From a virus (taxonomy: Duplodnaviria > Caudoviricetes), in the IMG/VR virus record IMGVR_UViG_3300026549_000029, positions 128,001-192,000 of that record: 64,000 nt of DNA, one strand, 5' to 3'. The translations under genes and the position numbers were made by a program. The notes under the pieces are model-generated. The model ran no database searches. It was not told the origin of the DNA and worked only from the letters and a program-made list of their open reading frames with translations. Positions 1-64,000 of the stretch are shown one piece after another; positions within the stretch are counted from its first letter, which is position 1; each line of letters opens with the position of its first letter.

Positions 1-6
1 TTATAT

Positions 7-714
7 ATGAATGCTATTGCATGTGTAGATCTTAATTGGGGACTTGGTAGAGATGGTAAACTTCTTTATCATATTCCTGAAGATATGGAATTTTTTAAGA
101 GTAAAACTAAAGGTAAAGTAGTAATTTATGGTAATTCTACCCTTAAATCTTTTCCAGGGGGAAAACCTCTTAAAGATAGAATTAATATTGTAATTACTTC
201 TAATAGAAATAATATATCTGAAGAAGCTATTAATAATTCTTGTACTTGTACTAAAATAGAAGTACAAAGTAATGAAAATTTAAATAAGATAAAAAATATT
301 ATTAGACATAATAGATATGTGGAATTTAATATGTTTAATTCTATTAATAACGATACTATTGATTTTAATGATAAGCCAATTTTATTAATTGCAACTTCTA
401 TAGAACAAGCCATAAAATTTGCAAGAACTTTAGCTTATGATGAAGATATCTGGGTATGTGGAGGTTCAACTATCTATGAACAAATGATTTCTTATATTGA
501 TACTTTCTGGATCACTAAAGTTTATCAATATAATGAAGCTGATAGATTCCTTCTTAATCTAGATAAAATGGAAGATGAAGATGAGCTTCCATATTTTATA
601 CCAGTACAAATAGTTCCTAAAGTTTCAGATAATAATATATATTCATTTATTTGCTATCGTAAAAGAAGTAAATATATTGAAAAAATAAGATCTAATAAAT
701 TTAGAATAGATTAA
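7..714 (+). CDS. folA: Dihydrofolate reductase with a long internal insertion
   Basis: N-terminal AIACVDLNWGLGRDGKLLYHIPEDMEFFK, PLKDRINIVIT, and IWVCGGSTIYEQ...WITKV motifs typical of DHFR. Confidence 0.92.
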   Translation: MNAIACVDLNWGLGRDGKLLYHIPEDMEFFKSKTKGKVVIYGNSTLKSFPGGKPLKDRINIVITSNRNNISEEAINNSCTCTKIEVQSNENLNKIKNIIRHNRYVEFNMFNSINNDTIDFNDKPILLIATSIEQAIKFARTLAYDEDIWVCGGSTIYEQMISYIDTFWITKVYQYNEADRFLLNLDKMEDEDELPYFIPVQIVPKVSDNNIYSFICYRKRSKYIEKIRSNKFRID

Positions 715-733
715 ACTTTAATGGTAAATAAAT

Positions 734-1639
734 ATGGATAATAATATAAGCTTTGGAATTAATAAAAAATATATTATAGATAATAATAATCTTATTAAAG
801 GACCAGAATTATCTTATAATATATATCAAACTTTTATATCTTTAAAGAATAGAATTTCTTATACTGGATATAATGACATGTGTAATTTTATACTTAATAA
901 TATTACACAATTATTAACATCTGCAGTGGATAAGAATCCTAATAGTTTAAAGATAATATCGGATAGAGATTTCTTATATACTATTCTATTACTCATGAAT
1001 GAATCTAATCCTAATTACAATATTCTAAAAGAGAAATTTACAAAAGAATATATTAATAGATTTAATCGAGTATATAGAGCATATATGATAAATCCAGCAA
1101 AGAATGCTATATTTAATCTTGATACAGCAAATTTAATGTATCAGATTGCTCTTAAATTAAATAGAGATGTAGTAAATAAAATAGTTACTAAAGATCTAGT
1201 GGAATCAAATGCTCTTTGGATAGTTATTAATAGATATTCTTCTACAGATGAAAGAAGAAATATTAGAAGAGCTGTTAGAGCAATGCAACATGTAGATAGA
1301 AATATTATGGATGAAGATATGATAGTAAAAATCTTCTCTAAATTATTTCAAGATCAATTAACAAATCTATTTTGTGCTGTTATGACAGATAGATTTGATG
1401 AATTTGATGATTATAATGAGAGTATTGTATATTCATCTGTAAATATTGCTATATTAAAAATACTTAATACTATGGACTATGATGAAATTAAAGATATCTT
1501 AATTCTTTATGCTAGAGAATTAAATGAATCTGGTATTAAAGGAAGATTTTCTTTAGATACTATTAGTCCAGATGATTATGGTAAAATTATAGAAGCTAAA
1601 GATGAAATAGAAAAAGTATTTGGAATAAAAGTATATTAA
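734..1639 (+). CDS. Hypothetical protein (301 aa)
   Basis: Long ORF, genome-typical codon usage, no recognised motif. Confidence 0.75.
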   Translation: MDNNISFGINKKYIIDNNNLIKGPELSYNIYQTFISLKNRISYTGYNDMCNFILNNITQLLTSAVDKNPNSLKIISDRDFLYTILLLMNESNPNYNILKEKFTKEYINRFNRVYRAYMINPAKNAIFNLDTANLMYQIALKLNRDVVNKIVTKDLVESNALWIVINRYSSTDERRNIRRAVRAMQHVDRNIMDEDMIVKIFSKLFQDQLTNLFCAVMTDRFDEFDDYNESIVYSSVNIAILKILNTMDYDEIKDILILYARELNESGIKGRFSLDTISPDDYGKIIEAKDEIEKVFGIKVY

Positions 1640-1657
1640 AATGCTCTCCTTTTAAAT

Positions 1658-1669
1658 AGATATTATAAT
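1658..1669 (+). promoter_or_regulatory. Early-type phage promoter motif AGATATTATAAT
   Basis: Same motif recurs upstream of + strand gene blocks at 4744, 7723, 18378, 29023, 29719, 33800, 55406 and 61142, with variants at 24346 and 34401. Confidence 0.7.
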
Positions 1670-1697
1670 AATATAATATCGAAAGGAGAATAGTAAT

Positions 1698-2348
1698 ATG
1701 TTTTTATTTGGAAAGAAATATGATGATTACGAACCAGAGGAGGATGTATATGCCTCCTCTGGTATGTTTTATCAAAGATCCGTAAGCGAATTTACTAATA
1801 TTGATGAATTTGTTTATAAGTATTATCCTGAGAATACTATTTTAATCCCTTTATGCAATAATATAGATGTAATTTTAAGTGATGATAATTATGAAGATAA
1901 GGATTATATTCCTCATGATGTAGAAGTAACTTATGATTTAGCAGAAGGAATGATAGAAGAAAATGAAAATTTAACAGAAGAAGAAAAAGATGAAGAATTA
2001 AAAGAATTATATAGAACAACTTATGACTATAGATTATTTAATCCTTACATTTTAAGAGATAGTAACTTACTTCCTATAAATGTAAAAATGTTAGGAGATA
2101 AAAAATGTAGAGGATTAATAGGAAGATTTTTAGATATATTGGAATGGATAGACAAGCAAATATCTACTATTCCATTTGGTTGGGCAAAGAAATGGATAGT
2201 AAAATTGAGAAATAAATATGATAAGAAGATGGTTACTAATAAAGGAAAAGTAATCAGAACTGTAATATGGATACCTTTGTATTCTATATCAAATAGTGCT
2301 GCTATATGTGTAACACTAATTGATAGAATAGATATTATTATAACTTAA
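1698..2348 (+). CDS. Hypothetical acidic protein
   Basis: ORF with AAAGGAG RBS. Confidence 0.75.
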   Translation: MFLFGKKYDDYEPEEDVYASSGMFYQRSVSEFTNIDEFVYKYYPENTILIPLCNNIDVILSDDNYEDKDYIPHDVEVTYDLAEGMIEENENLTEEEKDEELKELYRTTYDYRLFNPYILRDSNLLPINVKMLGDKKCRGLIGRFLDILEWIDKQISTIPFGWAKKWIVKLRNKYDKKMVTNKGKVIRTVIWIPLYSISNSAAICVTLIDRIDIIIT

Positions 2349-2365
2349 AAAAGGAGAAAATAAAA

Positions 2366-2851
2366 ATGGAAAAAATGGAAGAAAAAAAGATTGTTGAAGA
2401 TACCAGTGAAACCATTATTCAAATATTATTAATGTCATGGCTTAATAATATGAATAATCCTTCTAAGTCTAAATTATCAAAAGATGAAATTTTGGAAAAA
2501 AGTTTTTTAGCAAAGGTACTTGTAAAAAAGATTGAAGCTATGGGATTAGATGTTATTGTATCTAATGAACTTTTATCAATTATTGTTTTATGTTCTGAAA
2601 CTCCTGCTGAAGTTCAGATGATTTTCACGGATATTTTAGATGGAGTATTAGAAGCTTATAAAATTGATAAGCTTCCTAAAGAATATAAAATTACTCCATT
2701 TGATTTTATCTATGCATATCCCAATAAATTTCCAATTACATGTTTATATCCTGATGTAAAAGAAAAATACAATAAGAAATGGGATGAACAGAAAATCAAT
2801 GGAATGAATTCATATGATACATATAAATTCTGGGAAAAATATAGAAGTTAA
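2366..2851 (+). CDS. Hypothetical protein
   Basis: ORF with AAGGAG RBS, followed by a terminator. Confidence 0.75.
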   Translation: MEKMEEKKIVEDTSETIIQILLMSWLNNMNNPSKSKLSKDEILEKSFLAKVLVKKIEAMGLDVIVSNELLSIIVLCSETPAEVQMIFTDILDGVLEAYKIDKLPKEYKITPFDFIYAYPNKFPITCLYPDVKEKYNKKWDEQKINGMNSYDTYKFWEKYRS

Positions 2852-2855
2852 TTAT

Positions 2856-2889
2856 AAAAAGAAGGTAGTAATTACTACCTTCTTTTTTT
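2856..2889. terminator. Intrinsic terminator, probably bidirectional
   Basis: AAAAAGAAGGTAGT-AATT-ACTACCTTCTTTTT hairpin with A and T tracts. Confidence 0.85.
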
Positions 2890-2948
2890 ATTTTTTATTT
2901 ACTTCACTATAATACATAAAATAAATTAGTAGGAGTTATTTTAGTATT

Positions 2949-3227
2949 ATGGCTAATAGTAATTACATAAAGACAAGGCGTCATGTACTTTCAAGTACTG
3001 GATATAAATTATTATCTTATTGGGCAAAAGCAGAGTCTATTGAATTAAATAACGGCAATAATCTTGAAACGGATTATGCCAATTTAAAACAAAATTCAAA
3101 TCTTAAATCAAATTCATCATTAGTTTTAGCATCTGGTACTAATGATGAAGTTACAGTATCTGCTAGTCAGATGAGTAGTTTATTAAGTTTATTATCTCTT
3201 ACTACTTGGAATGGAGGTAATTATTAA
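2949..3227 (+). CDS. Small virion fibre-related protein, paralog of the N-terminus of the giant fibre
   Basis: NYIKTRRHVLSSTGYKLLSYWAKAESIELNNGNNLET aligns with NFVKTKRHVLTDAGYKTLSQWTNANSVEMDNGNSVQT of 39230..44932. Confidence 0.7.
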   Translation: MANSNYIKTRRHVLSSTGYKLLSYWAKAESIELNNGNNLETDYANLKQNSNLKSNSSLVLASGTNDEVTVSASQMSSLLSLLSLTTWNGGNY

Positions 3228-3892
3228 TGGCTATAGATGCTTTTGTTGATAGTACACAGTTAAATTCTGATTTAACTTCTATTGCTAATGCCATAAGAGC
3301 TAAAGGAGAACTTCCAAGTTCACAGAAACTTTCATTTCCAGCAGGTTTTATATCAGCAATAAGTTCAATACCACATAATAGTTTAGGTACTCATACTTTT
3401 ACTGAAAATGGTACATATAATGCAACCGATTATAATTGTGATGGATTATCTCAAGTTACTATAAAATCTCATCCAGGATTATTATTTCCTATAAATTTTG
3501 ATATTACTACTGGATATGTCTATGGTAATCTATGGAAATGGGGAGGAACAACAGTATCTCATTCTGATGTATTTGAAGTGGAAGCAAATAAATTATATTA
3601 TTTATTTGTAGGAGAAACTACTGGTACTAGATTTAGAAGTATGTTTAGTCCTATTAATCCAGAAGATGTACCATTGAAAGATAGAACAAATGATAATGAT
3701 ATAGTTGGTACTCAAATACTTAGAAAAGATAATCCTGAGAGTTATGCAGGTACTAAGTTTACTACTACTGAAGCTGGATATATACTAATTCAGAAAGACA
3801 ATGCTGGAGTTGTTGGATTAATTTCATTTGTAATTGATATATCTGCATTAGAAAGCGCATTTATAGACATATTTATACAATCACAAAATTGA
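3227..3892 (+). CDS. Putative tail fibre/adhesin-associated protein
   Basis: LTSIANAIRAKG...FPAGFISAI motif resembles YSDIADAIREVN...TPSLMAGAI of 38581..39108; also a FTENGTYNA motif seen in fibre proteins. Confidence 0.6.
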   Translation: MAIDAFVDSTQLNSDLTSIANAIRAKGELPSSQKLSFPAGFISAISSIPHNSLGTHTFTENGTYNATDYNCDGLSQVTIKSHPGLLFPINFDITTGYVYGNLWKWGGTTVSHSDVFEVEANKLYYLFVGETTGTRFRSMFSPINPEDVPLKDRTNDNDIVGTQILRKDNPESYAGTKFTTTEAGYILIQKDNAGVVGLISFVIDISALESAFIDIFIQSQN

Positions 3893-3897
3893 TAAAT

Positions 3898-3925
3898 ATA
3901 GTCTAGAGAGAAATCTCTAGACTAT
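3898..3925. terminator. Hairpin terminator
   Basis: ATAGTCTAGAGA-GAAA-TCTCTAGACTAT. Confidence 0.7.
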
Positions 3926-4009
3926 TATATAAAATTAATAAGCGTATCTTTAAAACTTTACTTTCTATACAACATTTTATAAAATAAATTTTAGGAGGTT
4001 ATTCATAAT

Positions 4010-4741
4010 ATGATAATTGATAAAAATGGCTATAAGCATGTAGAAATTGGAGATAGATATGGTAGACTTACAGTAATAGAAGAAGCTCCAAAACATAGAG
4101 AACCTAATGGTCATCTTGTTAGAATGTTTAGATGTAAATGCGATTGTGGAAATGAAACTATTGTAGCAGGGCATTCTCTTACAAAATCTAATAGACCCAC
4201 TATTAGTTGTGGATGTATAAAAATAGATTTTCCAGCAGGGCTTACACATGGATTAAGTAAGACTGCAGTATATAGACATTATATTGCTATGAAATCAAGA
4301 TGTACTAACCCTAATGCATCTGATTATTATAGATACGGAGGAAGAGGAATTAAAATTTGTAATAGATGGTTAGATCCTGAAGACGGATTTATGAATTTCT
4401 ATGCTGATATGGCTCCTATATATGTAGAAGGATGGACTCTTGATAGAATTAATAATGAAGGAGATTATTGCCCTGAAAATTGTAGATGGGCTCCAAAATG
4501 GGTACAATCAAATAATACTAGAAAAAATGTACATATAACTTTAAATAATGAAACTATGACTATGACAAATTGGATTAGAGCATATGGTGTTAATGAGAAT
4601 GTTGCTAGAACAAGATTAAAAAGAGGTTGGCCTATAGAAGAGGTATTTAGAGGTAGACAAGAGAATCCTAATCCTATTAATGTTGTTTATTTTTTAGATG
4701 AATTTGGTAGTCCTATTCCTCAAGATCAAATTAAAGATTAA
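4010..4741 (+). CDS. Free-standing HNH-type homing endonuclease
   Basis: GDRYGRLTV, CKCDCG, SCGC, YGGRGIKICNRW and TLDRINNEGDYCPENCRWA..QSNN motifs of a common phage HNH family. Confidence 0.85.
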   Translation: MIIDKNGYKHVEIGDRYGRLTVIEEAPKHREPNGHLVRMFRCKCDCGNETIVAGHSLTKSNRPTISCGCIKIDFPAGLTHGLSKTAVYRHYIAMKSRCTNPNASDYYRYGGRGIKICNRWLDPEDGFMNFYADMAPIYVEGWTLDRINNEGDYCPENCRWAPKWVQSNNTRKNVHITLNNETMTMTNWIRAYGVNENVARTRLKRGWPIEEVFRGRQENPNPINVVYFLDEFGSPIPQDQIKD

Positions 4742-4749
4742 ATATATAT

Positions 4750-4801
4750 TATAATTGTAGAATAGATATTATTGTATTTTAATATCTATTCTACAATTAT
4801 A
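4750..4801. repeat. Perfect 22-bp inverted repeat with 8-nt loop
   Basis: TATAATTGTAGAATAGATATTA (4750-4771) / TAATATCTATTCTACAATTATA (4780-4801); overlaps the early promoter motif at 4744-4755. Confidence 0.85.
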
Positions 4802-4836
4802 TAAATTTGATAAATAATAAGGAGAAAATATAATAA

Positions 4837-7149
4837 ATGAGATCAAATAATTTTGCTGATCAAGTTGAAGAAGCTTATTCTAATTTAGATTCTAAAGAAC
4901 AAATGCTAGGTAAAGGACTAATTCAACCTAATACGGCGACGAATAGTGGCAGCAGGAAAATAATGATGAGCACCCATACGTCGCATCATCTTACCCTCTC
5001 TCAGGCGCAACCACCTTATATATCCACTGGTTTTGAAAATATGTTTGGAGATCATTCTTCTTCTATTATTAATTCTTCATCTGATCTTTTTGATAGAGTT
5101 AATGATAATAATAAAAATGATTCTTCATCATCTCACGATAAACCATATCTTTCATCTTACTCTTCTCCTGTAGAAGTAATAGCTAAGATATCTAAGTTTT
5201 CTTATGCACCTAATCATCATTATTATCTTATAGTAAAAGATTCAGATTCTAATTCTCTTGATGTTATAGAAAGAGTATCATATAAATATCAGACAGAATG
5301 TTATGGATTTCTCTATAATAATTCTGTTCTTGACTCTTATTCTTTTCCTGGTTCTATAATTCCACCTAATACTATTCTTCGTCGTTCTACTGGTTTTGAT
5401 GCTTATGGTAATAAAGCAGATGGTTATAATATAAATACTGCTTATATGGCATTAGATCATAATATGGAAGATTCTGTTATTATCTCTGATACTTGTTCAG
5501 AAAAACTTTCTGCACCTCTTATCAGAAATGTAGAAATCATTCTTAATGAAAATGATATTCCATTAAATATTTATGGGGATGATAATATTTATAAAGTATT
5601 TCCTGATATTGGGGAAGATGTAAAAGATGGAATTCTTCTTGCATATAGAAGAGAGAAAAGAGAAGAAGCTATATACACTCAATCAGTATCTAGATTGCAG
5701 CAGATAATGATGAGTGATGATAAGATTACTATTAAAGGAAAAGTAATAGATATTCAATTATACTGCAATAATCCTGAATATATTTCTAAATCTACATATA
5801 ATCAGCAGTTTTATGCTTATTATCAAGATAGAATTAGAATGTGTACAGAAATTATGAATGTAGTAGGTCCTTATAAAACTCAAGGATATAATTTAAGTTA
5901 TAGATTGGACAAATTATATTCAAGATCCATTAGTGAAGTTAATGGAAAGAAATTTATGGAGAAAAAATTATTCTCTAATATTAGAATTGAATTTACTGTA
6001 ATGGAAAATAGACCTTTAGGTGTAGGAGATAAAGTAGCAGATAGATATGGAGGAAAAGGAGTTATTTCTAAAATAATTCCTAATGAACTAATGCCTAAGA
6101 TGGCTAATGGAATGCCTATAGAGATGATTAAAAATTCCTCTACTATGTATAATAGAGAAAATGCTGGACAGATATTTGAATTAGAAATTAATTATATCTC
6201 TATGTGTATTTTAGATAGAATAAAATCTGGGTATTATGGAGATGATATAGAAGCAGCAATGGATGAGATTTTAAAATTTGTTAAACTTCAGTCTCCCGTA
6301 CAATATGAAGAAATGAAGAAATATATTGATTCTTATGATATACAAGGAGTCATATATTTCTTGGAGAGTATATTGCAAAAGACTTGTATTCCTATTTCAA
6401 ATAATCCTATGTCTGAAACTATGGATATAGATAAATTAAGAAGATTATACGAGGAATTTCCTTGGATTAATCAATCATATTTGATGGTTCCTATTGTAGA
6501 TTCTAAAGGAAATTATAGATTTGTAAAATCTAGAAGACCTGTAATAGCAGCACCTATATATTGTTTAAGATTAAAACAATTTGCAGAAGAAAAATTTTCT
6601 GCTGCAAGTTTAAGTTCTACTAATATTAAAAATGAGAATGCTAAGAGTAAAGCTAGTAAAAATTATAGAGAACCTAATTCTAATACTCCTATTAAGTTTG
6701 GTCAGATGGAATCTGGAGATTTTGATCATATGGGGACAGAATATGTAGTAATCAATCTCTTATTGCATTCTTTATCTCCACATGGTAGAAGATTAGTAGA
6801 ACAAGCTGCTATAGGTGATCCTTATAATGTAGATATTAAATTGGATTCTAAATCAAAAAATAGATCTGCAGAAATCTTAAATACCAGATTAAAAGCTATG
6901 GGCTATAGATTAGTATTTAAGAAGATTAAGAAACATAAGAAATATGCATTATTAACTCCTGCATTAGAATTCTTTGAAAGGTCTCCTGAAGATCCTATTG
7001 AAGTTGTAGATTTTATGGAAGAAGGATATGACTTCGATAAATGGTATAAGACTCTATATGAGATAGAAAAAATCAAGAAGAATAGTGTTGCTATGATTAA
7101 TGCTATTTCATTCACTGAAGATTCTTCTCATGTACCTGAAGATGAGTAA
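4837..7149 (+). CDS. Multisubunit RNA polymerase beta subunit, C-terminal half (non-virion RNAP type, AR9/phiKZ-like)
   Basis: MEDSVIIS, LNIYGDDNIYKVFPDIGE, GDKVADRYGGKGVISKI (RpoB GDK..GRHGNKGV), RLKQFAEEKFSA and PIKFGQME (RpoB RFGEME). Confidence 0.92.
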   Translation: MRSNNFADQVEEAYSNLDSKEQMLGKGLIQPNTATNSGSRKIMMSTHTSHHLTLSQAQPPYISTGFENMFGDHSSSIINSSSDLFDRVNDNNKNDSSSSHDKPYLSSYSSPVEVIAKISKFSYAPNHHYYLIVKDSDSNSLDVIERVSYKYQTECYGFLYNNSVLDSYSFPGSIIPPNTILRRSTGFDAYGNKADGYNINTAYMALDHNMEDSVIISDTCSEKLSAPLIRNVEIILNENDIPLNIYGDDNIYKVFPDIGEDVKDGILLAYRREKREEAIYTQSVSRLQQIMMSDDKITIKGKVIDIQLYCNNPEYISKSTYNQQFYAYYQDRIRMCTEIMNVVGPYKTQGYNLSYRLDKLYSRSISEVNGKKFMEKKLFSNIRIEFTVMENRPLGVGDKVADRYGGKGVISKIIPNELMPKMANGMPIEMIKNSSTMYNRENAGQIFELEINYISMCILDRIKSGYYGDDIEAAMDEILKFVKLQSPVQYEEMKKYIDSYDIQGVIYFLESILQKTCIPISNNPMSETMDIDKLRRLYEEFPWINQSYLMVPIVDSKGNYRFVKSRRPVIAAPIYCLRLKQFAEEKFSAASLSSTNIKNENAKSKASKNYREPNSNTPIKFGQMESGDFDHMGTEYVVINLLLHSLSPHGRRLVEQAAIGDPYNVDIKLDSKSKNRSAEILNTRLKAMGYRLVFKKIKKHKKYALLTPALEFFERSPEDPIEVVDFMEEGYDFDKWYKTLYEIEKIKKNSVAMINAISFTEDSSHVPEDE

Positions 7150-7155
7150 TTTTAT

Positions 7156-7187
7156 TATAAGAGGGGATAGAAATATTCCCTCTTATA
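7156..7187 (+). terminator. Intrinsic terminator
   Basis: TATAAGAGGGGATA-GAAA-TATTCCCTCTTATA followed by a T tract. Confidence 0.8.
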
Positions 7188-7193
7188 TTTTTT

Positions 7194-7715
7194 ATGAGGA
7201 ACTATATTATGATTTCTGATAGTCTTAATAATATGCTTGGTAAAATATGTAAATTAGAATATATTAAAAGTATTTATAATACAAAAATAGAAAAATTCGA
7301 ACGAAATGATTATATAATGATACCAAATTCTTCATATGATTTTTTTAGATATTTTAATTCTTATGAACAGCTTAATGAAAAATTCTTTTCTGTATATAAA
7401 AATATAGATATTTATGAAATAGATAAAGGTACTATATTAAATGGTAATATAATTGAATTTACAATATCTGATATTTCTAAAGAAAAAGACTTTTCCATAA
7501 TCAAATCAAATCATATCATAATTTCTGGAGTTATTCTTACAGGAATAGAAACTTCAGATTCTGAAGAACCATCTACAAAATCTATAATCGGTGTTACTCC
7601 AAAAATAATAGAAGATAATGATATTTTACAAGAATCTTGTCAATTAAATATGACATTAGGTGGTTATAATAAATTATATGATTTATTATCTTCGAATGAT
7701 GAGGTTAAATTATAA
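7194..7715 (+). CDS. Hypothetical protein
   Basis: ORF; likely start at the ATG near 7209 after GAGGA. Confidence 0.65.
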   Translation: MRNYIMISDSLNNMLGKICKLEYIKSIYNTKIEKFERNDYIMIPNSSYDFFRYFNSYEQLNEKFFSVYKNIDIYEIDKGTILNGNIIEFTISDISKEKDFSIIKSNHIIISGVILTGIETSDSEEPSTKSIIGVTPKIIEDNDILQESCQLNMTLGGYNKLYDLLSSNDEVKL

Positions 7716-7784
7716 AATATAAATATATTATAATATTGAAAGGAATTATAGTTATTTATTAAAAATAAAAATGGAGAAATAAAA

Positions 7785-8069
7785 ATGATAATAAATGAAT
7801 TTTCTATTGTTATGAAATCTATAGAATATACATTAAATGATTTATATAAAAATGGTTATATAAAATTAAATATACCAGAAAAAATAAAATATGATAATAC
7901 ATTAAAATTTATTAAAGAAATTGGATTTAAGGTATTAAGAAATTCTGAAGGAATACATAAATTGAATACAAATACAGAAAAAATACAGGATATTATTAAT
8001 GATGAAGAAAAACAAAGAAAATTTGCACTAACTTATCCAGTAGCAATTCAATGTATATATAAATTATAA
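7785..8069 (+). CDS. Hypothetical protein
   Basis: Early promoter motif at 7723 and GGAG RBS. Confidence 0.65.
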   Translation: MIINEFSIVMKSIEYTLNDLYKNGYIKLNIPEKIKYDNTLKFIKEIGFKVLRNSEGIHKLNTNTEKIQDIINDEEKQRKFALTYPVAIQCIYKL

Positions 8070-8073
8070 CAAA

Positions 8074-8406
8074 ATGGAGGAAATAATGGCACTTAAAGAA
8101 AAAATGATGGAAGAAAATAAAAAATTTGCAAAAATTTGTAAACTAGAAGAACTTATAAAAACTTATAAAAATTTTAGAGAATTTGAAAAATTATCTAAAA
8201 ATCATGATAGAAAAATTATACTTGAAGTAAGAAGTAGAAATAATGATTATCATAATACTGAATCTATAGTAAGATTAGATATTTCTAATATGCCTAAATC
8301 ATTTATTGAAATTCTTTTAAATATTATGTCAGAATATAAAGGTATTTTTGAAGATGAGTTAGATAAAATTTTATTTAAAGATAGAGAAGGAGAAAATAAT
8401 AAATGA
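8074..8406 (+). CDS. Hypothetical protein, paralog of the next gene
   Basis: FEKLSKNHDRKIILEVRS...LDISNMPKSFI resembles FETLLSNDNKKLTLVVRS...LDFSDISEELI of 8403..8681. Confidence 0.65.
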   Translation: MEEIMALKEKMMEENKKFAKICKLEELIKTYKNFREFEKLSKNHDRKIILEVRSRNNDYHNTESIVRLDISNMPKSFIEILLNIMSEYKGIFEDELDKILFKDREGENNK

Positions 8407-8681
8407 GTATTAATATTAATAATAGTAGAATTAAAGAAGTAAATATTAATATTAATAATAATAATGAAATTAAAGAAACTGATAAAATTCAAGAGATTTT
8501 ATCAATATTTCATAACTATGAAATATTTGAAACATTATTATCTAATGATAATAAAAAACTTACACTTGTAGTAAGATCTGATTCTAGACTTTCTACAATA
8601 CAAATATTAGATTTTTCTGATATATCTGAAGAGCTTATTAATGATATTTTAAAATATATAAAAAATATAAATCTAATTTAG
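8403..8681 (+). CDS. Hypothetical protein, paralog of the previous gene
   Basis: GGAG RBS; similarity to 8074..8406. Confidence 0.65.
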   Translation: MSININNSRIKEVNININNNNEIKETDKIQEILSIFHNYEIFETLLSNDNKKLTLVVRSDSRLSTIQILDFSDISEELINDILKYIKNINLI

Positions 8682-8727
8682 CAAAAAAAGTACAAGATAT
8701 TTTAAATAATAATGAGGATACAGAATA

Positions 8728-9381
8728 ATGTATACATTTAAAATACAAAAAGATTATTATAATAATGGTGTAAAATTATATTTAAAAGACACTATTGAAA
8801 TTAAAGAAGGATTAACAGTATTAGTTGGATGTAATGGAAGTGGTAAAACTACTTTAATTAAACAAATGAAAAACCAATTAGAAGAAAATATAGATATAGA
8901 TATTATTGATTTTAATAATTTATCTCAAGGCGGTTCAAATAAATTATCTGAACTATTATATCGTGCTAATCAATTTAATAATAATATGGAAGAACTTGCT
9001 TTAAGAGCATTTGCTTCTGAAGGAGAAAGTATCTATTATAATATTGGAGATATAATTAGAAAAATTGGAAATACTATAAGATGTAGTAAAAAAGATATTA
9101 TATTTGTATTCTTTGATGCTATTGATTCTGGTCTATCTATAGATAATGCAGCTGAGGTTATTGATATCATTAAAAATCTTATTATTCCAGATGCACAAAG
9201 ATTTAATAAAGAAATTTATTTTATTATATCTACAAATAGTTATGAATTTGTAAGACATAATACAAGTGAATGTTTTGATATATATCATTGTGTATATAGA
9301 TCTTTTAGTGGATATGAAAGCTATAGAAAGTTTATATTAAATACAAAGAAAATAAAAGATAGGAGAGTTTATAAAGAATGA
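8728..9381 (+). CDS. Small ABC-type/AAA P-loop ATPase
   Basis: Walker A GCNGSGKT, signature-like ASEGE, Walker B-like FVFFDAIDSGLS. Confidence 0.8.
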   Translation: MYTFKIQKDYYNNGVKLYLKDTIEIKEGLTVLVGCNGSGKTTLIKQMKNQLEENIDIDIIDFNNLSQGGSNKLSELLYRANQFNNNMEELALRAFASEGESIYYNIGDIIRKIGNTIRCSKKDIIFVFFDAIDSGLSIDNAAEVIDIIKNLIIPDAQRFNKEIYFIISTNSYEFVRHNTSECFDIYHCVYRSFSGYESYRKFILNTKKIKDRRVYKE

Positions 9382-11756
9382 GAGATATTATTATAGGTAA
9401 TATCTTAAATGATTTAAGACATGGAAGTCTTAAACTTGTATATGATAATAAACAATATCTTAATGATTATGCAATGATGTTGTATAATAAAACAGGATTA
9501 ACACAAGATGAACTATATGATTTTAGAGATATTATCTTAATTGCTAATATTACTTATAATGATACCGATAAAGAATTATTACCTATTGAAGATGGTTTTT
9601 ATGATTTACTTTTAGAAAAATATAAAAAATATGATCCAAATTTTCAAGTAGGGGCTGAAGTAATTAATTTTACATCATCTGAACCTATTATTACTAATGA
9701 AAACGGTGAAGTAATTAAACCTATGAGAGAGGCTATTACATTTGATCCTATTCCTAGTGAACAAGATAATCATTTTGTTAATAGTATTATCATAGATGAA
9801 AGAAAATATCTTGATGCTAGAGATTTCTTTGTACCTAATCCTTTAGGTGAAGCTTATATTACAAAGAGATTGCATGATACTTCTCATAATCATCCTGAAT
9901 TAGTAGGCACTCTAGATAAATGCAAGTTTGTATTAGATAGAGATGCTAAAACTAGAGGAGTTTATGAAGATTCTAATGTAAAAATTGTTGAAAGAGATTT
10001 TATTATGGATCATATTAATAAAGGAATTATTAATCCTAATATGATCTTTGATATGGTTTTAGAATTAAAATATGATGGTATTTCTGTTGAAGCTGATTGT
10101 ACAGATGAAATAGTATCTGCAAGATCTAGAGGCGATACTGGTATAGGTAAAGCTTCTGATCTTACACCAATATTAAAAGGATATAAGTTCCCTCATAGAA
10201 CTCCTAATAGTCCTATGATTGGAGTTAAATTTGAAGCAATAATCACACAATATGATTTACCTTTCTTTAATGCAGCTAAAGGATATGAATATAAGAATTG
10301 TAGATCTGCTATAGTTGGATTATTTTCTTCTTCTGATGCTTGGAAGTATAGAGATTTTATAACTCTTGTACCTTTAGCAGTTGAAGAAAATGTATATAAA
10401 ACTATATGTCATTCAGATAGAGTAGAAGAAATAGACTTTTTAAATAAAGAATTTATTTCTAAAGGATGCCCTTTAAGATCCGTAATGATAAGAGGAAATT
10501 ATCTAGAAAATCTTGTTTGGATTAATATGTTTACACAGAATGCTGAATCTTCTAGAGCTTGGGTACCATTTATGTACGATGGTATTGTAGTATCTTATAG
10601 AGATGAAGCTATTAGACAGACTTTAGGAAGAGAAAATTTTATTAATAAATATTCTATAGCAGTAAAGTTTAATCCTCTCAGAAAAGAAACTATATTTAGA
10701 GGATATACCTATACTGTGGGTCAAGATGGTTCTATTACTCCAATGATTCATTATGATCCTGTAGAATTTTATGGAACTATCCATCCTAAATCTTCTGGTC
10801 ATTCTTATGCTAGATTTAAAGAATTGAATTTACATATTGGAGACATGTTAGCTATAGAATATGTCAATGATGTTATGCCATATGTATATAAACCTTTTAA
10901 TGATTATAATTTAGATAATGAAAAAGTTATGCCTGCTGAAGTATTTCCTACTAATTGTCCTGTTTGTGGTGGACCTATTGAAATATCTGAATCTGGTAAG
11001 TCTGCTAAATGCGTAAATCCTAATTGTGGTGGTAGACAGTTATCTCGTATGGTAAATATGTTTGCTAAGTTAGGATTAGAAGGTTTTGGAGAAGCTACAG
11101 TACAACAGTTAGGCTATTATCATCTTAAGGATTTATTAGAAGAGATGATAGAACAAGGAGATGGAGCAGCTAAATTTATTCATAAAGGGTTTGGCCCTAT
11201 AGAAGCTATGAATATAGCTAATCAATTAATAGGATTATTGACTAATCCCATTACAGATGCTAAACTTTTGGGAGCTATTGGTTTTACAGGTATATCTACT
11301 AAAACTTGGGAAACTATATTAGCTAAAATTAGTTATTCTAAATTAAAAGAATTATTTACAATGATAGATCCAGGAAAATTCTATTATAAGAAAGGCATAG
11401 AATTTATGTCATCTATCAAAGGTATCGGTCCATCTACTGCAGATACCATAGCAAGAGAGTTCAAATATTTTTATAAAGATATTGATTATATGATTCAGCA
11501 TGGTAATGTTATAGAATATATTCCAGTACAAGGAAAAATTATAAAATTATCTGGTACTAGAGATAAGAATTTAGTTAAGTTCTTAACTGATAATGGATTT
11601 ATTGTAGATTTTAATAGAACTATAACTAAAGATGTAGCTTATGTTGTTGTACCTCATCCTGGTTTTACTAGTTTTAAAACTAAGATGGCTAATGATTATA
11701 ATATTCCTGTAGTACCTATGGAAGATATTATGAATAATATTGAAAGATATAAATAA
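9378..11756 (+). CDS. ligA: NAD-dependent DNA ligase
   Basis: ELKYDG adenylation motif, SRGD, YDGIVV, IAVKF, OB-fold VGQDGSITP, zinc finger CPVCG...CVNPNC, HhH and BRCT-like C-terminus. Confidence 0.92.
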   Translation: MRDIIIGNILNDLRHGSLKLVYDNKQYLNDYAMMLYNKTGLTQDELYDFRDIILIANITYNDTDKELLPIEDGFYDLLLEKYKKYDPNFQVGAEVINFTSSEPIITNENGEVIKPMREAITFDPIPSEQDNHFVNSIIIDERKYLDARDFFVPNPLGEAYITKRLHDTSHNHPELVGTLDKCKFVLDRDAKTRGVYEDSNVKIVERDFIMDHINKGIINPNMIFDMVLELKYDGISVEADCTDEIVSARSRGDTGIGKASDLTPILKGYKFPHRTPNSPMIGVKFEAIITQYDLPFFNAAKGYEYKNCRSAIVGLFSSSDAWKYRDFITLVPLAVEENVYKTICHSDRVEEIDFLNKEFISKGCPLRSVMIRGNYLENLVWINMFTQNAESSRAWVPFMYDGIVVSYRDEAIRQTLGRENFINKYSIAVKFNPLRKETIFRGYTYTVGQDGSITPMIHYDPVEFYGTIHPKSSGHSYARFKELNLHIGDMLAIEYVNDVMPYVYKPFNDYNLDNEKVMPAEVFPTNCPVCGGPIEISESGKSAKCVNPNCGGRQLSRMVNMFAKLGLEGFGEATVQQLGYYHLKDLLEEMIEQGDGAAKFIHKGFGPIEAMNIANQLIGLLTNPITDAKLLGAIGFTGISTKTWETILAKISYSKLKELFTMIDPGKFYYKKGIEFMSSIKGIGPSTADTIAREFKYFYKDIDYMIQHGNVIEYIPVQGKIIKLSGTRDKNLVKFLTDNGFIVDFNRTITKDVAYVVVPHPGFTSFKTKMANDYNIPVVPMEDIMNNIERYK

Positions 11757-11767
11757 AGGAGGTATAT

Positions 11768-12496
11768 ATGCCAGCAGTAGAAGAAACAGTTGAATATTTA
11801 TGTTTAGAAAATAAGTTTTTTGATAAGACTCCTAATGCAAGAATAACTGTCAATTTTGATTATGAAATTGATCAGCTTGCTAAATGCTTAGAGTCAGAAG
11901 GAGTACCTGTTAATAAATATGAAGCAATGCAGCTTCTTGATGTTTATATTAGATCTCTTTGTGGTATTATTAATATGACTCCTCTTACTGATAATATTAA
12001 TGTAATTAAACAGCTTAATGTTATTATTGGTAGTGAAGATTTTCCTGAAGTTACTGGTGATAAGATTGAGAAGATGTCTCAGATGATTACTACTATTAAT
12101 GAGTATTCATTTGTTAAATTTACTAATAATACTCTAAAGAATATTTTATCTCATATTGAGATTGTATTTAAAGAGTGTAATACTTTTATTAGTGAACTTA
12201 AAGCTATTCTGTATAGAATTTATACAAGTTATGGCTCTGATGCTGGTATTGATAATATTTTAGGTATTGTAGAAATTGATACTAGATTCATCAGTTTTAG
12301 ATTTACTTCTAATTATCCTGAGAATGTTATTTATACAGATAACTATGCTTTTAATATTGTATCTAATATGATTTCTTATCCTAGATTTTTCCAGGAGAGA
12401 GTATCTGTTATTGGAGATACATTTAGTCCTGATGATAAAAAGTTTAAAGAGTTTAGAGAGAAATTAGAAAAAACAACAGAATTTAAGAAAGAGTAA
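11768..12496 (+). CDS. Hypothetical protein
   Basis: Strong AAAGGAGG RBS; codon usage like highly expressed genes. Confidence 0.8.
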   Translation: MPAVEETVEYLCLENKFFDKTPNARITVNFDYEIDQLAKCLESEGVPVNKYEAMQLLDVYIRSLCGIINMTPLTDNINVIKQLNVIIGSEDFPEVTGDKIEKMSQMITTINEYSFVKFTNNTLKNILSHIEIVFKECNTFISELKAILYRIYTSYGSDAGIDNILGIVEIDTRFISFRFTSNYPENVIYTDNYAFNIVSNMISYPRFFQERVSVIGDTFSPDDKKFKEFREKLEKTTEFKKE

Positions 12497-12606
12497 AAAT
12501 AAAAGTTTATAAAATTAAAAACAATAAAGTATTATAAAAATGATACCTATATAAAAGGGTTATCTTTTTATGTATAACTTTTTAATTCGAAAGGAGAAAA
12601 CACAAC

Positions 12607-13215
12607 ATGGAAACAAAATTTAAAGAAACTAATATTCCTGCAGATTTTAGCAGAGCATTGGCTAAGCAGTCTATGCTTCTTGGACCACAGCATGCTTATA
12701 GAATTGCAACTGTTCTGTTTACTGGTGTTTCTCAGTATCTTGCAACAGTTAAAAATCGTCAGATTCCAAAGGGAATTATTATTAAGTCTATCAGTAATGA
12801 ATTTCTTGCAGGAGCAAAAGTTGAATATTTTGCAAATGAAGCAGATCCTACAAATCCTTCTGCAGGTAGATGGGATTATACCTGGACTTGTTATGAAGAT
12901 GATATGAAGGGAGTAGATACTGTAGACTTCTCTGGAAATTCTGCAATTTTGATCTATTTCACAGGAGCAGCACAGCAGCTTTATAATATGAAATTTATGG
13001 GCATTGATGTGTGTGTAGCTTCTATTGTTACTATTCTTGAAATGATTATCAACTGGGTTAAGGATAATACTTCTCAGACAGATCCTGCAGTTCTTGTTCT
13101 TGAGAATTGCTTTAAGGCTATTGGTAAAGTTGAAAATGGTAAGCTTGAAATCGGTATCATTCCTGATGGAGCTATGAAAGTTCTTATTAAGGATGATGCT
13201 GCTATTCAGGAATAA
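12607..13215 (+). CDS. Hypothetical protein, probably highly expressed
   Basis: AAAGGAG RBS, AACA-N6-TA motif at 12520-12531, downstream terminator. Confidence 0.8.
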   Translation: METKFKETNIPADFSRALAKQSMLLGPQHAYRIATVLFTGVSQYLATVKNRQIPKGIIIKSISNEFLAGAKVEYFANEADPTNPSAGRWDYTWTCYEDDMKGVDTVDFSGNSAILIYFTGAAQQLYNMKFMGIDVCVASIVTILEMIINWVKDNTSQTDPAVLVLENCFKAIGKVENGKLEIGIIPDGAMKVLIKDDAAIQE

Positions 13216-13238
13216 TATATCAAAATATGATATATTAC

Positions 13239-13272
13239 ATATAAGGGGTGGATACCAATCCATCCCTTATAT
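13239..13272 (+). terminator. Intrinsic terminator
   Basis: ATATAAGGGGTGGAT-ACCA-ATCCATCCCTTATAT plus T tract. Confidence 0.8.
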
Positions 13273-13307
13273 TTTTCTTTATATTGATAAAGGAAAGGAC
13301 TTAAGAT

Positions 13308-13976
13308 ATGCAATATCGAAATGCTCCTATTGATGGTAAAGTAATGGATGTCATTACTGAAGATGAATATAGAAGTAAGTATAATTTATATTCAGATAAT
13401 CCATCTATTTGTTCGATGACTGCCATAGAAGTTCAGAATTCAAATCAATCATATTTATTACCTTTTAGGGGTAAATCTGATGATAGACCTGGTATTTATG
13501 TAGATGGTCATATTTATTTTGTAAAATATCCATCATCAGAAGAAGAAGAGTTATCTTATAATAAGAGAAATGTCGAAGTAGTAGATTTCTCTAATGTAAA
13601 TAATATAAATGATTTTCTGAATAAGAATGATCAAGTCAGAGAAATGGAGAATCTTTCATTATCTGATTCTGATGAGATATTTACACCTTCATTTAGTGGA
13701 AAAGAAAGTGAAGCAATGAAAGCTTTTAAACAAGCTATTGCTGCTAAGCATATGGATATTGATAGATATTCTACTAGATTTGGTGAAAATTATCTCAATG
13801 ATAAAAGAATTCTAAAAGGTGATGATATCACTATGAATAAGTTAGTTTCTATATGTAATAAATTTGATATAGAAGCTAAATTAGTATTAAGTGATAAACA
13901 TCCTGATGTAGCTAATCCCATGGGTACTGTTATAGAAACTATATTAACAGATAAGCATATAGCTGAGGAGGATTGA
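13308..13976 (+). CDS. Hypothetical protein, possible C-terminal helix-turn-helix
   Basis: ORF coupled to the RNAP beta-N gene; ITMNKLVSICNKFDI resembles an Xre-type HTH end. Confidence 0.7.
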   Translation: MQYRNAPIDGKVMDVITEDEYRSKYNLYSDNPSICSMTAIEVQNSNQSYLLPFRGKSDDRPGIYVDGHIYFVKYPSSEEEELSYNKRNVEVVDFSNVNNINDFLNKNDQVREMENLSLSDSDEIFTPSFSGKESEAMKAFKQAIAAKHMDIDRYSTRFGENYLNDKRILKGDDITMNKLVSICNKFDIEAKLVLSDKHPDVANPMGTVIETILTDKHIAEED

Positions 13977-13977
13977 A

Positions 13978-15927
13978 GTGGATCAAAACTTCTCTTTTAA
14001 TTATCAACAAATTCCTATGCCAGAAAATAGAGATCCTTATTCTGGTAATATTGGAAGTATGATGGTATCTCCTAGTGATAAACCATCTATTGATAAATTT
14101 ATGTATAAATTTAATAAAGAAAATAGAGCTCCATTTAATGATTATTGGTTTCAAAGAAATGATGAAGATCTTATTGAAGGAATGAAACAAGTAATCTTAT
14201 CCTGTCAAAGAGATAAATACTTTGTATTGAAAGTATTGAACTTTGAAACTATTAAAGATTATAATGAAATTAATAGAGCTCTCTATGAATACTATTCTGC
14301 TAAAACTAAGAATGGTAAAAAGATTGATAATAATTATGAGTATATTAATCTTAGAGATTCAGATATAATGTTACTTAAAGTAATTTATTATGTCAAATTA
14401 AATGTACCAGAGAATAAGATCAGAATTGATTCTAAAACTGGAGAATTAGAAAAGAGTGAAGGGATTGTAAATGTATTAATAGCATTACCAAGATATGTAG
14501 ATAAGTATTATTTTAGAATTCTTGGTAATTATTATAATCCTATATTCCAGATTGTAGATGGAAGCACTTATAATAATTCTACATCTAATAGTAAGACTCA
14601 ATCTATTACTTTAAAGACACAGTTTATGCCTATTAAAGTATACAAAGAGTATTATGATTTAGTAGACATTTGTGATAAAGAATCTCATAGATGTGTATTA
14701 TTTGCAAGCTATGTGTTTACTAAGAAAACAGATACAATGAAATTTATTTTAGGACGTTATGGCTTATATGGAACCCTTGAAATGCTGGAATTAGAAGGTA
14801 TTTATGTATTTCCGTATGAGAACCATCAGGTATTAGATCCTAAAACTTATTATAATTTTGCGGATAAACATAATAAGATAATTGTATCTGTAGTAAAGAG
14901 ATTATTTGATAAAGATAATGTAACACAATCTTTTTGTTATACAATTTTAAAGAGTGTTAAAAAGCTTAATAAATTTAATGATATATTTGATCCAAGATAT
15001 TGGAATAAAATATTAGGAGCAGATTTTCAATCTGCCACTTTAGATAAAGGGATTCCTGTACTTGATTCTTTGGAAAGCATTTATGATTTGAAAACTAAAC
15101 ATTCTATAAGATTGCCATTAGAAGATAAAGCTGATACTTATTGCATTCTTAGATGGATGATGAGAGAGTTCTCTTATTTAAAACAAAGAGATAATATTGA
15201 TATATCTACTAAACATCCAAGAAAAGCAGATGAATATCTTCCTGCTATCTATGCTAAGAAAATTTCTACTGGTATTTATAGAATTTCTGACAAAGGAAAA
15301 AATATTACCTTTAAAGATGTGACAAGAGTAATTGATACAGCACCAGATTATATACTTAAGTCTATTAACTCTGCTAACTTAGTAGATTATGTAGATCTTG
15401 TAAATGATAATGATGCTGAATTGGCTTTAGCTTATACTTATAAAGGAATTTCTGGTCTTGGAGATCAGGGAAATGGTACAGCAGTACCTATTATCTATAG
15501 AAGTGTACATCCTTCTCATTTAGGTAGAGTAGATTTAGACTCTTCTTCTAATTCAGATCCTGGTTTATCTGGAATGATTTGTCCTATGGCAAAAGTATAT
15601 GATGGTTCTTTTTCTGATTATAAAGAACCTAATGAATGGAGGAACTTTTATAAAGAGACATTACAAGAATTAAATAGTCTTTATGGTATAAAGCAAGCTA
15701 TAGAATTAAAGAAAACTCTTGGATTATCATATGATTATGTAAAAGAAGATATGGTAAGAGAGACTATAGAAACATATCATAGATTAATTCCTCTTGTTAT
15801 TGATATTGAAGGTAAGAAAGATTATACTTTAGGTGCTGTTATGGATATAGAGGAACAAGTACTTGTAGAATCTGATTCTGAAGATGGTGTAGGAGAAATT
15901 ACTACAACTATGGAAAGAATAACCTGA
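13978..15927 (+). CDS. Multisubunit RNA polymerase beta subunit, N-terminal half (non-virion RNAP type)
   Basis: LPRYVDKYYFRILGNYYNPIFQIVD, TLKTQFMPI, LRWMM and RSVHPSHLGRVDLDSSSNSDPGLSG (RpoB RDVHPSHYGR..TPEG..GL); GTG start after GAGGAGG. Confidence 0.88.
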   Translation: MDQNFSFNYQQIPMPENRDPYSGNIGSMMVSPSDKPSIDKFMYKFNKENRAPFNDYWFQRNDEDLIEGMKQVILSCQRDKYFVLKVLNFETIKDYNEINRALYEYYSAKTKNGKKIDNNYEYINLRDSDIMLLKVIYYVKLNVPENKIRIDSKTGELEKSEGIVNVLIALPRYVDKYYFRILGNYYNPIFQIVDGSTYNNSTSNSKTQSITLKTQFMPIKVYKEYYDLVDICDKESHRCVLFASYVFTKKTDTMKFILGRYGLYGTLEMLELEGIYVFPYENHQVLDPKTYYNFADKHNKIIVSVVKRLFDKDNVTQSFCYTILKSVKKLNKFNDIFDPRYWNKILGADFQSATLDKGIPVLDSLESIYDLKTKHSIRLPLEDKADTYCILRWMMREFSYLKQRDNIDISTKHPRKADEYLPAIYAKKISTGIYRISDKGKNITFKDVTRVIDTAPDYILKSINSANLVDYVDLVNDNDAELALAYTYKGISGLGDQGNGTAVPIIYRSVHPSHLGRVDLDSSSNSDPGLSGMICPMAKVYDGSFSDYKEPNEWRNFYKETLQELNSLYGIKQAIELKKTLGLSYDYVKEDMVRETIETYHRLIPLVIDIEGKKDYTLGAVMDIEEQVLVESDSEDGVGEITTTMERIT

Positions 15928-15958
15928 CTTATTAATAATATCAAAGGAGATTATTAAT

Positions 15959-16210
15959 ATGCTCATTAATAGTTTAAGAAATAAAGATATCTATGTGTAC
16001 TTTTTATATTCAGACCAGCAATTTAAAGAAAGAACAGCTGTAGAAAAGAAGATGTCTAGAATCTTTGTTCCTGGTACTGTAATTATAAATGGAAGAAAGA
16101 GAAATTTTACAGAAATGTCAAAGAAATCTTCTAATAGATATCCTGATTGTAAAGTTATAGCAGAAGGATATAAATCCAAGATGACATATACTCCTGTTTC
16201 TAACAGATAA
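15959..16210 (+). CDS. Small basic hypothetical protein
   Basis: AAAGGAG RBS; GACT-N6-TA motif upstream. Confidence 0.7.
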   Translation: MLINSLRNKDIYVYFLYSDQQFKERTAVEKKMSRIFVPGTVIINGRKRNFTEMSKKSSNRYPDCKVIAEGYKSKMTYTPVSNR

Positions 16211-16224
16211 GGAGATGATATATT

Positions 16225-16968
16225 ATGGCTCATATTTTTGAAATTATGTCTATAGTGACAAGTCAAATTAATATTTTAACTGATTACTATGGATCTTCTG
16301 GAAGAAATTCTATAAGAAAACTCCCTACTATTCCTGAACATATTTATGCTGCAATAGATAGATATCTCATAAGACATAATGATATAATCTATGATAAAAA
16401 TCTTCCTATTAGTACTAAAGTTTGTACTTCAACTAATTGTGAAGATGTATTTACCAATATCTATGTTTGTGTAATCAATAATATTACAAAACCTATTATT
16501 GATAAGATGACTATTTATGTAGATCATAAAGATCAAAGAGGACCTGGTATTGGTATTTTTGTAGGAATACCAAAGGTAGCATTTAATCAGGATTATAATG
16601 CTCCAGATTCTTCTCAATTATTAAGAGATATTTATATGAGTATTCTTGAATTAGATGAAGATATGCAATATAAACCAGGTATTGATATAATTAGAGTAGC
16701 TAATGATAAGCGTATTGAAATTCACAGTTATGACATTCAGATGAATTATGTTGCATTATGCTTTATGAATGTTATAATGAGAAATTGGTTTGGGAATAAT
16801 ACAAAAGATATAGAGGAATATACTTTATGCTCTTTTGGCAATAATGAATTACCAGAAGAAAAAAGAAAGAAAGTTATTGATATCATAAATAAATTTGGAA
16901 CAAGTATATCTACAGTAAGAGATTCCATAGAAAAAGGAACTCTTATGAAAGCTATTTCTGAAGAATAA
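16225..16968 (+). CDS. Hypothetical protein
   Basis: AAGGAG RBS. Confidence 0.75.
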   Translation: MAHIFEIMSIVTSQINILTDYYGSSGRNSIRKLPTIPEHIYAAIDRYLIRHNDIIYDKNLPISTKVCTSTNCEDVFTNIYVCVINNITKPIIDKMTIYVDHKDQRGPGIGIFVGIPKVAFNQDYNAPDSSQLLRDIYMSILELDEDMQYKPGIDIIRVANDKRIEIHSYDIQMNYVALCFMNVIMRNWFGNNTKDIEEYTLCSFGNNELPEEKRKKVIDIINKFGTSISTVRDSIEKGTLMKAISEE

Positions 16969-16976
16969 GAAAATAT

Positions 16977-17015
16977 TATATTGGTAGAGTAGGATTTAAC
17001 TACTCTACCAATATA
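16977..17015. terminator. Hairpin terminator
   Basis: TATATTGGTAGAGTAG-loop-CTACTCTACCAATATA, 16-bp stem. Confidence 0.75.
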
Positions 17016-17043
17016 TTTATAATATTATTTTTCGGAGAATTAT

Positions 17044-17340
17044 ATGGAAAATATAGCATCTACTGGCATAGATAAATTAAAAAATGAAAAACCAATAGAA
17101 GCTCTTTATTTTTTAGATAATACATGTCCAAAATGTGGTGATAAACTAGAATTAATAACAAGAAAATTGGATAATATTAATATAGCTATAAGATATGAAT
17201 GTAAAAAATGTGGTTATATTTGTCCAATAAAATATGATATGAAAGACTCTATATGTGATAAAGATAAATTTAATATGCCAAAATATAGTCCATTATATGA
17301 TAGAAGTATTTATGAATTTATAAAATATTTTGGAGAATAA
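17044..17340 (+). CDS. Zinc-ribbon protein
   Basis: CPKCG...YECKKCG. Confidence 0.7.
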   Translation: MENIASTGIDKLKNEKPIEALYFLDNTCPKCGDKLELITRKLDNINIAIRYECKKCGYICPIKYDMKDSICDKDKFNMPKYSPLYDRSIYEFIKYFGE

Positions 17341-18091
17341 AATGGAAGAATATATTAGTATAACTGAATTATTAAATAGAATAAAAAAGCAAAGAAAGAT
17401 TGTTTTAGAATTGGACCATAAATATTTAGATCCAGATGAATTTAAAAAATCAAAATCTTTGTTTTCACTATATAATCCTTCTAGAGATGTAACAGTTAAT
17501 GGTATAAATATAGATAAATCTAAATTTGATATAATAAAACAATTTGAATCTATTACAAGTAATATAAATATTCTTAGACATTTACTTATTATTAAAGAAC
17601 AAGTTAATTCTACTTTTAAACTTGTTGTACCTGATATTTTATTAGGAGATACTAAAAATACTGCTTTATCACTTGCTCAAATATTAGTATTGAAATCTCC
17701 ATTGGTAAAAGAATATTATTTAAAATTTGCTGAAAGACTAAAAAGTGACATTAATAATTTACAAGAAACATTAGATGTTTATAATTCTAATACATTATCA
17801 GATGAAAAAATTAATGCTTATGTATTAGCTAAATTGAATTCTTTAAAAATAAATTTAGATTATAAATCTATTGCTAATTTATGTAGTTTACCAGAATATA
17901 ATTCCTTTGCAAAAGAATATATAGATGCTAATAAATTAGAAATAATAGATCCATTAAATTTACAAACTGAAAGTGCTAAATATATAAATAATATTTATAA
18001 TTTTTATGATATTATAGATCTTAAATTATTAGAATTTAATTCTAGTACTAAAATTTGGATAAATATTGATAATGGTACATGGAGAAGTTGA
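17330..18091 (+). CDS. Helical/coiled-coil protein (resembles DIP1984/septicolysin-like uncharacterised family); likely start at 17342
   Basis: SITELL..IK, QFESIT..I.......KEQVNST, LSLAQIL, NKLEIIDPLNL and IDLKLLEFNSSTKI pattern; family assignment from recollection. Confidence 0.55.
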   Translation: MENKMEEYISITELLNRIKKQRKIVLELDHKYLDPDEFKKSKSLFSLYNPSRDVTVNGINIDKSKFDIIKQFESITSNINILRHLLIIKEQVNSTFKLVVPDILLGDTKNTALSLAQILVLKSPLVKEYYLKFAERLKSDINNLQETLDVYNSNTLSDEKINAYVLAKLNSLKINLDYKSIANLCSLPEYNSFAKEYIDANKLEIIDPLNLQTESAKYINNIYNFYDIIDLKLLEFNSSTKIWINIDNGTWRS

Positions 18092-18320
18092 TATTAGATC
18101 TTAAGAAGACTAGATCAATAAAAATGCTAAAGGTAATATTAGGTTCTTTTATAAAAAATAAAGGGCTGCGAGTATATTACCAATATCTTAATACCAGGAA
18201 CATAGGTTTGTAAATATATATTGATCTTCTTTTCCACATAATTTATAAAAATAGACTAACTTGTATTATGATGGTTATAGCATTCCATAATATTGATCTA
18301 AGAACTTAAGATTTTAATAT
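18091..18320 (+). ncRNA. Candidate ~230-nt structured non-coding RNA
   Basis: Nested complementarity: 18111-18120/18291-18300 (10 bp), 18098-18105/18305-18312, 18091-18096/18315-18320, 18123-18129/18278-18284, 18132-18139/18174-18181, 18189-18194/18263-18268; no ORF; terminator immediately after. Confidence 0.62.
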
Positions 18321-18324
18321 ATTT

Positions 18325-18349
18325 GAGTAGGGGAGAAATCCCCTACTCT
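18325..18349 (+). terminator. Intrinsic terminator
   Basis: GAGTAGGGGA-GAAA-TCCCCTACTC followed by TATTTT. Confidence 0.85.
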
Positions 18350-18432
18350 ATTTTATATTTAAAATATATTTTTAATAAGATATTATAATAATGAAACTAT
18401 AAATAATTTTATAATATAAAGGAGAAATAAAA

Positions 18433-19173
18433 ATGATTAAAGTTAATATTGATTCTAAAATTTTATGGGAAAATTATAATGAATATACAAAAATGCTTTC
18501 AACATTTGATAGTGATTATAAAGGCTATAAAAGAGAAGATGCATTTATAGATTATTTACTTAAAGATATATCCTATAATAATTTTCAAATATTATGTACA
18601 GAATTTTTTAGAAGAAGTATTCGATACATAGATGCTGAAGAACGTAATTTTATTTATAGAATAACGAGAATATTAAATATTCATGCAGAAATGATATTAA
18701 ATACAACATTTTCTAGATTAATAAGTATTATTTGGACAAATAAAAGAAACAGTAGTGGAATTAAAGATAATAAAAATTTTGATATTTATACATTATTTAC
18801 AAAAACAACTCCAATTGATACCAATATTGAAGCTGCTACAATATCAGCATTTACCATGATTTTGGAATTTAAAAATAAAGTTATAATTCCAAATAATATT
18901 GATAATATAGATTTAAATACAATATTTAATATTATAACTTTTAACAGTATGTATATGGCTAATAATATAGATGTGATATATAATGAAAAAGGACAATTTA
19001 GTTTTATTAAAAATCTTAAAGAAAAATTTACTGAGAAAGATGAATTAGAATTACAAAAATTTTTAGAAAAAGAAAGAAAGACCCATATTGAAGTATGGAA
19101 TAAATTTGTAAAGACAATTATAGATAGAGAATATGATAAAGGTTATGCAATTTTAAAAGATAATATTTTTTAA
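18433..19173 (+). CDS. Hypothetical early protein, tandem paralog A
   Basis: Early promoter at 18378; C-terminal ERKTHIEVWNKFV matches the next gene. Confidence 0.75.
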   Translation: MIKVNIDSKILWENYNEYTKMLSTFDSDYKGYKREDAFIDYLLKDISYNNFQILCTEFFRRSIRYIDAEERNFIYRITRILNIHAEMILNTTFSRLISIIWTNKRNSSGIKDNKNFDIYTLFTKTTPIDTNIEAATISAFTMILEFKNKVIIPNNIDNIDLNTIFNIITFNSMYMANNIDVIYNEKGQFSFIKNLKEKFTEKDELELQKFLEKERKTHIEVWNKFVKTIIDREYDKGYAILKDNIF

Positions 19174-19205
19174 ATTATTATAATGATAAAATTATTAAAA
19201 TAATT

Positions 19206-19991
19206 ATGTATAAAGGAGAAATAAAAATGTTAAGGTTTGACGATAATAAAAAATCAAATGAAAAAAAGATTTTATTTGATATAGTAAATAAAATTAATAA
19301 AGAAGCTAAAAAAGAACAAGTATCAGTACCATATTATCTTAATAAATTATTATATAAAAAAGATATGAATACTTTTTCTGATGTATGTAGCTATTTGTAT
19401 GCATTAGATATGATTAATCTTAATTTATTTACAGATGATAATATGATTGATTCTTTTGGAGATACTAGAGTATTATGTGAGGAAAATGCTGAAAAATATT
19501 TAGATGAAACAGTAATTGCTATATATAAAGATATTTTATATAAACAAAAAAGTGATGATCATTCTTTTGATAATAGAGTTGATTATATTTATCATTTATT
19601 TACAAATATAGTTCCTATGAGTACATATGTTACATCAAGTATTATTGCTACAACTTATATCATGAGATATTATAGTATGGAAAGTATTATTTGTACTACA
19701 GCTACTGCTACTAGTAATTTAAATAGATTAAGAAATATTATTAAATTATATAATGGTAAAGTATACCCTTGGGTATATTATGAAGATTATGAAAGTGAAT
19801 TTAAAACTGCAGATGATAGATTTTTAACTATTGAAGAAAGAAATAATTTAAATAAAATTATTGATAGAGAAATAAATACACATATTATGTATTGGAAAAA
19901 ATTTATTAATGGTTTAGTAGAAAGAAATTATGGATTCTGTATTAGTTTAATACAGAATAATATGAATGGTAAGTATGATAGAATATATTGA
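19206..19991 (+). CDS. Hypothetical protein, tandem paralog B; likely start at 19227
   Basis: LFTNIVPM and EINTHIMYWKKFI match LFTKTTPI and ERKTHIEVWNKFV of 18433..19173. Confidence 0.75.
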   Translation: MYKGEIKMLRFDDNKKSNEKKILFDIVNKINKEAKKEQVSVPYYLNKLLYKKDMNTFSDVCSYLYALDMINLNLFTDDNMIDSFGDTRVLCEENAEKYLDETVIAIYKDILYKQKSDDHSFDNRVDYIYHLFTNIVPMSTYVTSSIIATTYIMRYYSMESIICTTATATSNLNRLRNIIKLYNGKVYPWVYYEDYESEFKTADDRFLTIEERNNLNKIIDREINTHIMYWKKFINGLVERNYGFCISLIQNNMNGKYDRIY

Positions 19992-20782
19992 TGGAGGAAT
20001 TAAAATTGAATAATAATTCATATGCAATAAGAGATTGTATTTTAAATTGTAGTATTAATGAAAAACAAGATGCTTATATTCAACCTCTTGATGAATTATC
20101 ATCTTATTTAGTATATAATTTCTTTGATTATGCTGTATATTTTGATACATCTCTCAAATGTATTGATGAAATTGAAAAAGGAAATTTTACCAGAGAAAGA
20201 TTTTCTAAAACAGTATATACTCTTTATAAATTTATGCAAAATAAATGGGAAAATGAAAATAATAGTGGAGAAAATATTATTAATAGATCTTCATTTTTAA
20301 TTCATATTCCTGATACTTCAACTAATTTTGCAATTAATTTTCCTCTTTGCTTAGATGAATTATTTGAATCTATGAAAGAGTTTATTATTGCTTTTAGGAA
20401 ATGGAGTATGGAAACAATAGAATCTTCTTGGAAAAGAAATGTAAGGGATTTAAGTCCTTATATGGAATCAATGTTTAAAGAATTATATTTCTTTAAACTT
20501 GAATTATATAGTGCTTATCTTAATGATGGAAGTTATGATGATAAAGTTGTGTTTGCAAGCCCATTTAGTCAAATTAGAAATATATATGGATTAAATTCTA
20601 ATATTAGAGATTTTACTAGATCTGTGACAGATATTTATAATGATATTAATTCAATTAGTTATTTAATAAGAGCTACTATAAATTTTTCTACACCTATAGA
20701 TATGTCTATAAGAAATGATATCTTTAAAGCTCAAAATCCAAATATTAAACAGCAAATAAATAATGAAGAAGAAGATTGGTAA
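19988..20782 (+). CDS. Hypothetical protein
   Basis: ORF overlapping the previous stop; terminator at 20786-20815. Confidence 0.7.
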   Translation: MMEELKLNNNSYAIRDCILNCSINEKQDAYIQPLDELSSYLVYNFFDYAVYFDTSLKCIDEIEKGNFTRERFSKTVYTLYKFMQNKWENENNSGENIINRSSFLIHIPDTSTNFAINFPLCLDELFESMKEFIIAFRKWSMETIESSWKRNVRDLSPYMESMFKELYFFKLELYSAYLNDGSYDDKVVFASPFSQIRNIYGLNSNIRDFTRSVTDIYNDINSISYLIRATINFSTPIDMSIRNDIFKAQNPNIKQQINNEEEDW

Positions 20783-20873
20783 TATTATAAGAGGGATATA
20801 AATATCCCTCTTATATTAATTTTTTAAAAATATTTAGACTACTTTATATAATTATTTATAATAAGGAGATTTT

Positions 20874-21071
20874 ATGAGAACTTATGATACAACTTTTATA
20901 GATAAGAAAACTAAACAAAATATAATTATTATTAGAACAAATGCTAATGGAAAAGATAAAGCTAAAGTATTAGCAATAAAGAATTTTAAACATACCTATA
21001 GAGATATTAATCTTGATGATGTAGATATTAGCATTAAACAAATAGACACTAATAATGAGGATTGGCTATAA
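20874..21071 (+). CDS. Small hypothetical protein
   Basis: AAGGAG RBS; GACT-N6-TA motif upstream. Confidence 0.6.
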   Translation: MRTYDTTFIDKKTKQNIIIIRTNANGKDKAKVLAIKNFKHTYRDINLDDVDISIKQIDTNNEDWL

Positions 21072-21310
21072 ATAAAATGATTATAATTTCTGTAATTTGC
21101 CCATTAATGATTCTATTAATTTGGTTTTCTATAATAAGATTCTTTTGTAAAAAAGTATCTGTAAAGAGAGATTTAATATTTATTTTTCTTATAATATTAT
21201 GGTATTTAGCAATATTTATATTCTATACTAATACATCATTAGGTAATAGTATTGTGAATAAAGAACTTGATATGGATTCAATGATAACTACTAATGGTGA
21301 ATTAAGATGA
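21062..21310 (+). CDS. Small membrane protein with two hydrophobic helices
   Basis: IIISVICPLMILLIWFSII and LIFIFLIILWYLAIFIFY. Confidence 0.6.
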   Translation: MAINKMIIISVICPLMILLIWFSIIRFFCKKVSVKRDLIFIFLIILWYLAIFIFYTNTSLGNSIVNKELDMDSMITTNGELR

Positions 21311-24042
21311 AAATAACTTATTTTAGAATAAAAGGTTATATTAATATTTTAAATGGTATGGGATTAGATGAACTAATAATACCATTTTTAGAATTTAAAA
21401 ATCGTATTATATTAGTATCTGGAGAAAATGGTACTGGTAAATCTACAATAATAAAAGCTTTAACTCCAAATCCAGATTCATCTGATTCTTTTAGAACAGA
21501 TGTATTTATTGATCAATTTGGGAATAGACAAATTATAGAATATCCTGCAGAAAAAGAGATTCATTATTTAAGTTATGAAGAATCTGGAGAACCTGTAGTA
21601 TATAAAATATTAATACAGTCTTTAGTAGATGAATCTAGAACAAGAAGAACTACTAAAGCATTTATTAAAAAGAATGATGAAGAATTAAATCCCAATGGAA
21701 ATGTCTCTTCTTTTAAAGATATTAGAGATGATCTGTTAGGAATAGATCCTGTATATTTAGATTTATCATTTGTTTCTTCTGAACAAAGAGGAATAGTAGA
21801 TATGATTCCTTCTGAGAGAAGAAAATATATGGCTAATTATATTGGATCTCTTGATACTTATAATAATATTTATAAAATAATCTCTAAAAAAGTATCTAAT
21901 TTAAAATCTTATATGAATACATTAAATACCAAAATATATGAAATTGGTAATGAAAATGAATTAAGATTACAGCAGATGCAATTAGAGAAACAGTTAGGAT
22001 CTTTAAATACAGAAAGAGATAAATTATTAAAAGATTTGTCAGAAGCAGAAACTACTGTAAAGTTAATAGATCCAGAAAATAAAATGCAAGATCTTTATCA
22101 TACCATTTCTGATAAGCTGACAATTATTAATTTAGAAATGGGAAAGAATCAACAAATTCTTGATAAACTATACAGTAGATTTGGATATGAGCTTAAAAAT
22201 CAAGATTTAGATCTTTTATTAAAACAAACTCAAGATAAGTTTGATAAGTATAGTAAAGATTTAGAGAATAATAGAACTAAAAGTGCTAATTTATTATTTA
22301 TGAATCAGATTACTTATAATAATCTTGAGGATAATAGAACTAGATTAGAAGCTTTATCAAGAGAAGAAGTTCAAATCAATATAGAAGAAGCAGTAGATCA
22401 AATTAAAGGAGAAGTAGATTTATATTCTTCTTATTTATCTAAATCTGATATATCAATATTAGATACTATTTCTTTAGATGAATTAAAAGATTTAAAATTT
22501 GATCTTGATAGATTTATATCTGGTATAGGATCATTAGAAGATCAGTATTCTTTTGATAATATAGGATTAGCATTAGATAATTTTACTAAAGAATCTGAAT
22601 TAAGAACAAATATAACTTGTTGGAATAAAGAATCTATAGATCTTTCTAATCAGATAATATCTATAGAAAAAGACATTGAGAGATATAGAGAAGATTATGA
22701 GACATTAAAAGAATTTGGTTCTACTAGACCAAGTGATTGTAAGATAGATTCTTGTCCTTATATTGTAAAATATATTAAAATAAAAGAATCTATAAAATCA
22801 GAGAAAGATATTGAATCTCTTGAAATAGAATTATCTAATATTAAACAAATAGAAGAATATCTTAAGAAAGATATTACTACATATTCTACTATAATAGATA
22901 TAATAGAGAAACTTAAACCTATACTAGCAATAACTTATAAATCTATATTTCTTAAAATATCTAAGTTAAGTTTTATGAAAAATTTAGATAAGATATTTAT
23001 TAAAATTAAAAATCATAATAGATTCCCAGAATTTTCTGTAATAGATGATTTAATAGAAAAGAAATCTATCTATGATAATTTTTCTAAATTAAAACTACAG
23101 CTAAAAGAAATGGAATCTGATCTTAAAGTATATAAAGCAAATAAATTAATGAAAGATTCTCTTACAGAATCTATAGCTAAATTAGATAAAGAATATTCTG
23201 ATAGAAAAGAACAGATTCTTTTACTGGGAAAAGATTATACTTTCTTAGAAGGAGTACTAACCGAAACTTCTACTACTATAGAGAATATTAAATCTCTTAT
23301 AGAAGCTACAGAAAAGATGAAATCTTTAGATAAAGATAAATCTGATCTAAAAGAAGAATTTAACTCTGTAAAAGATAAAATATCTTTAGTAAAAGAAAAA
23401 GTAGATTCTGTAGAGGTATTAAAAACTCAAATATCTAATATAGAGAAAGATATAGAACCATTAAGAAATACTATAAATAATATTATTTATAATCTTACAA
23501 ATATTGTAAGTTATCAGCAGGAGTATAAAGCTTCTTCTGATATGTATGATAAGATGGTATTTATTAGAAATGCTTGTTCTCCAGGTAATGGAATGGGTAT
23601 ACAGTCAGAATATATTAAGAGATATATGAGTGATATTATTATTGATTGTAATAGAATGCTTAGCTATATGTTTGGTGGTGCTATTCAGTTAGCAGTACCA
23701 ATAATAAATGAAAAACAATTCTCTATACCTTTCTTAGGTCCAGGTGGAATGATGGTACCTGATATATCAAATGGATCTACTGCTCAGAAATGTATGATAG
23801 GATTAGTATTTTCATCTGTAGCTATGATGAAATCTAGTTTAAAATATAATATTCCTAGATATGATGAATTAGATTCTGGTCTTGATCAAAGTAATAGAAT
23901 TACTTTTATACAAGTATTGAATAGTGTACTAGATATTATGAATTCTGAGCAATGTATAATCTGTTCTCATAATGCAGAATTTGATACCCAGAGTACTACT
24001 AGAATAATATGTTCATCTAAGGGGGTAAAATTTGAGCAGTAA
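21307..24042 (+). CDS. sbcC: SbcC/Rad50-like SMC ATPase
   Basis: Walker A GENGTGKS, long coiled coil with central CKIDSCP hook, signature SNGSTAQ, Walker B PRYDELDSGLD, H-loop CSH. Confidence 0.9.
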   Translation: MKITYFRIKGYINILNGMGLDELIIPFLEFKNRIILVSGENGTGKSTIIKALTPNPDSSDSFRTDVFIDQFGNRQIIEYPAEKEIHYLSYEESGEPVVYKILIQSLVDESRTRRTTKAFIKKNDEELNPNGNVSSFKDIRDDLLGIDPVYLDLSFVSSEQRGIVDMIPSERRKYMANYIGSLDTYNNIYKIISKKVSNLKSYMNTLNTKIYEIGNENELRLQQMQLEKQLGSLNTERDKLLKDLSEAETTVKLIDPENKMQDLYHTISDKLTIINLEMGKNQQILDKLYSRFGYELKNQDLDLLLKQTQDKFDKYSKDLENNRTKSANLLFMNQITYNNLEDNRTRLEALSREEVQINIEEAVDQIKGEVDLYSSYLSKSDISILDTISLDELKDLKFDLDRFISGIGSLEDQYSFDNIGLALDNFTKESELRTNITCWNKESIDLSNQIISIEKDIERYREDYETLKEFGSTRPSDCKIDSCPYIVKYIKIKESIKSEKDIESLEIELSNIKQIEEYLKKDITTYSTIIDIIEKLKPILAITYKSIFLKISKLSFMKNLDKIFIKIKNHNRFPEFSVIDDLIEKKSIYDNFSKLKLQLKEMESDLKVYKANKLMKDSLTESIAKLDKEYSDRKEQILLLGKDYTFLEGVLTETSTTIENIKSLIEATEKMKSLDKDKSDLKEEFNSVKDKISLVKEKVDSVEVLKTQISNIEKDIEPLRNTINNIIYNLTNIVSYQQEYKASSDMYDKMVFIRNACSPGNGMGIQSEYIKRYMSDIIIDCNRMLSYMFGGAIQLAVPIINEKQFSIPFLGPGGMMVPDISNGSTAQKCMIGLVFSSVAMMKSSLKYNIPRYDELDSGLDQSNRITFIQVLNSVLDIMNSEQCIICSHNAEFDTQSTTRIICSSKGVKFEQ

Positions 24043-24292
24043 TGAAAAAAGTCCAGAAAAAGAAGTAATAATAATACATTCTAAATATAAGTATAATGAT
24101 TATGACAATTGGATAGATATTATAAGAGGATCAGATAAAAAGAGTTTATCATCTGAAGTATATAATCGTGCAATATATATTGATAAATATGAGGGATTAG
24201 CTTGGGATGATAAAGATGTAATAGATTTATTAAAATTCTTAGGAATTAAAGTTACAGAAGTTAATCATATTCTAGATGAAGAAAAAAATTAA
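24032..24292 (+). CDS. Small hypothetical protein
   Basis: TTG start after GGGGG; terminator at 24291-24316. Confidence 0.55.
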   Translation: MSSNEKSPEKEVIIIHSKYKYNDYDNWIDIIRGSDKKSLSSEVYNRAIYIDKYEGLAWDDKDVIDLLKFLGIKVTEVNHILDEEKN

Positions 24293-24404
24293 AGGAAGGT
24301 ATAATTACCTTCCTTTTTATTTTTTAAAAATTAATATTTTTAATTAGATGATATAATATTGTATAAAAGAACAATAATTTTTCTATTAGAGAGGAGAAAT
24401 AAAA

Positions 24405-24767
24405 ATGACTAATGAAAGAGATGAAAGAATTATTCATGATGTAGTCGCAAGAGGCCTGGAAAAACAGGCTATAATGATTTGTGTCGATAAGGGTCGTATG
24501 ATCCAGGTGTATTTAACACCTGGTCATGGTGGCATTGACTTTGACATGATTGTTCGCTGCATTAAGGCGAATGGTAATCTTGAAGTTGTTCACAGTGCCA
24601 AGGGGAATCTCTGGTGTGCTAATGTTGTTAGCATTACTGGAGAAACAAGTGATACTCCTACAGACTGGGTGAGTATCGATACACCCTTTGGTAAAGTTTC
24701 TGCTAGCTGGGAATGGTCCGGCTATAACAGAGACTACAATAAATATGAGGTTAGGCTTAATGCCTGA
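24405..24767 (+). CDS. Hypothetical early protein, visibly higher GC than neighbours
   Basis: Promoter variant at 24346 and GAGGAG RBS. Confidence 0.75.
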   Translation: MTNERDERIIHDVVARGLEKQAIMICVDKGRMIQVYLTPGHGGIDFDMIVRCIKANGNLEVVHSAKGNLWCANVVSITGETSDTPTDWVSIDTPFGKVSASWEWSGYNRDYNKYEVRLNA

Positions 24768-24786
24768 CCTCATATTTATTTTTTTC

Positions 24787-25833
24787 TTAGAATCTAGATA
24801 TATTTGAGCTATTCTTAATAATAACTCTCTTAGTATTATTCAAGTTATTATTTTTTGCAAGTCTCTTATTTACATCTATATTATAATCAGCTGCAGTTAA
24901 TTCAGAACTCACAGGCATATTAGGAATAGGTTGATCTGTTCTTCTATCTACCCATTGAAATTGTCTAGCACCTGTAGCTTCATCATATACTATTACTTCT
25001 TCTATATTAGGATTATTATCATTAAGCATTAAATTCTCTTCAGGTGTTAAGTTAGCTAAATAATTAGCTAATCCTGCATCACTTCCAGCAGATCCTTCTA
25101 ATCCAGTTCTAATAATACCATTTAATCCGGCAGTCATATCCATAGTATTAGGCTGTGTATATGCAGGAGCTCCAATAGGTGCACTAATATAAGCATTATA
25201 AGCATCCATAATAGCTTTATTATCATCACCTTGATCCATAGCTCTCATATCTTTAAATCTTCTATATTCCATATCATTAACAGATTTGATAGTATTATTA
25301 ATCTCTTTTACAGCAGCAAGTTTAGTACTTAATAAACTACTCATACTTGCTAATGTAGCATTAGTATAATGATATTTTCCTTTAAGATTTCTTTGCGATC
25401 TGATAAAATCTAAATCTTGTTTACAATCTTTTAATAATTCATCTGCTTGAGCAATAATATTATATGACATCTGATTTGTTGTTACATAAGAATCAGCATA
25501 TATAGTATGCTCAACTACTTGCTTAGAATTAGTAGGATCAATTTCTTCTACATCTGTAGATTTTTCTGCATCTACTACTGTTACTTTTGTACTAGCTTTT
25601 TTCTTTTTCTTAAGAGTAGTCTTTTCTGTAATTACATTATTTCCAATTGGAGCAATAGGAGTACTTACATTAGTTCCAATTAAACCTGAAAAGTTTGCTC
25701 CAAGAGTAGATCTCTTTTCTATAGGAGTAGTAGGAGGAGTAGTCTCTGTTTGTACAGGTTTACCATCTGTAGTATAAGCCTGACCCATATACATATTATT
25801 TAAAGGTGGATTAGGAAAATTCATTGAGTCCAT
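24787..25833 (-). CDS. Hypothetical protein, possibly virion-associated
   Basis: AAAGGAG RBS and AACT-N6-TA late-type motif upstream on the minus strand. Confidence 0.75.
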   Translation of the reverse strand: MDSMNFPNPPLNNMYMGQAYTTDGKPVQTETTPPTTPIEKRSTLGANFSGLIGTNVSTPIAPIGNNVITEKTTLKKKKKASTKVTVVDAEKSTDVEEIDPTNSKQVVEHTIYADSYVTTNQMSYNIIAQADELLKDCKQDLDFIRSQRNLKGKYHYTNATLASMSSLLSTKLAAVKEINNTIKSVNDMEYRRFKDMRAMDQGDDNKAIMDAYNAYISAPIGAPAYTQPNTMDMTAGLNGIIRTGLEGSAGSDAGLANYLANLTPEENLMLNDNNPNIEEVIVYDEATGARQFQWVDRRTDQPIPNMPVSSELTAADYNIDVNKRLAKNNNLNNTKRVIIKNSSNISRF

Positions 25834-25963
25834 TGTAAACTCCTTTTTGAAAATGTATTATAATATTGAATCATTACATTCGGTATAATTATTTAGAAGT
25901 ATTATAAATTAAAGTTTATAAAATTTTTGACTTTATTATAATTTAATTTAGGAGAAAATATAA

Positions 25964-27517
25964 ATGGCTAAGAGAAAGAGTTTTATTTTAAATAATAAAC
26001 AATATGAATTAGTAATTCCAGGATATCCAAAAGGTTCTGATATAACAGTAATAAATACTTCTTATATACCTAGAAAGAAAGTAGAAAATGAAGAAGGAAA
26101 TATTGTATATGAGAAAGATTATATAGCAATATTATTTAGAGATAATAAGACTGAAGAAAAACATATTCATATTATAAAAGAACCAGTATATACTTTTTAT
26201 AAACTTAAAGATGATATAATCCCTACAGATTATGTATTATTCTTTATTCCTAAAGAAGATGTAGAACCTTATACCTGTAAATATTCTAATATACTACAAG
26301 CTATAGCTGAAGTTACTAATATGATAGATTTCTATCAATATAATGTAACTAATAAAATCTTTAGTGAGAATAAGAAATTACATACTATTCCTTCTATATT
26401 TATGTCAGATATGAATATAGAAAATTATTATAGATTTTTATTTGGATTATCTTATCCTAATAATATCTTTAAATTATCTAAAGCATATCTTGATATAGAA
26501 ACCGATGGGCGTTATGCTATGGGAGATTTTCCAGAACCTGGAGAAGTACCTATTAATGCTGTAGCATATTGTGATGAAGCTCATAATATTACATATCAAT
26601 TTATCTTTGATGATCCTAGAAATCCTGCACTTCAGGAATATAAGAGACAATTTTCTAGAAAAGATATATTAGGAGAATTAAAGAATTTTGTAATTAATGC
26701 TGTAGGAGGATATAAGAAAGCAGTAAAATTTGGTGTTGATAATATGGAATATAAATTAATCTTCTTTAAAGATGAATTAGAAATGTTAGAAAGATTATTT
26801 GATATTATTAATATTTCTTCACCAGATTTTCTTAATATATGGAATATGTCATTTGACTTATCTTATATATTAGCAAGAATATATGAGTTAGGTGGAGATG
26901 TAATAGAAACTGTATGTGATAAAAGAGTTACTCCTAAATTCTTAAGATATTATATAGATGAGAGAAATAAAAATAATTTTGAAGAAAGAGGAGATTTTGT
27001 AGCTATATCTTCTTATACAGTATGGAATGATCAAATGATAACATTTGCATCAAGACGTAAAGGTAGAGCAGCATATCCATCTTTTGCATTAAACGCTATT
27101 GGAGAAGATGTAGCAAATGTTAAGAAATTAGATTATTCTAATATCACTAAAGATATTAATATGCTTCCTTATATAGATTTTAAGACATTCAGTTTTTATA
27201 ATGTGATGGATGTTATTGTACAGAAATGTATAGAAAGAATGACATCTGATTGCGATTATATATTTACTAAGTGTTTAGTAAATAATACAAACTATTCTAA
27301 ATGTCATAGACAGAGTGTATATTTAGCTAATAGATTTGCTAAAGATTTTTATAATTATGGATATATTATTGGTAATAATAAAAATATCTATAATGAGAAA
27401 CCCGACGCTAAGTTTTGTGGTGCTCAAGTCGGCAATCCATTGAATAATAATCCAGATATTACATATCATATTAATGGTAAGCCTACTATGCTAGTAGAGA
27501 ACTGTGTGGATTTCGAT
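25964..27517 (+). CDS. Family B DNA polymerase N-terminal subunit, exon 1 (3'-5' exonuclease domain and start of motif A)
   Basis: ExoI YLDIETDG, ExoII WNMSFDLSYI, ExoIII YNVMDV; ends in ..CVDFD at the intron. Confidence 0.88.
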
Positions 27518-27881
27518 TGATTTTAGTCGCTTTTTAGTAGTAATACTGAGAAGAAAATCTTATTGAATTGCTGGGAAAGGCTAAAGCTCTCTTGCCTATA
27601 TGGAGTGAAAACAGAAATAAGTAGAGAGATGAACTATGGTGAAATAAAAGCTCTTAATATAATAAGAGTCCTAAGGTTTATTAACAATGTCTAATCAGCA
27701 GCCAATCTTTATAATGTAAAGAAGGTTCAACGACTATCCGAAAGGAGTAGGGCTTAAGCAAGCTCGAAGTGATAAGAGGTCCAGGATATACTGGATCGTG
27801 ATATAGTCTCAGCATTCAGGTAACACCTGAAGAAGTTCATAAGAGAACTGCACAGATTAGCGACCTGTGTGAAGATTACTG
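27518..27881 (+). mobile_element. Group I self-splicing intron (364 nt, no ORF) in the DNA polymerase gene
   Basis: P AATTGCTGGGAA, Q AATCAGCAGC, R GTTCAACGACTA, S GATATAGTCT, P7 GACTA/TAGTC; P1 CGAT/GTCG with U27517-G27526 wobble; terminal G27881; splicing restores DFD-YSSLYPS. Confidence 0.92.
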
Positions 27882-28352
27882 TACTCCTCACTTTATCCAT
27901 CTATTATCTTAGAAAATAATATAGCACCAAATACACAATATGGTAGAATTATTATTGAAGATGAATCCGATCCCAATAAAGTATATTCTCGTAATGAGCA
28001 TCCTGATATGTTTAGTAATGATGATGATGAAGCTAAATATTCTCGTGGTGGAGAATTTTTAGATAATCTGATGACTTCTAATATATTAGAATTCTGTTGG
28101 AGATGGCTTAACTTAGGAGATATTTATGATGTAGAATCTGACTTGAGAGAATTTTATAATTTTAATTCTTATGAAGGTCCTTCTATAGATTATTCTCTTA
28201 AAGATGCTATTTATATTAGTAAATCTAATATGACTTCTGTATTTGAAGATATTCCTTATGGAAATAATCCTGTTGTAATTTCTGATGTAGCTCTTGACAA
28301 AACAGTAAGTGATAATCTTACTGAAGAAATAAAGAAAGGAGCTATTTTATAA
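27882..28352 (+). CDS. Family B DNA polymerase N-terminal subunit, exon 2 (spliced product 674 aa)
   Basis: Reads YSSLYPSIILENNIAPNTQYGRI, in frame with track ORF 28008..28352. Confidence 0.88.
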   Translation, partial: YSSLYPSIILENNIAPNTQYGRIIIEDESDPNKVYSRNEHPDMFSNDDDEAKYSRGGEFLDNLMTSNILEFCWRWLNLGDIYDVESDLREFYNFNSYEGPSIDYSLKDAIYISKSNMTSVFEDIPYGNNPVVISDVALDKTVSDNLTEEIKKGAIL

Positions 28353-28979
28353 ATGGAAATAGGATCTGTAACTCCTGTAAATTATATAGAATTATGTAAA
28401 TATATAAATCCTATAATAACTTCTTATGCAGGATTTATTAGAACTACTGGTTATATAACCCATATACCAGGTTATATAATAATGATGTCTGATGATGAGA
28501 GTTTTATAAGTATTATAAAAATACCTATTATATTTAATATAATTTTTGCTGCTAAAATAAATGATCTTCTTAAATTAAAAGAAGAAAATAATATGTTAAA
28601 TTTATTAAATCTAACATATTTTCTTGGTAGTAATATTATATTAAATAAAATGATAAATTATTGGAATATATATAATGATATTGATAATAAATGTAATTGT
28701 ATATATTCAGAAGATGATTGTTATAATATAAATAATTTTAGTACAGTAAGTAGTAATACTAATATAGGTTCTATAATGGTATCAAATGGTATTAATATTT
28801 TTATGATTCCTGCAAGTAAAAGTATAACTAATTTAAATAAAGCAGATAAAGTAAGTTTAAGATTATATGATTATATTAATGATCAAAATAATAAAAATAT
28901 AAAAACTGTAAGATATATATTATATAAAAATAAATTTAAATTAATAGCAGATATTTATACAAATATATTAGTAGTATAA
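28353..28979 (+). CDS. Hypothetical protein coupled to the polymerase gene
   Basis: Start codon directly follows the polymerase stop. Confidence 0.7.
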   Translation: MEIGSVTPVNYIELCKYINPIITSYAGFIRTTGYITHIPGYIIMMSDDESFISIIKIPIIFNIIFAAKINDLLKLKEENNMLNLLNLTYFLGSNIILNKMINYWNIYNDIDNKCNCIYSEDDCYNINNFSTVSSNTNIGSIMVSNGINIFMIPASKSITNLNKADKVSLRLYDYINDQNNKNIKTVRYILYKNKFKLIADIYTNILVV

Positions 28980-29077
28980 GAGAGGAAAAAATTCCTCTCT
29001 TTATTTTTTATATTTTTAAAAGAGATATTATAATATTGGAAATAGATACTTATATTATTTTAAAAAGGAGAAATAAG

Positions 29078-29662
29078 ATGAACAAAAGAAGATATTTTAT
29101 CGAGGCAATTATCAGAAATTCTGGTTGGTACAACGAGATCTTTAATATTCTTGATGATCTTAAAGATCTTAAAGATTTGACAGATTCATCCTATCCATTA
29201 TATAATGCTTTCTTTTATGAAGGTGTTTTTTATAATCGGGTTAAAGGATCAGACATTAAAGAGGGGGCTATTCTCCTTCTCCATTTCATTAAAGGAGAAG
29301 TCTCTTCTGACGTACTTTACGAAACATGGCCCCACAGAGCTCTTTATCATTATCTGTGGGGTGAGAAAGAAACTCTGATACACAATTATGGAGTTTCAAA
29401 AAGTCATAGAGTACGCCCTGATGAAGGAGCTCTGGATAAAATCAGGCAATTAAGTATAATATGTAGCCTCCTTGACCATATCGATATAAAGGAGGAGGAT
29501 TTCTTTGAAGTACCTGATGGATGGAAAAAGAAAAATTCAAAGAAGTACTTTTTCGAAAAGGTACTTCCTACATTATCAGATGAGCTTCTTGAACAAGCTA
29601 TTAGAGCTTGTAAAAATATCCTGAAAGAAAGAAGAAGTCAGGATAAAAGTTTGTTTAATTAA
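29078..29662 (+). CDS. Hypothetical early protein
   Basis: Early promoter at 29023; AAAAGGAG RBS places the start at MNKRR, not 29036. Confidence 0.75.
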   Translation: MNKRRYFIEAIIRNSGWYNEIFNILDDLKDLKDLTDSSYPLYNAFFYEGVFYNRVKGSDIKEGAILLLHFIKGEVSSDVLYETWPHRALYHYLWGEKETLIHNYGVSKSHRVRPDEGALDKIRQLSIICSLLDHIDIKEEDFFEVPDGWKKKNSKKYFFEKVLPTLSDELLEQAIRACKNILKERRSQDKSLFN

Positions 29663-29774
29663 AAAAATAAAGGGAGGAAGAAATTCCTCTCTTTATTTTT
29701 TTAAATAGTTTTTTAATTATATATTATAATATTGAAGTAATTGAAATATTATTAATTAAAGGAGATGATTATTT

Positions 29775-30227
29775 ATGCTTTATTATATTAATAATGAAAA
29801 ACCTATTTATAGTGAAGAAATATTGATTGAACAGCCTGTATACAGTGAAAAAGTAGGAAAGAAGAAAGCATATTGTATATTTTCTGATCCTCAAATTGGT
29901 AGAAATTTTGAATATGATCCATATATTAAAATTTATAATAATATAAATCAATCAAAAGCTACAGAAGTTGCAAGAATATCCATGAGAACAGGAGCACCTT
30001 TACCTACAGATCATAGAAATACAAATAAAGATGCTGGTAAAAAGAGACTTAGATTTACAAAAGAAGTAGCAGAATTTTTAACAAAAGCTATGAATCAATT
30101 TCCAAATGAATATGATTATCCAGATGATATCAAAACTGTATATGATGGTATTTATTATGATATTATGAGAGTATGCGGATCTTGTATTAAATATCCTATT
30201 CCTAATTTTATGGAGAATATCGAATAA
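29775..30227 (+). CDS. Hypothetical early protein, weak member of the C-terminal PDY family
   Basis: Early promoter at 29719; C-terminal YPIPNF. Confidence 0.7.
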   Translation: MLYYINNEKPIYSEEILIEQPVYSEKVGKKKAYCIFSDPQIGRNFEYDPYIKIYNNINQSKATEVARISMRTGAPLPTDHRNTNKDAGKKRLRFTKEVAEFLTKAMNQFPNEYDYPDDIKTVYDGIYYDIMRVCGSCIKYPIPNFMENIE

Positions 30228-30622
30228 TGACAGATTTTTATGAATGGACTAACATGCTTTATAGTAATCTTGGATTTGAAGAATATAATGATGATAAGAC
30301 ATTTATTATATTTTCTTGTGTATCTATGTATAAGAATACATATGCTTTTGGACTTAATTTACCAGATAAAGATAAATGTTTTTATATATCTATGATATCA
30401 CCAGAAATTCTTACATCATATAAAGATCAAAATATAGATAAAGAAGATATAGATAGATTAGTTAATAAGCTAAATACAACAGATATATGGAAAACTATAA
30501 TTTCATATATGCATAAATGTATTAAAAATGAAAGCTTTACAAAAGATGATGCTAGTATAGAATTTGAAAAAATTCCATCCACTCCACCAGATTATAGAAA
30601 GATATTGGAGGATGTATCATGA
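30227..30622 (+). CDS. Hypothetical protein of the W...PDY family
   Basis: TDIWKTII...TPPDYRKI, resembling 61197..61532. Confidence 0.7.
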   Translation: MTDFYEWTNMLYSNLGFEEYNDDKTFIIFSCVSMYKNTYAFGLNLPDKDKCFYISMISPEILTSYKDQNIDKEDIDRLVNKLNTTDIWKTIISYMHKCIKNESFTKDDASIEFEKIPSTPPDYRKILEDVS

Positions 30623-31323
30623 ATTATATTGATATTGATCAAGTAGCAGATCAAGTTAAGCATTTATTATGGTCTTTTAATTCTATTAAAATTTCAGCAA
30701 ATCAAATAAAGATTTTTATGTTATATTTATTAAGAACTTTAACTGGTTCTTTTATGTGTAAAATGAATGGATATGTACCAATTGAAAATGAGGATTGTGA
30801 ATGGGGTCTTAATGGAAATACATTTAATGGTAAAATTATATTAAATAGATCACTACCAGGTTTTGCAATAAGAATAAGTTTTTATTCAATGACATTAGAT
30901 TATGAAATATGTAATATAAGAATAAAACAATTAATAGATAAAATTTTATTTAAGATTAAAGATAATCATAATATAATTTATAATACTGATCAATATCTTT
31001 GCCCTATTTCTGATGAGGATTATGAGTTATATGCAATTATTATGCTTACTATTTTTCAATATTTATCTACAAAGATAATTAATAAAAAAGAAAATGTTTA
31101 TTTAATAGATTTTTGTAGAGATGATTATATTAAAAGTATTATTCCTAATAAAAGAAGAACTTGTTTTATAGTATCTTATGATGGAATTATGATTTCTGAG
31201 AATAATAGTATATATAGTATCATAATCGAAAAAATAAAAAGAAAAGAAATAGATGATTATGTAAATACTAATACCATAGATATATCTAATTCAGAAGTAG
31301 ATACTATATTAGAGCTTTTATAG
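30619..31323 (+). CDS. Hypothetical protein
   Basis: GGAGG RBS; terminator at about 31332-31364. Confidence 0.7.
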   Translation: MNYIDIDQVADQVKHLLWSFNSIKISANQIKIFMLYLLRTLTGSFMCKMNGYVPIENEDCEWGLNGNTFNGKIILNRSLPGFAIRISFYSMTLDYEICNIRIKQLIDKILFKIKDNHNIIYNTDQYLCPISDEDYELYAIIMLTIFQYLSTKIINKKENVYLIDFCRDDYIKSIIPNKRRTCFIVSYDGIMISENNSIYSIIIEKIKRKEIDDYVNTNTIDISNSEVDTILELL

Positions 31324-31384
31324 GATATAATAAAAAAGAAAAGGTAACTACCTTTTCTTTTTTTTGCTATTTCATTACTCAAAA

Positions 31385-31396
31385 AACATCACTATA
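31385..31396 (+). promoter_or_regulatory. Late-type promoter AACA-N6-TA upstream of portal
   Basis: AACA-TCACTA-TA; same spacing upstream of terminase (58395-58406) and of several minus-strand structural genes; matches the AR9 late consensus as I recall it. Confidence 0.6.
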
Positions 31397-31426
31397 ATTT
31401 AATCCATATTAAGGAGATTATGTATT

Positions 31427-33751
31427 ATGCCTGATAATGCAAATCAGAGAAAAATAAATAAATCTCTTGATTTACTTAGACAGAGAGTAAATGATTTATA
31501 TAATAATACTTATTATACTAATGATAATTCTGAAGAATTTAAAACTCAGGTTACAGATAAATTAGATGATGCTATTAGAAAATCTACTCAACAGGATGAA
31601 GAGTTTAAGAATATATCTAATACATCTAGATTATTCCGTAAATTATTAAAGAATACATCCTCTTCTAATTCTGCTCAAGCTAAATTAGATAAAGCATTTG
31701 GTCGTGGTGGAGAAGATGATATCTCTTCTCTTTTCCAATCTACTGATATGGTAGCTTCTATGATGGAAGCTTATTCCAAAACTAAATGGATCTCTGAACT
31801 TGATAATGAATTTGATCTTATTTGTAAATATATGACAAAACTTCAAGCTGCATTGGATATCAAAAGAGATGCAGTCCTCTGTTCAGATTCTTATACTAAA
31901 GAATTCTTGGAGATTCATGCTAAAGGAGAAAATCCTCAGTCTGATAAAAATGCCGCTATTCAAAATAATATAGATGAAATGGTTAAAAAATATGACCTTT
32001 CTAACAAAGCAGAAACTTGGTATGAAGATACCTCTAAATATGGAGAAGAATTTGTATACTGTGTTCCCTACTCTGCTGCATTAGAGCAATTATTAAAAAG
32101 AAAACAAAATACTTCTTTTTCTGTAACTGAATCTGTTACTAGAAAAGAATTTAATCAAGAAATAAAGAAACTTCCTGTAACTATTACTATGGAATCAGGA
32201 GATAATAATGAACCTATTATCAAAATTAATTTTGATAAATCAAAAGTATTAAAAGAAGCAATAGAGAATAATCTTTATTTACAAAGAGCTGCAGGAAATG
32301 ATTTATTAAAAGGATTATCTGAATCATTTATAGTTCATGAAACCAATGAAAAATTTGCAGATCATTTAGAGAAAATTAATAAAGATACTACAGTAGTTAA
32401 GTTTGATAAAACTGTTAGAGATGATGAACTTGAATGGGAAGATGATGATAAATCTGCTGCAGATGGATTAGTAAATTCTAAAGGTAAAGAATCTACTAAA
32501 GTTAGAGTAAATGGTGCAGTATTAAGAGCTATTAAACATGATAGAATTATTCCTATTTATATTGAAGATACTATGTTTGGAGCATACTATATTAGATTTA
32601 ATCAATTTGAAGATCTTGATTTGAATGCTACTGGAAATATAAAAGGATATAACTCTATAACTGGTATGTTTAATAATGGACAAATTTCTACACAAGTTAC
32701 TACTAATGAAGATGTAGAAAATCAAAAGAATCTTCTTCTTAGAACTTTAGCAGGAAAGATTTCACAGAAAATTGATGCTGCTTTTATTAATTCTAATACA
32801 GATTTAAAAGATGAGATTTATAAAATCTTGAAATTTAATGATAAATATAATCAGATTTCTCATACTTTAGATATGGATATTGTATTTATTCCAAGTGATG
32901 ATATTCATCATTTAAAGTTTAAAGAAGATCCTGATACACATAGAGGAATCTCCGATCTTTGGGATGCTTTAGTACCTGCTAAGCAATGGATTACACTTAC
33001 ATTAACTTCTGTATTAGGTTGGGCTACTAGAGGTTTTGATAGAAGAGTATACTATGTAAAGCAATCTCTTGATACTAATACAGCACAGAGCTTATTGAAT
33101 GTAATTACTACTATTAAAAAAGGTAATTTTGGAGTAAGACAGATGGAATCTGTAAACAATATCTTAGGTATTGTTGGTAGGTTTAATGATTTTGTTATTC
33201 CTATGGGACCTTCTGGAGATGCTCCTATTCAGTTTGATACTATGCCTGGGCAACAGTTTGATTTTCCTACAGATCTACAATCTAACTTAGAAGAATCAGC
33301 TGTAAACTCAACTGGGGTTCCTTTAGAGATAGTAAATAGTTCAACTGGGATGGACTTTGCTGTTAGATATACTATGACTAATGCAAAGTTATTAAGAAAT
33401 GTATTAAAGAGACAACTTAAAATGGAAGATTTCTTATCTGAAGTCTTTACTAAGATTTATAGATTTGAATATGATGAGAATATTACTCTTGAAGTTACAT
33501 TACCACCACCTGCATTCTTGAGTATGACTCAGGGAACACAGCTTTTGAATTCTGCTACACAATATGCAGATTCTATTACAGAAGTAGAAATGAGCGGTCA
33601 GAGTGATGAAGCTAAAGCTTTATTTAAGAAGAGATTGATTAGAAAATTAATTCCTTCTTATATGAGTGATGAAGAAATAGAGAAGATTAAAGATCAGATT
33701 TCTCTTGATAATAGTATACAGAAATCTAAAGGTGAAGATGAGTTTGAATAA
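31427..33751 (+). CDS. Portal protein
   Basis: TRGFDRRVYYV resembles the T4 gp20-type RAPERRVFY motif; also IQFDTMPGQ and STGVP; size and late promoter fit. Confidence 0.75.
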   Translation: MPDNANQRKINKSLDLLRQRVNDLYNNTYYTNDNSEEFKTQVTDKLDDAIRKSTQQDEEFKNISNTSRLFRKLLKNTSSSNSAQAKLDKAFGRGGEDDISSLFQSTDMVASMMEAYSKTKWISELDNEFDLICKYMTKLQAALDIKRDAVLCSDSYTKEFLEIHAKGENPQSDKNAAIQNNIDEMVKKYDLSNKAETWYEDTSKYGEEFVYCVPYSAALEQLLKRKQNTSFSVTESVTRKEFNQEIKKLPVTITMESGDNNEPIIKINFDKSKVLKEAIENNLYLQRAAGNDLLKGLSESFIVHETNEKFADHLEKINKDTTVVKFDKTVRDDELEWEDDDKSAADGLVNSKGKESTKVRVNGAVLRAIKHDRIIPIYIEDTMFGAYYIRFNQFEDLDLNATGNIKGYNSITGMFNNGQISTQVTTNEDVENQKNLLLRTLAGKISQKIDAAFINSNTDLKDEIYKILKFNDKYNQISHTLDMDIVFIPSDDIHHLKFKEDPDTHRGISDLWDALVPAKQWITLTLTSVLGWATRGFDRRVYYVKQSLDTNTAQSLLNVITTIKKGNFGVRQMESVNNILGIVGRFNDFVIPMGPSGDAPIQFDTMPGQQFDFPTDLQSNLEESAVNSTGVPLEIVNSSTGMDFAVRYTMTNAKLLRNVLKRQLKMEDFLSEVFTKIYRFEYDENITLEVTLPPPAFLSMTQGTQLLNSATQYADSITEVEMSGQSDEAKALFKKRLIRKLIPSYMSDEEIEKIKDQISLDNSIQKSKGEDEFE

Positions 33752-33757
33752 TATAAA

Positions 33758-33779
33758 GGGTAGGAAGCAATTCCTACCC
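33758..33779 (+). terminator. Intrinsic terminator
   Basis: GGGTAGGAA-GCAA-TTCCTACCC plus T-rich tail. Confidence 0.8.
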
Positions 33780-33848
33780 ATATTTTTAAATTTTTAAAAA
33801 GATATTATAATATAAATAGAAAAGATATAAAAATTGGAGGATATTTTT

Positions 33849-34361
33849 ATGTGGAAGCCAAAGAAGAAAAAGAAATATAAAAACAAGAAAATCTATGTCC
33901 ATTATGGATCAGATTTTCTTAATAAAGATATGTCAATTGAAGAATGGGATAGTGGTGATAAACCTAAAGGAATCTGGGCTTCTCCGAAAAATACTAATTG
34001 GGGATGGAAAGATTGGTGTGAATATGAATATTTTGAAGTTCATAAACTTAAGTTATCTTTTGAATTTAAACTTAAAAGAAAAAGTAGAATTCTTAAAATA
34101 AGAAAAATTGAGGATATATGGCCATATTTGAAAGAGATTGAAGATGAAAGTCTTTGGTGGTGGCCAAGTCGATATGAAGATTATAAATATGAACTTGATA
34201 AGAAAAAGATATATAATAAATTTGATGGGATGGAATTATTTATGAGAAATAATTATGGATATTTCCATAACCATTCCCATATTTTTACTACATGGGATGT
34301 TGATTCTATAGTAATATGGAATCTTGATATTATAGAACTTATAAAAAAGAAAGCAGATTAA
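33849..34361 (+). CDS. Hypothetical Trp-rich early protein
   Basis: Early promoter at 33800, GGAGG RBS before ATG 33849; YVHYG...KPKGIWASP...WDVDS. Confidence 0.7.
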   Translation: MWKPKKKKKYKNKKIYVHYGSDFLNKDMSIEEWDSGDKPKGIWASPKNTNWGWKDWCEYEYFEVHKLKLSFEFKLKRKSRILKIRKIEDIWPYLKEIEDESLWWWPSRYEDYKYELDKKKIYNKFDGMELFMRNNYGYFHNHSHIFTTWDVDSIVIWNLDIIELIKKKAD

Positions 34362-34467
34362 CCTGCTTTCTTTTTTATTTTAAAAGTTAAAATTTTAATT
34401 ATATAATATAATAATGAAAATAAATTAAACCCCACTTATGGGTTAAATAAGAGAAAGAAGGAAGAAA

Positions 34468-34743
34468 ATGACATTTTTAGTATATCATGTTCAGGAAGAT
34501 ACAGCTCCATCTCTTGAAGGAATTGTAGAAATTAAAGATTTTGATGATTTCAATAAAAAATATCTTTCAAGACGGTATTGTAATAATACATATAATAAAT
34601 TTCGATGGGTGACAATAATATCTTTATATAGTTCTGGTTATAAAAGCCTCATTGATGAATTAGCCTCAACTGGAGTAGTAGAGACTAATTTTGATATGGT
34701 ACAAGAAAAAGGAGAATATAATTATATTCTTATTAAAGATTAA
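34468..34743 (+). CDS. Small hypothetical early protein
   Basis: Promoter variant at 34401 and AAGGA RBS. Confidence 0.6.
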   Translation: MTFLVYHVQEDTAPSLEGIVEIKDFDDFNKKYLSRRYCNNTYNKFRWVTIISLYSSGYKSLIDELASTGVVETNFDMVQEKGEYNYILIKD

Positions 34744-34780
34744 TAATATAATTATATTCTTTAATATATAAATTATTAAT

Positions 34781-34805
34781 CCCCAGCAGGATAATCCTGC
34801 TGGGG
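34781..34805. terminator. Hairpin terminator between convergent genes
   Basis: CCCCAGCAGGA-TAA-TCCTGCTGGGG. Confidence 0.75.
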
Positions 34806-34846
34806 TAAATTCTTATAATCTTATTTTTTATATTAAGTTTTATTTT

Positions 34847-35773
34847 TTAGACATTTCCAAGAGGCATATTCTGGTTATACTTTTCAGCAACAGTACCTGC
34901 AAGACTAGCATTACCAAGAATGTCTTTTACAAGACCAGTATTCTCGACAATACCATCATTTCTAGTCTGACCAGTACCATCAGTCTTATAACCACCCTTC
35001 ATAACAGCCCATTCATAATCATTGAAATCAAGAACAATCTTTCTCGGACTACCATTGGTCTGAGAGATATCATTCTGCAGCATCATAGATGCATACTTAT
35101 TGACCTGGTCACCAATGATCGGGAAGCAGTTGAAGGATACATTGATTTCCTGGAATTCAATTGTACCTCTAGTAGAGTTATACAGCTGAGAGTTAGGAGC
35201 CATAGTAGGCTGAGCATTAGCCAGTAGATAAGCTCTCTCAACTTTTCTCATAGTATTATCAGTTACATAATACAAGAAAGTAAATACTTCATACTGAGGA
35301 CCAGGATCTTTATAAACAGTACCAACAAGACCATGATAAGTCTTAGCCTTGCTATAAGGATCTTTAATACCAGTGAGATAATACTGCAGATAATTAGTAA
35401 TAAGGGAACCAGATCTCTCCCAGAATGTCATTTCAACAGTAATGGAAGTATCCATAGTTACGTTATTAATAATCATAAGCTCATTAGTACCATTAGAAAT
35501 AGTACCAGCATCAGCAGTAATATCAGGAATACCAGAAAGACCTCTAAATTCACCTTCCATGATATGGACAAGTCCATCCTGAAGAGTCTTAACTGCAGCA
35601 TTCTTATTAGCAAGCTGAGTCATAAAATCAGGAACACCAACAACAGTAAGGAAGGAGTAACCTGATTCAAAGACATCAAACTGCTTTAAATTGGAAAAAT
35701 CAGTAACGCCTTTCATCAGAGTGTATTCTGTAACACTTCTGGGCATCTTAATATAATTAAGACCAGCAGCCAT
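34847..35773 (-). CDS. Tail tube protein
   Basis: Directly downstream of the sheath, ~300 aa, high-expression codon usage, AGGAGG RBS. Confidence 0.72.
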   Translation of the reverse strand: MAAGLNYIKMPRSVTEYTLMKGVTDFSNLKQFDVFESGYSFLTVVGVPDFMTQLANKNAAVKTLQDGLVHIMEGEFRGLSGIPDITADAGTISNGTNELMIINNVTMDTSITVEMTFWERSGSLITNYLQYYLTGIKDPYSKAKTYHGLVGTVYKDPGPQYEVFTFLYYVTDNTMRKVERAYLLANAQPTMAPNSQLYNSTRGTIEFQEINVSFNCFPIIGDQVNKYASMMLQNDISQTNGSPRKIVLDFNDYEWAVMKGGYKTDGTGQTRNDGIVENTGLVKDILGNASLAGTVAEKYNQNMPLGNV

Positions 35774-35790
35774 ATTTTACTTCCTCCTTA

Positions 35791-37659
35791 TTAATATGCT
35801 GGATTCGAATCAGGGGACCCTTCAATAGCAAAGACATCAAAGATTTCACCCTGCGGGAAGTCCTTATAATAACAATACAGGGAAGCATTGAAGATCTTCT
35901 GAGCAGTCATAACATCATCACGAGTATAGATCAGCTCAATAGACTTAAAGTACTTCTCATAGTAACTAATAACATTATCATGAATCAGCTTCTTATACTG
36001 GGCAAAATCATTTCCATCCATAAGCATGAATCTGATCTTCGGAGTATACCTTCTAATATCCTTGATACACATCTGAGTGATAATGACATTAGAAGAGAAG
36101 CTAAGAGGACCCCAATGATCCTGAGAAGTATAAGTGGACTGAACACTAACAATACCATCATCAGAGGAATAGTTAGCATAGTTTACTCTCAGGTCATCAA
36201 GTTCAGTCTTCATATCTCTGCTAGGAGTAATACGAGGAATAATATTCAAAGTATTACCAACCATTTCAGTGATAATGAAGTTATTGAATTCTCCAGCAAT
36301 AGGAGCATTCGGGTTATTCATATAATGAGATACAAGAAGAGGGGCAATACCATGAAGCATTGTAACCTTAACCTGCTTCTTAGAGAAGTCATCAATAATA
36401 TCATAAGTAGTCATATAGTCACCAACAAACGGACTATGGACCCAATCACTAGAAGTAATCTTATTGATAACTTCATCAATATTATCAGGTTCAAGGCCAA
36501 GATCTCTAAAGTAGAAGAAATCTTCTCTAAATGCAGCAAGATCAACAATAAGACTCTTAACTTCATCAGGATAGTTTGCATCTACACAGAAATCAATCTT
36601 ATGATAATCAAGATCATAGATCTCATCATAAGAATAGAAGAAGTTAGGATCTTCTGCACTCAGAAATGCTGTGGCAGCAGTAATCCAGGCATCAGTAGCA
36701 CCATTTTCACCAGGGAATGGAGCATCACCAAATGAACCATTGTCTCCACCTTTAAGAGTATATCCATAAGTAGAAGACATATCAATACCATCAGCACCAC
36801 TAAAGTCTACAGTAAATGTAGTAAGAGAATTACCCTTCTTATCCTTACCATTCAGAATATCAAGATTATAGAAAGTATCATAATCAATAGTAGTTACACC
36901 ATCAGTAGTGATAGTATAACCAGCTTCTGTAGCAAGCTTATCAACAAAGTTCTGGAAAGATTCTTTGCAGTAAGCAGCATGAAGCTGACCAATAGTAGAC
37001 TTCTGAAGAGCCATATTCTTTTTAGTAGTATAATTATAAGTAATAGCATCAGGATTAAGAGAGAATCTACCGGAATCTACAGTAGTTACCCCTTCAATGT
37101 CCTGAATAGTATAAAGCATAAAATCAAGAGTCTTAGAGCCATCATAATCAGGTGCAATTCTGACGTTCTTATAAGACATACCTCTACCATTATCACAGAT
37201 TACAAACAGAGGGAACTTGGTAGTAGTTTCAAGAGCCTCAGCTGCACCCATAACCTGATCAAAAGTAGCAGCATTCTCAATTTTCTGCTTAGTAAATTTA
37301 ACTTTTACTGATCTAGGAGTAGCATCCTGACCTTCGCCAGAAGCTTCAGTAACAACAATTTCTGCAAGAATGACAAGGTTAGCAAGAGTAGCATCCTCAG
37401 CAACAAGTCTCTTACCAAGAACTCTACCTCCAGCAGCCAGAATCTTATGAGCTTGGATTAAAGGCTGACCATGCTTAAAGAAATCAGCATTATTTCCATA
37501 CATTTTCTTAAAGTCTGTATAAGTGAAATCGGTGATTTCTTCGGTACCCTTATCTGCTGAAAAGACACAAAGAAACAGAGGAAGCGATTCATTATTACTT
37601 TCTGTAACTGCATCGCTCATCAGCACTTCATGCCAATTTACTTTGGTTCCAGCATACAT
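35791..37659 (-). CDS. Contractile tail sheath protein
   Basis: KHGQP, RLVAEDATLAN, LKGGDNGSFG, DANYPDEVK and LRVNY motifs of jumbo-phage sheath proteins. Confidence 0.82.
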   Translation of the reverse strand: MYAGTKVNWHEVLMSDAVTESNNESLPLFLCVFSADKGTEEITDFTYTDFKKMYGNNADFFKHGQPLIQAHKILAAGGRVLGKRLVAEDATLANLVILAEIVVTEASGEGQDATPRSVKVKFTKQKIENAATFDQVMGAAEALETTTKFPLFVICDNGRGMSYKNVRIAPDYDGSKTLDFMLYTIQDIEGVTTVDSGRFSLNPDAITYNYTTKKNMALQKSTIGQLHAAYCKESFQNFVDKLATEAGYTITTDGVTTIDYDTFYNLDILNGKDKKGNSLTTFTVDFSGADGIDMSSTYGYTLKGGDNGSFGDAPFPGENGATDAWITAATAFLSAEDPNFFYSYDEIYDLDYHKIDFCVDANYPDEVKSLIVDLAAFREDFFYFRDLGLEPDNIDEVINKITSSDWVHSPFVGDYMTTYDIIDDFSKKQVKVTMLHGIAPLLVSHYMNNPNAPIAGEFNNFIITEMVGNTLNIIPRITPSRDMKTELDDLRVNYANYSSDDGIVSVQSTYTSQDHWGPLSFSSNVIITQMCIKDIRRYTPKIRFMLMDGNDFAQYKKLIHDNVISYYEKYFKSIELIYTRDDVMTAQKIFNASLYCYYKDFPQGEIFDVFAIEGSPDSNPAY

Positions 37660-37743
37660 AAGCTGTATCCTCCTTTAAGTATAGAAATCATTTATCAATA
37701 ATATTAATAATATTTTATTTTTTCTTTTCTCGTATATATTTAA

Positions 37744-38520
37744 TTACATCATAAGAACTCTCTCTAATGGACTTTCTTTATGTCTCTTACCATTCTTCTC
37801 ATCTTCAGATAATAAAACAGCAGACATTATAGATTCATCCAAATTCTCAGATGTAAGAGAAACAAATGGAGATACATATTTAGCTGCATCTTTAATAGAA
37901 ATAGATTTAAAACCATGCATTTGTTTATCAATTGTCTTAGACATTCTAAAAGGTTTAGATATATCTTCAGGATCTCTACAGATTTTTGAATAGATTAAAC
38001 CCATTGCTTGAGCATGAACAGAATATCCTTTAGAGTTTAACTCCATACTTTCAAAAGGAAATTTATAAAGAGAAGAATAGTCAAGATTATTTGGAATTCT
38101 ACCCGTTTGAATATGTAATCTAAATAATTCAGATACATTATCTATATTCTGTTCTGTATGACATCTTGTAATGAGTTGATCACCTTTCTCAAATCTTAAA
38201 ATCCTATAATTAGAAGCATCTAAATGTTCTTCTAGAGCAATATCTTTTTTCTTTTCTATGGATCTAGGTTTACAAATAAACTTAGTAGGAAAAGAAAAAG
38301 ACATTAGTTTTCCAGGAGTACCATTTTTAGAGTAGATTCTATAACAGAAAGATCCAAAGAGTTCTATATAAGAACCTTGAATGCTTGCTGATGTAGATTT
38401 ACCACCCTCAAAATATTCTTCTGGTATATAATATTCAAGATAGCCATCCTCATTAAATAAAAGAGCGTCCCCTTCTCTTTTACTAAAAGGTGGTATATCT
38501 AAATATTTAAATTCAATCAT
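37744..38520 (-). CDS. Probable virion RNAP beta-prime C-terminal subunit (phiKZ gp176 / SPN3US gp244-like)
   Basis: C-terminal SPFVSLTSENLDESIMSAV...ESPLERVL resembles the RpoC end (SF..AASF.E....L..AA......L.ENV); ~260 aa; late-type promoter AACT-CCATAA-TA. Confidence 0.5.
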   Translation of the reverse strand: MIEFKYLDIPPFSKREGDALLFNEDGYLEYYIPEEYFEGGKSTSASIQGSYIELFGSFCYRIYSKNGTPGKLMSFSFPTKFICKPRSIEKKKDIALEEHLDASNYRILRFEKGDQLITRCHTEQNIDNVSELFRLHIQTGRIPNNLDYSSLYKFPFESMELNSKGYSVHAQAMGLIYSKICRDPEDISKPFRMSKTIDKQMHGFKSISIKDAAKYVSPFVSLTSENLDESIMSAVLLSEDEKNGKRHKESPLERVLMM

Positions 38521-38580
38521 ACCAAAATACTACCTCCAAATATAGGTATTATTATGGAGTTATAATTTATAAAAATAAAC

Positions 38581-39108
38581 TTATTTTAATACTAATGTTT
38601 CCCCATCAACTTCAGCTGTAATATATCCAATTTCAGATTTTTTAAATTCTACATTCTGTGAACCATCTATTGATTTAGTAGCTCCACCTACTGTTATACT
38701 AACAGCAGAATGTAACTTATCTGCTGTTGCAGAATTTCCTCCATAAGATGAAATAGGAATAGCTACTCCATTTGCATCAAAATAAACAGGTAATGTAGCA
38801 TCACCTTTTGATGTAACATTAGTTTTAGGTTCATAATAAGTAGAAATAATATTACCAGATGAATCTTTTTCAGCAGAAGTTGCAACAGCAGTAGATGGAA
38901 GAGCTCCAATATCAGTAGCTGTAATATTTACATAACCAGTTCTATAATCTTCTTCAGTATCACCTTTAACCCCCTTAACAGATCCTAAATTTCTTATAGC
39001 ACCTGCCATTAAAGAGGGAGTATATGTAGTTTCATTATCATTATTAACTTCTCTAATAGCATCAGCAATATCAGAGTAGTATTGATCATCTGTAGTTATG
39101 AGTCCCAT
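38581..39108 (-). CDS. Tail/head fibre-associated protein
   Basis: GVKGDTEEDYRTGYVNITATDIGA shared with the giant fibre; GNSATADKL...IDGSQNV fibre motif; ends VDGETLVLK. Confidence 0.7.
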   Translation of the reverse strand: MGLITTDDQYYSDIADAIREVNNDNETTYTPSLMAGAIRNLGSVKGVKGDTEEDYRTGYVNITATDIGALPSTAVATSAEKDSSGNIISTYYEPKTNVTSKGDATLPVYFDANGVAIPISSYGGNSATADKLHSAVSITVGGATKSIDGSQNVEFKKSEIGYITAEVDGETLVLK

Positions 39109-39160
39109 TTATCTGACTATCCTTTCATAACATTATTAATTTAAAGTTTTCTAAATAAAG

Positions 39161-39186
39161 GAGAGGAGGAGTAATTTCCTCCTCTC
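39161..39186. terminator. Hairpin terminator
   Basis: GAGAGGAGGA-GTAATT-TCCTCCTCTC. Confidence 0.75.
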
Positions 39187-39229
39187 TAATATATTTAGTT
39201 AAAAATAATGCTATGAAATTTAAAAATAA

Positions 39230-42200
39230 TTAGAATACATAAAGTGTAGTTCCATCAACATATGAAGCTTTAGTAAGTCCAGCAGCAGCAGTAGTAGCAG
39301 CAGCATAAGTAGTATTAGTATCAGTATTATACTTAGTACCTGCTTGCCATCCAGCTCCAGTTAATACATAACCAGTAGTAGCCCAGCTAGTAGTACCAGA
39401 CTTAGCTGCAGGTACTAAACCATTAGCTGCAGATGTAAATGTTGCATAAGTAGTATCAGTATTATACTTGGCTCCAGCAGCCCAACCTGTACCCGTTAAT
39501 ACATAACCACTAGTAGCCTGGGTTGTAGTAGGAGCAGGTACTAAACCAGCAGATCCAGAACCGAAATTAGCATAAGTAGTATCAGTATTATACTTGGCTC
39601 CAGCAGCCCAACCTGTACCAGTAAGAACATATCCACTAGTAGCTTGGTCTGTAGTAGGAGCAGGTACTAAACCAGCAGATCCAGAACCGAAATTAGCATA
39701 AGTAGTATCAGTATTATACTTAGTACCAGATTGCCAACCAGCTCCAGTTAATACATATGCAGAAGTTAAGTAAGAAGTAGATCCATTTTTTGCAGCAGGT
39801 ACTAAACCATTAGCTGCAGAAGTAAATGTAGCATAAGTAGTATTATTATCAGTATTATACTTAGTACCAGCAGCCCAACCAGCTCCAGTTAATACATAAC
39901 CTGTAGTAGCATAATTGGTAGTACCAGACTTAGCAGCAGGAACAAGACCATTAGCTGCAGATGTAAATGTGGAATTGGAAGCAATACCTAATCCAGTAAT
40001 ATCACTCTGAGATACAGCAGTAGCACCACTTACATGTCCAGTTCCATCCACTGCTACTTTATAAAGTCCAGATGCTGCAGATGTATAAGTAGGATGAGTA
40101 TAATTATTAGCATTATCTGCTATACCATCTAATTTAGATTTATCAGTACTAGTCATAAGACCATTTGCAGCAGTAGTAACAGCAGCATAAGTAGTATTAT
40201 TATCTACATTATACTTAGTACCTGCTTGCCATCCTGCACCTGTTAATACATAACCAGTGGTAGCTAAGTTAGTAGTACCAGATTTAGCTGCAGGAACTAA
40301 ACCATTAGCTGCAGATGTAAATGTTGCATAAGTAGTATTAGTATCAGTATTATACTTAGTACCTGCTTGCCATCCAGCTCCTGTTAATACATATCCACTA
40401 GTAGCTTGGTCTGTAGTAGGAGCAGGTACTAAACCAGCAGATCCAGAACCGAAATTAGCATATGTAGTATCAGTATTATATTTAGTACCAGAAGCCCAAC
40501 CTGCACCTGTTAATACATATGCAGATGTAGCATAATTGGTAGTACCATTCTTAGCTGCAGGAACAAGTCCGCTAGCTGCAGATGTAAAATTAGCATAAGT
40601 AGTATCACTACCCGGAATACCAAGTCCAGTAATGTCTGCTTTAGCTACTGCAGCAGTAGCAGATACATGTCCAGTTCCATCTACAGTAAACTTTCTTAAT
40701 GCAGATGCTGCAGATGTATAAGTAGGATGAGTATAGTTATTAGCACTAGCTGCTATTGCATCTAATTTAGTCTTATCTGTAGATGTCATAAGACCATCTG
40801 CAGCGGTAGTGACAGCTGCATATGTAGTATTATTATCTACATTATACTTAGTACCAGCTTTCCAACCTGCACCTGTTAATACATATGCAGATGTAGCATA
40901 ATTAGTAGTACCAGACTTAGCTGCAGGTACTAAACCATTAGCTGCACTAGTAAATGTAGCATAAGTAGTATCTTGTGCAGGAATACCTAATCCAGTAATA
41001 TCATCTTTAACTATAGCAGTAGCACCACTTACATGTCCAGTTCCATCCACTGCTACTTTATAAAGTCCAGATGCTGCAGATGTATAGCTAGGATGAGTAT
41101 AATTATTAGCATTATCTGCTATACCATCTAATTTAGATTTATCAGTACTGGTCATTAATCCATCTGCACCAGTAGTGACAGCAGCATAAGTAGTATTAGT
41201 ATCTGTATTATACTTAGTACCTGCTTTCCAACCTGCACCAGTAAGAACATACGCAGAAGTTAAGTAAGAGGTAGATCCAGACTTAGCTGCAGGTACTAAA
41301 CCATTAGCTGCACTAGTAAATGTAGCATATGTAGTATCGGTATTATACTTAGTACCAGCAGCCCAACCTGTACCAGTAAGAACATATCCACTAGTAGCTT
41401 GGTCTGTAGTAGGAGCAGGTACTAAACCAGCAGATCCAGAACCAAAATTAGCATAAGTAGTATCACTACCTGGAATACCTAATCCAGTAATATCTGCTTT
41501 TGCAACAGCAGCAGTAGCAGATACATGTCCAGTACCATCTACAGTAAACTTTCTAAGAGCACTAGCAGCAGATGTATAAGTAGGATGAGTATAGTTATTA
41601 GCAGAAGTATCAATAGAATCTAACTTAGTCTTATCAGTAGATGTCATAAGACCATTAGCAGATCCTGATACTGCTGCATAAGTAGTATCAGTATTATACT
41701 TAGTACCAGCTTTCCAACCTGCACCAGTTAATACATATGCAGAAGTTAAGTAAGATGTAGATCCATTTTTAGCAGCAGGAACAAGCCCATTAGCTGCAGA
41801 TGTAAATGCTGCATAAGTAGTATCCTGTGCCGGAATACCTAAATTAGTAATATCAGTTTTTTCAACAGCAGTAGCACCACTTACATGTCCAGTTCCATCC
41901 ACTGCTACTTTATAAAGTCCAGATGCTGCAGATGTATAAGTAGGATGAGTATAATTATTAGCATTATCTGCTATACCATCTAACTTAGTCTTATCTGTAG
42001 ATGTCATAAGACCATTTACAGCAGTAGTAACAGCTGCATATGTAGTATTATTATCTACATTGTACTTAGTACCTGCTTGCCATCCAGCTCCAGTTAATAC
42101 ATAACCAGTAGTAGCATAGTTAGTAGTACCATTCTTTGCAGCAGGAACAAGACCATTTGCTATAGAAGTAAATGCTGCATAAGTAGTATCTTGTGCAGGA

Positions 42201-44932
42201 ATACCAAGTCCAGTAATATCTGCTTTAGCAACAGCTGCAGTAGCAGATACATGACCGGTTTCATCTACAGTAAACTTTCTTAATGCAGATGCAGCACTAG
42301 TATAAGTAGGATGAGTATAGTTATTAGCAGATGCAGCAATAGAATCTAATTTAGTCTTATCTGTAGATGTCATAAGACCATTAGTACCAGTAGTAACAGC
42401 AGCATAAGTAGTATCAGTTACTTCACCAGTATAGCCATTGCTACCAGTAAGTTTAATATTATTACCGGTTTTAGTAAGTGTATAAGTTGTATCAGTATTT
42501 TTAGCTAAAACAACATAAGTTGTTCCAGACCATCTATAAATATTATTTTCCTGCTGTGATGTATCTACATAAATAATTCCAGCAGTACCACTAGTTGGAA
42601 ATGCAGCAGTACCATTGAATTCAAGAACATCATCTACATAAGCAGGTAAATAAGTAGAATCAATTAATCCAGAAGCATTTAATGGAGCTACACCATTATT
42701 AGCACCAATATAGCTAGAAGGAATAGCACCGATATTAGCAGGAGTAATATTCACATTACCAGTTCTATAATTAGTTTCAGCATTACCTTTAACACCAGTT
42801 ATGCTATTAACCTGAGCACCTGCAGCAATACCATCTAACTTAGATTTATCAGTACTAGTCATAAGACCATTTGCAGCAGTAGTGACAGCAGCATAAGTAG
42901 TATTATTATCAGTATTATACTTAGTACCAGCTTTCCAACCTGCACCTGTTAATACATAGCCACTAGTAGCATAATTAGTAGTACCATTTTTAGCTGCAGG
43001 AACCAAACCATCTGCAGAAGAAGTAAATGCAGCATAAGTAGTATCTTGTGCTGGTATTCCTAATTCAGTAATATCAGCTTTAGCTACTGCTGCAGTAGCA
43101 GATACATGTCCAGTTCCATCTACAGTAAACTTTCTTAATGCAGATGCTGCAGATGTATAAGTAGGATGAGTATAATTATTAGCAGAAGTATCAATAGAAT
43201 CTAATTTAGTCTTATCAGTACTGGTCATAAGACCATTTGCAGATCCTGTAACAGCAGCATAAGTAGTATTAGTATCAGTATTATACTTAGTACCAGCAGC
43301 CCATCCAGCTCCAGTAAGAACATATGCAGATGTAGCATAATTAGTAGTACCACTTTTAGCGGCAGGTACTAAACCAGCATCGGCCGATGTAAATGCTGCA
43401 TAAGTAGTATCAGTAGCAGAAATGCCCAATGATGTAATATCATCTTTAACTATAGCAGTAGCACTACTTACATGTCCAGTTCCATCTACTGCTACTTTAT
43501 AAAGTCCAGATTCAATACTAGTATAGCTAGGATGAGTATAGTTATTAGCATTATCTGCTATACCATCTAACTTAGTCTTATCTGTAGATGTCATAAGACC
43601 ATTAGCAGATCCTGATACTGCTGCATAAGTAGTATCAGTATTATACTTAGTACCTGCTTGCCATCCAGCTCCAGTTAATACATAACCAGTAGTAGCATAA
43701 TTAGTAGTACCATTCTTTGCAGCAGGTACTAGACCATTAGCTGCACTAGTAAATGCTGCATAAGTAGTATCCTGTGCAGGAATACCTAAACTAGTAATAT
43801 CTGTTTTTTCAATATTAGTTATTTCATATACATGTCCAGTATCATCTACAGCAAATTTTTTCATTCCACTAGCAGCACTAGTATAAGTAGGATGAGTATA
43901 ATTATTAGCATTATCTGCTATACCATCCAATTTAGTCTTATCTGTAGATGTCATAAGACCATTAGCAGATCCAGATACTGCTGCATATGTAGTATCAGTA
44001 TTATACTTAGTACCAGCTTTCCAACCTGCACCAGTAAGAACATACGCAGAAGTAGCCCAGTTAGTAGAACCAGACTTAGCTGCAGGTACTAAACCATCTG
44101 CAGAAGAAGTAAATGCTGCATATGTAGTATCTTGTGCAGGAATACCAAGTCCAGTAATATCTGTTTTTGCAACAGCTGCAGTAGCAGATACATGACCGGT
44201 TCCATCTACAGTAAACTTTCTAAGAGCACTAGCAGCACTAGTATAAGTAGGATGAGTATAATTATTAGCATTATCTGCTATACCATCCAATTTAGTTTTA
44301 TCTGTAGATGTCATAAGACCATTAGCATTAGTAGTAACAGCAGCATATGTAGTATCACTACCCGGAATACCAAGTCCAGTAATATCTGCTTTAGCAACAG
44401 CTGCAGTAGCAGATACATGTCCAGTTCCATCTACAGTAAACTTTCTTAATGCAGATGCTGCAGATGTATAGCTAGGATGAGTATAATTATTAGCAGAAGT
44501 ATCAATAGAATTGAGTTTAATAACCTGATCATTAGTCATTAAACCATTAGTATTAGTAGTTGCAGCTGCATAAGTAGTATCCTGTGCAGGAATACCTAAA
44601 CTAGTAATATCAGTTTTTTCAACAGCAACAGTACTACTTACATGACCAGTTCCATCTACAGTAATTTTTTTAAGCCCATTTGCAGAACTGGTATATGTCG
44701 GATGAGTATAATTATTAGCAGAGGTAGCAATTGTATCTAATTTCTTTTTATCTACACTAGACATAAGTCCATTAGCACTAGTGGTAGCTGTATTCTTAAG
44801 ATTAGTAACTTCTGTTTGTACAGAATTACCATTATCCATTTCTACAGAATTAGCATTAGTCCACTGTGATAAGGTCTTATAGCCAGCATCAGTTAAAACA
44901 TGTCGTTTAGTTTTAACAAAGTTATCAGCCAT
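39230..44932 (-). CDS. Giant repetitive Thr/Ala/Gly-rich fibre protein (~1900 aa)
   Basis: GLMTSTDKTKLDGI..ANNYTHP...VDGTGHV repeats typical of phage fibres; AAAGGA RBS puts the start at MADNF (44932). Confidence 0.85.
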   Translation of the reverse strand: MADNFVKTKRHVLTDAGYKTLSQWTNANSVEMDNGNSVQTEVTNLKNTATTSANGLMSSVDKKKLDTIATSANNYTHPTYTSSANGLKKITVDGTGHVSSTVAVEKTDITSLGIPAQDTTYAAATTNTNGLMTNDQVIKLNSIDTSANNYTHPSYTSAASALRKFTVDGTGHVSATAAVAKADITGLGIPGSDTTYAAVTTNANGLMTSTDKTKLDGIADNANNYTHPTYTSAASALRKFTVDGTGHVSATAAVAKTDITGLGIPAQDTTYAAFTSSADGLVPAAKSGSTNWATSAYVLTGAGWKAGTKYNTDTTYAAVSGSANGLMTSTDKTKLDGIADNANNYTHPTYTSAASGMKKFAVDDTGHVYEITNIEKTDITSLGIPAQDTTYAAFTSAANGLVPAAKNGTTNYATTGYVLTGAGWQAGTKYNTDTTYAAVSGSANGLMTSTDKTKLDGIADNANNYTHPSYTSIESGLYKVAVDGTGHVSSATAIVKDDITSLGISATDTTYAAFTSADAGLVPAAKSGTTNYATSAYVLTGAGWAAGTKYNTDTNTTYAAVTGSANGLMTSTDKTKLDSIDTSANNYTHPTYTSAASALRKFTVDGTGHVSATAAVAKADITELGIPAQDTTYAAFTSSADGLVPAAKNGTTNYATSGYVLTGAGWKAGTKYNTDNNTTYAAVTTAANGLMTSTDKSKLDGIAAGAQVNSITGVKGNAETNYRTGNVNITPANIGAIPSSYIGANNGVAPLNASGLIDSTYLPAYVDDVLEFNGTAAFPTSGTAGIIYVDTSQQENNIYRWSGTTYVVLAKNTDTTYTLTKTGNNIKLTGSNGYTGEVTDTTYAAVTTGTNGLMTSTDKTKLDSIAASANNYTHPTYTSAASALRKFTVDETGHVSATAAVAKADITGLGIPAQDTTYAAFTSIANGLVPAAKNGTTNYATTGYVLTGAGWQAGTKYNVDNNTTYAAVTTAVNGLMTSTDKTKLDGIADNANNYTHPTYTSAASGLYKVAVDGTGHVSGATAVEKTDITNLGIPAQDTTYAAFTSAANGLVPAAKNGSTSYLTSAYVLTGAGWKAGTKYNTDTTYAAVSGSANGLMTSTDKTKLDSIDTSANNYTHPTYTSAASALRKFTVDGTGHVSATAAVAKADITGLGIPGSDTTYANFGSGSAGLVPAPTTDQATSGYVLTGTGWAAGTKYNTDTTYATFTSAANGLVPAAKSGSTSYLTSAYVLTGAGWKAGTKYNTDTNTTYAAVTTGADGLMTSTDKSKLDGIADNANNYTHPSYTSAASGLYKVAVDGTGHVSGATAIVKDDITGLGIPAQDTTYATFTSAANGLVPAAKSGTTNYATSAYVLTGAGWKAGTKYNVDNNTTYAAVTTAADGLMTSTDKTKLDAIAASANNYTHPTYTSAASALRKFTVDGTGHVSATAAVAKADITGLGIPGSDTTYANFTSAASGLVPAAKNGTTNYATSAYVLTGAGWASGTKYNTDTTYANFGSGSAGLVPAPTTDQATSGYVLTGAGWQAGTKYNTDTNTTYATFTSAANGLVPAAKSGTTNLATTGYVLTGAGWQAGTKYNVDNNTTYAAVTTAANGLMTSTDKSKLDGIADNANNYTHPTYTSAASGLYKVAVDGTGHVSGATAVSQSDITGLGIASNSTFTSAANGLVPAAKSGTTNYATTGYVLTGAGWAAGTKYNTDNNTTYATFTSAANGLVPAAKNGSTSYLTSAYVLTGAGWQSGTKYNTDTTYANFGSGSAGLVPAPTTDQATSGYVLTGTGWAAGAKYNTDTTYANFGSGSAGLVPAPTTTQATSGYVLTGTGWAAGAKYNTDTTYATFTSAANGLVPAAKSGTTSWATTGYVLTGAGWQAGTKYNTDTNTTYAAATTAAAGLTKASYVDGTTLYVF
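39310..44790 (-). repeat. Intragenic array of three repeat modules: A ~75 aa x12, B ~45-47 aa x13, C ~42 aa x4
   Basis: Counted from the translation; near-identical DNA copies visible. Confidence 0.9.
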
Positions 44933-44963
44933 CGTATTAATTCCTTTCACAAATTATAGTTTT

Positions 44964-45992
44964 TTATAAAGAATTAATAAAGTCTGCAAGACTGACCACT
45001 TCAATAAATTCACAATTACCAATTTCAGCTTCATGTTTAATTTTATTATAATACATAGGATCAGAATATAAGAAATTTAAAATATCATGTCTGGTACAAT
45101 TAAATTCTTTACATATTCTATTTACTGTATATTTAATAATTTTAATATTATCCTTTTTTACATTATCTGCACCTTTAGACCAAACAAAACTTTGATAATA
45201 AAAATACAAATAAAGTACAGTAGAACTTAACTGCCGAAAGAAGTAATCTTTAAGATTATTGCATTTATGATATGCCCCTAACCAAGGTTCAAGAATAGCA
45301 TATATATAATCTTTAAAATAGGTTTCGATAAATCCATTTGTAGCTCTAGCATAGCGTCTACTCATAGAATCTGCTCTATAAACCCATTTATAAGTATAGA
45401 ATTTTTCTAATTTAGTATATCCATATCCTTTAGCAACCATAGTAGCAATAACTAAACTATTGAAGTATAAGTCTTCATGAGTATACAAATTTTCCTTAAA
45501 GTCTATTCCTTCATCAATAAGCCATTGCCTATTATAAAATTTACCATGCATCCAAGTAATACCATCAAAGATTTGCATATAATTACCAGTTTCAACAAAA
45601 TAGTCTCTAAAAGGTGTATATAAAAATCTTTCTTCATTATTATCTTCAATTCCTTTTTTGATATCTTTAAACACATCTGGTTCAAACATATCATCATTAT
45701 CAATAAAAGTAATCCATTCTCCAGTTGCATGATGCCAACCATCGAATCTAGTATTACCAGGACAATGAAGCTCTCTAGGAATAGTTTGAAAATATTTTAT
45801 ATTAAGTTTATCAATATAAGGGACTACATTATCCATAAAATTATCTGTAGAATGATCATCACAGATAATAATTTCAAGATCATCATCATGCTGATCAAGA
45901 ATAGAATCAAGTAGTCTTGCTATAGTATCCCTACAATTATATGCAGGAATAATAATAGATAACCAATTTGAATTAGGATTATGTTTTTTCAT
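44964..45992 (-). CDS. Glycosyltransferase family 2
   Basis: SIIIPAYN, IIICDDHSTD, GEWITFIDNDD (DxD), HED. Confidence 0.9.
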   Translation of the reverse strand: MKKHNPNSNWLSIIIPAYNCRDTIARLLDSILDQHDDDLEIIICDDHSTDNFMDNVVPYIDKLNIKYFQTIPRELHCPGNTRFDGWHHATGEWITFIDNDDMFEPDVFKDIKKGIEDNNEERFLYTPFRDYFVETGNYMQIFDGITWMHGKFYNRQWLIDEGIDFKENLYTHEDLYFNSLVIATMVAKGYGYTKLEKFYTYKWVYRADSMSRRYARATNGFIETYFKDYIYAILEPWLGAYHKCNNLKDYFFRQLSSTVLYLYFYYQSFVWSKGADNVKKDNIKIIKYTVNRICKEFNCTRHDILNFLYSDPMYYNKIKHEAEIGNCEFIEVVSLADFINSL

Positions 45993-46048
45993 ATTTTATT
46001 TTCTCCTAAAATAATTTATCAATTTATAGATGTGCTGATTTATCAAGT

Positions 46049-46222
46049 TTAATTAGTAATAATCTCTGTCCAAAATGCTCCAACATTTTGAGTTCCACTA
46101 GCAGGCTGAGTAGAGGAATAAATTTCATCATTTTTAAGTGCTGAAGAAGCACTATCTCTAGCAGAGAGATCTTTAATATTATATACTGTATCGTTTACTT
46201 TAAGTTTGGAAATGTCTGCCAT
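46049..46222 (-). CDS. Small fibre-related protein (57 aa), absent from the ORF track
   Basis: GGAGG RBS; MADISKLKVNDTVYNIKDLSARDSASSALKNDEIYSSTQPASGTQNVGAFWTEIITN; N-terminus like AKLNVNGSIYWLKDADLR of 47739..49112. Confidence 0.75.
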   Translation of the reverse strand: MADISKLKVNDTVYNIKDLSARDSASSALKNDEIYSSTQPASGTQNVGAFWTEIITN

Positions 46223-46241
46223 AATATTTCCTCCAAAAGAT

Positions 46242-46493
46242 TTAAATTAGTTCTAACATTTCTTTATCTTCATGATACTTTGTTTTATATTTGGATGCCG
46301 AATGATTTTCTTGTACAAGATCTGGCAAATTATGTAGATTATCAATCCCATTACCAAATCTTATAGTTTGAGATCCATCTTCATTCTCCATAATAATAAT
46401 TGTACCAATCGGAGGAATATAGTTCTGGGCTTTTAACCAATTTACGGTGCTATCTCTTTTGACGATGGCTGCACCTCTTTTATTATTACTCAT
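46242..46493 (-). CDS. Small protein with Mtd-N/hyaluronidase-N-like fibre domain
   Basis: KRDSTVNW...YIPPIG.I....IRFGNG...LHNLP pattern. Confidence 0.65.
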   Translation of the reverse strand: MSNNKRGAAIVKRDSTVNWLKAQNYIPPIGTIIIMENEDGSQTIRFGNGIDNLHNLPDLVQENHSASKYKTKYHEDKEMLELI

Positions 46494-46566
46494 CTATATT
46501 ACACTCCTTTTATCTCTTTTCAAAAAGAAAGTATGGTGCTGTATAGACATCTTTTCAGCCTATAAA

Positions 46567-47625
46567 TTATTCATTTGAAATTTTTATATTATCATAAAGA
46601 AAATCATAGAAACTTTCTCTTTCTATAAATTTATTACTTCCAATCTCAGCATCTTTTCTAATTTCAGCAAAAAAGTCTGGATTATTTGTAATATCTTTAT
46701 AGATATCATCTACAGTTTTATCAAATTCTTTACATACTCTATTGATTGTGTCTATAATAAGATTTATATTAGACTTTATTATTCCATCTTCACCTTTAGA
46801 ATATTTAAAGGCTTGAATATAAAAATACATATATAGTATCATCATTATCATGTGATCATAATACTCTTGATAATTATCAGGATATTTATGAAAACAATTA
46901 AACCAGGGGTCAACAGCTGAATGGACATAATCTTTAAAACAAGTTTCTAGTAAGCTATGTTTACTGGTATCAAACGATCTAGTGAAAGATTTAGGATTAT
47001 AGCTCCATTTATAAGTACATACATCAAACTTTCTTAATTCTGAATTTTGTCCACCTAATTCTGCCATAACTTGACCATTGAAATGCAAATCTTCATTTGT
47101 ATATAGATTTTCTTCAAAATCTATACTAGACTCAATGAGCCAGTATCTATTATAAAATTTACCATGTAACCAAGTTCCACCATCAAAAGTTAAACCATAT
47201 TGACCAATGATTGGATTATAATCCCTGAATGATGTGTATATTAATTTTTGTTCTCCAGTCTCTTCAATCAATTCTTTAATTTTCTTAAATACGTCTGGCT
47301 CAAACATATCATCATCATCGATAAAAGTAATCCATTCTCCAGTAGCTATTTTCCAGCCATCAAATCTGGTATTACTAGGACAGTGAATCTCTCTTGGTTT
47401 AGTTTTACAATATTTTATTTTGAGATTCTCCATATAAGGATAAACCTTATCCATAAAATTATCAGTAGATTGATCATCGCAGATAATTATTTCTACATCA
47501 TCTGTATCTTGAATAACTATAGAGTCTAATAATCGTTCAATAGTATCAGAACAATTGTGTGCTGGTATTAGGACTGATAGCCAATAATCACCTTTATAGT
47601 GTTTATACATTTTTATTCTCTCCAT
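46567..47625 (-). CDS. Glycosyltransferase family 2, paralog of 44964..45992
   Basis: SVLIPAHN, ICDDQSTD, GEWITFIDDDD, NED; colinear similarity to the other GT2. Confidence 0.9.
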   Translation of the reverse strand: MERIKMYKHYKGDYWLSVLIPAHNCSDTIERLLDSIVIQDTDDVEIIICDDQSTDNFMDKVYPYMENLKIKYCKTKPREIHCPSNTRFDGWKIATGEWITFIDDDDMFEPDVFKKIKELIEETGEQKLIYTSFRDYNPIIGQYGLTFDGGTWLHGKFYNRYWLIESSIDFEENLYTNEDLHFNGQVMAELGGQNSELRKFDVCTYKWSYNPKSFTRSFDTSKHSLLETCFKDYVHSAVDPWFNCFHKYPDNYQEYYDHMIMMILYMYFYIQAFKYSKGEDGIIKSNINLIIDTINRVCKEFDKTVDDIYKDITNNPDFFAEIRKDAEIGSNKFIERESFYDFLYDNIKISNE

Positions 47626-47738
47626 CTTATTATGACAATACCAATTCTGTATAATAAGATGTCAATTCAATAAAAAACTAGAGAGGGGAGATAACTCCCC
47701 TCCCCAATAATTCTAGTTTTATCCAAAATAAGACTAAA

Positions 47739-49112
47739 TCAGGACACAGTAACAGTCTTATCAGTCTTGTTAAGGGTAAGGCTCTTGGTCTCGGTTGCAA
47801 CAGTGATGGAACCATCAGCAAGAGCATCAGAAGTGGTGGCAGCAGTCGGAGTAACAGATTTAGCAGTACCAGAGAACTCTGCAGTGAAGGTCGGCTGAGT
47901 AACAACAGCATTAGCAGTTTCAAATGCAGGAGTAGCACCAAGAACAGTACCAACACCACTGAAGGAAGCATCACCATCATAAGCTGCAGTAGCAGAAGCA
48001 ACACTAGTAGCAACATCCTTTGTTCCAAAGGTCGGAAGAGCACCAGAAATGGTCTGCTTAGTATAAGTGATAGCACCAGCTTCAGTAACAGCATCGGTAT
48101 AGAACTCAGTATCAGTAGATGCAACATAAGCAAGGTTCAGCTGCTCAGTATCGGTAGTATCCATAGCAAAGGATACACCCTTCTTAACAAACTTAGCAGT
48201 TGTATCAGAAGCCTTAGTAACTGCACCATCACTCAGAGTATATGCAGTACCAGCATCGGTAACAGTAGCAACTGCTTCCTTACCAAGAGTAACAGTAGCA
48301 GTGATACTCGGCAGAGTAATGGAACCATCAGGAGTATAGGTAGCAGTCTGACCATCACCAACAGCACCTGCAGAAACAGTAATAGAAGAAGTCTTCTGAT
48401 AGGTAGCAGCTGCAGCAGTACCAGCAGTAAGAGCAACAGTACCAGCCGGAGTAACATCAAGAGCATTCCAAGTCTGAGGAACAGCAACGGTGTTACCACT
48501 AATAGCATACTCACCAGCCTTAGCTACAGTGATATCATCAATAGAATCAGCAGTAGCAACAGTACCAGTAGCAGTATCCTTATGTGCAAGAGCCTTAAGA
48601 TTCAGAGCAGAAGCAGCCTCAAGCTCAGAAACAGTAATACTGTGATCAAGAGCAATACCAGCAACAGTGGTGGTCTTCGGAACATAAGTAGCAGCTGCAG
48701 AAGCAATGGTCAGATAGATATTCTGGTCACCGAGCTCTTCCCATGCAGAGCCACTATAGATATATTCCTTACCATTACCCTTAATAACAACAACATCACC
48801 AGCCTCAGGATCAGTGACAACACGAGCAATAGCCTGAGTATCAGTCTCTTCATTCTGCTTTTCAACAATACCTCTAAAGTGCATAACACCTTCAAGGTCA
48901 GCAATCTGCTCCTCAACCCAAGCCTGGATTGCAGCAGAAGTTACAAGGTTAACACTATCTTCAGTAAAGGTAGTATCAACATTCTTAAGAACAGCATCAC
49001 CAAAAGTAGCAATAATACCACGAAGATCAGCATCTTTCAGCCAATAGATAGAGCCATTGACATTAAGCTTAGCCATTGTCTGATTATGCTCATAAGTAGG
49101 TGTAAAAGCCAT
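47739..49112 (-). CDS. Abundant virion fibre/decoration protein (Thr/Ala-rich)
   Basis: LEGVMHFRG, GKEYIYSGSAWEELGD, LKALAHKD, TPAGTV and QPTFT motifs; high-expression codon usage. Confidence 0.7.
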   Translation of the reverse strand: MAFTPTYEHNQTMAKLNVNGSIYWLKDADLRGIIATFGDAVLKNVDTTFTEDSVNLVTSAAIQAWVEEQIADLEGVMHFRGIVEKQNEETDTQAIARVVTDPEAGDVVVIKGNGKEYIYSGSAWEELGDQNIYLTIASAAATYVPKTTTVAGIALDHSITVSELEAASALNLKALAHKDTATGTVATADSIDDITVAKAGEYAISGNTVAVPQTWNALDVTPAGTVALTAGTAAAATYQKTSSITVSAGAVGDGQTATYTPDGSITLPSITATVTLGKEAVATVTDAGTAYTLSDGAVTKASDTTAKFVKKGVSFAMDTTDTEQLNLAYVASTDTEFYTDAVTEAGAITYTKQTISGALPTFGTKDVATSVASATAAYDGDASFSGVGTVLGATPAFETANAVVTQPTFTAEFSGTAKSVTPTAATTSDALADGSITVATETKSLTLNKTDKTVTVS

Positions 49113-49154
49113 AATATTTATCTCCTTTGTAAGATAGTTGATTTATTAATTTAA

Positions 49155-49895
49155 TTAATTGTTTAAAAATAAGATGGTTTCTTCTGCTGCATTTGTAGTA
49201 ATTTTAAATCGCTGATTAAGTTCTTCAGTTACTATTTTTTGAGAGATGGAACCATCTGTATTTGTGCCAGTACTTTGATACAATTTAGCAATACCAGCAA
49301 GATTCTGATCTGCAAATGGTACATTAGCAATGGCAGATATATAATTTTCTCCATTGTAAATAAAAATAGTGGAGGAAGTTATATCAACATAAATTTTGTA
49401 TTCATATGGAACATATTTAATTCTATGCTCTTCATCTTGGTAAAATTGTCCTTCAAATAAATATCCACGTACTATGATAGCATTTTCCCATTGAACTTTC
49501 TCAATTGGAATTTCAGCATCATCAAGTGTAGTAAAATCAATATTATAGACACCATTAACAGAGCTAATACCTTTTCCAGCCATTGATACGCCAAAAGCTT
49601 CATGAGTGGAAAGAGGAATATCTACTGCCATGTCATTAATAGGAAGTTCTACTCCATTAATAGAAATAGATTCAATTTTACAATAAGAATATTTTTTAAA
49701 TTTACCAGTTTCAGAAGAAATTATTGCAGAATCTTTATTGTATATATAAAGATAACCATCATCTGAGCAAACAGCAAAATATTTGACAGGCATATGGTTA
49801 TCATTTATATTAAACATTTCTTGCTTTGATAATACTAAACGATTATCAATAGCCTCTCTTGTTTTAACTTCAAAACCCTGAACAATTTGTATCAT
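49155..49895 (-). CDS. Fibre-cluster structural protein
   Basis: GFEVKTREAIDNR, IESISING, GIAKLYQSTGTNTDGSISQK motifs seen in fibre-associated proteins. Confidence 0.6.
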   Translation of the reverse strand: MIQIVQGFEVKTREAIDNRLVLSKQEMFNINDNHMPVKYFAVCSDDGYLYIYNKDSAIISSETGKFKKYSYCKIESISINGVELPINDMAVDIPLSTHEAFGVSMAGKGISSVNGVYNIDFTTLDDAEIPIEKVQWENAIIVRGYLFEGQFYQDEEHRIKYVPYEYKIYVDITSSTIFIYNGENYISAIANVPFADQNLAGIAKLYQSTGTNTDGSISQKIVTEELNQRFKITTNAAEETILFLNN

Positions 49896-49913
49896 ATTTA
49901 CACCCCTTCCATA

Positions 49914-52793
49914 TTATCTGTAGTAAAATATAATTCTGAAATTATCAATGGTAAGAGGTTCTTTAGTGTAATAAATTGTATAATCATTATACTCTATAGA
50001 TGCCCATCCACTAAACTGTTCCAAACCAGAAAAGTCTTTAATAGAAATTAAAGGTTCAATAGATTTAGGAGTAGCAAAAACAAAATGTTCATCATTTGCA
50101 GTATAATAATAATTTGTACTTTGATTTAATACCGTAGCTTTATTCTTTTCTTGAGCAATTAATCCAGTTAGATCTGTAGGAATATCATGAGTTACACCAA
50201 AATAAAGTGTAATAGTTTCATTACTTCCTTCAGGAGCTAAAATCTGTCTCATAAGATCAAGAAGTTGAGCATTAGAATTAATAACAGTACCAGCAGGAAC
50301 TCCACCAACATCTACAGTTGTTGTAAATCCTGTTTCATAAGATGTCTTTTTATTAATAAAATCAGCAAGAGAATCATACTCCTCAGGTACTTCACCAATA
50401 AGATCAGTTACAGTTTTTCCATCAGGTAATTCTCCAATTTCATCTTTGACATCTTTAATATAATCTGCAATATTTTCATACTCATCAGGTAATTCACCAA
50501 CAATAGCAGTTACATACTCTGCTAATGAATTATATTCCTCGGGTACTTCACCTACAGAATTTTTAATGTCATCAAGATAATCAATTACAGAATTATACTT
50601 GCTAGGAACTTCACCAATCGTATCTTTGATAAAATCAACTACAGAGTCAGTACCATCAGGTAATTCTCCAATTTTATTGCTAATAGCATCTACATATTCA
50701 GATACAGAGTTATATTCATCAGGAAGATTACCAATAGTATTATTAATAAGGTCAACTACTGAAGTTGTACCATCAGGTAATTCTCCAATAAGATCAGTTA
50801 CAGAACTAACTCCATCAGGAAGATCACCAATCTTATCATTAACATAATCGGTTACAGATTTTCCATCTGGAACTTCACCAATAAGTTCAGTAACAGAATT
50901 TATACCATCTGGAAGATTACCGATAAGATCTGTTACAGATTTTCCATCTGGAACTTCACCAATAAGTTCAGTAACAGAATTTATACCATCTGGAAGATCT
51001 CCAATAAGATCGGTAATAGAATTTACCCCATCAGGTAAATTACCAATAAGATCCGTTACAGATTTTCCATCTGGCAATTCTCCAACTTTATTATCAATAA
51101 GATCAGTTACAGAACTAACTCCATCAGGTAATTCTCCAATAAGATCGGTAATAGAATTTACCCCATCAGGAAGTTCACCAATTTTATCATCAATATAATC
51201 TGCTACAGAATCATACCCATCTGGAAGATCTCCAACAGATTCTTCAATTTTCTTGTCTACATAAGATGCAACAGTTTCTCCATCTGGAAGACCAATAAGT
51301 TCTCTTACAACAGGAGCAACAATTTCAGTTTTATGTTCTTCAATATAGGTTTCTACATAAGTATTTACAAACTTAGTGATATCGATCGGATATACAATAG
51401 AAATATAAGTAGATTCGGTTGTCTCAATAGTAGTTTCATTATCATATGTATGAAGTTTTCTATACTGAGTTTGAACTTCAGGAGCAAATTCAAAGAATTC
51501 TCCATCTATTACATACTGAATTGCAGCACCATAATCAAGTTCACCAGTAGAAGAAATCCAGTCAGATATAATAGTTTCACCACTATAAGATTCAATATAC
51601 TTTATTCTTCTAAGAACACCAATCTTTCCATTATAGCTGGTAATATGATCAGCCACATACATTTCATCTTCAATGAAGAGATTAGGCTTAGCTGCAGTAT
51701 TTTTAGTAGGAACTGCTCTAAGAGTAATTGTCTCTGGAAGAATCAAAGTCTGATTGATATCTCTTATAGAAGAATAAACATCAATTCTAGAGAGTTCAAC
51801 ACTTTTAAATGTTTCTTTATCAGTATATCCAAAGATCTTCATATCAATAGGACCAATTACAGTTTCCTTCAATGTAGGATCTTTACCCATAAAGAAACTA
51901 GTTACTGCTACAGCAGATTTACCCAATGTCTGGGTAAACTCTTCTTCAGTTCCAGGATATCCTCCTTCAACTGCATATTCATATGCAGACTTACCAGGCT
52001 CACCCTGTTTTCCTTCAGGACCCACAGTAAGAGATCCAAGGTAATCATATCCTTTAACTTGTATAGGATCGGTATTGCCAGAGTCATCAATAAAACAACC
52101 ACAGCCACAATTGCAATTAGAATTACCATCCTCTTTTCTAACAAAAAGATATGTATCATCAAGCACAATAGCGACAAGTTTTCCAATAGGAACTTCACAT
52201 CTATCAGTTTCTGCTTCTATAATAGAATGAAATACTTTATAGATTTCTAAAGCTCCAGCTTCTCCAGTATCTCCTTTAGGTCCAATAAGACTAGTAAGCC
52301 ATTCTTCTTCAGTACCATTGAATCCAAGAGCTACAGCACATTCATATGCCGACATACCTTGAGATCCAACTGCAGCATTCCAAGTTATGCCATCTAAGCT
52401 ATATTGGAATACACCAACTTCATTTTCTCTAACTAATGTAATTCTTTGATCTTCATTGGATACAGAGCAAACAATATTTTCTACAACACTAGTAGAAGAT
52501 ATCACATTAATATCAAGAATTTGACTTGGCTGAACATAAATAACTTCTCCAGAATATTCAGAAGAACCATCGATTTGAATGTAAGCAGTGGTGCCAACTG
52601 CTCCAAGAGAAGAATTGAAATTGCATCCAATTTTAGTTACAATACCAATAATTGAAAATCTTTCTCCGTTCTTCTTATAAGTGCAAGAGACAGTATCTTC
52701 ATGTTTAACAGTTACAGTTTTAATTATATCATTATCAAAAGAGAGTGTAAATCTGATCTGTGGGATGATTGTATATGAACTATCTAAAAGCAT
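49914..52793 (-). CDS. Large structural protein with short collagen-like segments and GELPDG repeats
   Basis: SAYECAVALGFNGTEEEWLTSLIGPKGDTG, GPEGKQGEPGKSAYEYA; ~18 G(E/D/N)(L/V)P(D/E) repeats. Confidence 0.75.
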   Translation of the reverse strand: MLLDSSYTIIPQIRFTLSFDNDIIKTVTVKHEDTVSCTYKKNGERFSIIGIVTKIGCNFNSSLGAVGTTAYIQIDGSSEYSGEVIYVQPSQILDINVISSTSVVENIVCSVSNEDQRITLVRENEVGVFQYSLDGITWNAAVGSQGMSAYECAVALGFNGTEEEWLTSLIGPKGDTGEAGALEIYKVFHSIIEAETDRCEVPIGKLVAIVLDDTYLFVRKEDGNSNCNCGCGCFIDDSGNTDPIQVKGYDYLGSLTVGPEGKQGEPGKSAYEYAVEGGYPGTEEEFTQTLGKSAVAVTSFFMGKDPTLKETVIGPIDMKIFGYTDKETFKSVELSRIDVYSSIRDINQTLILPETITLRAVPTKNTAAKPNLFIEDEMYVADHITSYNGKIGVLRRIKYIESYSGETIISDWISSTGELDYGAAIQYVIDGEFFEFAPEVQTQYRKLHTYDNETTIETTESTYISIVYPIDITKFVNTYVETYIEEHKTEIVAPVVRELIGLPDGETVASYVDKKIEESVGDLPDGYDSVADYIDDKIGELPDGVNSITDLIGELPDGVSSVTDLIDNKVGELPDGKSVTDLIGNLPDGVNSITDLIGDLPDGINSVTELIGEVPDGKSVTDLIGNLPDGINSVTELIGEVPDGKSVTDYVNDKIGDLPDGVSSVTDLIGELPDGTTSVVDLINNTIGNLPDEYNSVSEYVDAISNKIGELPDGTDSVVDFIKDTIGEVPSKYNSVIDYLDDIKNSVGEVPEEYNSLAEYVTAIVGELPDEYENIADYIKDVKDEIGELPDGKTVTDLIGEVPEEYDSLADFINKKTSYETGFTTTVDVGGVPAGTVINSNAQLLDLMRQILAPEGSNETITLYFGVTHDIPTDLTGLIAQEKNKATVLNQSTNYYYTANDEHFVFATPKSIEPLISIKDFSGLEQFSGWASIEYNDYTIYYTKEPLTIDNFRIIFYYR
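50360..51300 (-). repeat. Tandem 13-21 aa repeats IG(E/D/N)(L/V)PDG..S(V/I).D
   Basis: About 18-19 units; a ~67-nt identical stretch recurs with 81-nt period near 50851 and 50932. Confidence 0.85.
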
Positions 52794-52844
52794 TTTATAT
52801 ACACCATACCTTTCACTTAGTTTGATTACTATTAAGTTTCAATA

Positions 52845-53105
52845 AAAAATACAGAAGAAACCCAGTAGGGAAGGCTCCTACTGGGTCTTCTGTCAAAAAA
52901 TAACGAAAGGAGGTTTAGTCATGAACAACAAATAACAAGCATACAATAAATCAGAAAGGATAACGACAAGTTATGAAACACAGGAGAAAAGCATGAAACC
53001 CAACACACGCAAAATAACAAAAAGGAGGTATATATGATTGTGGAAATCACATTATTGAAAAATGCATAATTAAAGGAAATGGGCAGTAATTACACATTCT
53101 CATTT
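52845..53105 (-). ncRNA. Candidate anti-Shine-Dalgarno / anti-start-codon small RNA
   Basis: + strand carries five SD..ATG units (ATG at 52921, 52973, 52993, 53034, 53079); minus strand has AACA-TATAAA-TA (53116-53105) upstream and a terminator downstream. Confidence 0.5.
52851..52893 (-). terminator. Intrinsic terminator on the minus strand
   Basis: ACAGAAGA..CCCAGTAGG-loop-CCTACTGGG-TCTTCTGT; U tract only on the minus-strand side (AATAAAAAAT at 52841-52850). Confidence 0.85.
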
Positions 53106-53117
53106 ATTTATATGTTA

Positions 53118-54308
53118 TTACTGTCGATTATTAAGATTTAAAATGCATTTTTTAAGATTATTTAAAAATCCATCATAGAATTTCTTAGATTTCTCATCTA
53201 AAGAATCATACATCAATCCTTTAGGATTTATTCTATCAAGAAGAATGATGTTCTTAATAAAATAATACATAAAACTATGTTCTTCTATATTATCTGGAGA
53301 ATAGTTCATACAATATTTACAAAATGCTAAACATAATTTCATATTAGATTTACTATCTCCAATAATATGTCTATCTAATACTACAGGACAATATTGAATA
53401 TCATTAATATTATTATTATGCTTTAAATATTTAGCATTAAAAGAAAGAAATACTTTTTTAGGTTTTTCTAAATCAAACTTCTTAATTTTTACATGCTTAC
53501 AATACTCAGAAAAATTAGTTAAATTATAAGCCTCATCAATAACACTTTTAATTTTCTCTAATTTCTCAACAGCTTCTTCTTTACCTTCTGCTTTACATCT
53601 AGCAATAGCAGCATCAATTTCCTTTTTTCTTTCTTCATCAAAAGACATTAAAATATTACCAAATTCTTTTGATGTTTCATTCTGAAGTTTCTGAAAATCT
53701 TGATCAAATCCAGCAAGCATAGTATCTAAGTCTATATAAGCATTTTTCTTTTCCCATTCTTTTGCTAATTCTCCAATAAGTAAATTAGCAGCATAATTAA
53801 GTCTGGTTTTATTTCCAAGAAATGCTAATGCTGGTCCATCATCAGAAGATTTTCTAACAATATCAAGTGCTGATTCTTTTAGAAAACTAGGAAGTTCATC
53901 ATAACTAATTTTTTCACCATTAAATTTTTTCTTAATGATATTATTTAAAATATTTATCTCTTCTAAATCAGTAAGTTCAGATTCTACAGTTCTAGGAAGA
54001 ATATTCTTAATTTCATCAAAAGTAAGAGAAACTTCTTCTCCACCAGTGAATCTATTAAAATGTAAATCTGATAATACTTTAGTATTTGTACTAGCAGTAT
54101 CTGCTGTTATATCTCCAGTAATAGGATTATATATACCGGTAGTAGATATAGGAGATTCAGTAGTATTAATATCTAACTCTTTTAAGTCTGCATAACTTGT
54201 ACTTCCATCTTCATTTTCTACTATACCTTTAGCAGATTCTAAAAGATTATTGTAAAGCTCATCTACTTTATTATTGTCTATATTATTCATTTTAAATATC
54301 TTCTCCAC
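53118..54308 (-). CDS. Hypothetical protein (396 aa)
   Basis: Long ORF; likely start MNNID after GGAG. Confidence 0.75.
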   Translation of the reverse strand: MEKIFKMNNIDNNKVDELYNNLLESAKGIVENEDGSTSYADLKELDINTTESPISTTGIYNPITGDITADTASTNTKVLSDLHFNRFTGGEEVSLTFDEIKNILPRTVESELTDLEEINILNNIIKKKFNGEKISYDELPSFLKESALDIVRKSSDDGPALAFLGNKTRLNYAANLLIGELAKEWEKKNAYIDLDTMLAGFDQDFQKLQNETSKEFGNILMSFDEERKKEIDAAIARCKAEGKEEAVEKLEKIKSVIDEAYNLTNFSEYCKHVKIKKFDLEKPKKVFLSFNAKYLKHNNNINDIQYCPVVLDRHIIGDSKSNMKLCLAFCKYCMNYSPDNIEEHSFMYYFIKNIILLDRINPKGLMYDSLDEKSKKFYDGFLNNLKKCILNLNNRQ

Positions 54309-54507
54309 TATTAATTACTTCATTTTCAGGTTTAGCAATAGGCTTATACGATATACAATTACATCTAGGGCATTTTGCCCAAATTTTATCATAATATTTT
54401 CTAAATGGTTCTCTATCCGAATAAATATTTGTTCTATAAATCATAGCACATGATAAGCAAACAAATCTTTCTTCTATATCATGTTGTTTAAGCCTATCTT
54501 CAGTCAT
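54292..54507 (-). CDS. Small zinc-ribbon protein
   Basis: CLSC...CPRC. Confidence 0.65.
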   Translation of the reverse strand: MTEDRLKQHDIEERFVCLSCAMIYRTNIYSDREPFRKYYDKIWAKCPRCNCISYKPIAKPENEVINSGEDI

Positions 54508-54518
54508 TTTCTTTTACT

Positions 54519-55307
54519 CTAATCTCCCAAAGCCTCAATTTCACTTCCTAATTGTTGTAAATTTAATTTAATTAATGTAAGAATGTCTGCTGCTTCTTTA
54601 CCAAATATAAATGATTCATAATACTTTCTAAAAAACATTCCAGTTGTATCAGTAATAATACTAGCAATATAATTGCCAATATCTATATTAGATCCAGAAT
54701 AGACAGTGCTTAAAATAGTATATAGATTAATATCAAAATTACTAATTTGATCAATTACATATTCAAGATTACAATGAATACCAGCTAAGCTAGGATCTTT
54801 AAATAATTTTTTAGAATAAATATAAGTAGTTTCATTAATTTTATCCATTTCTGATAAATTTAATGCCAAATCAATAGATTTTCTTTCTCTAATTAAATAT
54901 AAAGTATAAAAATTAATTAATGAAGATGTAAAATTAGATACAAATGTATCATATAACCAATATGCAGCAGAGAATATATCTGTATCATCATTTTGAATAA
55001 ATGCAAAATCATAATAATTACAAATAATATTTATAATGTTATTATAAACTCTAGTTCTTGTAGATAGAATTTCATCTGTATTAGATGTAAATCCATCGGT
55101 TAATTCTTTAAAAGTAATTTCAAAAGCATTAACTATATTAGGTCTAGGAAGATCATATAACCTAAATCTGTTATTAATGGAATCCTTAACTATATCTAAA
55201 ATATAGTCATCACTAAACCGAGATAGAATCCCAGCAAGTTGATTATCTATATTTACATTAGTTATAGCAGGATTATATTGGAATGGAACCCCATTAAATT
55301 CTGTCAT
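54519..55307 (-). CDS. Hypothetical protein
   Basis: AAGGAG RBS. Confidence 0.75.
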   Translation of the reverse strand: MTEFNGVPFQYNPAITNVNIDNQLAGILSRFSDDYILDIVKDSINNRFRLYDLPRPNIVNAFEITFKELTDGFTSNTDEILSTRTRVYNNIINIICNYYDFAFIQNDDTDIFSAAYWLYDTFVSNFTSSLINFYTLYLIRERKSIDLALNLSEMDKINETTYIYSKKLFKDPSLAGIHCNLEYVIDQISNFDINLYTILSTVYSGSNIDIGNYIASIITDTTGMFFRKYYESFIFGKEAADILTLIKLNLQQLGSEIEALGD

Positions 55308-55461
55308 AATTAATTCTCCTTATTACAAATTAATTTTTATAAAAAAGTACAATAAAATGTAATAATTAAAAATATAAATATATCTATTTATAAATATTTT
55401 TAGATAGATATTATAATAATGAAACTGTGGGTAATATTACTATTTAGGAGGAATAGTGACC

Positions 55462-55506
55462 ATGAAAAAATTCAATAAGAGTAATAAAAGGAGGTTTAAT
55501 TTATGA
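55462..55506 (+). CDS. 14-aa leader ORF MKKFNKSNKRRFNL
   Basis: AGGAGG RBS at 55446-55451; stop overlaps the next start (ATGA). Confidence 0.35.
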   Translation: MKKFNKSNKRRFNL

Positions 55507-56711
55507 TTGGAGAAGAACGATCAAAAAATTTTTGGAGAATAAGAGATAAAAATATAAAAAGAGAAAAAAGAAAAGAAATGCTAAAGAGATTAAAAGATAA
55601 CTTTATTTTGATCTCTTTGACAGCAAGTTCCATAATAGCATTGCTGATAGTTATTGGATTTGGATTTAAAGCAAATCCAAAAACAGCTGTCAATGGTACC
55701 ACTATAAAAAAAGAACCAATTAAAATTGTGATGGTCAACAATAGTAAATATGTCAATGAATCTATTCCTACTAAAACTTTAGGAATAGATTATTCTAAAA
55801 GGGTGCAGTATCAGAGTTTAACATTTAGAAATATTAATGCTAGAAAGAGTCCAGATGTCAATTCAGACATTGTATCTGAAATTCCTCAAAATACATTTGT
55901 AGATGTATTGGAGGATAAGGGGGATTGGATTAAAATATTACATGATGGTTCTCCTGCATATGTAAAGTCAGATTATGTGGGAACTATTATGGAATATAAA
56001 AAATTTAATTCCATTGATAAAAAGACATTTACTAATGTAAATGTTAGAACTGGACCATCTGAAGATTCTGAATCTGCATTTGTATTAGATGCTGGAACAG
56101 ATGTAGATTTTATAAAAGAGGAAAATGGATGGTCTGAAATTCTTTATAATGACCAGACATATTATATTAAGTCTGATTATATAGGAGATGAAGATGATTA
56201 TAAGGAGTATCAAGCTAATCTTGATAAAACTCCTTATAGTAACTATTTGGTTGAGAAATATAAATTCAGTAAGGATTTACAGAAATATACATATGATCTC
56301 TGTAGAGAATTCTATCCTGCTGATCCAGAACATTATTATGCTCTCTTATTGGGAATGATGCAACAAGAGAGTGACTTTGGGAGAGAAAGATCCAACTACA
56401 ACAAAAATGGTAGTAGGGATTTAGGAATCTTACAAGTTAATAGTTGCAATTGGAAAGAGCTTAAAAAGAAAGGATTAATAAGCTCTTATGATATGTCAAC
56501 CTTAACTTGTGATGAATTGCAGTATAATGATTATATAAACATTCGTGCTGCAATGGATGAAATAAATATTTGTGTTAATAACCATGGTATCTCTGAAAAT
56601 GCTTACTGGTCATATAATACTGGTAAGCATAAAAAGAAAGGTACCAATAAAAATTCCCATAAAGTATGGAAATACTATGGGGAATGGTGCAACAGATTAT
56701 ACCAGGAATAA
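55503..56711 (+). CDS. Membrane-anchored cell-wall hydrolase: two SH3b domains and an SLT lytic transglycosylase domain
   Basis: N-terminal hydrophobic helix; INARKSP..W.KI..YVKSDYV and VNVRTGP..WSEI..YIKSDYI; MQQESDFG, DLGILQVNS, YNTG. Confidence 0.85.
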   Translation: MIGEERSKNFWRIRDKNIKREKRKEMLKRLKDNFILISLTASSIIALLIVIGFGFKANPKTAVNGTTIKKEPIKIVMVNNSKYVNESIPTKTLGIDYSKRVQYQSLTFRNINARKSPDVNSDIVSEIPQNTFVDVLEDKGDWIKILHDGSPAYVKSDYVGTIMEYKKFNSIDKKTFTNVNVRTGPSEDSESAFVLDAGTDVDFIKEENGWSEILYNDQTYYIKSDYIGDEDDYKEYQANLDKTPYSNYLVEKYKFSKDLQKYTYDLCREFYPADPEHYYALLLGMMQQESDFGRERSNYNKNGSRDLGILQVNSCNWKELKKKGLISSYDMSTLTCDELQYNDYINIRAAMDEINICVNNHGISENAYWSYNTGKHKKKGTNKNSHKVWKYYGEWCNRLYQE

Positions 56712-56756
56712 TATTCCTGCTATAAAATAAAACTTGATAAAAAGGAGAAAACAAAA

Positions 56757-57143
56757 ATGGCAAATGAGAAAAAGGATAATAAAATTAAGTGTTTATTTGC
56801 ACAGTGTATGGAGGATAATTTTTGTAATAATTGTAAAAAACATTGCGATGGAGCATTTAAACCAAATGGACATAATGCATTATATATGGATGCATCTGCC
56901 ATGTGTGGAATGGTAACTGGAAAGATTCCGGAGGTTTTTTATGTTAATTCTGAGCAGGCTGAAGGGTTAATAAAAGAAAGTAAAGCAGTGTATGCTTCAA
57001 TTAAAATTCCAATGGATGAGATCAGTAAGTATATTTGTGATGATGGACCAGATAAAGGTAAAGTTTATAAGATTCAATTATTCTTTGTAGTTCATAATAA
57101 CCCTGATACTTCTTCTAATAATGAAGATAAGGAGGTATTATGA
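56757..57143 (+). CDS. Cys-rich hypothetical protein
   Basis: AAGGAG RBS; CxxCxxxC cluster. Confidence 0.7.
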   Translation: MANEKKDNKIKCLFAQCMEDNFCNNCKKHCDGAFKPNGHNALYMDASAMCGMVTGKIPEVFYVNSEQAEGLIKESKAVYASIKIPMDEISKYICDDGPDKGKVYKIQLFFVVHNNPDTSSNNEDKEVL

Positions 57144-57580
57144 ATTGCTATGTTCCAAAGAATGAAACAGATGTATGGGACTTGATATATAAAAATAGAC
57201 TCTATGAAGAGCTATTTTTATATCGGGCTGAAGCTGGATGCAGTATCTGTGAAAATGCATCTAATTGTAAGCCTACAGAAAATAATGAAGCATGTGAGGA
57301 TTGTTTAAATAATCCGCACAATGTTGTATCGAATTTTTCCATAAGTAGAATAACAGCTGCAAAGCTGCTAGAGCCTATGAGAAAAATTCAAAAGAGGAAC
57401 CATTTACTTTCTCTTATTATAGGAAAAGAAGGTTGCCCTCTTTGCTCTAGAAAAGACTGGACAGGGCTTATGGCAGCTTACTTCTTTGATGGTAATGGAA
57501 ATACCAGGTTTGGAGAAGTAAATGCTATGTTCTGTCCAATCTGCGGGAAAGAATATAACTATAATAAGAAAGCTGATTAA
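57140..57580 (+). CDS. Cys-rich zinc-binding protein
   Basis: CSIC, CEDC, CPLC, FCPICG. Confidence 0.7.
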   Translation: MNCYVPKNETDVWDLIYKNRLYEELFLYRAEAGCSICENASNCKPTENNEACEDCLNNPHNVVSNFSISRITAAKLLEPMRKIQKRNHLLSLIIGKEGCPLCSRKDWTGLMAAYFFDGNGNTRFGEVNAMFCPICGKEYNYNKKAD

Positions 57581-57627
57581 AAAAAAATGTGGGGGTAGGT
57601 TTATACCTATCCCCTATTTATTTTTTC

Positions 57628-58338
57628 TTAAAATTCTTTTAGATTATCATCAAATTCTTCTACAGTACCAATAGATACTAATCTATCTAAACTAACTTCA
57701 TTATCCGTATCTTCATTATCTTTTATATCATCACTAGTATCTCTGGGTCTAAATAATTTTTCATAATCATAATTATCATATCCTTCTTTATCAGCACCAA
57801 GTTTCTTAATAAATTCTCTATATTCATTTTCTTCTTCTTCTAATTCTTTAATATTCTTTTCTATATGCTCTATATATAAATTCAATAGTACTACATCTAT
57901 CATTTTATTAGTTCTAATAGTTTCAGAGAATACTTTTTGTTTAGATTCAAATGTAGGAAAATATGGAAATTTATATAAATAAGTAAGAGGATTTTCTAAT
58001 GTAGTATTAGGAATATATTCTATATGCTCTTCATAATCTCTAGAAAAAGAATTTTCTAGAGAAGCTTTAGCCATATCTTTAAAAAGATCTGGAGAAGTAG
58101 TATTATTTTTTAATATGTTTTTAACAAATTCATTTCTTTTTATATATTCTGAAACACATGATACAAAAGAAGGTGAATTAGCAATTCTATGAAAATTTTC
58201 TTCCATAATTTTAGCTTTAACCTTTTTATATCTAAAAAATTCTTCTATCAATAATATAAGGACTCCAAGAATAATACCAAGAATAAGATAAAGAGGATTA
58301 AAATTAGAATAATTAGCATCCATATATAATAAGTCCAT
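57628..58338 (-). CDS. Hypothetical protein with N-terminal membrane anchor
   Basis: LYLILGIILGVLILLI; AAAGGAG RBS. Confidence 0.7.
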   Translation of the reverse strand: MDLLYMDANYSNFNPLYLILGIILGVLILLIEEFFRYKKVKAKIMEENFHRIANSPSFVSCVSEYIKRNEFVKNILKNNTTSPDLFKDMAKASLENSFSRDYEEHIEYIPNTTLENPLTYLYKFPYFPTFESKQKVFSETIRTNKMIDVVLLNLYIEHIEKNIKELEEEENEYREFIKKLGADKEGYDNYDYEKLFRPRDTSDDIKDNEDTDNEVSLDRLVSIGTVEEFDDNLKEF

Positions 58339-58433
58339 AAAGATTCTCCTTTATATTATTTTTTATATAGATATTAATCATAAAATAAAAATTTAACACA
58401 CCAATAATTTAGTATATATAAAGGATGTAATAT

Positions 58434-59857
58434 ATGGCTATAATTACAAATCCATCAATTCCTATACAAGTACATTATGATTATAATACTAAAAATGAAT
58501 CTTTTATGAAAATGCATTATTTTCTTAAAGCTAAAGGTATTAAAAATAATGCATTTTTTCTACTTCTGTATGATGGTGGTCTTATGGGAGTTAATCCATA
58601 TGATCCAAATTTATCTAGAGAAATGAAAATAAGGATTCTTAGAGAATGTATTGTTAATTTTTGGTATTATATTAGAGAAGTAGCACGTATTCCAGTTGAA
58701 GGCGCTCAATCTAAACGATATGAATTACACAGAGCTAATTTAGCTCTAAACTATATGTTTGTGTATAATATTAATAGTATTAATATTTGGCCCAGGCAAT
58801 TTGGGAAGAGCGTTAGTACGATTCAATATTATCTGTGGTGTTTTAATTTTGGTACTCAAAATAGTAGAATCATATTTAGTAACAAAAAGCACGATGATTC
58901 TAAATCTAATCTTAGATTACTTAAAAACTTTAGATCTGCTTTACCAGAATACCTTAGAATGGATCAAGTAATAGGTCCAGATGGGAAACAGATAAGAGTT
59001 CCTAATAGTTCTGAAACATTGCAAAATCCTATAAACCATAATATGATATCAACATTACCTGGTGCTAGAACAGAAGCTTTAGCTGAGGGTGCAGGAAGAG
59101 GTGCTACAGTTCCCTTATTATATTTCGACGAATTCGCATTTTTACCTTATAACGACGTTGTATATGCAGCAGCAGCTCCTGCATTTTCTACAGCATCACA
59201 AAATGCTAAGAAAAATGGTGCACCTCATAACATAACAATTACAACTACTCCTGGAGATTTAACTACTAAAGAAGGTCAATTTGCTTATAATATGGTTTCT
59301 ATAGCAACACAATGGAATGAAGCATACTATGATTACTCATATGATAAATTAGTAGCATTAATGGAATCTAATAAGCAGTCTAGTTTCATGCATATCAGAT
59401 ACACTTATCAAATGCTTGGTAAAGGTGCTAAATACTTTGATGATATGGTAAGAATGTTTGGTACTGATTATGCTAAGCTTAGAAGAGAAATTTTAATAGA
59501 ATGGTCCAAGATATCTGATAATAGTCCCTTTAATAGAGAAGATCTTGAAGTTATTTCTTCTATGGTTAAGCAAGAACCTCGTTATACACTCTTCTTTGGC
59601 AAGGCCGGACAATTCCAAATGAAATTCTGGGATACTGTTCCAATAGGATCTACATATCCATTATTAATTGGAGTTGATGTATCCTCTGGTGTACATAGAG
59701 ATGCTTCTGCTATTACAGTAGTAGATTCTGAAACTACTAAAGTTATTGCTACATTTAGAAATAACTTTATTACTATGCCAGAATTGGCAGATCTTATATA
59801 TCAATTTGTAACTAATTATGCCAAGAACGCTATTATCTGCGTGGAAAACAACGGAGC
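58434..59857 (+). CDS. terL: Terminase large subunit, exon 1
   Basis: Walker A PRQFGKS, Walker B LLYFDE, TTTPG coupling motif, nuclease IGVDVSSG, CVENNG; late promoter at 58395. Confidence 0.9.
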
Positions 59858-60258
59858 AACTAAAGTCTCACCTAGTAGAGTAATCTGCTATGGTTTCAGT
59901 GTTAATTGCTATGACTCACTGGTTAAGAGCCAAACTTACTACAACGTAGCCTGAAAAGACAAGCGTGAATGTTGAGAAATCAGAAAGAAAAGTTTGGATA
60001 AAGATATGGTTAAATCCTAAGTCTTTGTTAGAAGCCAAGATATAGCAGTGAATTAGCTTCTTTATTTTTATAAATAAAATGCTAAACATTCAACGATCAT
60101 CTCCTTACGGGAGAGTAGAACCTCAAGCTTATGGAGGAAGAAAAATACTGCCCCATATCTTATATATGGGTGAACAAATGATCTGATCACTACTTATAAT
60201 GAGAGTGTCTAGAATTAACTAGAGGGTTTAGCTTGCGACTATTCCTAAACATAAATGG
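59858..60258 (+). mobile_element. Group I intron (401 nt, no ORF) in terL; boundaries uncertain by 1 nt
   Basis: P2 TAGTAGA-GTAA-TCTGCTA, P4 TTGCTAT/ATAGCAG, R TTCAACGATCAT, S AAATGATCTG, P7 GATCAT/ATGATC, P10 AACTAAA/TTTGGTT; removal restores the frame ENNG(A/G)FGSSV. Confidence 0.85.
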
Positions 60259-61066
60259 TTTTGGTTCTTCAGTACTTCAGATGTTGCTCAAAACTTCTAT
60301 TAAGAAAAATCTCTATTATGAAATTAAAGATCGTATGGATGAAGAAGTATTCGATGGTACAGCCGTACGAAGAAAAACTCGTAGAGTAAAAGTTTATGGA
60401 GGCACTTCTTCTAAGTCTACTAGAAATAAACTTATTGAACTTCTTTATCAAAGAGTGCAGCATCATAGAGATAAATTCAATTCTAAAGAAATATATGATG
60501 AACTTTCTACTATGGTAGTTAAACCAAATGGTAAAGTTGAACATGCAGAAGATGCTCATGATGATTTAGTATTCTCTTATTTATGGGCTTTATATATCTT
60601 TTATTATGGTGAAGATCTTGCCACAAGATATCACTTAATGAAGACTGAAATATATACAGATGATCATTATGATGAAACTTCTTATTCTCTTGAAGAAGAG
60701 TATATGGAAGGAGATAATATTGATCCTTCTGTATTTAGAACAGAAGATCCATCTACTCAGTTAGCAGATGAACAGTTAAAAATATTAAATTCTGTAAAGA
60801 GTATTACTTTTGAAGATTTATATAAAAAACAATTATTAGAAGATCAAAAGAGTTTGGATAAAATAAAGAGAACTCCTTATGGAAGAGAAGCTATAAGTAA
60901 TGCATATCATATACCATTAGACCATATAGAAAAAGAAATGAAAATGGGATATGTAGATATATTAGATGATATTAATAAAGAATTTTATGGAAATGATATA
61001 GAAAAAGATCCTAATAAAGATCCTACACTGACAGGAAATTTATCAGATTTATTTAATAGATTATAA
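60259..61066 (+). CDS. terL: Terminase large subunit, exon 2 (spliced product 743 aa)
   Basis: FGSSVLQML...GKVEHAEDAHDDLVFS nuclease motif. Confidence 0.88.
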
Positions 61067-61079
61067 AAAATAAATATAT

Positions 61080-61108
61080 AGTGAGGAAGGCTAAATACCT
61101 TCCTCACT
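61080..61108 (+). terminator. Intrinsic terminator
   Basis: AGTGAGGAAGG-loop-CCTTCCTCACT plus T tract. Confidence 0.8.
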
Positions 61109-61196
61109 TTTAATATTTTAATGTATAATCAAAATATAATTATATATTATAATATTGATAATAGAATATAGTTTTAAGAAAGGATAGTATATAGAT

Positions 61197-61532
61197 ATGA
61201 CAGAATTTACAATAAATATATTTTATTTAAAAAATTTTGGAGTAATAGAGTTTATTATAAATACAGACATAAATAATCCATATATAATATTGAAAGATCA
61301 GAAAGATAATATTATATCTGAAATATATCTTTTTAAAGCTGAATATAAATCAAATAAAAAATTAAGTAGTATTAATAAAAATAAATTCATAGAATTTTGT
61401 AAATCTATAAATTTAAGTATAAAAGAACATAATGATTTAATAGAAACAAATTGGCAATCTGCATTGCATACATATAATGTGGTAAATAATTTAAATATAT
61501 TATATAAAATGCCAGATTATAATTTATTATAG
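61197..61532 (+). CDS. Hypothetical early protein of the TNW...PDY family
   Basis: Early promoter at 61142; IETNWQ...KMPDYNLL. Confidence 0.7.
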   Translation: MTEFTINIFYLKNFGVIEFIINTDINNPYIILKDQKDNIISEIYLFKAEYKSNKKLSSINKNKFIEFCKSINLSIKEHNDLIETNWQSALHTYNVVNNLNILYKMPDYNLL

Positions 61533-61543
61533 GAGAAAATATA

Positions 61544-62734
61544 ATGAAAGAAATTTTAATCGAAGGAATGTATAATATTGCAAAATGCTTTTGTGTTGAT
61601 AGTGATAAATATGATATTGATCAATATGCTAGAGCACAGATAAAAGCAATATGTAATAATAAAGCATATTCAGATTGTAAGATCAGAATAATGCCTGATG
61701 TTCATGCTGGTAAAGTAGGTCCTATTGGTTTATCTATTATATATAATAGATTCCCTGAAAGAATTATTCCTAATATGATAGGATCTGATATTGGTTGTGG
61801 AGTTTTATTATATAAAATAAAACCTAAAAAGAGAATTACTAAGGGTTTATTACAGGAATTAGATAGTTATATTAGAAATATTATTCCTTATGGATCTAAT
61901 AGACAGAAAGATATTGGAAGTTTAAGATTTGGATTTAATCTTGAATGTGCTGTTGAAAGATTACATAAGAAAGGAATAATTAATTTTGAATTAGGATTAT
62001 CTTATGTAGGAACTTTAGGCGGAGGAAATCATTTTATAGAAATCGATAAAGATGAAGATGATTTCTATTATATTTGTATTCACACTGGTAGTAGATATTT
62101 AGGTCAATGCGTAAATAAATATTACAATGATAAAGGACAAAAATATCTTAAAGATAATGGAATCTTTAGTATTCCATATGAATACACTTATCTGGAGAAT
62201 CACAATTTAAAACGTGATTATCTTGAAAGCACTAGAGACTGTGAAATATTTGCAGAATATAATAGAAAGACTATTGCTAATAAGATCTGTAGTTTTATTA
62301 ATGCAGAGATTATAGATGTAATAGATAATTTTCATAATTATTATGAGAGCTATTCTAAAGATCATAATGAGAAATTTGTGATAAGAAAAGGTTGTATTGC
62401 ATCAGAATTTATTGAGAAGGTTGTAATTCCAATAAATGCAAGAGATGGTATTATTATAGGAAATGGAAAGCATAATGAAGATTGGAATTGCTCAGCTCCT
62501 CATGGAGCAGGTAGAATTATAAAAAGATCTGAAGTTAAAAATACTTATAATACTTCTATGTATAAGAAAGAAATGAAGGGAATTTATTCTACTTCTATTT
62601 CTAAAGATACATTAGATGAAGCTCCTTTTGCTTATAGAGATATTGAGCTTATTAGAGAAGCTATAGAACCTAGTGTAAATATTATTAATATACTTAAACC
62701 AGTATACAATTTTAAAGCTGGAGGAAATGAATAA
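61544..62734 (+). CDS. rtcB: RtcB-family RNA ligase (RtcB2-type by context)
   Basis: MPDVHAG, GSDIGCG, GTLGGGNHFIE, HTGSR, HNY, RKG, SAPHGAGR, DEAPFAY. Confidence 0.95.
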   Translation: MKEILIEGMYNIAKCFCVDSDKYDIDQYARAQIKAICNNKAYSDCKIRIMPDVHAGKVGPIGLSIIYNRFPERIIPNMIGSDIGCGVLLYKIKPKKRITKGLLQELDSYIRNIIPYGSNRQKDIGSLRFGFNLECAVERLHKKGIINFELGLSYVGTLGGGNHFIEIDKDEDDFYYICIHTGSRYLGQCVNKYYNDKGQKYLKDNGIFSIPYEYTYLENHNLKRDYLESTRDCEIFAEYNRKTIANKICSFINAEIIDVIDNFHNYYESYSKDHNEKFVIRKGCIASEFIEKVVIPINARDGIIIGNGKHNEDWNCSAPHGAGRIIKRSEVKNTYNTSMYKKEMKGIYSTSISKDTLDEAPFAYRDIELIREAIEPSVNIINILKPVYNFKAGGNE

Positions 62735-63340
62735 ATGATATTTAGAATATCATCAGGAATAAATCCGCCACCAGAGTGTAATATGGCTATTGATTTATTT
62801 TATAAAAGATTAATAAAAGAAATCAAAGATATTAAATTAATAGATTCTAAAAAATCTAAATTTTCTAATTACAATAGTTCTATAACTTTTATGACAGATG
62901 ATAAAAAGATTAAAGAATATATAGGAACTATAGAATGGATTTGTGAAAGTCCGATAAGAAAAGGTCATAAAAGAAAGAATTGGTTTATCAGTTTATCAGA
63001 GATACCAGAAGTTAAGATTGTAGATTCTGATATTAACTCTAGCAATATAAAAATAGATATATTTAGATCTTCAGGAAATGGAGGACAAAGTGTAAATACT
63101 ACAAATTCTGCTGTAAGAGTAACTCATATTCCTACAGGAATTGTAGTAGAGAATCAAGATGAAAGATCACAATACATGAATAAAAAGAAATGCTTAGAGG
63201 AATTGAATTATAGACTTAATGAAATACAGAAAAAGAATAAAGCCTTCCAAGATAATGAATCTTGGAAGATTGGTAATAATGTAATAAGAGGAAATCCTGT
63301 AAAGATATATGAAGGATTGAATTTTAAATTAAGAAAATAG
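62735..63340 (+). CDS. prfH: Peptide chain release factor homolog PrfH
   Basis: [44 protein letters not shown] (GGQ), DERSQ..NK; ~200 aa directly after rtcB. Confidence 0.9.
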
Positions 63341-63351
63341 TATATAAATAA

Positions 63352-63489
63352 CCATATTATAAATCAATTAATGGTTTAATTTTAACTAATTGGGAAGTTA
63401 TTAGCAAATCTTGGACAGATGCTTTTGGTAAACATTTATCTTATGCAACCATTAAGCCAGATTATACAATTATTAAACCTACAAAATAA
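63352..63489 (+). pseudogene. Start-less 3' remnant of a TNW...PDY family gene
   Basis: Open frame PYYKSINGLILTNWEVISKSWTDAFGKHLSYATIKPDYTIIKPTK* resembles the C-terminus of 61197..61532. Confidence 0.55.
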
Positions 63490-63505
63490 ATAATAAAAAT
63501 AATTT

Positions 63506-63529
63506 AGCCCAGAGAGAAATCTCTGGGCT
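63506..63529. terminator. Bidirectional terminator
   Basis: AGCCCAGAGA-GAAA-TCTCTGGGCT between convergent genes. Confidence 0.8.
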
Positions 63530-63536
63530 TTATTTT

Positions 63537-63938
63537 TTATTTAAATTTTTCTTCATCTAGAAAAATAATATTATCATATTTACAATTGTTTGGATTGCCA
63601 TCTATATTAACTACCTTACAACCTCTCTCTAAATAGCTATCTGGATTTCTTATATAGCTATAAGCCATAAGATCTTTAATAAGAAAGCGTTTTTTAGTAA
63701 AAGATTCTTCTTCTTTTCTTTTACATAATAAATTTACATAAGGATATTTACCTTCATATTCCCATCTTAAATATAAATCATCTGCTATGCAATAAATTTG
63801 TCCATTCTGTGTAATAATATATATACTAGGAAATACATCAGGATTAATTAAATGCTTTGCATCTATAACATTAAAATTTTCATACCCTCTGATGAAAGTT
63901 TTATTTGTTAATAGATCATAATATTCTTCCTTATTCAT
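63537..63938 (-). CDS. Degenerate NUMOD4/HNH-like protein
   Basis: YIITQNGQIY, YPYVNL, LMAYSYIRNP and VNIDGNPNNCKYDNI; the catalytic His position appears replaced by Asn. Confidence 0.6.
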   Translation of the reverse strand: MNKEEYYDLLTNKTFIRGYENFNVIDAKHLINPDVFPSIYIITQNGQIYCIADDLYLRWEYEGKYPYVNLLCKRKEEESFTKKRFLIKDLMAYSYIRNPDSYLERGCKVVNIDGNPNNCKYDNIIFLDEEKFK

Positions 63939-63941
63939 TTA

Positions 63942-64000
63942 TTATTTTAATCCAAAAGCTTTCATAGTATCTATTTCAGTTAACTGAACTGTACTATCAT
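63942..64000 (-). CDS. 3' end of a gene running off the window
   Basis: Frame DSTVQLTEIDTMKAFGLK* ends just upstream of the 63938 start. Confidence 0.45.
   Translation of the reverse strand, partial: DSTVQLTEIDTMKAFGLK

Follow-up and report, generated by a model that had tools for sequence, protein, structure and literature searches.

What use could a phage have for a short stretch of DNA that is crowded with ribosome-binding sites and opens no recognisable gene? Such a stretch lies between two minus-strand genes of a 287,868-bp bovine-gut jumbo phage (G+C ~27%), whose DNA is present in many bovine-gut runs and in one sheep-gut run. We analysed 64,000 nucleotides of this genome (positions 128,001 to 192,000 of IMG/VR record IMGVR_UViG_3300026549_000029), hereafter the window, and use its numbering unless genome positions are given. 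An original prediction, made from the sequence alone, held that the stretch encodes a minus-strand RNA that masks the start regions of several messages, and named a ribosome decoy on the + strand as the alternative.

Start sites without genes between two minus-strand genes

On the + strand, the interval had been described as five concatenated translation-initiation regions, and five units of a Shine-Dalgarno (SD) site plus an ATG are indeed there. The ATGs lie at 52921, 52973, 52993, 53034 and 53079 and are preceded by the SD-like sites GAAAGGAGG, GAAAGGA, CAGGAG, AAAGGAGG and AAAGGA, respectively. Four micro-ORFs read from the sequence as announced (MNNK, MKHRRKA, MKPNTRKITKRRYI and MIVEITLLKNA), and the second, third and fourth are linked by ATGA overlaps. 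This is the sole site in the 288-kb genome where at least three SD-ATG sites open ORFs of <30 aa within ≤250 nt of one strand. Genes of the phage carry strong AAAGGAG(G) sites as SD.

Read in the minus sense, the array holds up less well as a series of five equal units. Only units 1 and 4 are perfect anti-SD sequences, whereas units 2 and 3 (Table 1) and unit 5 (UUCCUUU) are weaker, and unit 5 is implausible as the complement of a start region. Sharing among the units is limited to a 12-nt SD core. Tandem Repeats Finder returned 0 rows for the element, and the motif spacings are irregular.

The gene upstream of the interval has no PHROG match and no significant Pfam match; its homologs (29–64% identity) always lie upstream of the RNA element described below. 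The product of the downstream, tail-fibre-like gene is 60–91% identical at its N-terminus in relatives. It contains ~25–30 tandem copies of a GELPDGxxSVTDLI-type repeat of ~13 residues each. A blastn search of 52600–53400 against GenBank phages gave no match.

A late-type promoter motif and a terminator bound the interval

AACA-TATAAA-TA and a terminator with a U run had both been placed on the minus strand. The first is present in the sequence at 53116–53105, and a terminator scan recovered the second at ~52895–52855. In Bacillus phage AR9, the early consensus is ATATTAT-N6-G and the late consensus is AACA-N6-TA/G, with the late transcription start at the last A/G (PMC5312081). Identical early and late consensus motifs occur in our phage. 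ATATTAT-N6-G is 12-fold enriched in its intergenic DNA, and AACA-N6-TA is enriched there 2.8-fold (versus 0.75–0.85 for permuted controls), its usual place being 22–60 nt before a start codon, including that of the terminase-like gene at 58434. The likeness to AR9 (Takahashivirus) extends to two RNA-polymerase beta-like genes in the phage genome. The matching early and late motifs make it very probable that late genes of this phage are transcribed by an AR9-type non-virion polymerase. The motif before the interval has the AR9-type late form AACA-N6-T(A/G), in which transcription begins at the last base; its final A, A53105, is therefore the predicted start.

Other sequence signals of the phage are recorded here in their own right. 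An extended early-type motif, (A/T)ATATTATAATA(A/T)TGA, matches the AR9 early consensus ATATTAT-N6-G (PMC5312081) and has ~36 genome copies, mostly before + strand genes (e.g. window 55412, 18384, 34407). Gaps of 600–1200 nt that lack any ORF of at least 60 codons lie outside the window, at genome positions 33390–34466, 35058–36296, 68546–69146, 99125–99821, 119190–119876 and 284119–284732, and may be introns or other RNA genes. Many viral contigs, several >200 kb long, have unrelated genes that end in the same 10-bp terminator stem as the interval, ACCCAGTAGG/CCTACTGGGT. We tried this stem as a marker of an RNA family and rejected it: it occurs as an ordinary gene-end terminator in 17 viral DNA stretches (including 13 new loci within L009–L023, plus L007 and L008), and it is therefore uninformative on the RNA discussed here.

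An abundant RNA is confined to the interval

Expression was assessed from contigs assembled over 51000–55500 in four rumen metatranscriptome runs (X3, X4, X6 and X18), which represent two samples and two studies. X4, X6 and X18 gave separate contigs that are confined to the interval (Table 1), while contigs of the flanking genes have depths of ~0–35; such depths are one strandless value per contig, a poor expression measure, and are not quantitative. A 17- to 200-fold depth excess in three runs is nevertheless hard to explain by anything other than an abundant discrete RNA. In X3, which shares its sample with X4, a depth-231 contig of an L001-like relative runs from the end of that phage's own upstream gene on toward its version of the interval, a weak hint that the RNA of this relative is also abundant. 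This evidence fits the original prediction of a self-contained RNA from the minus strand that has its own terminator and a late-type promoter: the contigs are far deeper than their neighbours and the ends of the element are conserved (see below).

The contigs reach upstream to 53095, 10 nt from the start predicted at 53105, and have discrete ends at 53083 and 53024. Contigs of the tail-fibre RNA end at 52806–52816, 11–21 nt short of the start predicted at 52827. Among the listed RNA contigs 52817–52888 is uncovered, a gap that in itself proves nothing.

The right ends of the X4 contig (53083) and the X6 contig (53024) are joined directly to the Illumina read-1 adapter; many short inserts must therefore share those ends. 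The adapter occurs in its read-1 form only and at the right end only. In dUTP libraries, a common type, read 1 is antisense to the RNA. If these libraries are assumed to be of that type, the adapter orientation points to a minus-strand RNA with 5' ends at 53083 and 53024. Both ends fall in conserved C/U-rich motifs that are single-stranded, the loop CUG^CCCAUUUCC (53083) and the unit-4 sequence CCUC^CUUU (53024). They may be processing sites.

Could the RNA come from the + strand instead, as a ribosome decoy or as a message for chained micro-peptides? The contigs themselves are strandless, strong SDs stand at good spacing before the ATGs, and three micro-ORFs are chained. Yet the covered interval is not flanked by a promoter or terminator on the + strand, and in libraries of the standard type the orientation of the adapter agrees with a minus-strand RNA. 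The 5' hairpin is stabler in the minus sense in 5/5 close versions (e.g. −10.6 versus −4.6 kcal/mol) because of G-U pairs. The micro-ORFs were rejected as genes, being unconserved in length or sequence among relatives: the first has 4, 10, 10, 12 or 14 codons in five of them. In one relative (L031), CCUCCUU units have no start codon nearby. These observations make a + strand product, the alternative offered with the original prediction, very improbable.

Nor did we find a protein encoded in the minus sense. A minus-strand GTG ORF of 43 codons was rejected as a gene, having neither an SD nor a conserved counterpart, and no conserved sense-strand ORF with an SD exists among the versions of the RNA. 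At the gathering score, Rfam has no match in the window, and ARAGORN finds no tRNA or tmRNA there; by these two tools, the RNA does not belong to bacterial 6S RNA, tmRNA, tRNA or the other curated families. Rfam at E up to 10 returned noise only. The best match, RsaE (RF01820), scored 15.3 bits (E = 4.9), below its gathering score of 79, and thus falls outside that covariance model.

Architecture of the RNA

Table 1. Features of the locus and RNA contigs over it (window coordinates)
Feature	Coordinates	Strand	Remarks
Upstream gene, function unassigned	53118–54308	-	396-aa ORF as listed; true start probably a downstream ATG
Late-type promoter motif AACA-N6-TA	53105–53116	-	form of the AR9 late consensus (PMC5312081)
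Predicted non-coding RNA, ~260 nt	52844–53105	-	late promoter to terminator U run; RNA contigs; no conserved sense ORF with an SD
5' hairpin	53060–53099	-	predicted fold; apical loop CUGCCCAUUUCCUU at 53073–53086, conserved
Second small hairpin, 8-bp stem	53032–53052	-	MFE and centroid fold; CAU of unit 4 in 3' arm
Unit 4, perfect anti-SD	53021–53036	-	CAU 53036–53034, 5-nt spacer, CCUCCUUU 53028–53021
Conserved GCGUGUGU motif	53003–53010	-	3' of unit 4 in the RNA; recurs in relatives
Unit 3, CAU + CUCCUG, weak anti-SD	52981–52995	-	sequence; unpaired probability 0.91
Unit 2, CAU + UCCUUUC, weak anti-SD, long spacer	52954–52975	-	sequence; unpaired probability 0.84
Unit 1, UUCAUG, 7-nt spacer, CCUCCUUUC	52905–52923	-	abuts terminator; best-conserved unit
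Intrinsic terminator, long stem-loop then U6	52844–52895	-	terminator scan and fold
Late-type motif AACT-N6-TA, separate, for tail-fibre-like gene	52827–52838	-	downstream of terminator; kept in 9/9 loci
Tail-fibre-like gene, 959 aa	49914–52793	-	PHROG tail and tail-fibre matches; downstream of RNA element
RNA contig, run X4	52889–53083		depth 1745
RNA contig, run X6	52918–53024		depth 332
RNA contig, run X18	52939–53095		depth 86

In the predicted fold, the two perfect anti-SD units are largely exposed, with unpaired probabilities of 0.79–0.91 for unit 4 and 0.81–0.86 for unit 1. The window RNA holds 2 copies of CCTCCTT (0.05 expected from dinucleotide shuffles), and CAU lies 4–10 nt from an anti-SD motif 3 times (0.21 expected).

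An inverted repeat of 20 nt (53078–53097/53110–53129, 80% complementary) links the end of the upstream gene to the first hairpin, at its 5' arm and loop. Through this repeat, read-through mRNA could adopt a different fold; by eye, the repeat has no counterpart in L024.

Related phages keep the ends and exchange the middle

Protein-anchored searches yielded homologous loci with seven distinct versions of the element besides that of the window: close ones (L001/L024, L025/L035, L026 and L034), more distant ones (L031/L036 and L027) and a minimal form (L029/L030). In all seven, AAC[AT]-N6-TA immediately follows the stop codon of the upstream gene, and a terminator is present. The motif is at this place in 9/9 loci compared, and the second motif, AACT-N6-TA, stands between the terminator and the tail-fibre gene in the same proportion. 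The terminators retain a hairpin and a U run, with stems that differ. At the other end of the RNA, the loop of the 5' hairpin (UGCCCAUUUCCUU) is nearly invariant in the close versions, and the stem changes preserve pairing (window, L024, L025, L026, L034). The last unit before the terminator, CAU-N7-9-CCUCCUUUC, is found in five close homologs; its spacer varies in sequence and keeps a length of 7–9 nt, within the natural SD-AUG distance.

Between its ends, the RNA varies in length and content among relatives and repeatedly holds ACCUCCUU followed by GCGUGUG. A ACCUCCUU unit homologous to unit 4 is present in L025, L034 and L031, and the GCGUGUGU motif recurs 3' of the internal ACCUCCUU in the window, L034, L031, L027 and L024. 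Internal hairpins occur in L025, L026 and L034 and are absent in the window. The comparison of related loci thus reveals the unit turnover between a conserved promoter and terminator that had been foreseen. Throughout this turnover, CCTCCTT occurs 1–2 times in every long variant (0.01–0.05 expected), and the anti-SD motifs have unpaired probabilities of 0.7–0.99 versus a molecule mean of ~0.45. UCCUU is common to all variants, including the minimal form, with 2 copies versus 0.19 expected. The anti-start CAU is absent in the more distant variant L031.

Scanning viral DNA with the loop sequence gave no loci beyond those already found. In three loci of ~30% identity, the slot of the RNA holds 1–3 small, charged, coiled-coil-looking ORFs on the same strand (L003 6675–6825; L004 6470–7280; L005 6905–7660); these loci were rejected as carriers of the RNA.

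Taken together, these data leave us confident that the locus is a genuine RNA gene. Its product is an abundant, interval-confined, non-coding RNA, made from the minus strand between a late-type AACA-N6-TA motif and an intrinsic terminator, both conserved. It has a 5' hairpin with a conserved C/U-rich loop and a U-rich, unstructured body with two perfect and several weaker anti-SD motifs, most of them preceded by CAU at natural SD-AUG spacing.

No specific target within the phage genome

What does the RNA act on? It had been proposed to be a guide-like array against several host or early phage mRNAs, with the identity over 16 nt between 53021–53036 and 11755–11770 as the example. The identity is real. 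As a sign of a specific target it is worth little, being generic: it falls in a common AAAGGAGGTATAT start region that stands before four genes. When the units were compared with shuffles against the phage genome, there was no excess of matches and nothing beyond the generic SD core. At k = 13, the RNA as a whole has 8 k-mer matches elsewhere in the genome, fewer than shuffles do (mean 14.3). Early and late start regions have similar duplex energies with the RNA (p = 0.85), and we rejected early-gene targeting; SD strength does not differ between early and late phage genes either (p = 0.56). Guide-like targeting of particular phage genes is thus not upheld. Predicted pairing with the RNA is stronger for phage start regions than for random 33-mers (−15.3 versus −11.7 kcal/mol). 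The complement of the conserved loop, and ACACGC as the complement of GCGUGUG, occur nowhere else in the phage genome.

The top predicted partner was the start region of the lysin-like gene 55503–56711 (−25.9 kcal/mol), which has a 12-nt identity with unit 1 of the RNA. L001 has no matching change in its spacer, so this gene was dropped as a target. The gene encodes SH3 domains and a lytic transglycosylase domain and stands behind an early-type promoter.

As the RNA has no specific match in the phage, we infer that, if it acts by pairing, it is either broadly anti-SD or directed at host messages. Early and late genes are equal in SD strength and in pairing; a generic anti-SD RNA would therefore also strike the phage's own late messages, and its benefit to the phage would not be obvious.

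The lack of a target would suit an RNA that does not pair with messages at all, such as a sponge for a U- or pyrimidine-binding protein (Hfq, for example) or a stable by-product with incidental anti-SD motifs. The RNA is 47% U and ends in a U run, and the hairpins at both ends would stabilise it. On the other hand, the promoter motif is conserved, and CCUCCUU and the loop sequence are kept while their surroundings turn over, which argues for selection on those motifs. We regard a sponge or by-product as quite improbable.

The neighbouring tail-fibre gene

In every case the element immediately precedes the tail-fibre gene, as would be expected if it acted on that gene in cis. It could be a terminated leader, or its anti-SD could sequester GAAAGG in read-through transcripts: MFE folds of such transcripts pair CCUUUC with GAAAGG and ACC or GCC with GGU across the terminator in 6/6 homologs. 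However, the AACT-N6-TA motif is conserved between the terminator and the tail-fibre gene, and the gene therefore need not rely on read-through. The start region of the tail-fibre gene comes only 94th among 293 as a pairing partner of the RNA, and we rejected it as a special partner. The internal units, the 5' loop and the high abundance would be superfluous for a cis role.

The known precedent for a terminated leader is lambda PR'-6S RNA-tR'. Like the phage RNA, its transcript is short, abundant and terminated, and it lies immediately before late structural genes. The two differ in that the downstream late genes of the lambda-type arrangement are promoterless and depend on antitermination, whereas here the sequence gives the tail-fibre gene a promoter motif of its own. 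We know of no antiterminator for this phage type. All in all, a cis element of either kind is improbable, about as much so as a sponge.

The tail-fibre leader has a peculiarity of its own. Its sequence GUGAAAGGUAUGGUGUAUAUAAAAUG (window 52794–52827) is almost invariant in close relatives and is found at the same place in L024–L036. GAAAGG precedes the AUG by 15 nt in it, which is unusually far, and the leader may therefore form a folded or split ribosome-binding site.

A mimic of the 16S rRNA tail?

The motif CCUCCUUUC equals what we take to be the usual 3' end of Firmicute 16S rRNA, and MazF-mt3-type toxins cut UCCUU in the anti-SD. The (A)CCUCCUUUC and UCCUU motifs might thus serve as a decoy of the 16S rRNA 3' tail that absorbs a protein binding or cutting the anti-SD, e.g. 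a host abortive-infection ribonuclease. Such a decoy would agree with the presence of UCCUU in all variants, down to the minimal form, and with the discrete RNA ends inside C/U-rich motifs. Against it, these ends are not at U^CCUU, the similarity to 16S rRNA stops at 9–10 nt with flanks that differ among homologs, the CAU at SD-AUG spacing is left unexplained, and the idea comes without a candidate protein. We therefore consider a 16S-tail decoy unlikely; if true, it would suggest that a host defence is directed against the anti-SD.

Pseudo-ToxI and phage RNA mimic arrays are non-coding RNAs with repeated motifs that could neutralise a host ribonuclease by type III antitoxin mimicry. A possible likeness lies in the phage origin and the repeated short motifs of our non-coding RNA. 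Unlike type III antitoxin-like RNAs, it has no fixed-period tandem repeats and shares only the 12-nt core among its units.

Relation to known small RNAs

In streptococcal csRNAs, an unpaired stretch with an anti-SD (CCUCCU) and an anti-start codon is flanked by two stem-loops, and these RNAs are thought to block translation initiation (PMC4438229). The phage RNA, with its 5' hairpin, unstructured CAU...CCUCCUUU body and terminator, is like them in design only. The csRNAs are chromosomal, 87–151 nt long and transcribed from CiaR promoters, and they have one seed each, whereas the phage-encoded RNA is ~260 nt long and has an AR9-type late motif, several seeds and a conserved C/U-rich loop. As for the CiaR-type promoter (NTTAAG-N5-TTTAAG), no TTAAG repeat occurs upstream of the RNA, where AACA-N6-TA stands instead. 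Rfam gave no csRNA-like match at E up to 10, the presence of a csRNA model in that database being unchecked. By this likeness, the RNA resembles a csRNA-type anti-SD sRNA in design and would stand outside that family.

RoxS/RsaE and S. aureus RNAIII are Gram-positive sRNAs in which several exposed C-rich motifs pair with the SD regions of many mRNAs. The likeness to these multi-seed RNAs is looser. The phage RNA differs from RoxS/RsaE (RF01820) in having seeds that reproduce the whole 16S anti-SD, with CAU, in place of CCCC/UCCC, and in being viral and late.

The searched text of the AR9 study (PMC5312081) describes no such RNA, and a scan of the first 50 kb of AR9 found no similar CCUCCU cluster. 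A review of phage-derived sRNAs (PMC12197685), as searched, contained nothing comparable.

Discussion

How might the RNA work? We tentatively favour a locus that encodes an abundant late small RNA which masks SD/AUG regions broadly and so lowers translation initiation, and would put this at somewhat short of an even chance. The most economical mechanism would be pairing with SD/AUG regions and exclusion of the 30S subunit. The exposed CAU...CCUCCUUU segments would pair with the SD and start-codon regions of mRNAs and compete with the 16S rRNA tail for 30S binding, and translation initiation would fall late in infection. Such pairing would have a broad specificity, unlike that of a guide; added specificity for host messages may come from the GCGUGUG motif and the conserved 5' loop.

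A bolder form of broad masking is doubtful, though possible: the RNA could be an RNA-only mimic of the mRNA-recognition tail of the ribosome, abundant enough to compete with 30S subunits for SD sites cell-wide, with seeds gained and lost among phages. If so, it would be a protein-free global brake on translation initiation, or a means to re-programme it.

Broad masking of ribosome-binding sites, if true, would make the RNA a counterpart of protein translational repressors such as T4 RegA/RegB, and a compact tool to damp SD-dependent translation in Gram-positive bacteria. What is new is the combination of traits: a multi-seeded and apparently very abundant RNA that a lytic jumbo phage encodes behind an AR9-type late motif. 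To our knowledge, hardly any trans-acting small RNAs have been reported from strictly lytic phages, and none from phages with their own multisubunit RNA polymerases. The present locus is a concrete candidate, apparently very abundant in natural rumen samples and of a simple, testable design, and its RNA is conserved across a family of uncultured rumen jumbo phages.

Follow-up and report, generated by a model that had tools for sequence, protein, structure and literature searches.

A pair of genes encoding an RtcB-type RNA ligase and the peptide release factor homologue PrfH is carried by a giant phage as accessory cargo of a polymorphic slot beside the terminase gene. We consider it somewhat better than an even chance (about 55%) that this cassette acts early against a 16S rRNA-cutting nuclease, releasing ribosomes whose decoding centre has been cut and resealing them. 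The stretch of DNA analysed, hereafter the window, is 64 kb long and corresponds to bases 128001–192000 of a 287,868-bp IMG/VR virus record with a CheckV completeness of 100%. The record is the 288-kb genome of an uncultured giant phage with a GC content of 27.7%, in our preferred explanation an AR9/phiKZ-like jumbo phage.

Based on the ORF scan, the frames of rtcB (61544–62734, + strand, 396 aa) and prfH (62735–63340, + strand, 201 aa) are both uninterrupted, in agreement with the initial annotation, which had described an intact rtcB directly followed by a GGQ-containing prfH. The rtcB stop codon TAA (62732–62734) directly adjoins the ATG of prfH, and the prfH ribosome-binding site, GGAGGA (62720–62725, + strand), is located within the 3' end of rtcB, 9 nt before this ATG. 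The abutting codons and the GGAGGA inside the end of rtcB imply that translation of the two genes is coupled. Together with orf111 (61197–61532, + strand, 111 aa), which is the first gene, rtcB and prfH form one unit with a terminator-like hairpin at either end and an early-type promoter motif in front. The left hairpin (61080–61108, + strand) closes the unit of the upstream terL and consists of a stem of 11–12 bp, of which 6 are G-C pairs, and a T-run after it. The promoter motif, ATATATTAT-N6-G, spans 61142–61157 on the + strand and predicts a transcription start at G61157. At the 3' end of the unit, a bidirectional terminator-like hairpin (63506–63529) has a 10-bp stem that includes 6 G-C pairs, and T-runs are present on either strand. 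This hairpin is common to the unit and to a convergent HNH-endonuclease-like gene on the right flank (63537–63938, − strand, 133 aa), which shows weak PHROG HNH matches (1.7e-4). An Rfam scan of positions 57500–64000 gave nothing above threshold.

The motif in front of the unit fits the early consensus of the Bacillus jumbo phage AR9, AAATATATATTAT-(6N)-G, which was mapped in that phage and is read by the virion RNA polymerase (PMC5312081). Like the consensus, it is AT-rich, ends in TATTAT and is followed after 6 nt by a G. The 14-nt promoter core, ATATTATAAT-WW-TG, occurs in 27 copies in the genome against 0.4 ± 0.7 expected from Markov simulations, a 60-fold over-representation; 24 of the 27 copies are on the + strand, and 22 sit 10–130 nt upstream of an ORF start. 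The early-type promoter originally called at 61142 is thus corroborated, as a motif, by both its fit and its copy number. Moreover, two genes for beta-like RNA polymerase subunits are present in the genome. No late-type AACA-N6-TR promoter was found upstream of the orf111-rtcB-prfH unit, and a sigma-70 promoter scan remained at chance level (55 sites versus 48.5 ± 6.7). From the promoter motif, we infer that the unit would be expressed early.

Members of the PrfH family (TIGR03072, IPR017509) are proteins of ~200 aa that have a ribosome-recognition domain and a GGQ domain without RF domain 1, and the window protein has this size and domain content, with an RF-1 domain match at 2e-28. It scores 166.1 bits on the NCBIfam model TIGR03072 (release_prfH), 0.5 bits short of the cut-off of 166.65, and the Clostridia PrfHs of the same clade also score 142–162 bits on this model. 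In a phmmer search of the PDB, 9mor_A (1.7e-30) and 7sa4_8 (1e-29), both of which are PrfH on damaged ribosomes, matched over the full length, while RF1 and RF2 matched through the shared C-terminal part only. Similarly, these two chains are the top Foldseek matches of the AlphaFold2 model (pLDDT 88.6), with TM scores of 0.74–0.76 over the whole length, and the fold alignments of RF1 and RF2 to the model cover just part of their chains. The protein has no C-terminal basic tail and is therefore assigned to the short type, like EcPrfH; assignment to the PrfH-CT type was rejected on the same ground. By its sequence and modelled fold, the window protein is a genuine short-type PrfH.

The GGQ motif of the window PrfH (G116-G117-Q118) is invariant in 43 relatives. 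The contact roles of the E. coli PrfH residues, which concern the A1493 3'-phosphate, h18/S12, C1914 and C1054, have been described (PMC9304027). The pocket for the 3'-phosphate of cut A1493 is kept in the window protein, in which R75, H78, R80 and R185 align with E. coli R83, H86, R88 and R189, and so is the h18/S12 patch, in which K81 and N82 align with K89 and N90. The equivalents of E. coli R83, R88, N90 and R189 are present in all 43 relatives, that of K89 in 42 and that of H86 in 41. In contrast, the sandwich around 23S C1914 is not kept: G180 replaces E. coli H184, and N47 or S48 replaces R52. At the C1054 contact, the window PrfH has G77 where E. coli has H85. The equivalent of H184 is a histidine in 35 of the 43 relatives, and G180 is common to the closest phage PrfH relatives, as is a proline in the loop that covers the adenine. 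The short-type EcPrfH releases peptides on damaged ribosomes only and is inactive on intact ones. Sequence, fold, A1493 pocket and GGQ features agree with the ribosome-rescue factor proposed at the outset, and the window PrfH would probably have such an activity.

The product of rtcB, a 3'-phosphate/5'-OH RNA ligase, belongs to the RtcB superfamily (Pfam PF01139, 167.8 bits against a cut-off of 27; 6.4e-49). Aligned with what we take from the mutational literature to be the essential positions of E. coli RtcB, all ten catalytic residues are kept (D82, C85, N162, H163, H180, R184, H264, H320, R324 and R328), and these positions are invariant across 47 sequences. H320 aligns with H337, the guanylylated histidine of E. 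coli RtcB. The initial annotation had referred to RtcB2, which is cluster 2 of Tian et al. 2022 and repairs cut 16S rRNA in 30S subunits, not tRNA. The window ligase is not an RtcB2. The window RtcB reaches 105.2 bits on the RtcB2 model TIGR03073 (release_rtcB; cut-off 271.8) and 139.3 bits on PRK09588 (cut-off 407), whereas genuine RtcB2 proteins, encoded next to prfH in Desulfobulbaceae, Comamonadaceae and some viral contigs, reach 348–545 bits on these models; in a pairwise comparison with an RtcB2, the window protein scores 56 bits. Additionally, we rooted a maximum likelihood tree of 47 RtcBs with the E. coli protein. It resolves into an RtcB2 clade (11 rows, 100% support, stem 2.5), a long form from Bacteroidota that has PrfH as its partner, and a third group with the window protein (32 rows, 100% support, stem 1.71), which lies apart from the RtcB2 clade. 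RtcB2 membership was rejected on both the scores and the separate clade; a feature that the window ligase shares with RtcB2 is prfH as its abutting operon partner.

Besides the PrfH-paired RtcBs of Clostridia and unpaired bacterial RtcBs, the clade of the window ligase contains standalone phage RtcBs, namely those of Listeria phage LMTA-57 and C. difficile phage phiCD211. Clustering with tRNA-repair clades had been named beforehand as a point against repair of 16S rRNA, and it is observed in part: the standalone RtcBs of these phages carry tRNA-ligase annotations, but the same clade also holds the PrfH-paired Clostridia ligases. 16S rRNA is thus a putative substrate of the window RtcB. A set of metagenomic RtcBs (P0124–P0240) is ~50% identical to the window protein.

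A PrfH of ~200 aa occurs in 9 of 399 sampled Clostridia genomes, with RtcB2 as its partner in four and a ligase of the window type in five. In the PrfH tree, nearly all PrfHs that accompany the window ligase type group together in a single clade (98% support) and are set apart from the RtcB2-paired PrfHs. Because ligase type and PrfH clade match, we place the phage pair in a second RtcB-PrfH lineage, which co-diversifies and has its centre in Clostridia. The nearest cellular relatives are five Clostridia pairs (L175–L179; RtcB 286–310 bits, identity ~40–50%), which resemble the phage pair in RtcB clade, PrfH clade and adjacency. In contrast to the phage pair, they are chromosomal and have ordinary neighbours, and they are uncharacterised. 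The possibility that these bacterial pairs are themselves prophage-borne was rejected, since no terminase is nearby and the neighbours are ordinary (two loci, five genomes). At the level of sequence, these comparisons show at least three distinct RtcB clades as partners of PrfH, and the substrate range assigned to RtcB2 may therefore exceed one clade.

Collectively, these features suggest that the phage may repair host ribosomes during infection. In the mechanism that we propose, the virion RNA polymerase would start at about G61157 soon after DNA entry and produce an orf111-rtcB-prfH mRNA of roughly 2.4 kb that ends at the hairpin at 63506–63529. The pocket of PrfH (R75, H78, R80 and R185) would grip the 3'-phosphate end of the cut rRNA, and its GGQ motif would hydrolyse the peptidyl-tRNA, so that the subunits could part. 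RtcB, with H320 as the guanylyl-histidine, would then rejoin the 2',3'-cyclic or 3'-phosphate end to the 5'-OH end. As a benefit, translation could continue when a nuclease of the host, a prophage or a competitor attacks the decoding centre. The activities, substrate, timing and attacker in this scheme are deduced from the genes, motifs, fold, conservation and slot polymorphism. Several observations weigh against it. The ligase lies outside the clade shown to repair 30S subunits, in a clade with standalone phage RtcBs that are commonly interpreted as tRNA ligases. Both residues of the C1914 sandwich and the C1054 contact differ from those of E. coli, the PrfH score is 0.5 bits under the NCBIfam cut-off, and the closest relative of the phage is without the cassette. 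Furthermore, no anti-phage system was found reported to cut at A1493/G1494; the HEPN nuclease of Retron-Kva2 is an rRNA-cutting defence nuclease whose cut site is elsewhere.

A more general RNA-repair unit deserves consideration but is distinctly less probable. Here the ligase would mainly reseal tRNAs cut by anticodon nucleases, or other RNAs, and PrfH would clear stalled ribosomes or act on an occasional 16S cut. The 100% support that joins the ligase to the standalone RtcBs of LMTA-57 and phiCD211 is consistent with this role, as is the locus of phiCD211, in which the peptidyl-tRNA hydrolase PTH2 is encoded 1.1 kb upstream of RtcB as another rescue-plus-ligase layout. RtcB would also be the sole RNA ligase of the genome, in which no second RNA ligase and no Rnl-type ligase was detected convincingly: Rnl1 (PF09511) gave no match in this genome or in the control genomes, which were silent too, and PF09414 gave a sub-threshold match alone, in a 930-aa frame. 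Against mainly tRNA repair stand the full conservation of the pocket for the 3'-phosphate of cut A1493, the published inactivity of E. coli PrfH on intact ribosomes, and the co-diversification of ligase type and PrfH as a pair in bacteria and phages.

To place the pair in its genomic context, we compared the locus with those of related contigs. Four related IMG/VR contigs (L003/L207, L004, L007/L211 and L009/L210) have the genes in the same order, terL-rtcB-prfH-HNH. Their TerL proteins are 66–80% identical to that of the window, and L009/L210 is a complete genome of 270,993 bp with terminal repeats. In IMG/VR as a whole, rtcB lies directly or closely upstream of prfH in 18 contigs, of which 13 have the window ligase type and 5 have RtcB2, and several of these contigs are 160–600 kb long. 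A contig scan with the PrfH alignment was dominated by RF1/RF2, as its pattern included GGQ, and recovered few true PrfH loci. In the window, the GC contents of rtcB and prfH are 0.27 and 0.26, respectively, against 0.277 for the genome, and both GC and GC3 fall in the middle of the genome's distribution. Because the composition matches the phage, phage genes flank the pair and the gene order is recurrent, the pair is phage DNA, neither a host insert nor a chimera.

The locus also varies in its cargo. HNH-like homologues border the slot in L205–L212 and form a conserved right border, and a hairpin equivalent to that at 61080–61108 follows terL in all relatives examined. In the closest relative, a 274-kb contig with a TerL 86% identical to that of the window, the slot is empty, with terL, one hairpin and the HNH-like gene in succession. 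Three other relatives have a different three-gene cargo in the slot, in which one gene has an LPD28 domain. The cargo-bearing slots share a common layout of terL stop, hairpin, promoter motif, ribosome-binding site and first gene; L207, L209 and L212 have the early-type motif ahead of their cargo, and L208 and L210 have a variant of it there. Collectively, the rtcB-prfH cassette is accessory cargo of a polymorphic slot.

Such polymorphism also raises the alternative that the cassette is a passenger at a recombination hot spot, of little or no benefit to the phage. The empty slot of the closest relative, the unrelated genes in three others and the orphan orf111 would fit this view. We regard it as improbable in light of several features: both genes are intact, the catalytic and pocket residues are kept across relatives with TerL at 66–68% identity, the composition is fully phage-like, and a dedicated promoter and terminator are kept in the relatives. 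An even less probable scenario, which we consider very unlikely, is that cutting of host ribosomes is the work of the phage itself, as a way to stop translation, and that the pair serves to undo the damage later. Nothing speaks for this directly, and it is conceivable because cutting and resealing would make a reversible switch. A colicin E3-type domain (PF09000) was not detected in the genome, a weak argument as the control genomes were silent too, and an early-type promoter on the repair genes fits a late reversal poorly. Finally, a host insert through misassembly or contamination, for which one could cite that PrfH is otherwise described in bacteria only, can practically be dismissed, since the gene order between the same phage genes is identical in independently assembled contigs from other samples, the pair has the GC content of the phage, and a phage-type promoter and terminators flank it; the view of the initial annotation that the pair is phage-borne thus stands, and both composition and the synteny in four related contigs contradict a chimeric insert.

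Phage RNA repair, by standalone RtcBs or by Pnkp/Rnl1 of T4, is seen as a counter to host ribonucleases, and to our knowledge the known cases, such as T4 Pnkp/Rnl1, are tRNA repair. A conserved, promoter-equipped PrfH-RtcB pair in giant phages would imply that cutting of the decoding centre is a selective pressure in infection, and would point to a defence class, or to an inter-microbial attack on infected cells, so far not tied to phages. As for the attacker, we tentatively put forward, as a possibility that we hold well short of even odds, that Clostridia of the gut or rumen, their prophages or their competitors block phage infection by means of an undescribed nuclease specific for the 16S decoding centre, to which jumbo phages would respond through a PrfH-RtcB cassette that is early and swappable. 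On that reading, the clade of the window ligase would represent a second, independent lineage of ribosome-repair ligases, and ribosomes, not tRNAs, would for the first time be the target of a viral repair system. The natural variation of the slot, which may be empty or hold rtcB-prfH or other cargo, lends itself to direct comparison.

We then compared the pair with known systems. The statement that a rescue-plus-repair pair in a phage is little described agrees with the literature, in which we found no description of a phage PrfH. PrfH has been stated to occur only in bacteria (PMC9304027), the literature on PrfH and RtcB2 presents a bacterial system, and phage goes unmentioned in a release-factor review in which prfH-RtcB is discussed as a conflict system. 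In a comparative study that covered 224 jumbo phages, RtcB and PTH2 are listed and PrfH is not. RtcB occurs in 663 of 50,697 GenBank phage records, and none of the 50,697 has a full-length PrfH, that is, a match that covers at least 80% of the window PrfH.

The RtcB2-PrfH operon of E. coli ATCC 25922 (Tian et al. 2022, PMC9304027; also PMC9223846 and PMC13166195) has the same gene order, rtcB then prfH, and resembles the window pair in its tight coupling, its short GGQ-containing PrfH, the A1493 3'-phosphate pocket and a complete RtcB active site. In contrast, the window pair is viral, has an early-type promoter, a ligase of another RtcB clade and an extra orphan gene in front, and differs in the C1914 pocket residues of PrfH. 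The best PDB match in both sequence and fold is CgPrfH, the PrfH-CT of Capnocytophaga gingivalis (bioRxiv 10.1101/2025.01.09.632186; PDB 9mor), which has the same ribosome-recognition and GGQ domains. PrfH-CT differs in its basic C-terminal tail, which enables the rescue of intact non-stop ribosomes (bioRxiv 10.1101/2025.01.09.632186) and which the window PrfH lacks. Among phages, the standalone RtcBs of Listeria Pecentumvirus and C. difficile phiCD211 are of the same clade as the window ligase, whereas PrfH is absent from them, and phiCD211 has PTH2 in its place. Bixzunavirus mycobacteriophages encode a GGQ-type RF-1 domain protein (e.g., Cali gp203), and the group also carries RtcB. Unlike the window PrfH, these RF-1 proteins have 110 aa, consist of the GGQ domain alone, without a ribosome-recognition domain, and are encoded between the DnaE and RecA genes, at a distance from RtcB.

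Two neighbours of the pair show further particularities. The orphan orf111 has no match in Pfam, NCBIfam or PHROG, and a single relative (97% identical, metagenomic) was found among 5.8 billion proteins. It was rejected as a conserved third component of the cassette, as it has no counterpart at the related loci and one near-identical relative only. On the left flank, terL (58434–61066, + strand) is present in two pieces (58434–59858 and 60257–61066) separated by an insert of ~398 nt. The pieces match the PHROG terminase large subunit (1.7e-54), and the unsplit TerL of the related contig L003 (745 aa) aligns with both of them, with the junction at residue 478.

The motif ATATTATAAT-WW-TG occurs in 27 copies across the whole genome, for example at 61142–61157 of the window, and 24 of the 27 lie on the + strand. 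For most copies, an ORF starts 10–130 nt downstream. The set is similar to the early promoters of the Bacillus jumbo phage AR9, and, judged from the sequence, these copies appear to be an AR9-early-like set of phage promoters.

A promoter of the window's type also precedes a different cargo, unlike that of the window, which three related viral loci carry between terL and the HNH-like gene (L208:5428–7451, L209:5430–7292, and L212:5476–7034). This cargo comprises 2–3 genes: two without assigned function (~150 aa and 327–354 aa), and one for a 124–126-aa protein carrying the LPD28 domain (“large polyvalent protein associated domain 28”). In the window, an untranslated stretch of 165 nt (63341–63505), containing a small hairpin at 63350–63376, extends from the prfH stop codon to the terminator. 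At this place 3′ of prfH, the related locus L207 has another early-type promoter and a gene. The stretch in the window may include the remnant tail of a lost gene.

The RtcB of the related locus L004 (2749–3987) shares 45% identity with that of the window (61544–62734) and retains all catalytic residues despite this divergence, while the neighboring TerL and PrfH are 78–80% and 72–75% identical, respectively. These values indicate that RtcB changes far more rapidly than its neighbors.

Elsewhere, five viral contigs (L017, L019, L020, L021, and L022) each contain a PrfH-like gene of ~205 aa, and RtcB was not detected in the flanks examined. In the 166-kb viral contig L005, ~1 kb lies between rtcB and prfH (4990–5976), and the frame read through it is rich in stop codons; this spacer could have arisen by insertion of an element, or could be non-coding. 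A third RtcB type, which is longer (461–487 aa), is paired with PrfH in Pedobacter and in a genome of the Chitinophagaceae (L083:3527–5609 and L085:3569–5657). This type forms its own clade, separate from both RtcB2 and the clade that includes the window's ligase.

Alignment to the uninterrupted TerL of relatives reveals a ~398-nt insert in the terminase large subunit gene (59859–60256), located at residue 478 of the TerL of L003 and L009. A homologous insert occupies the identical position in L004 and L007. Because L007 and L009 are near-identical except for the insert, which L009 lacks, the element is mobile. The window's insert gave zero matches to Rfam and a folding z-score of −1.9; it is probably an intron.
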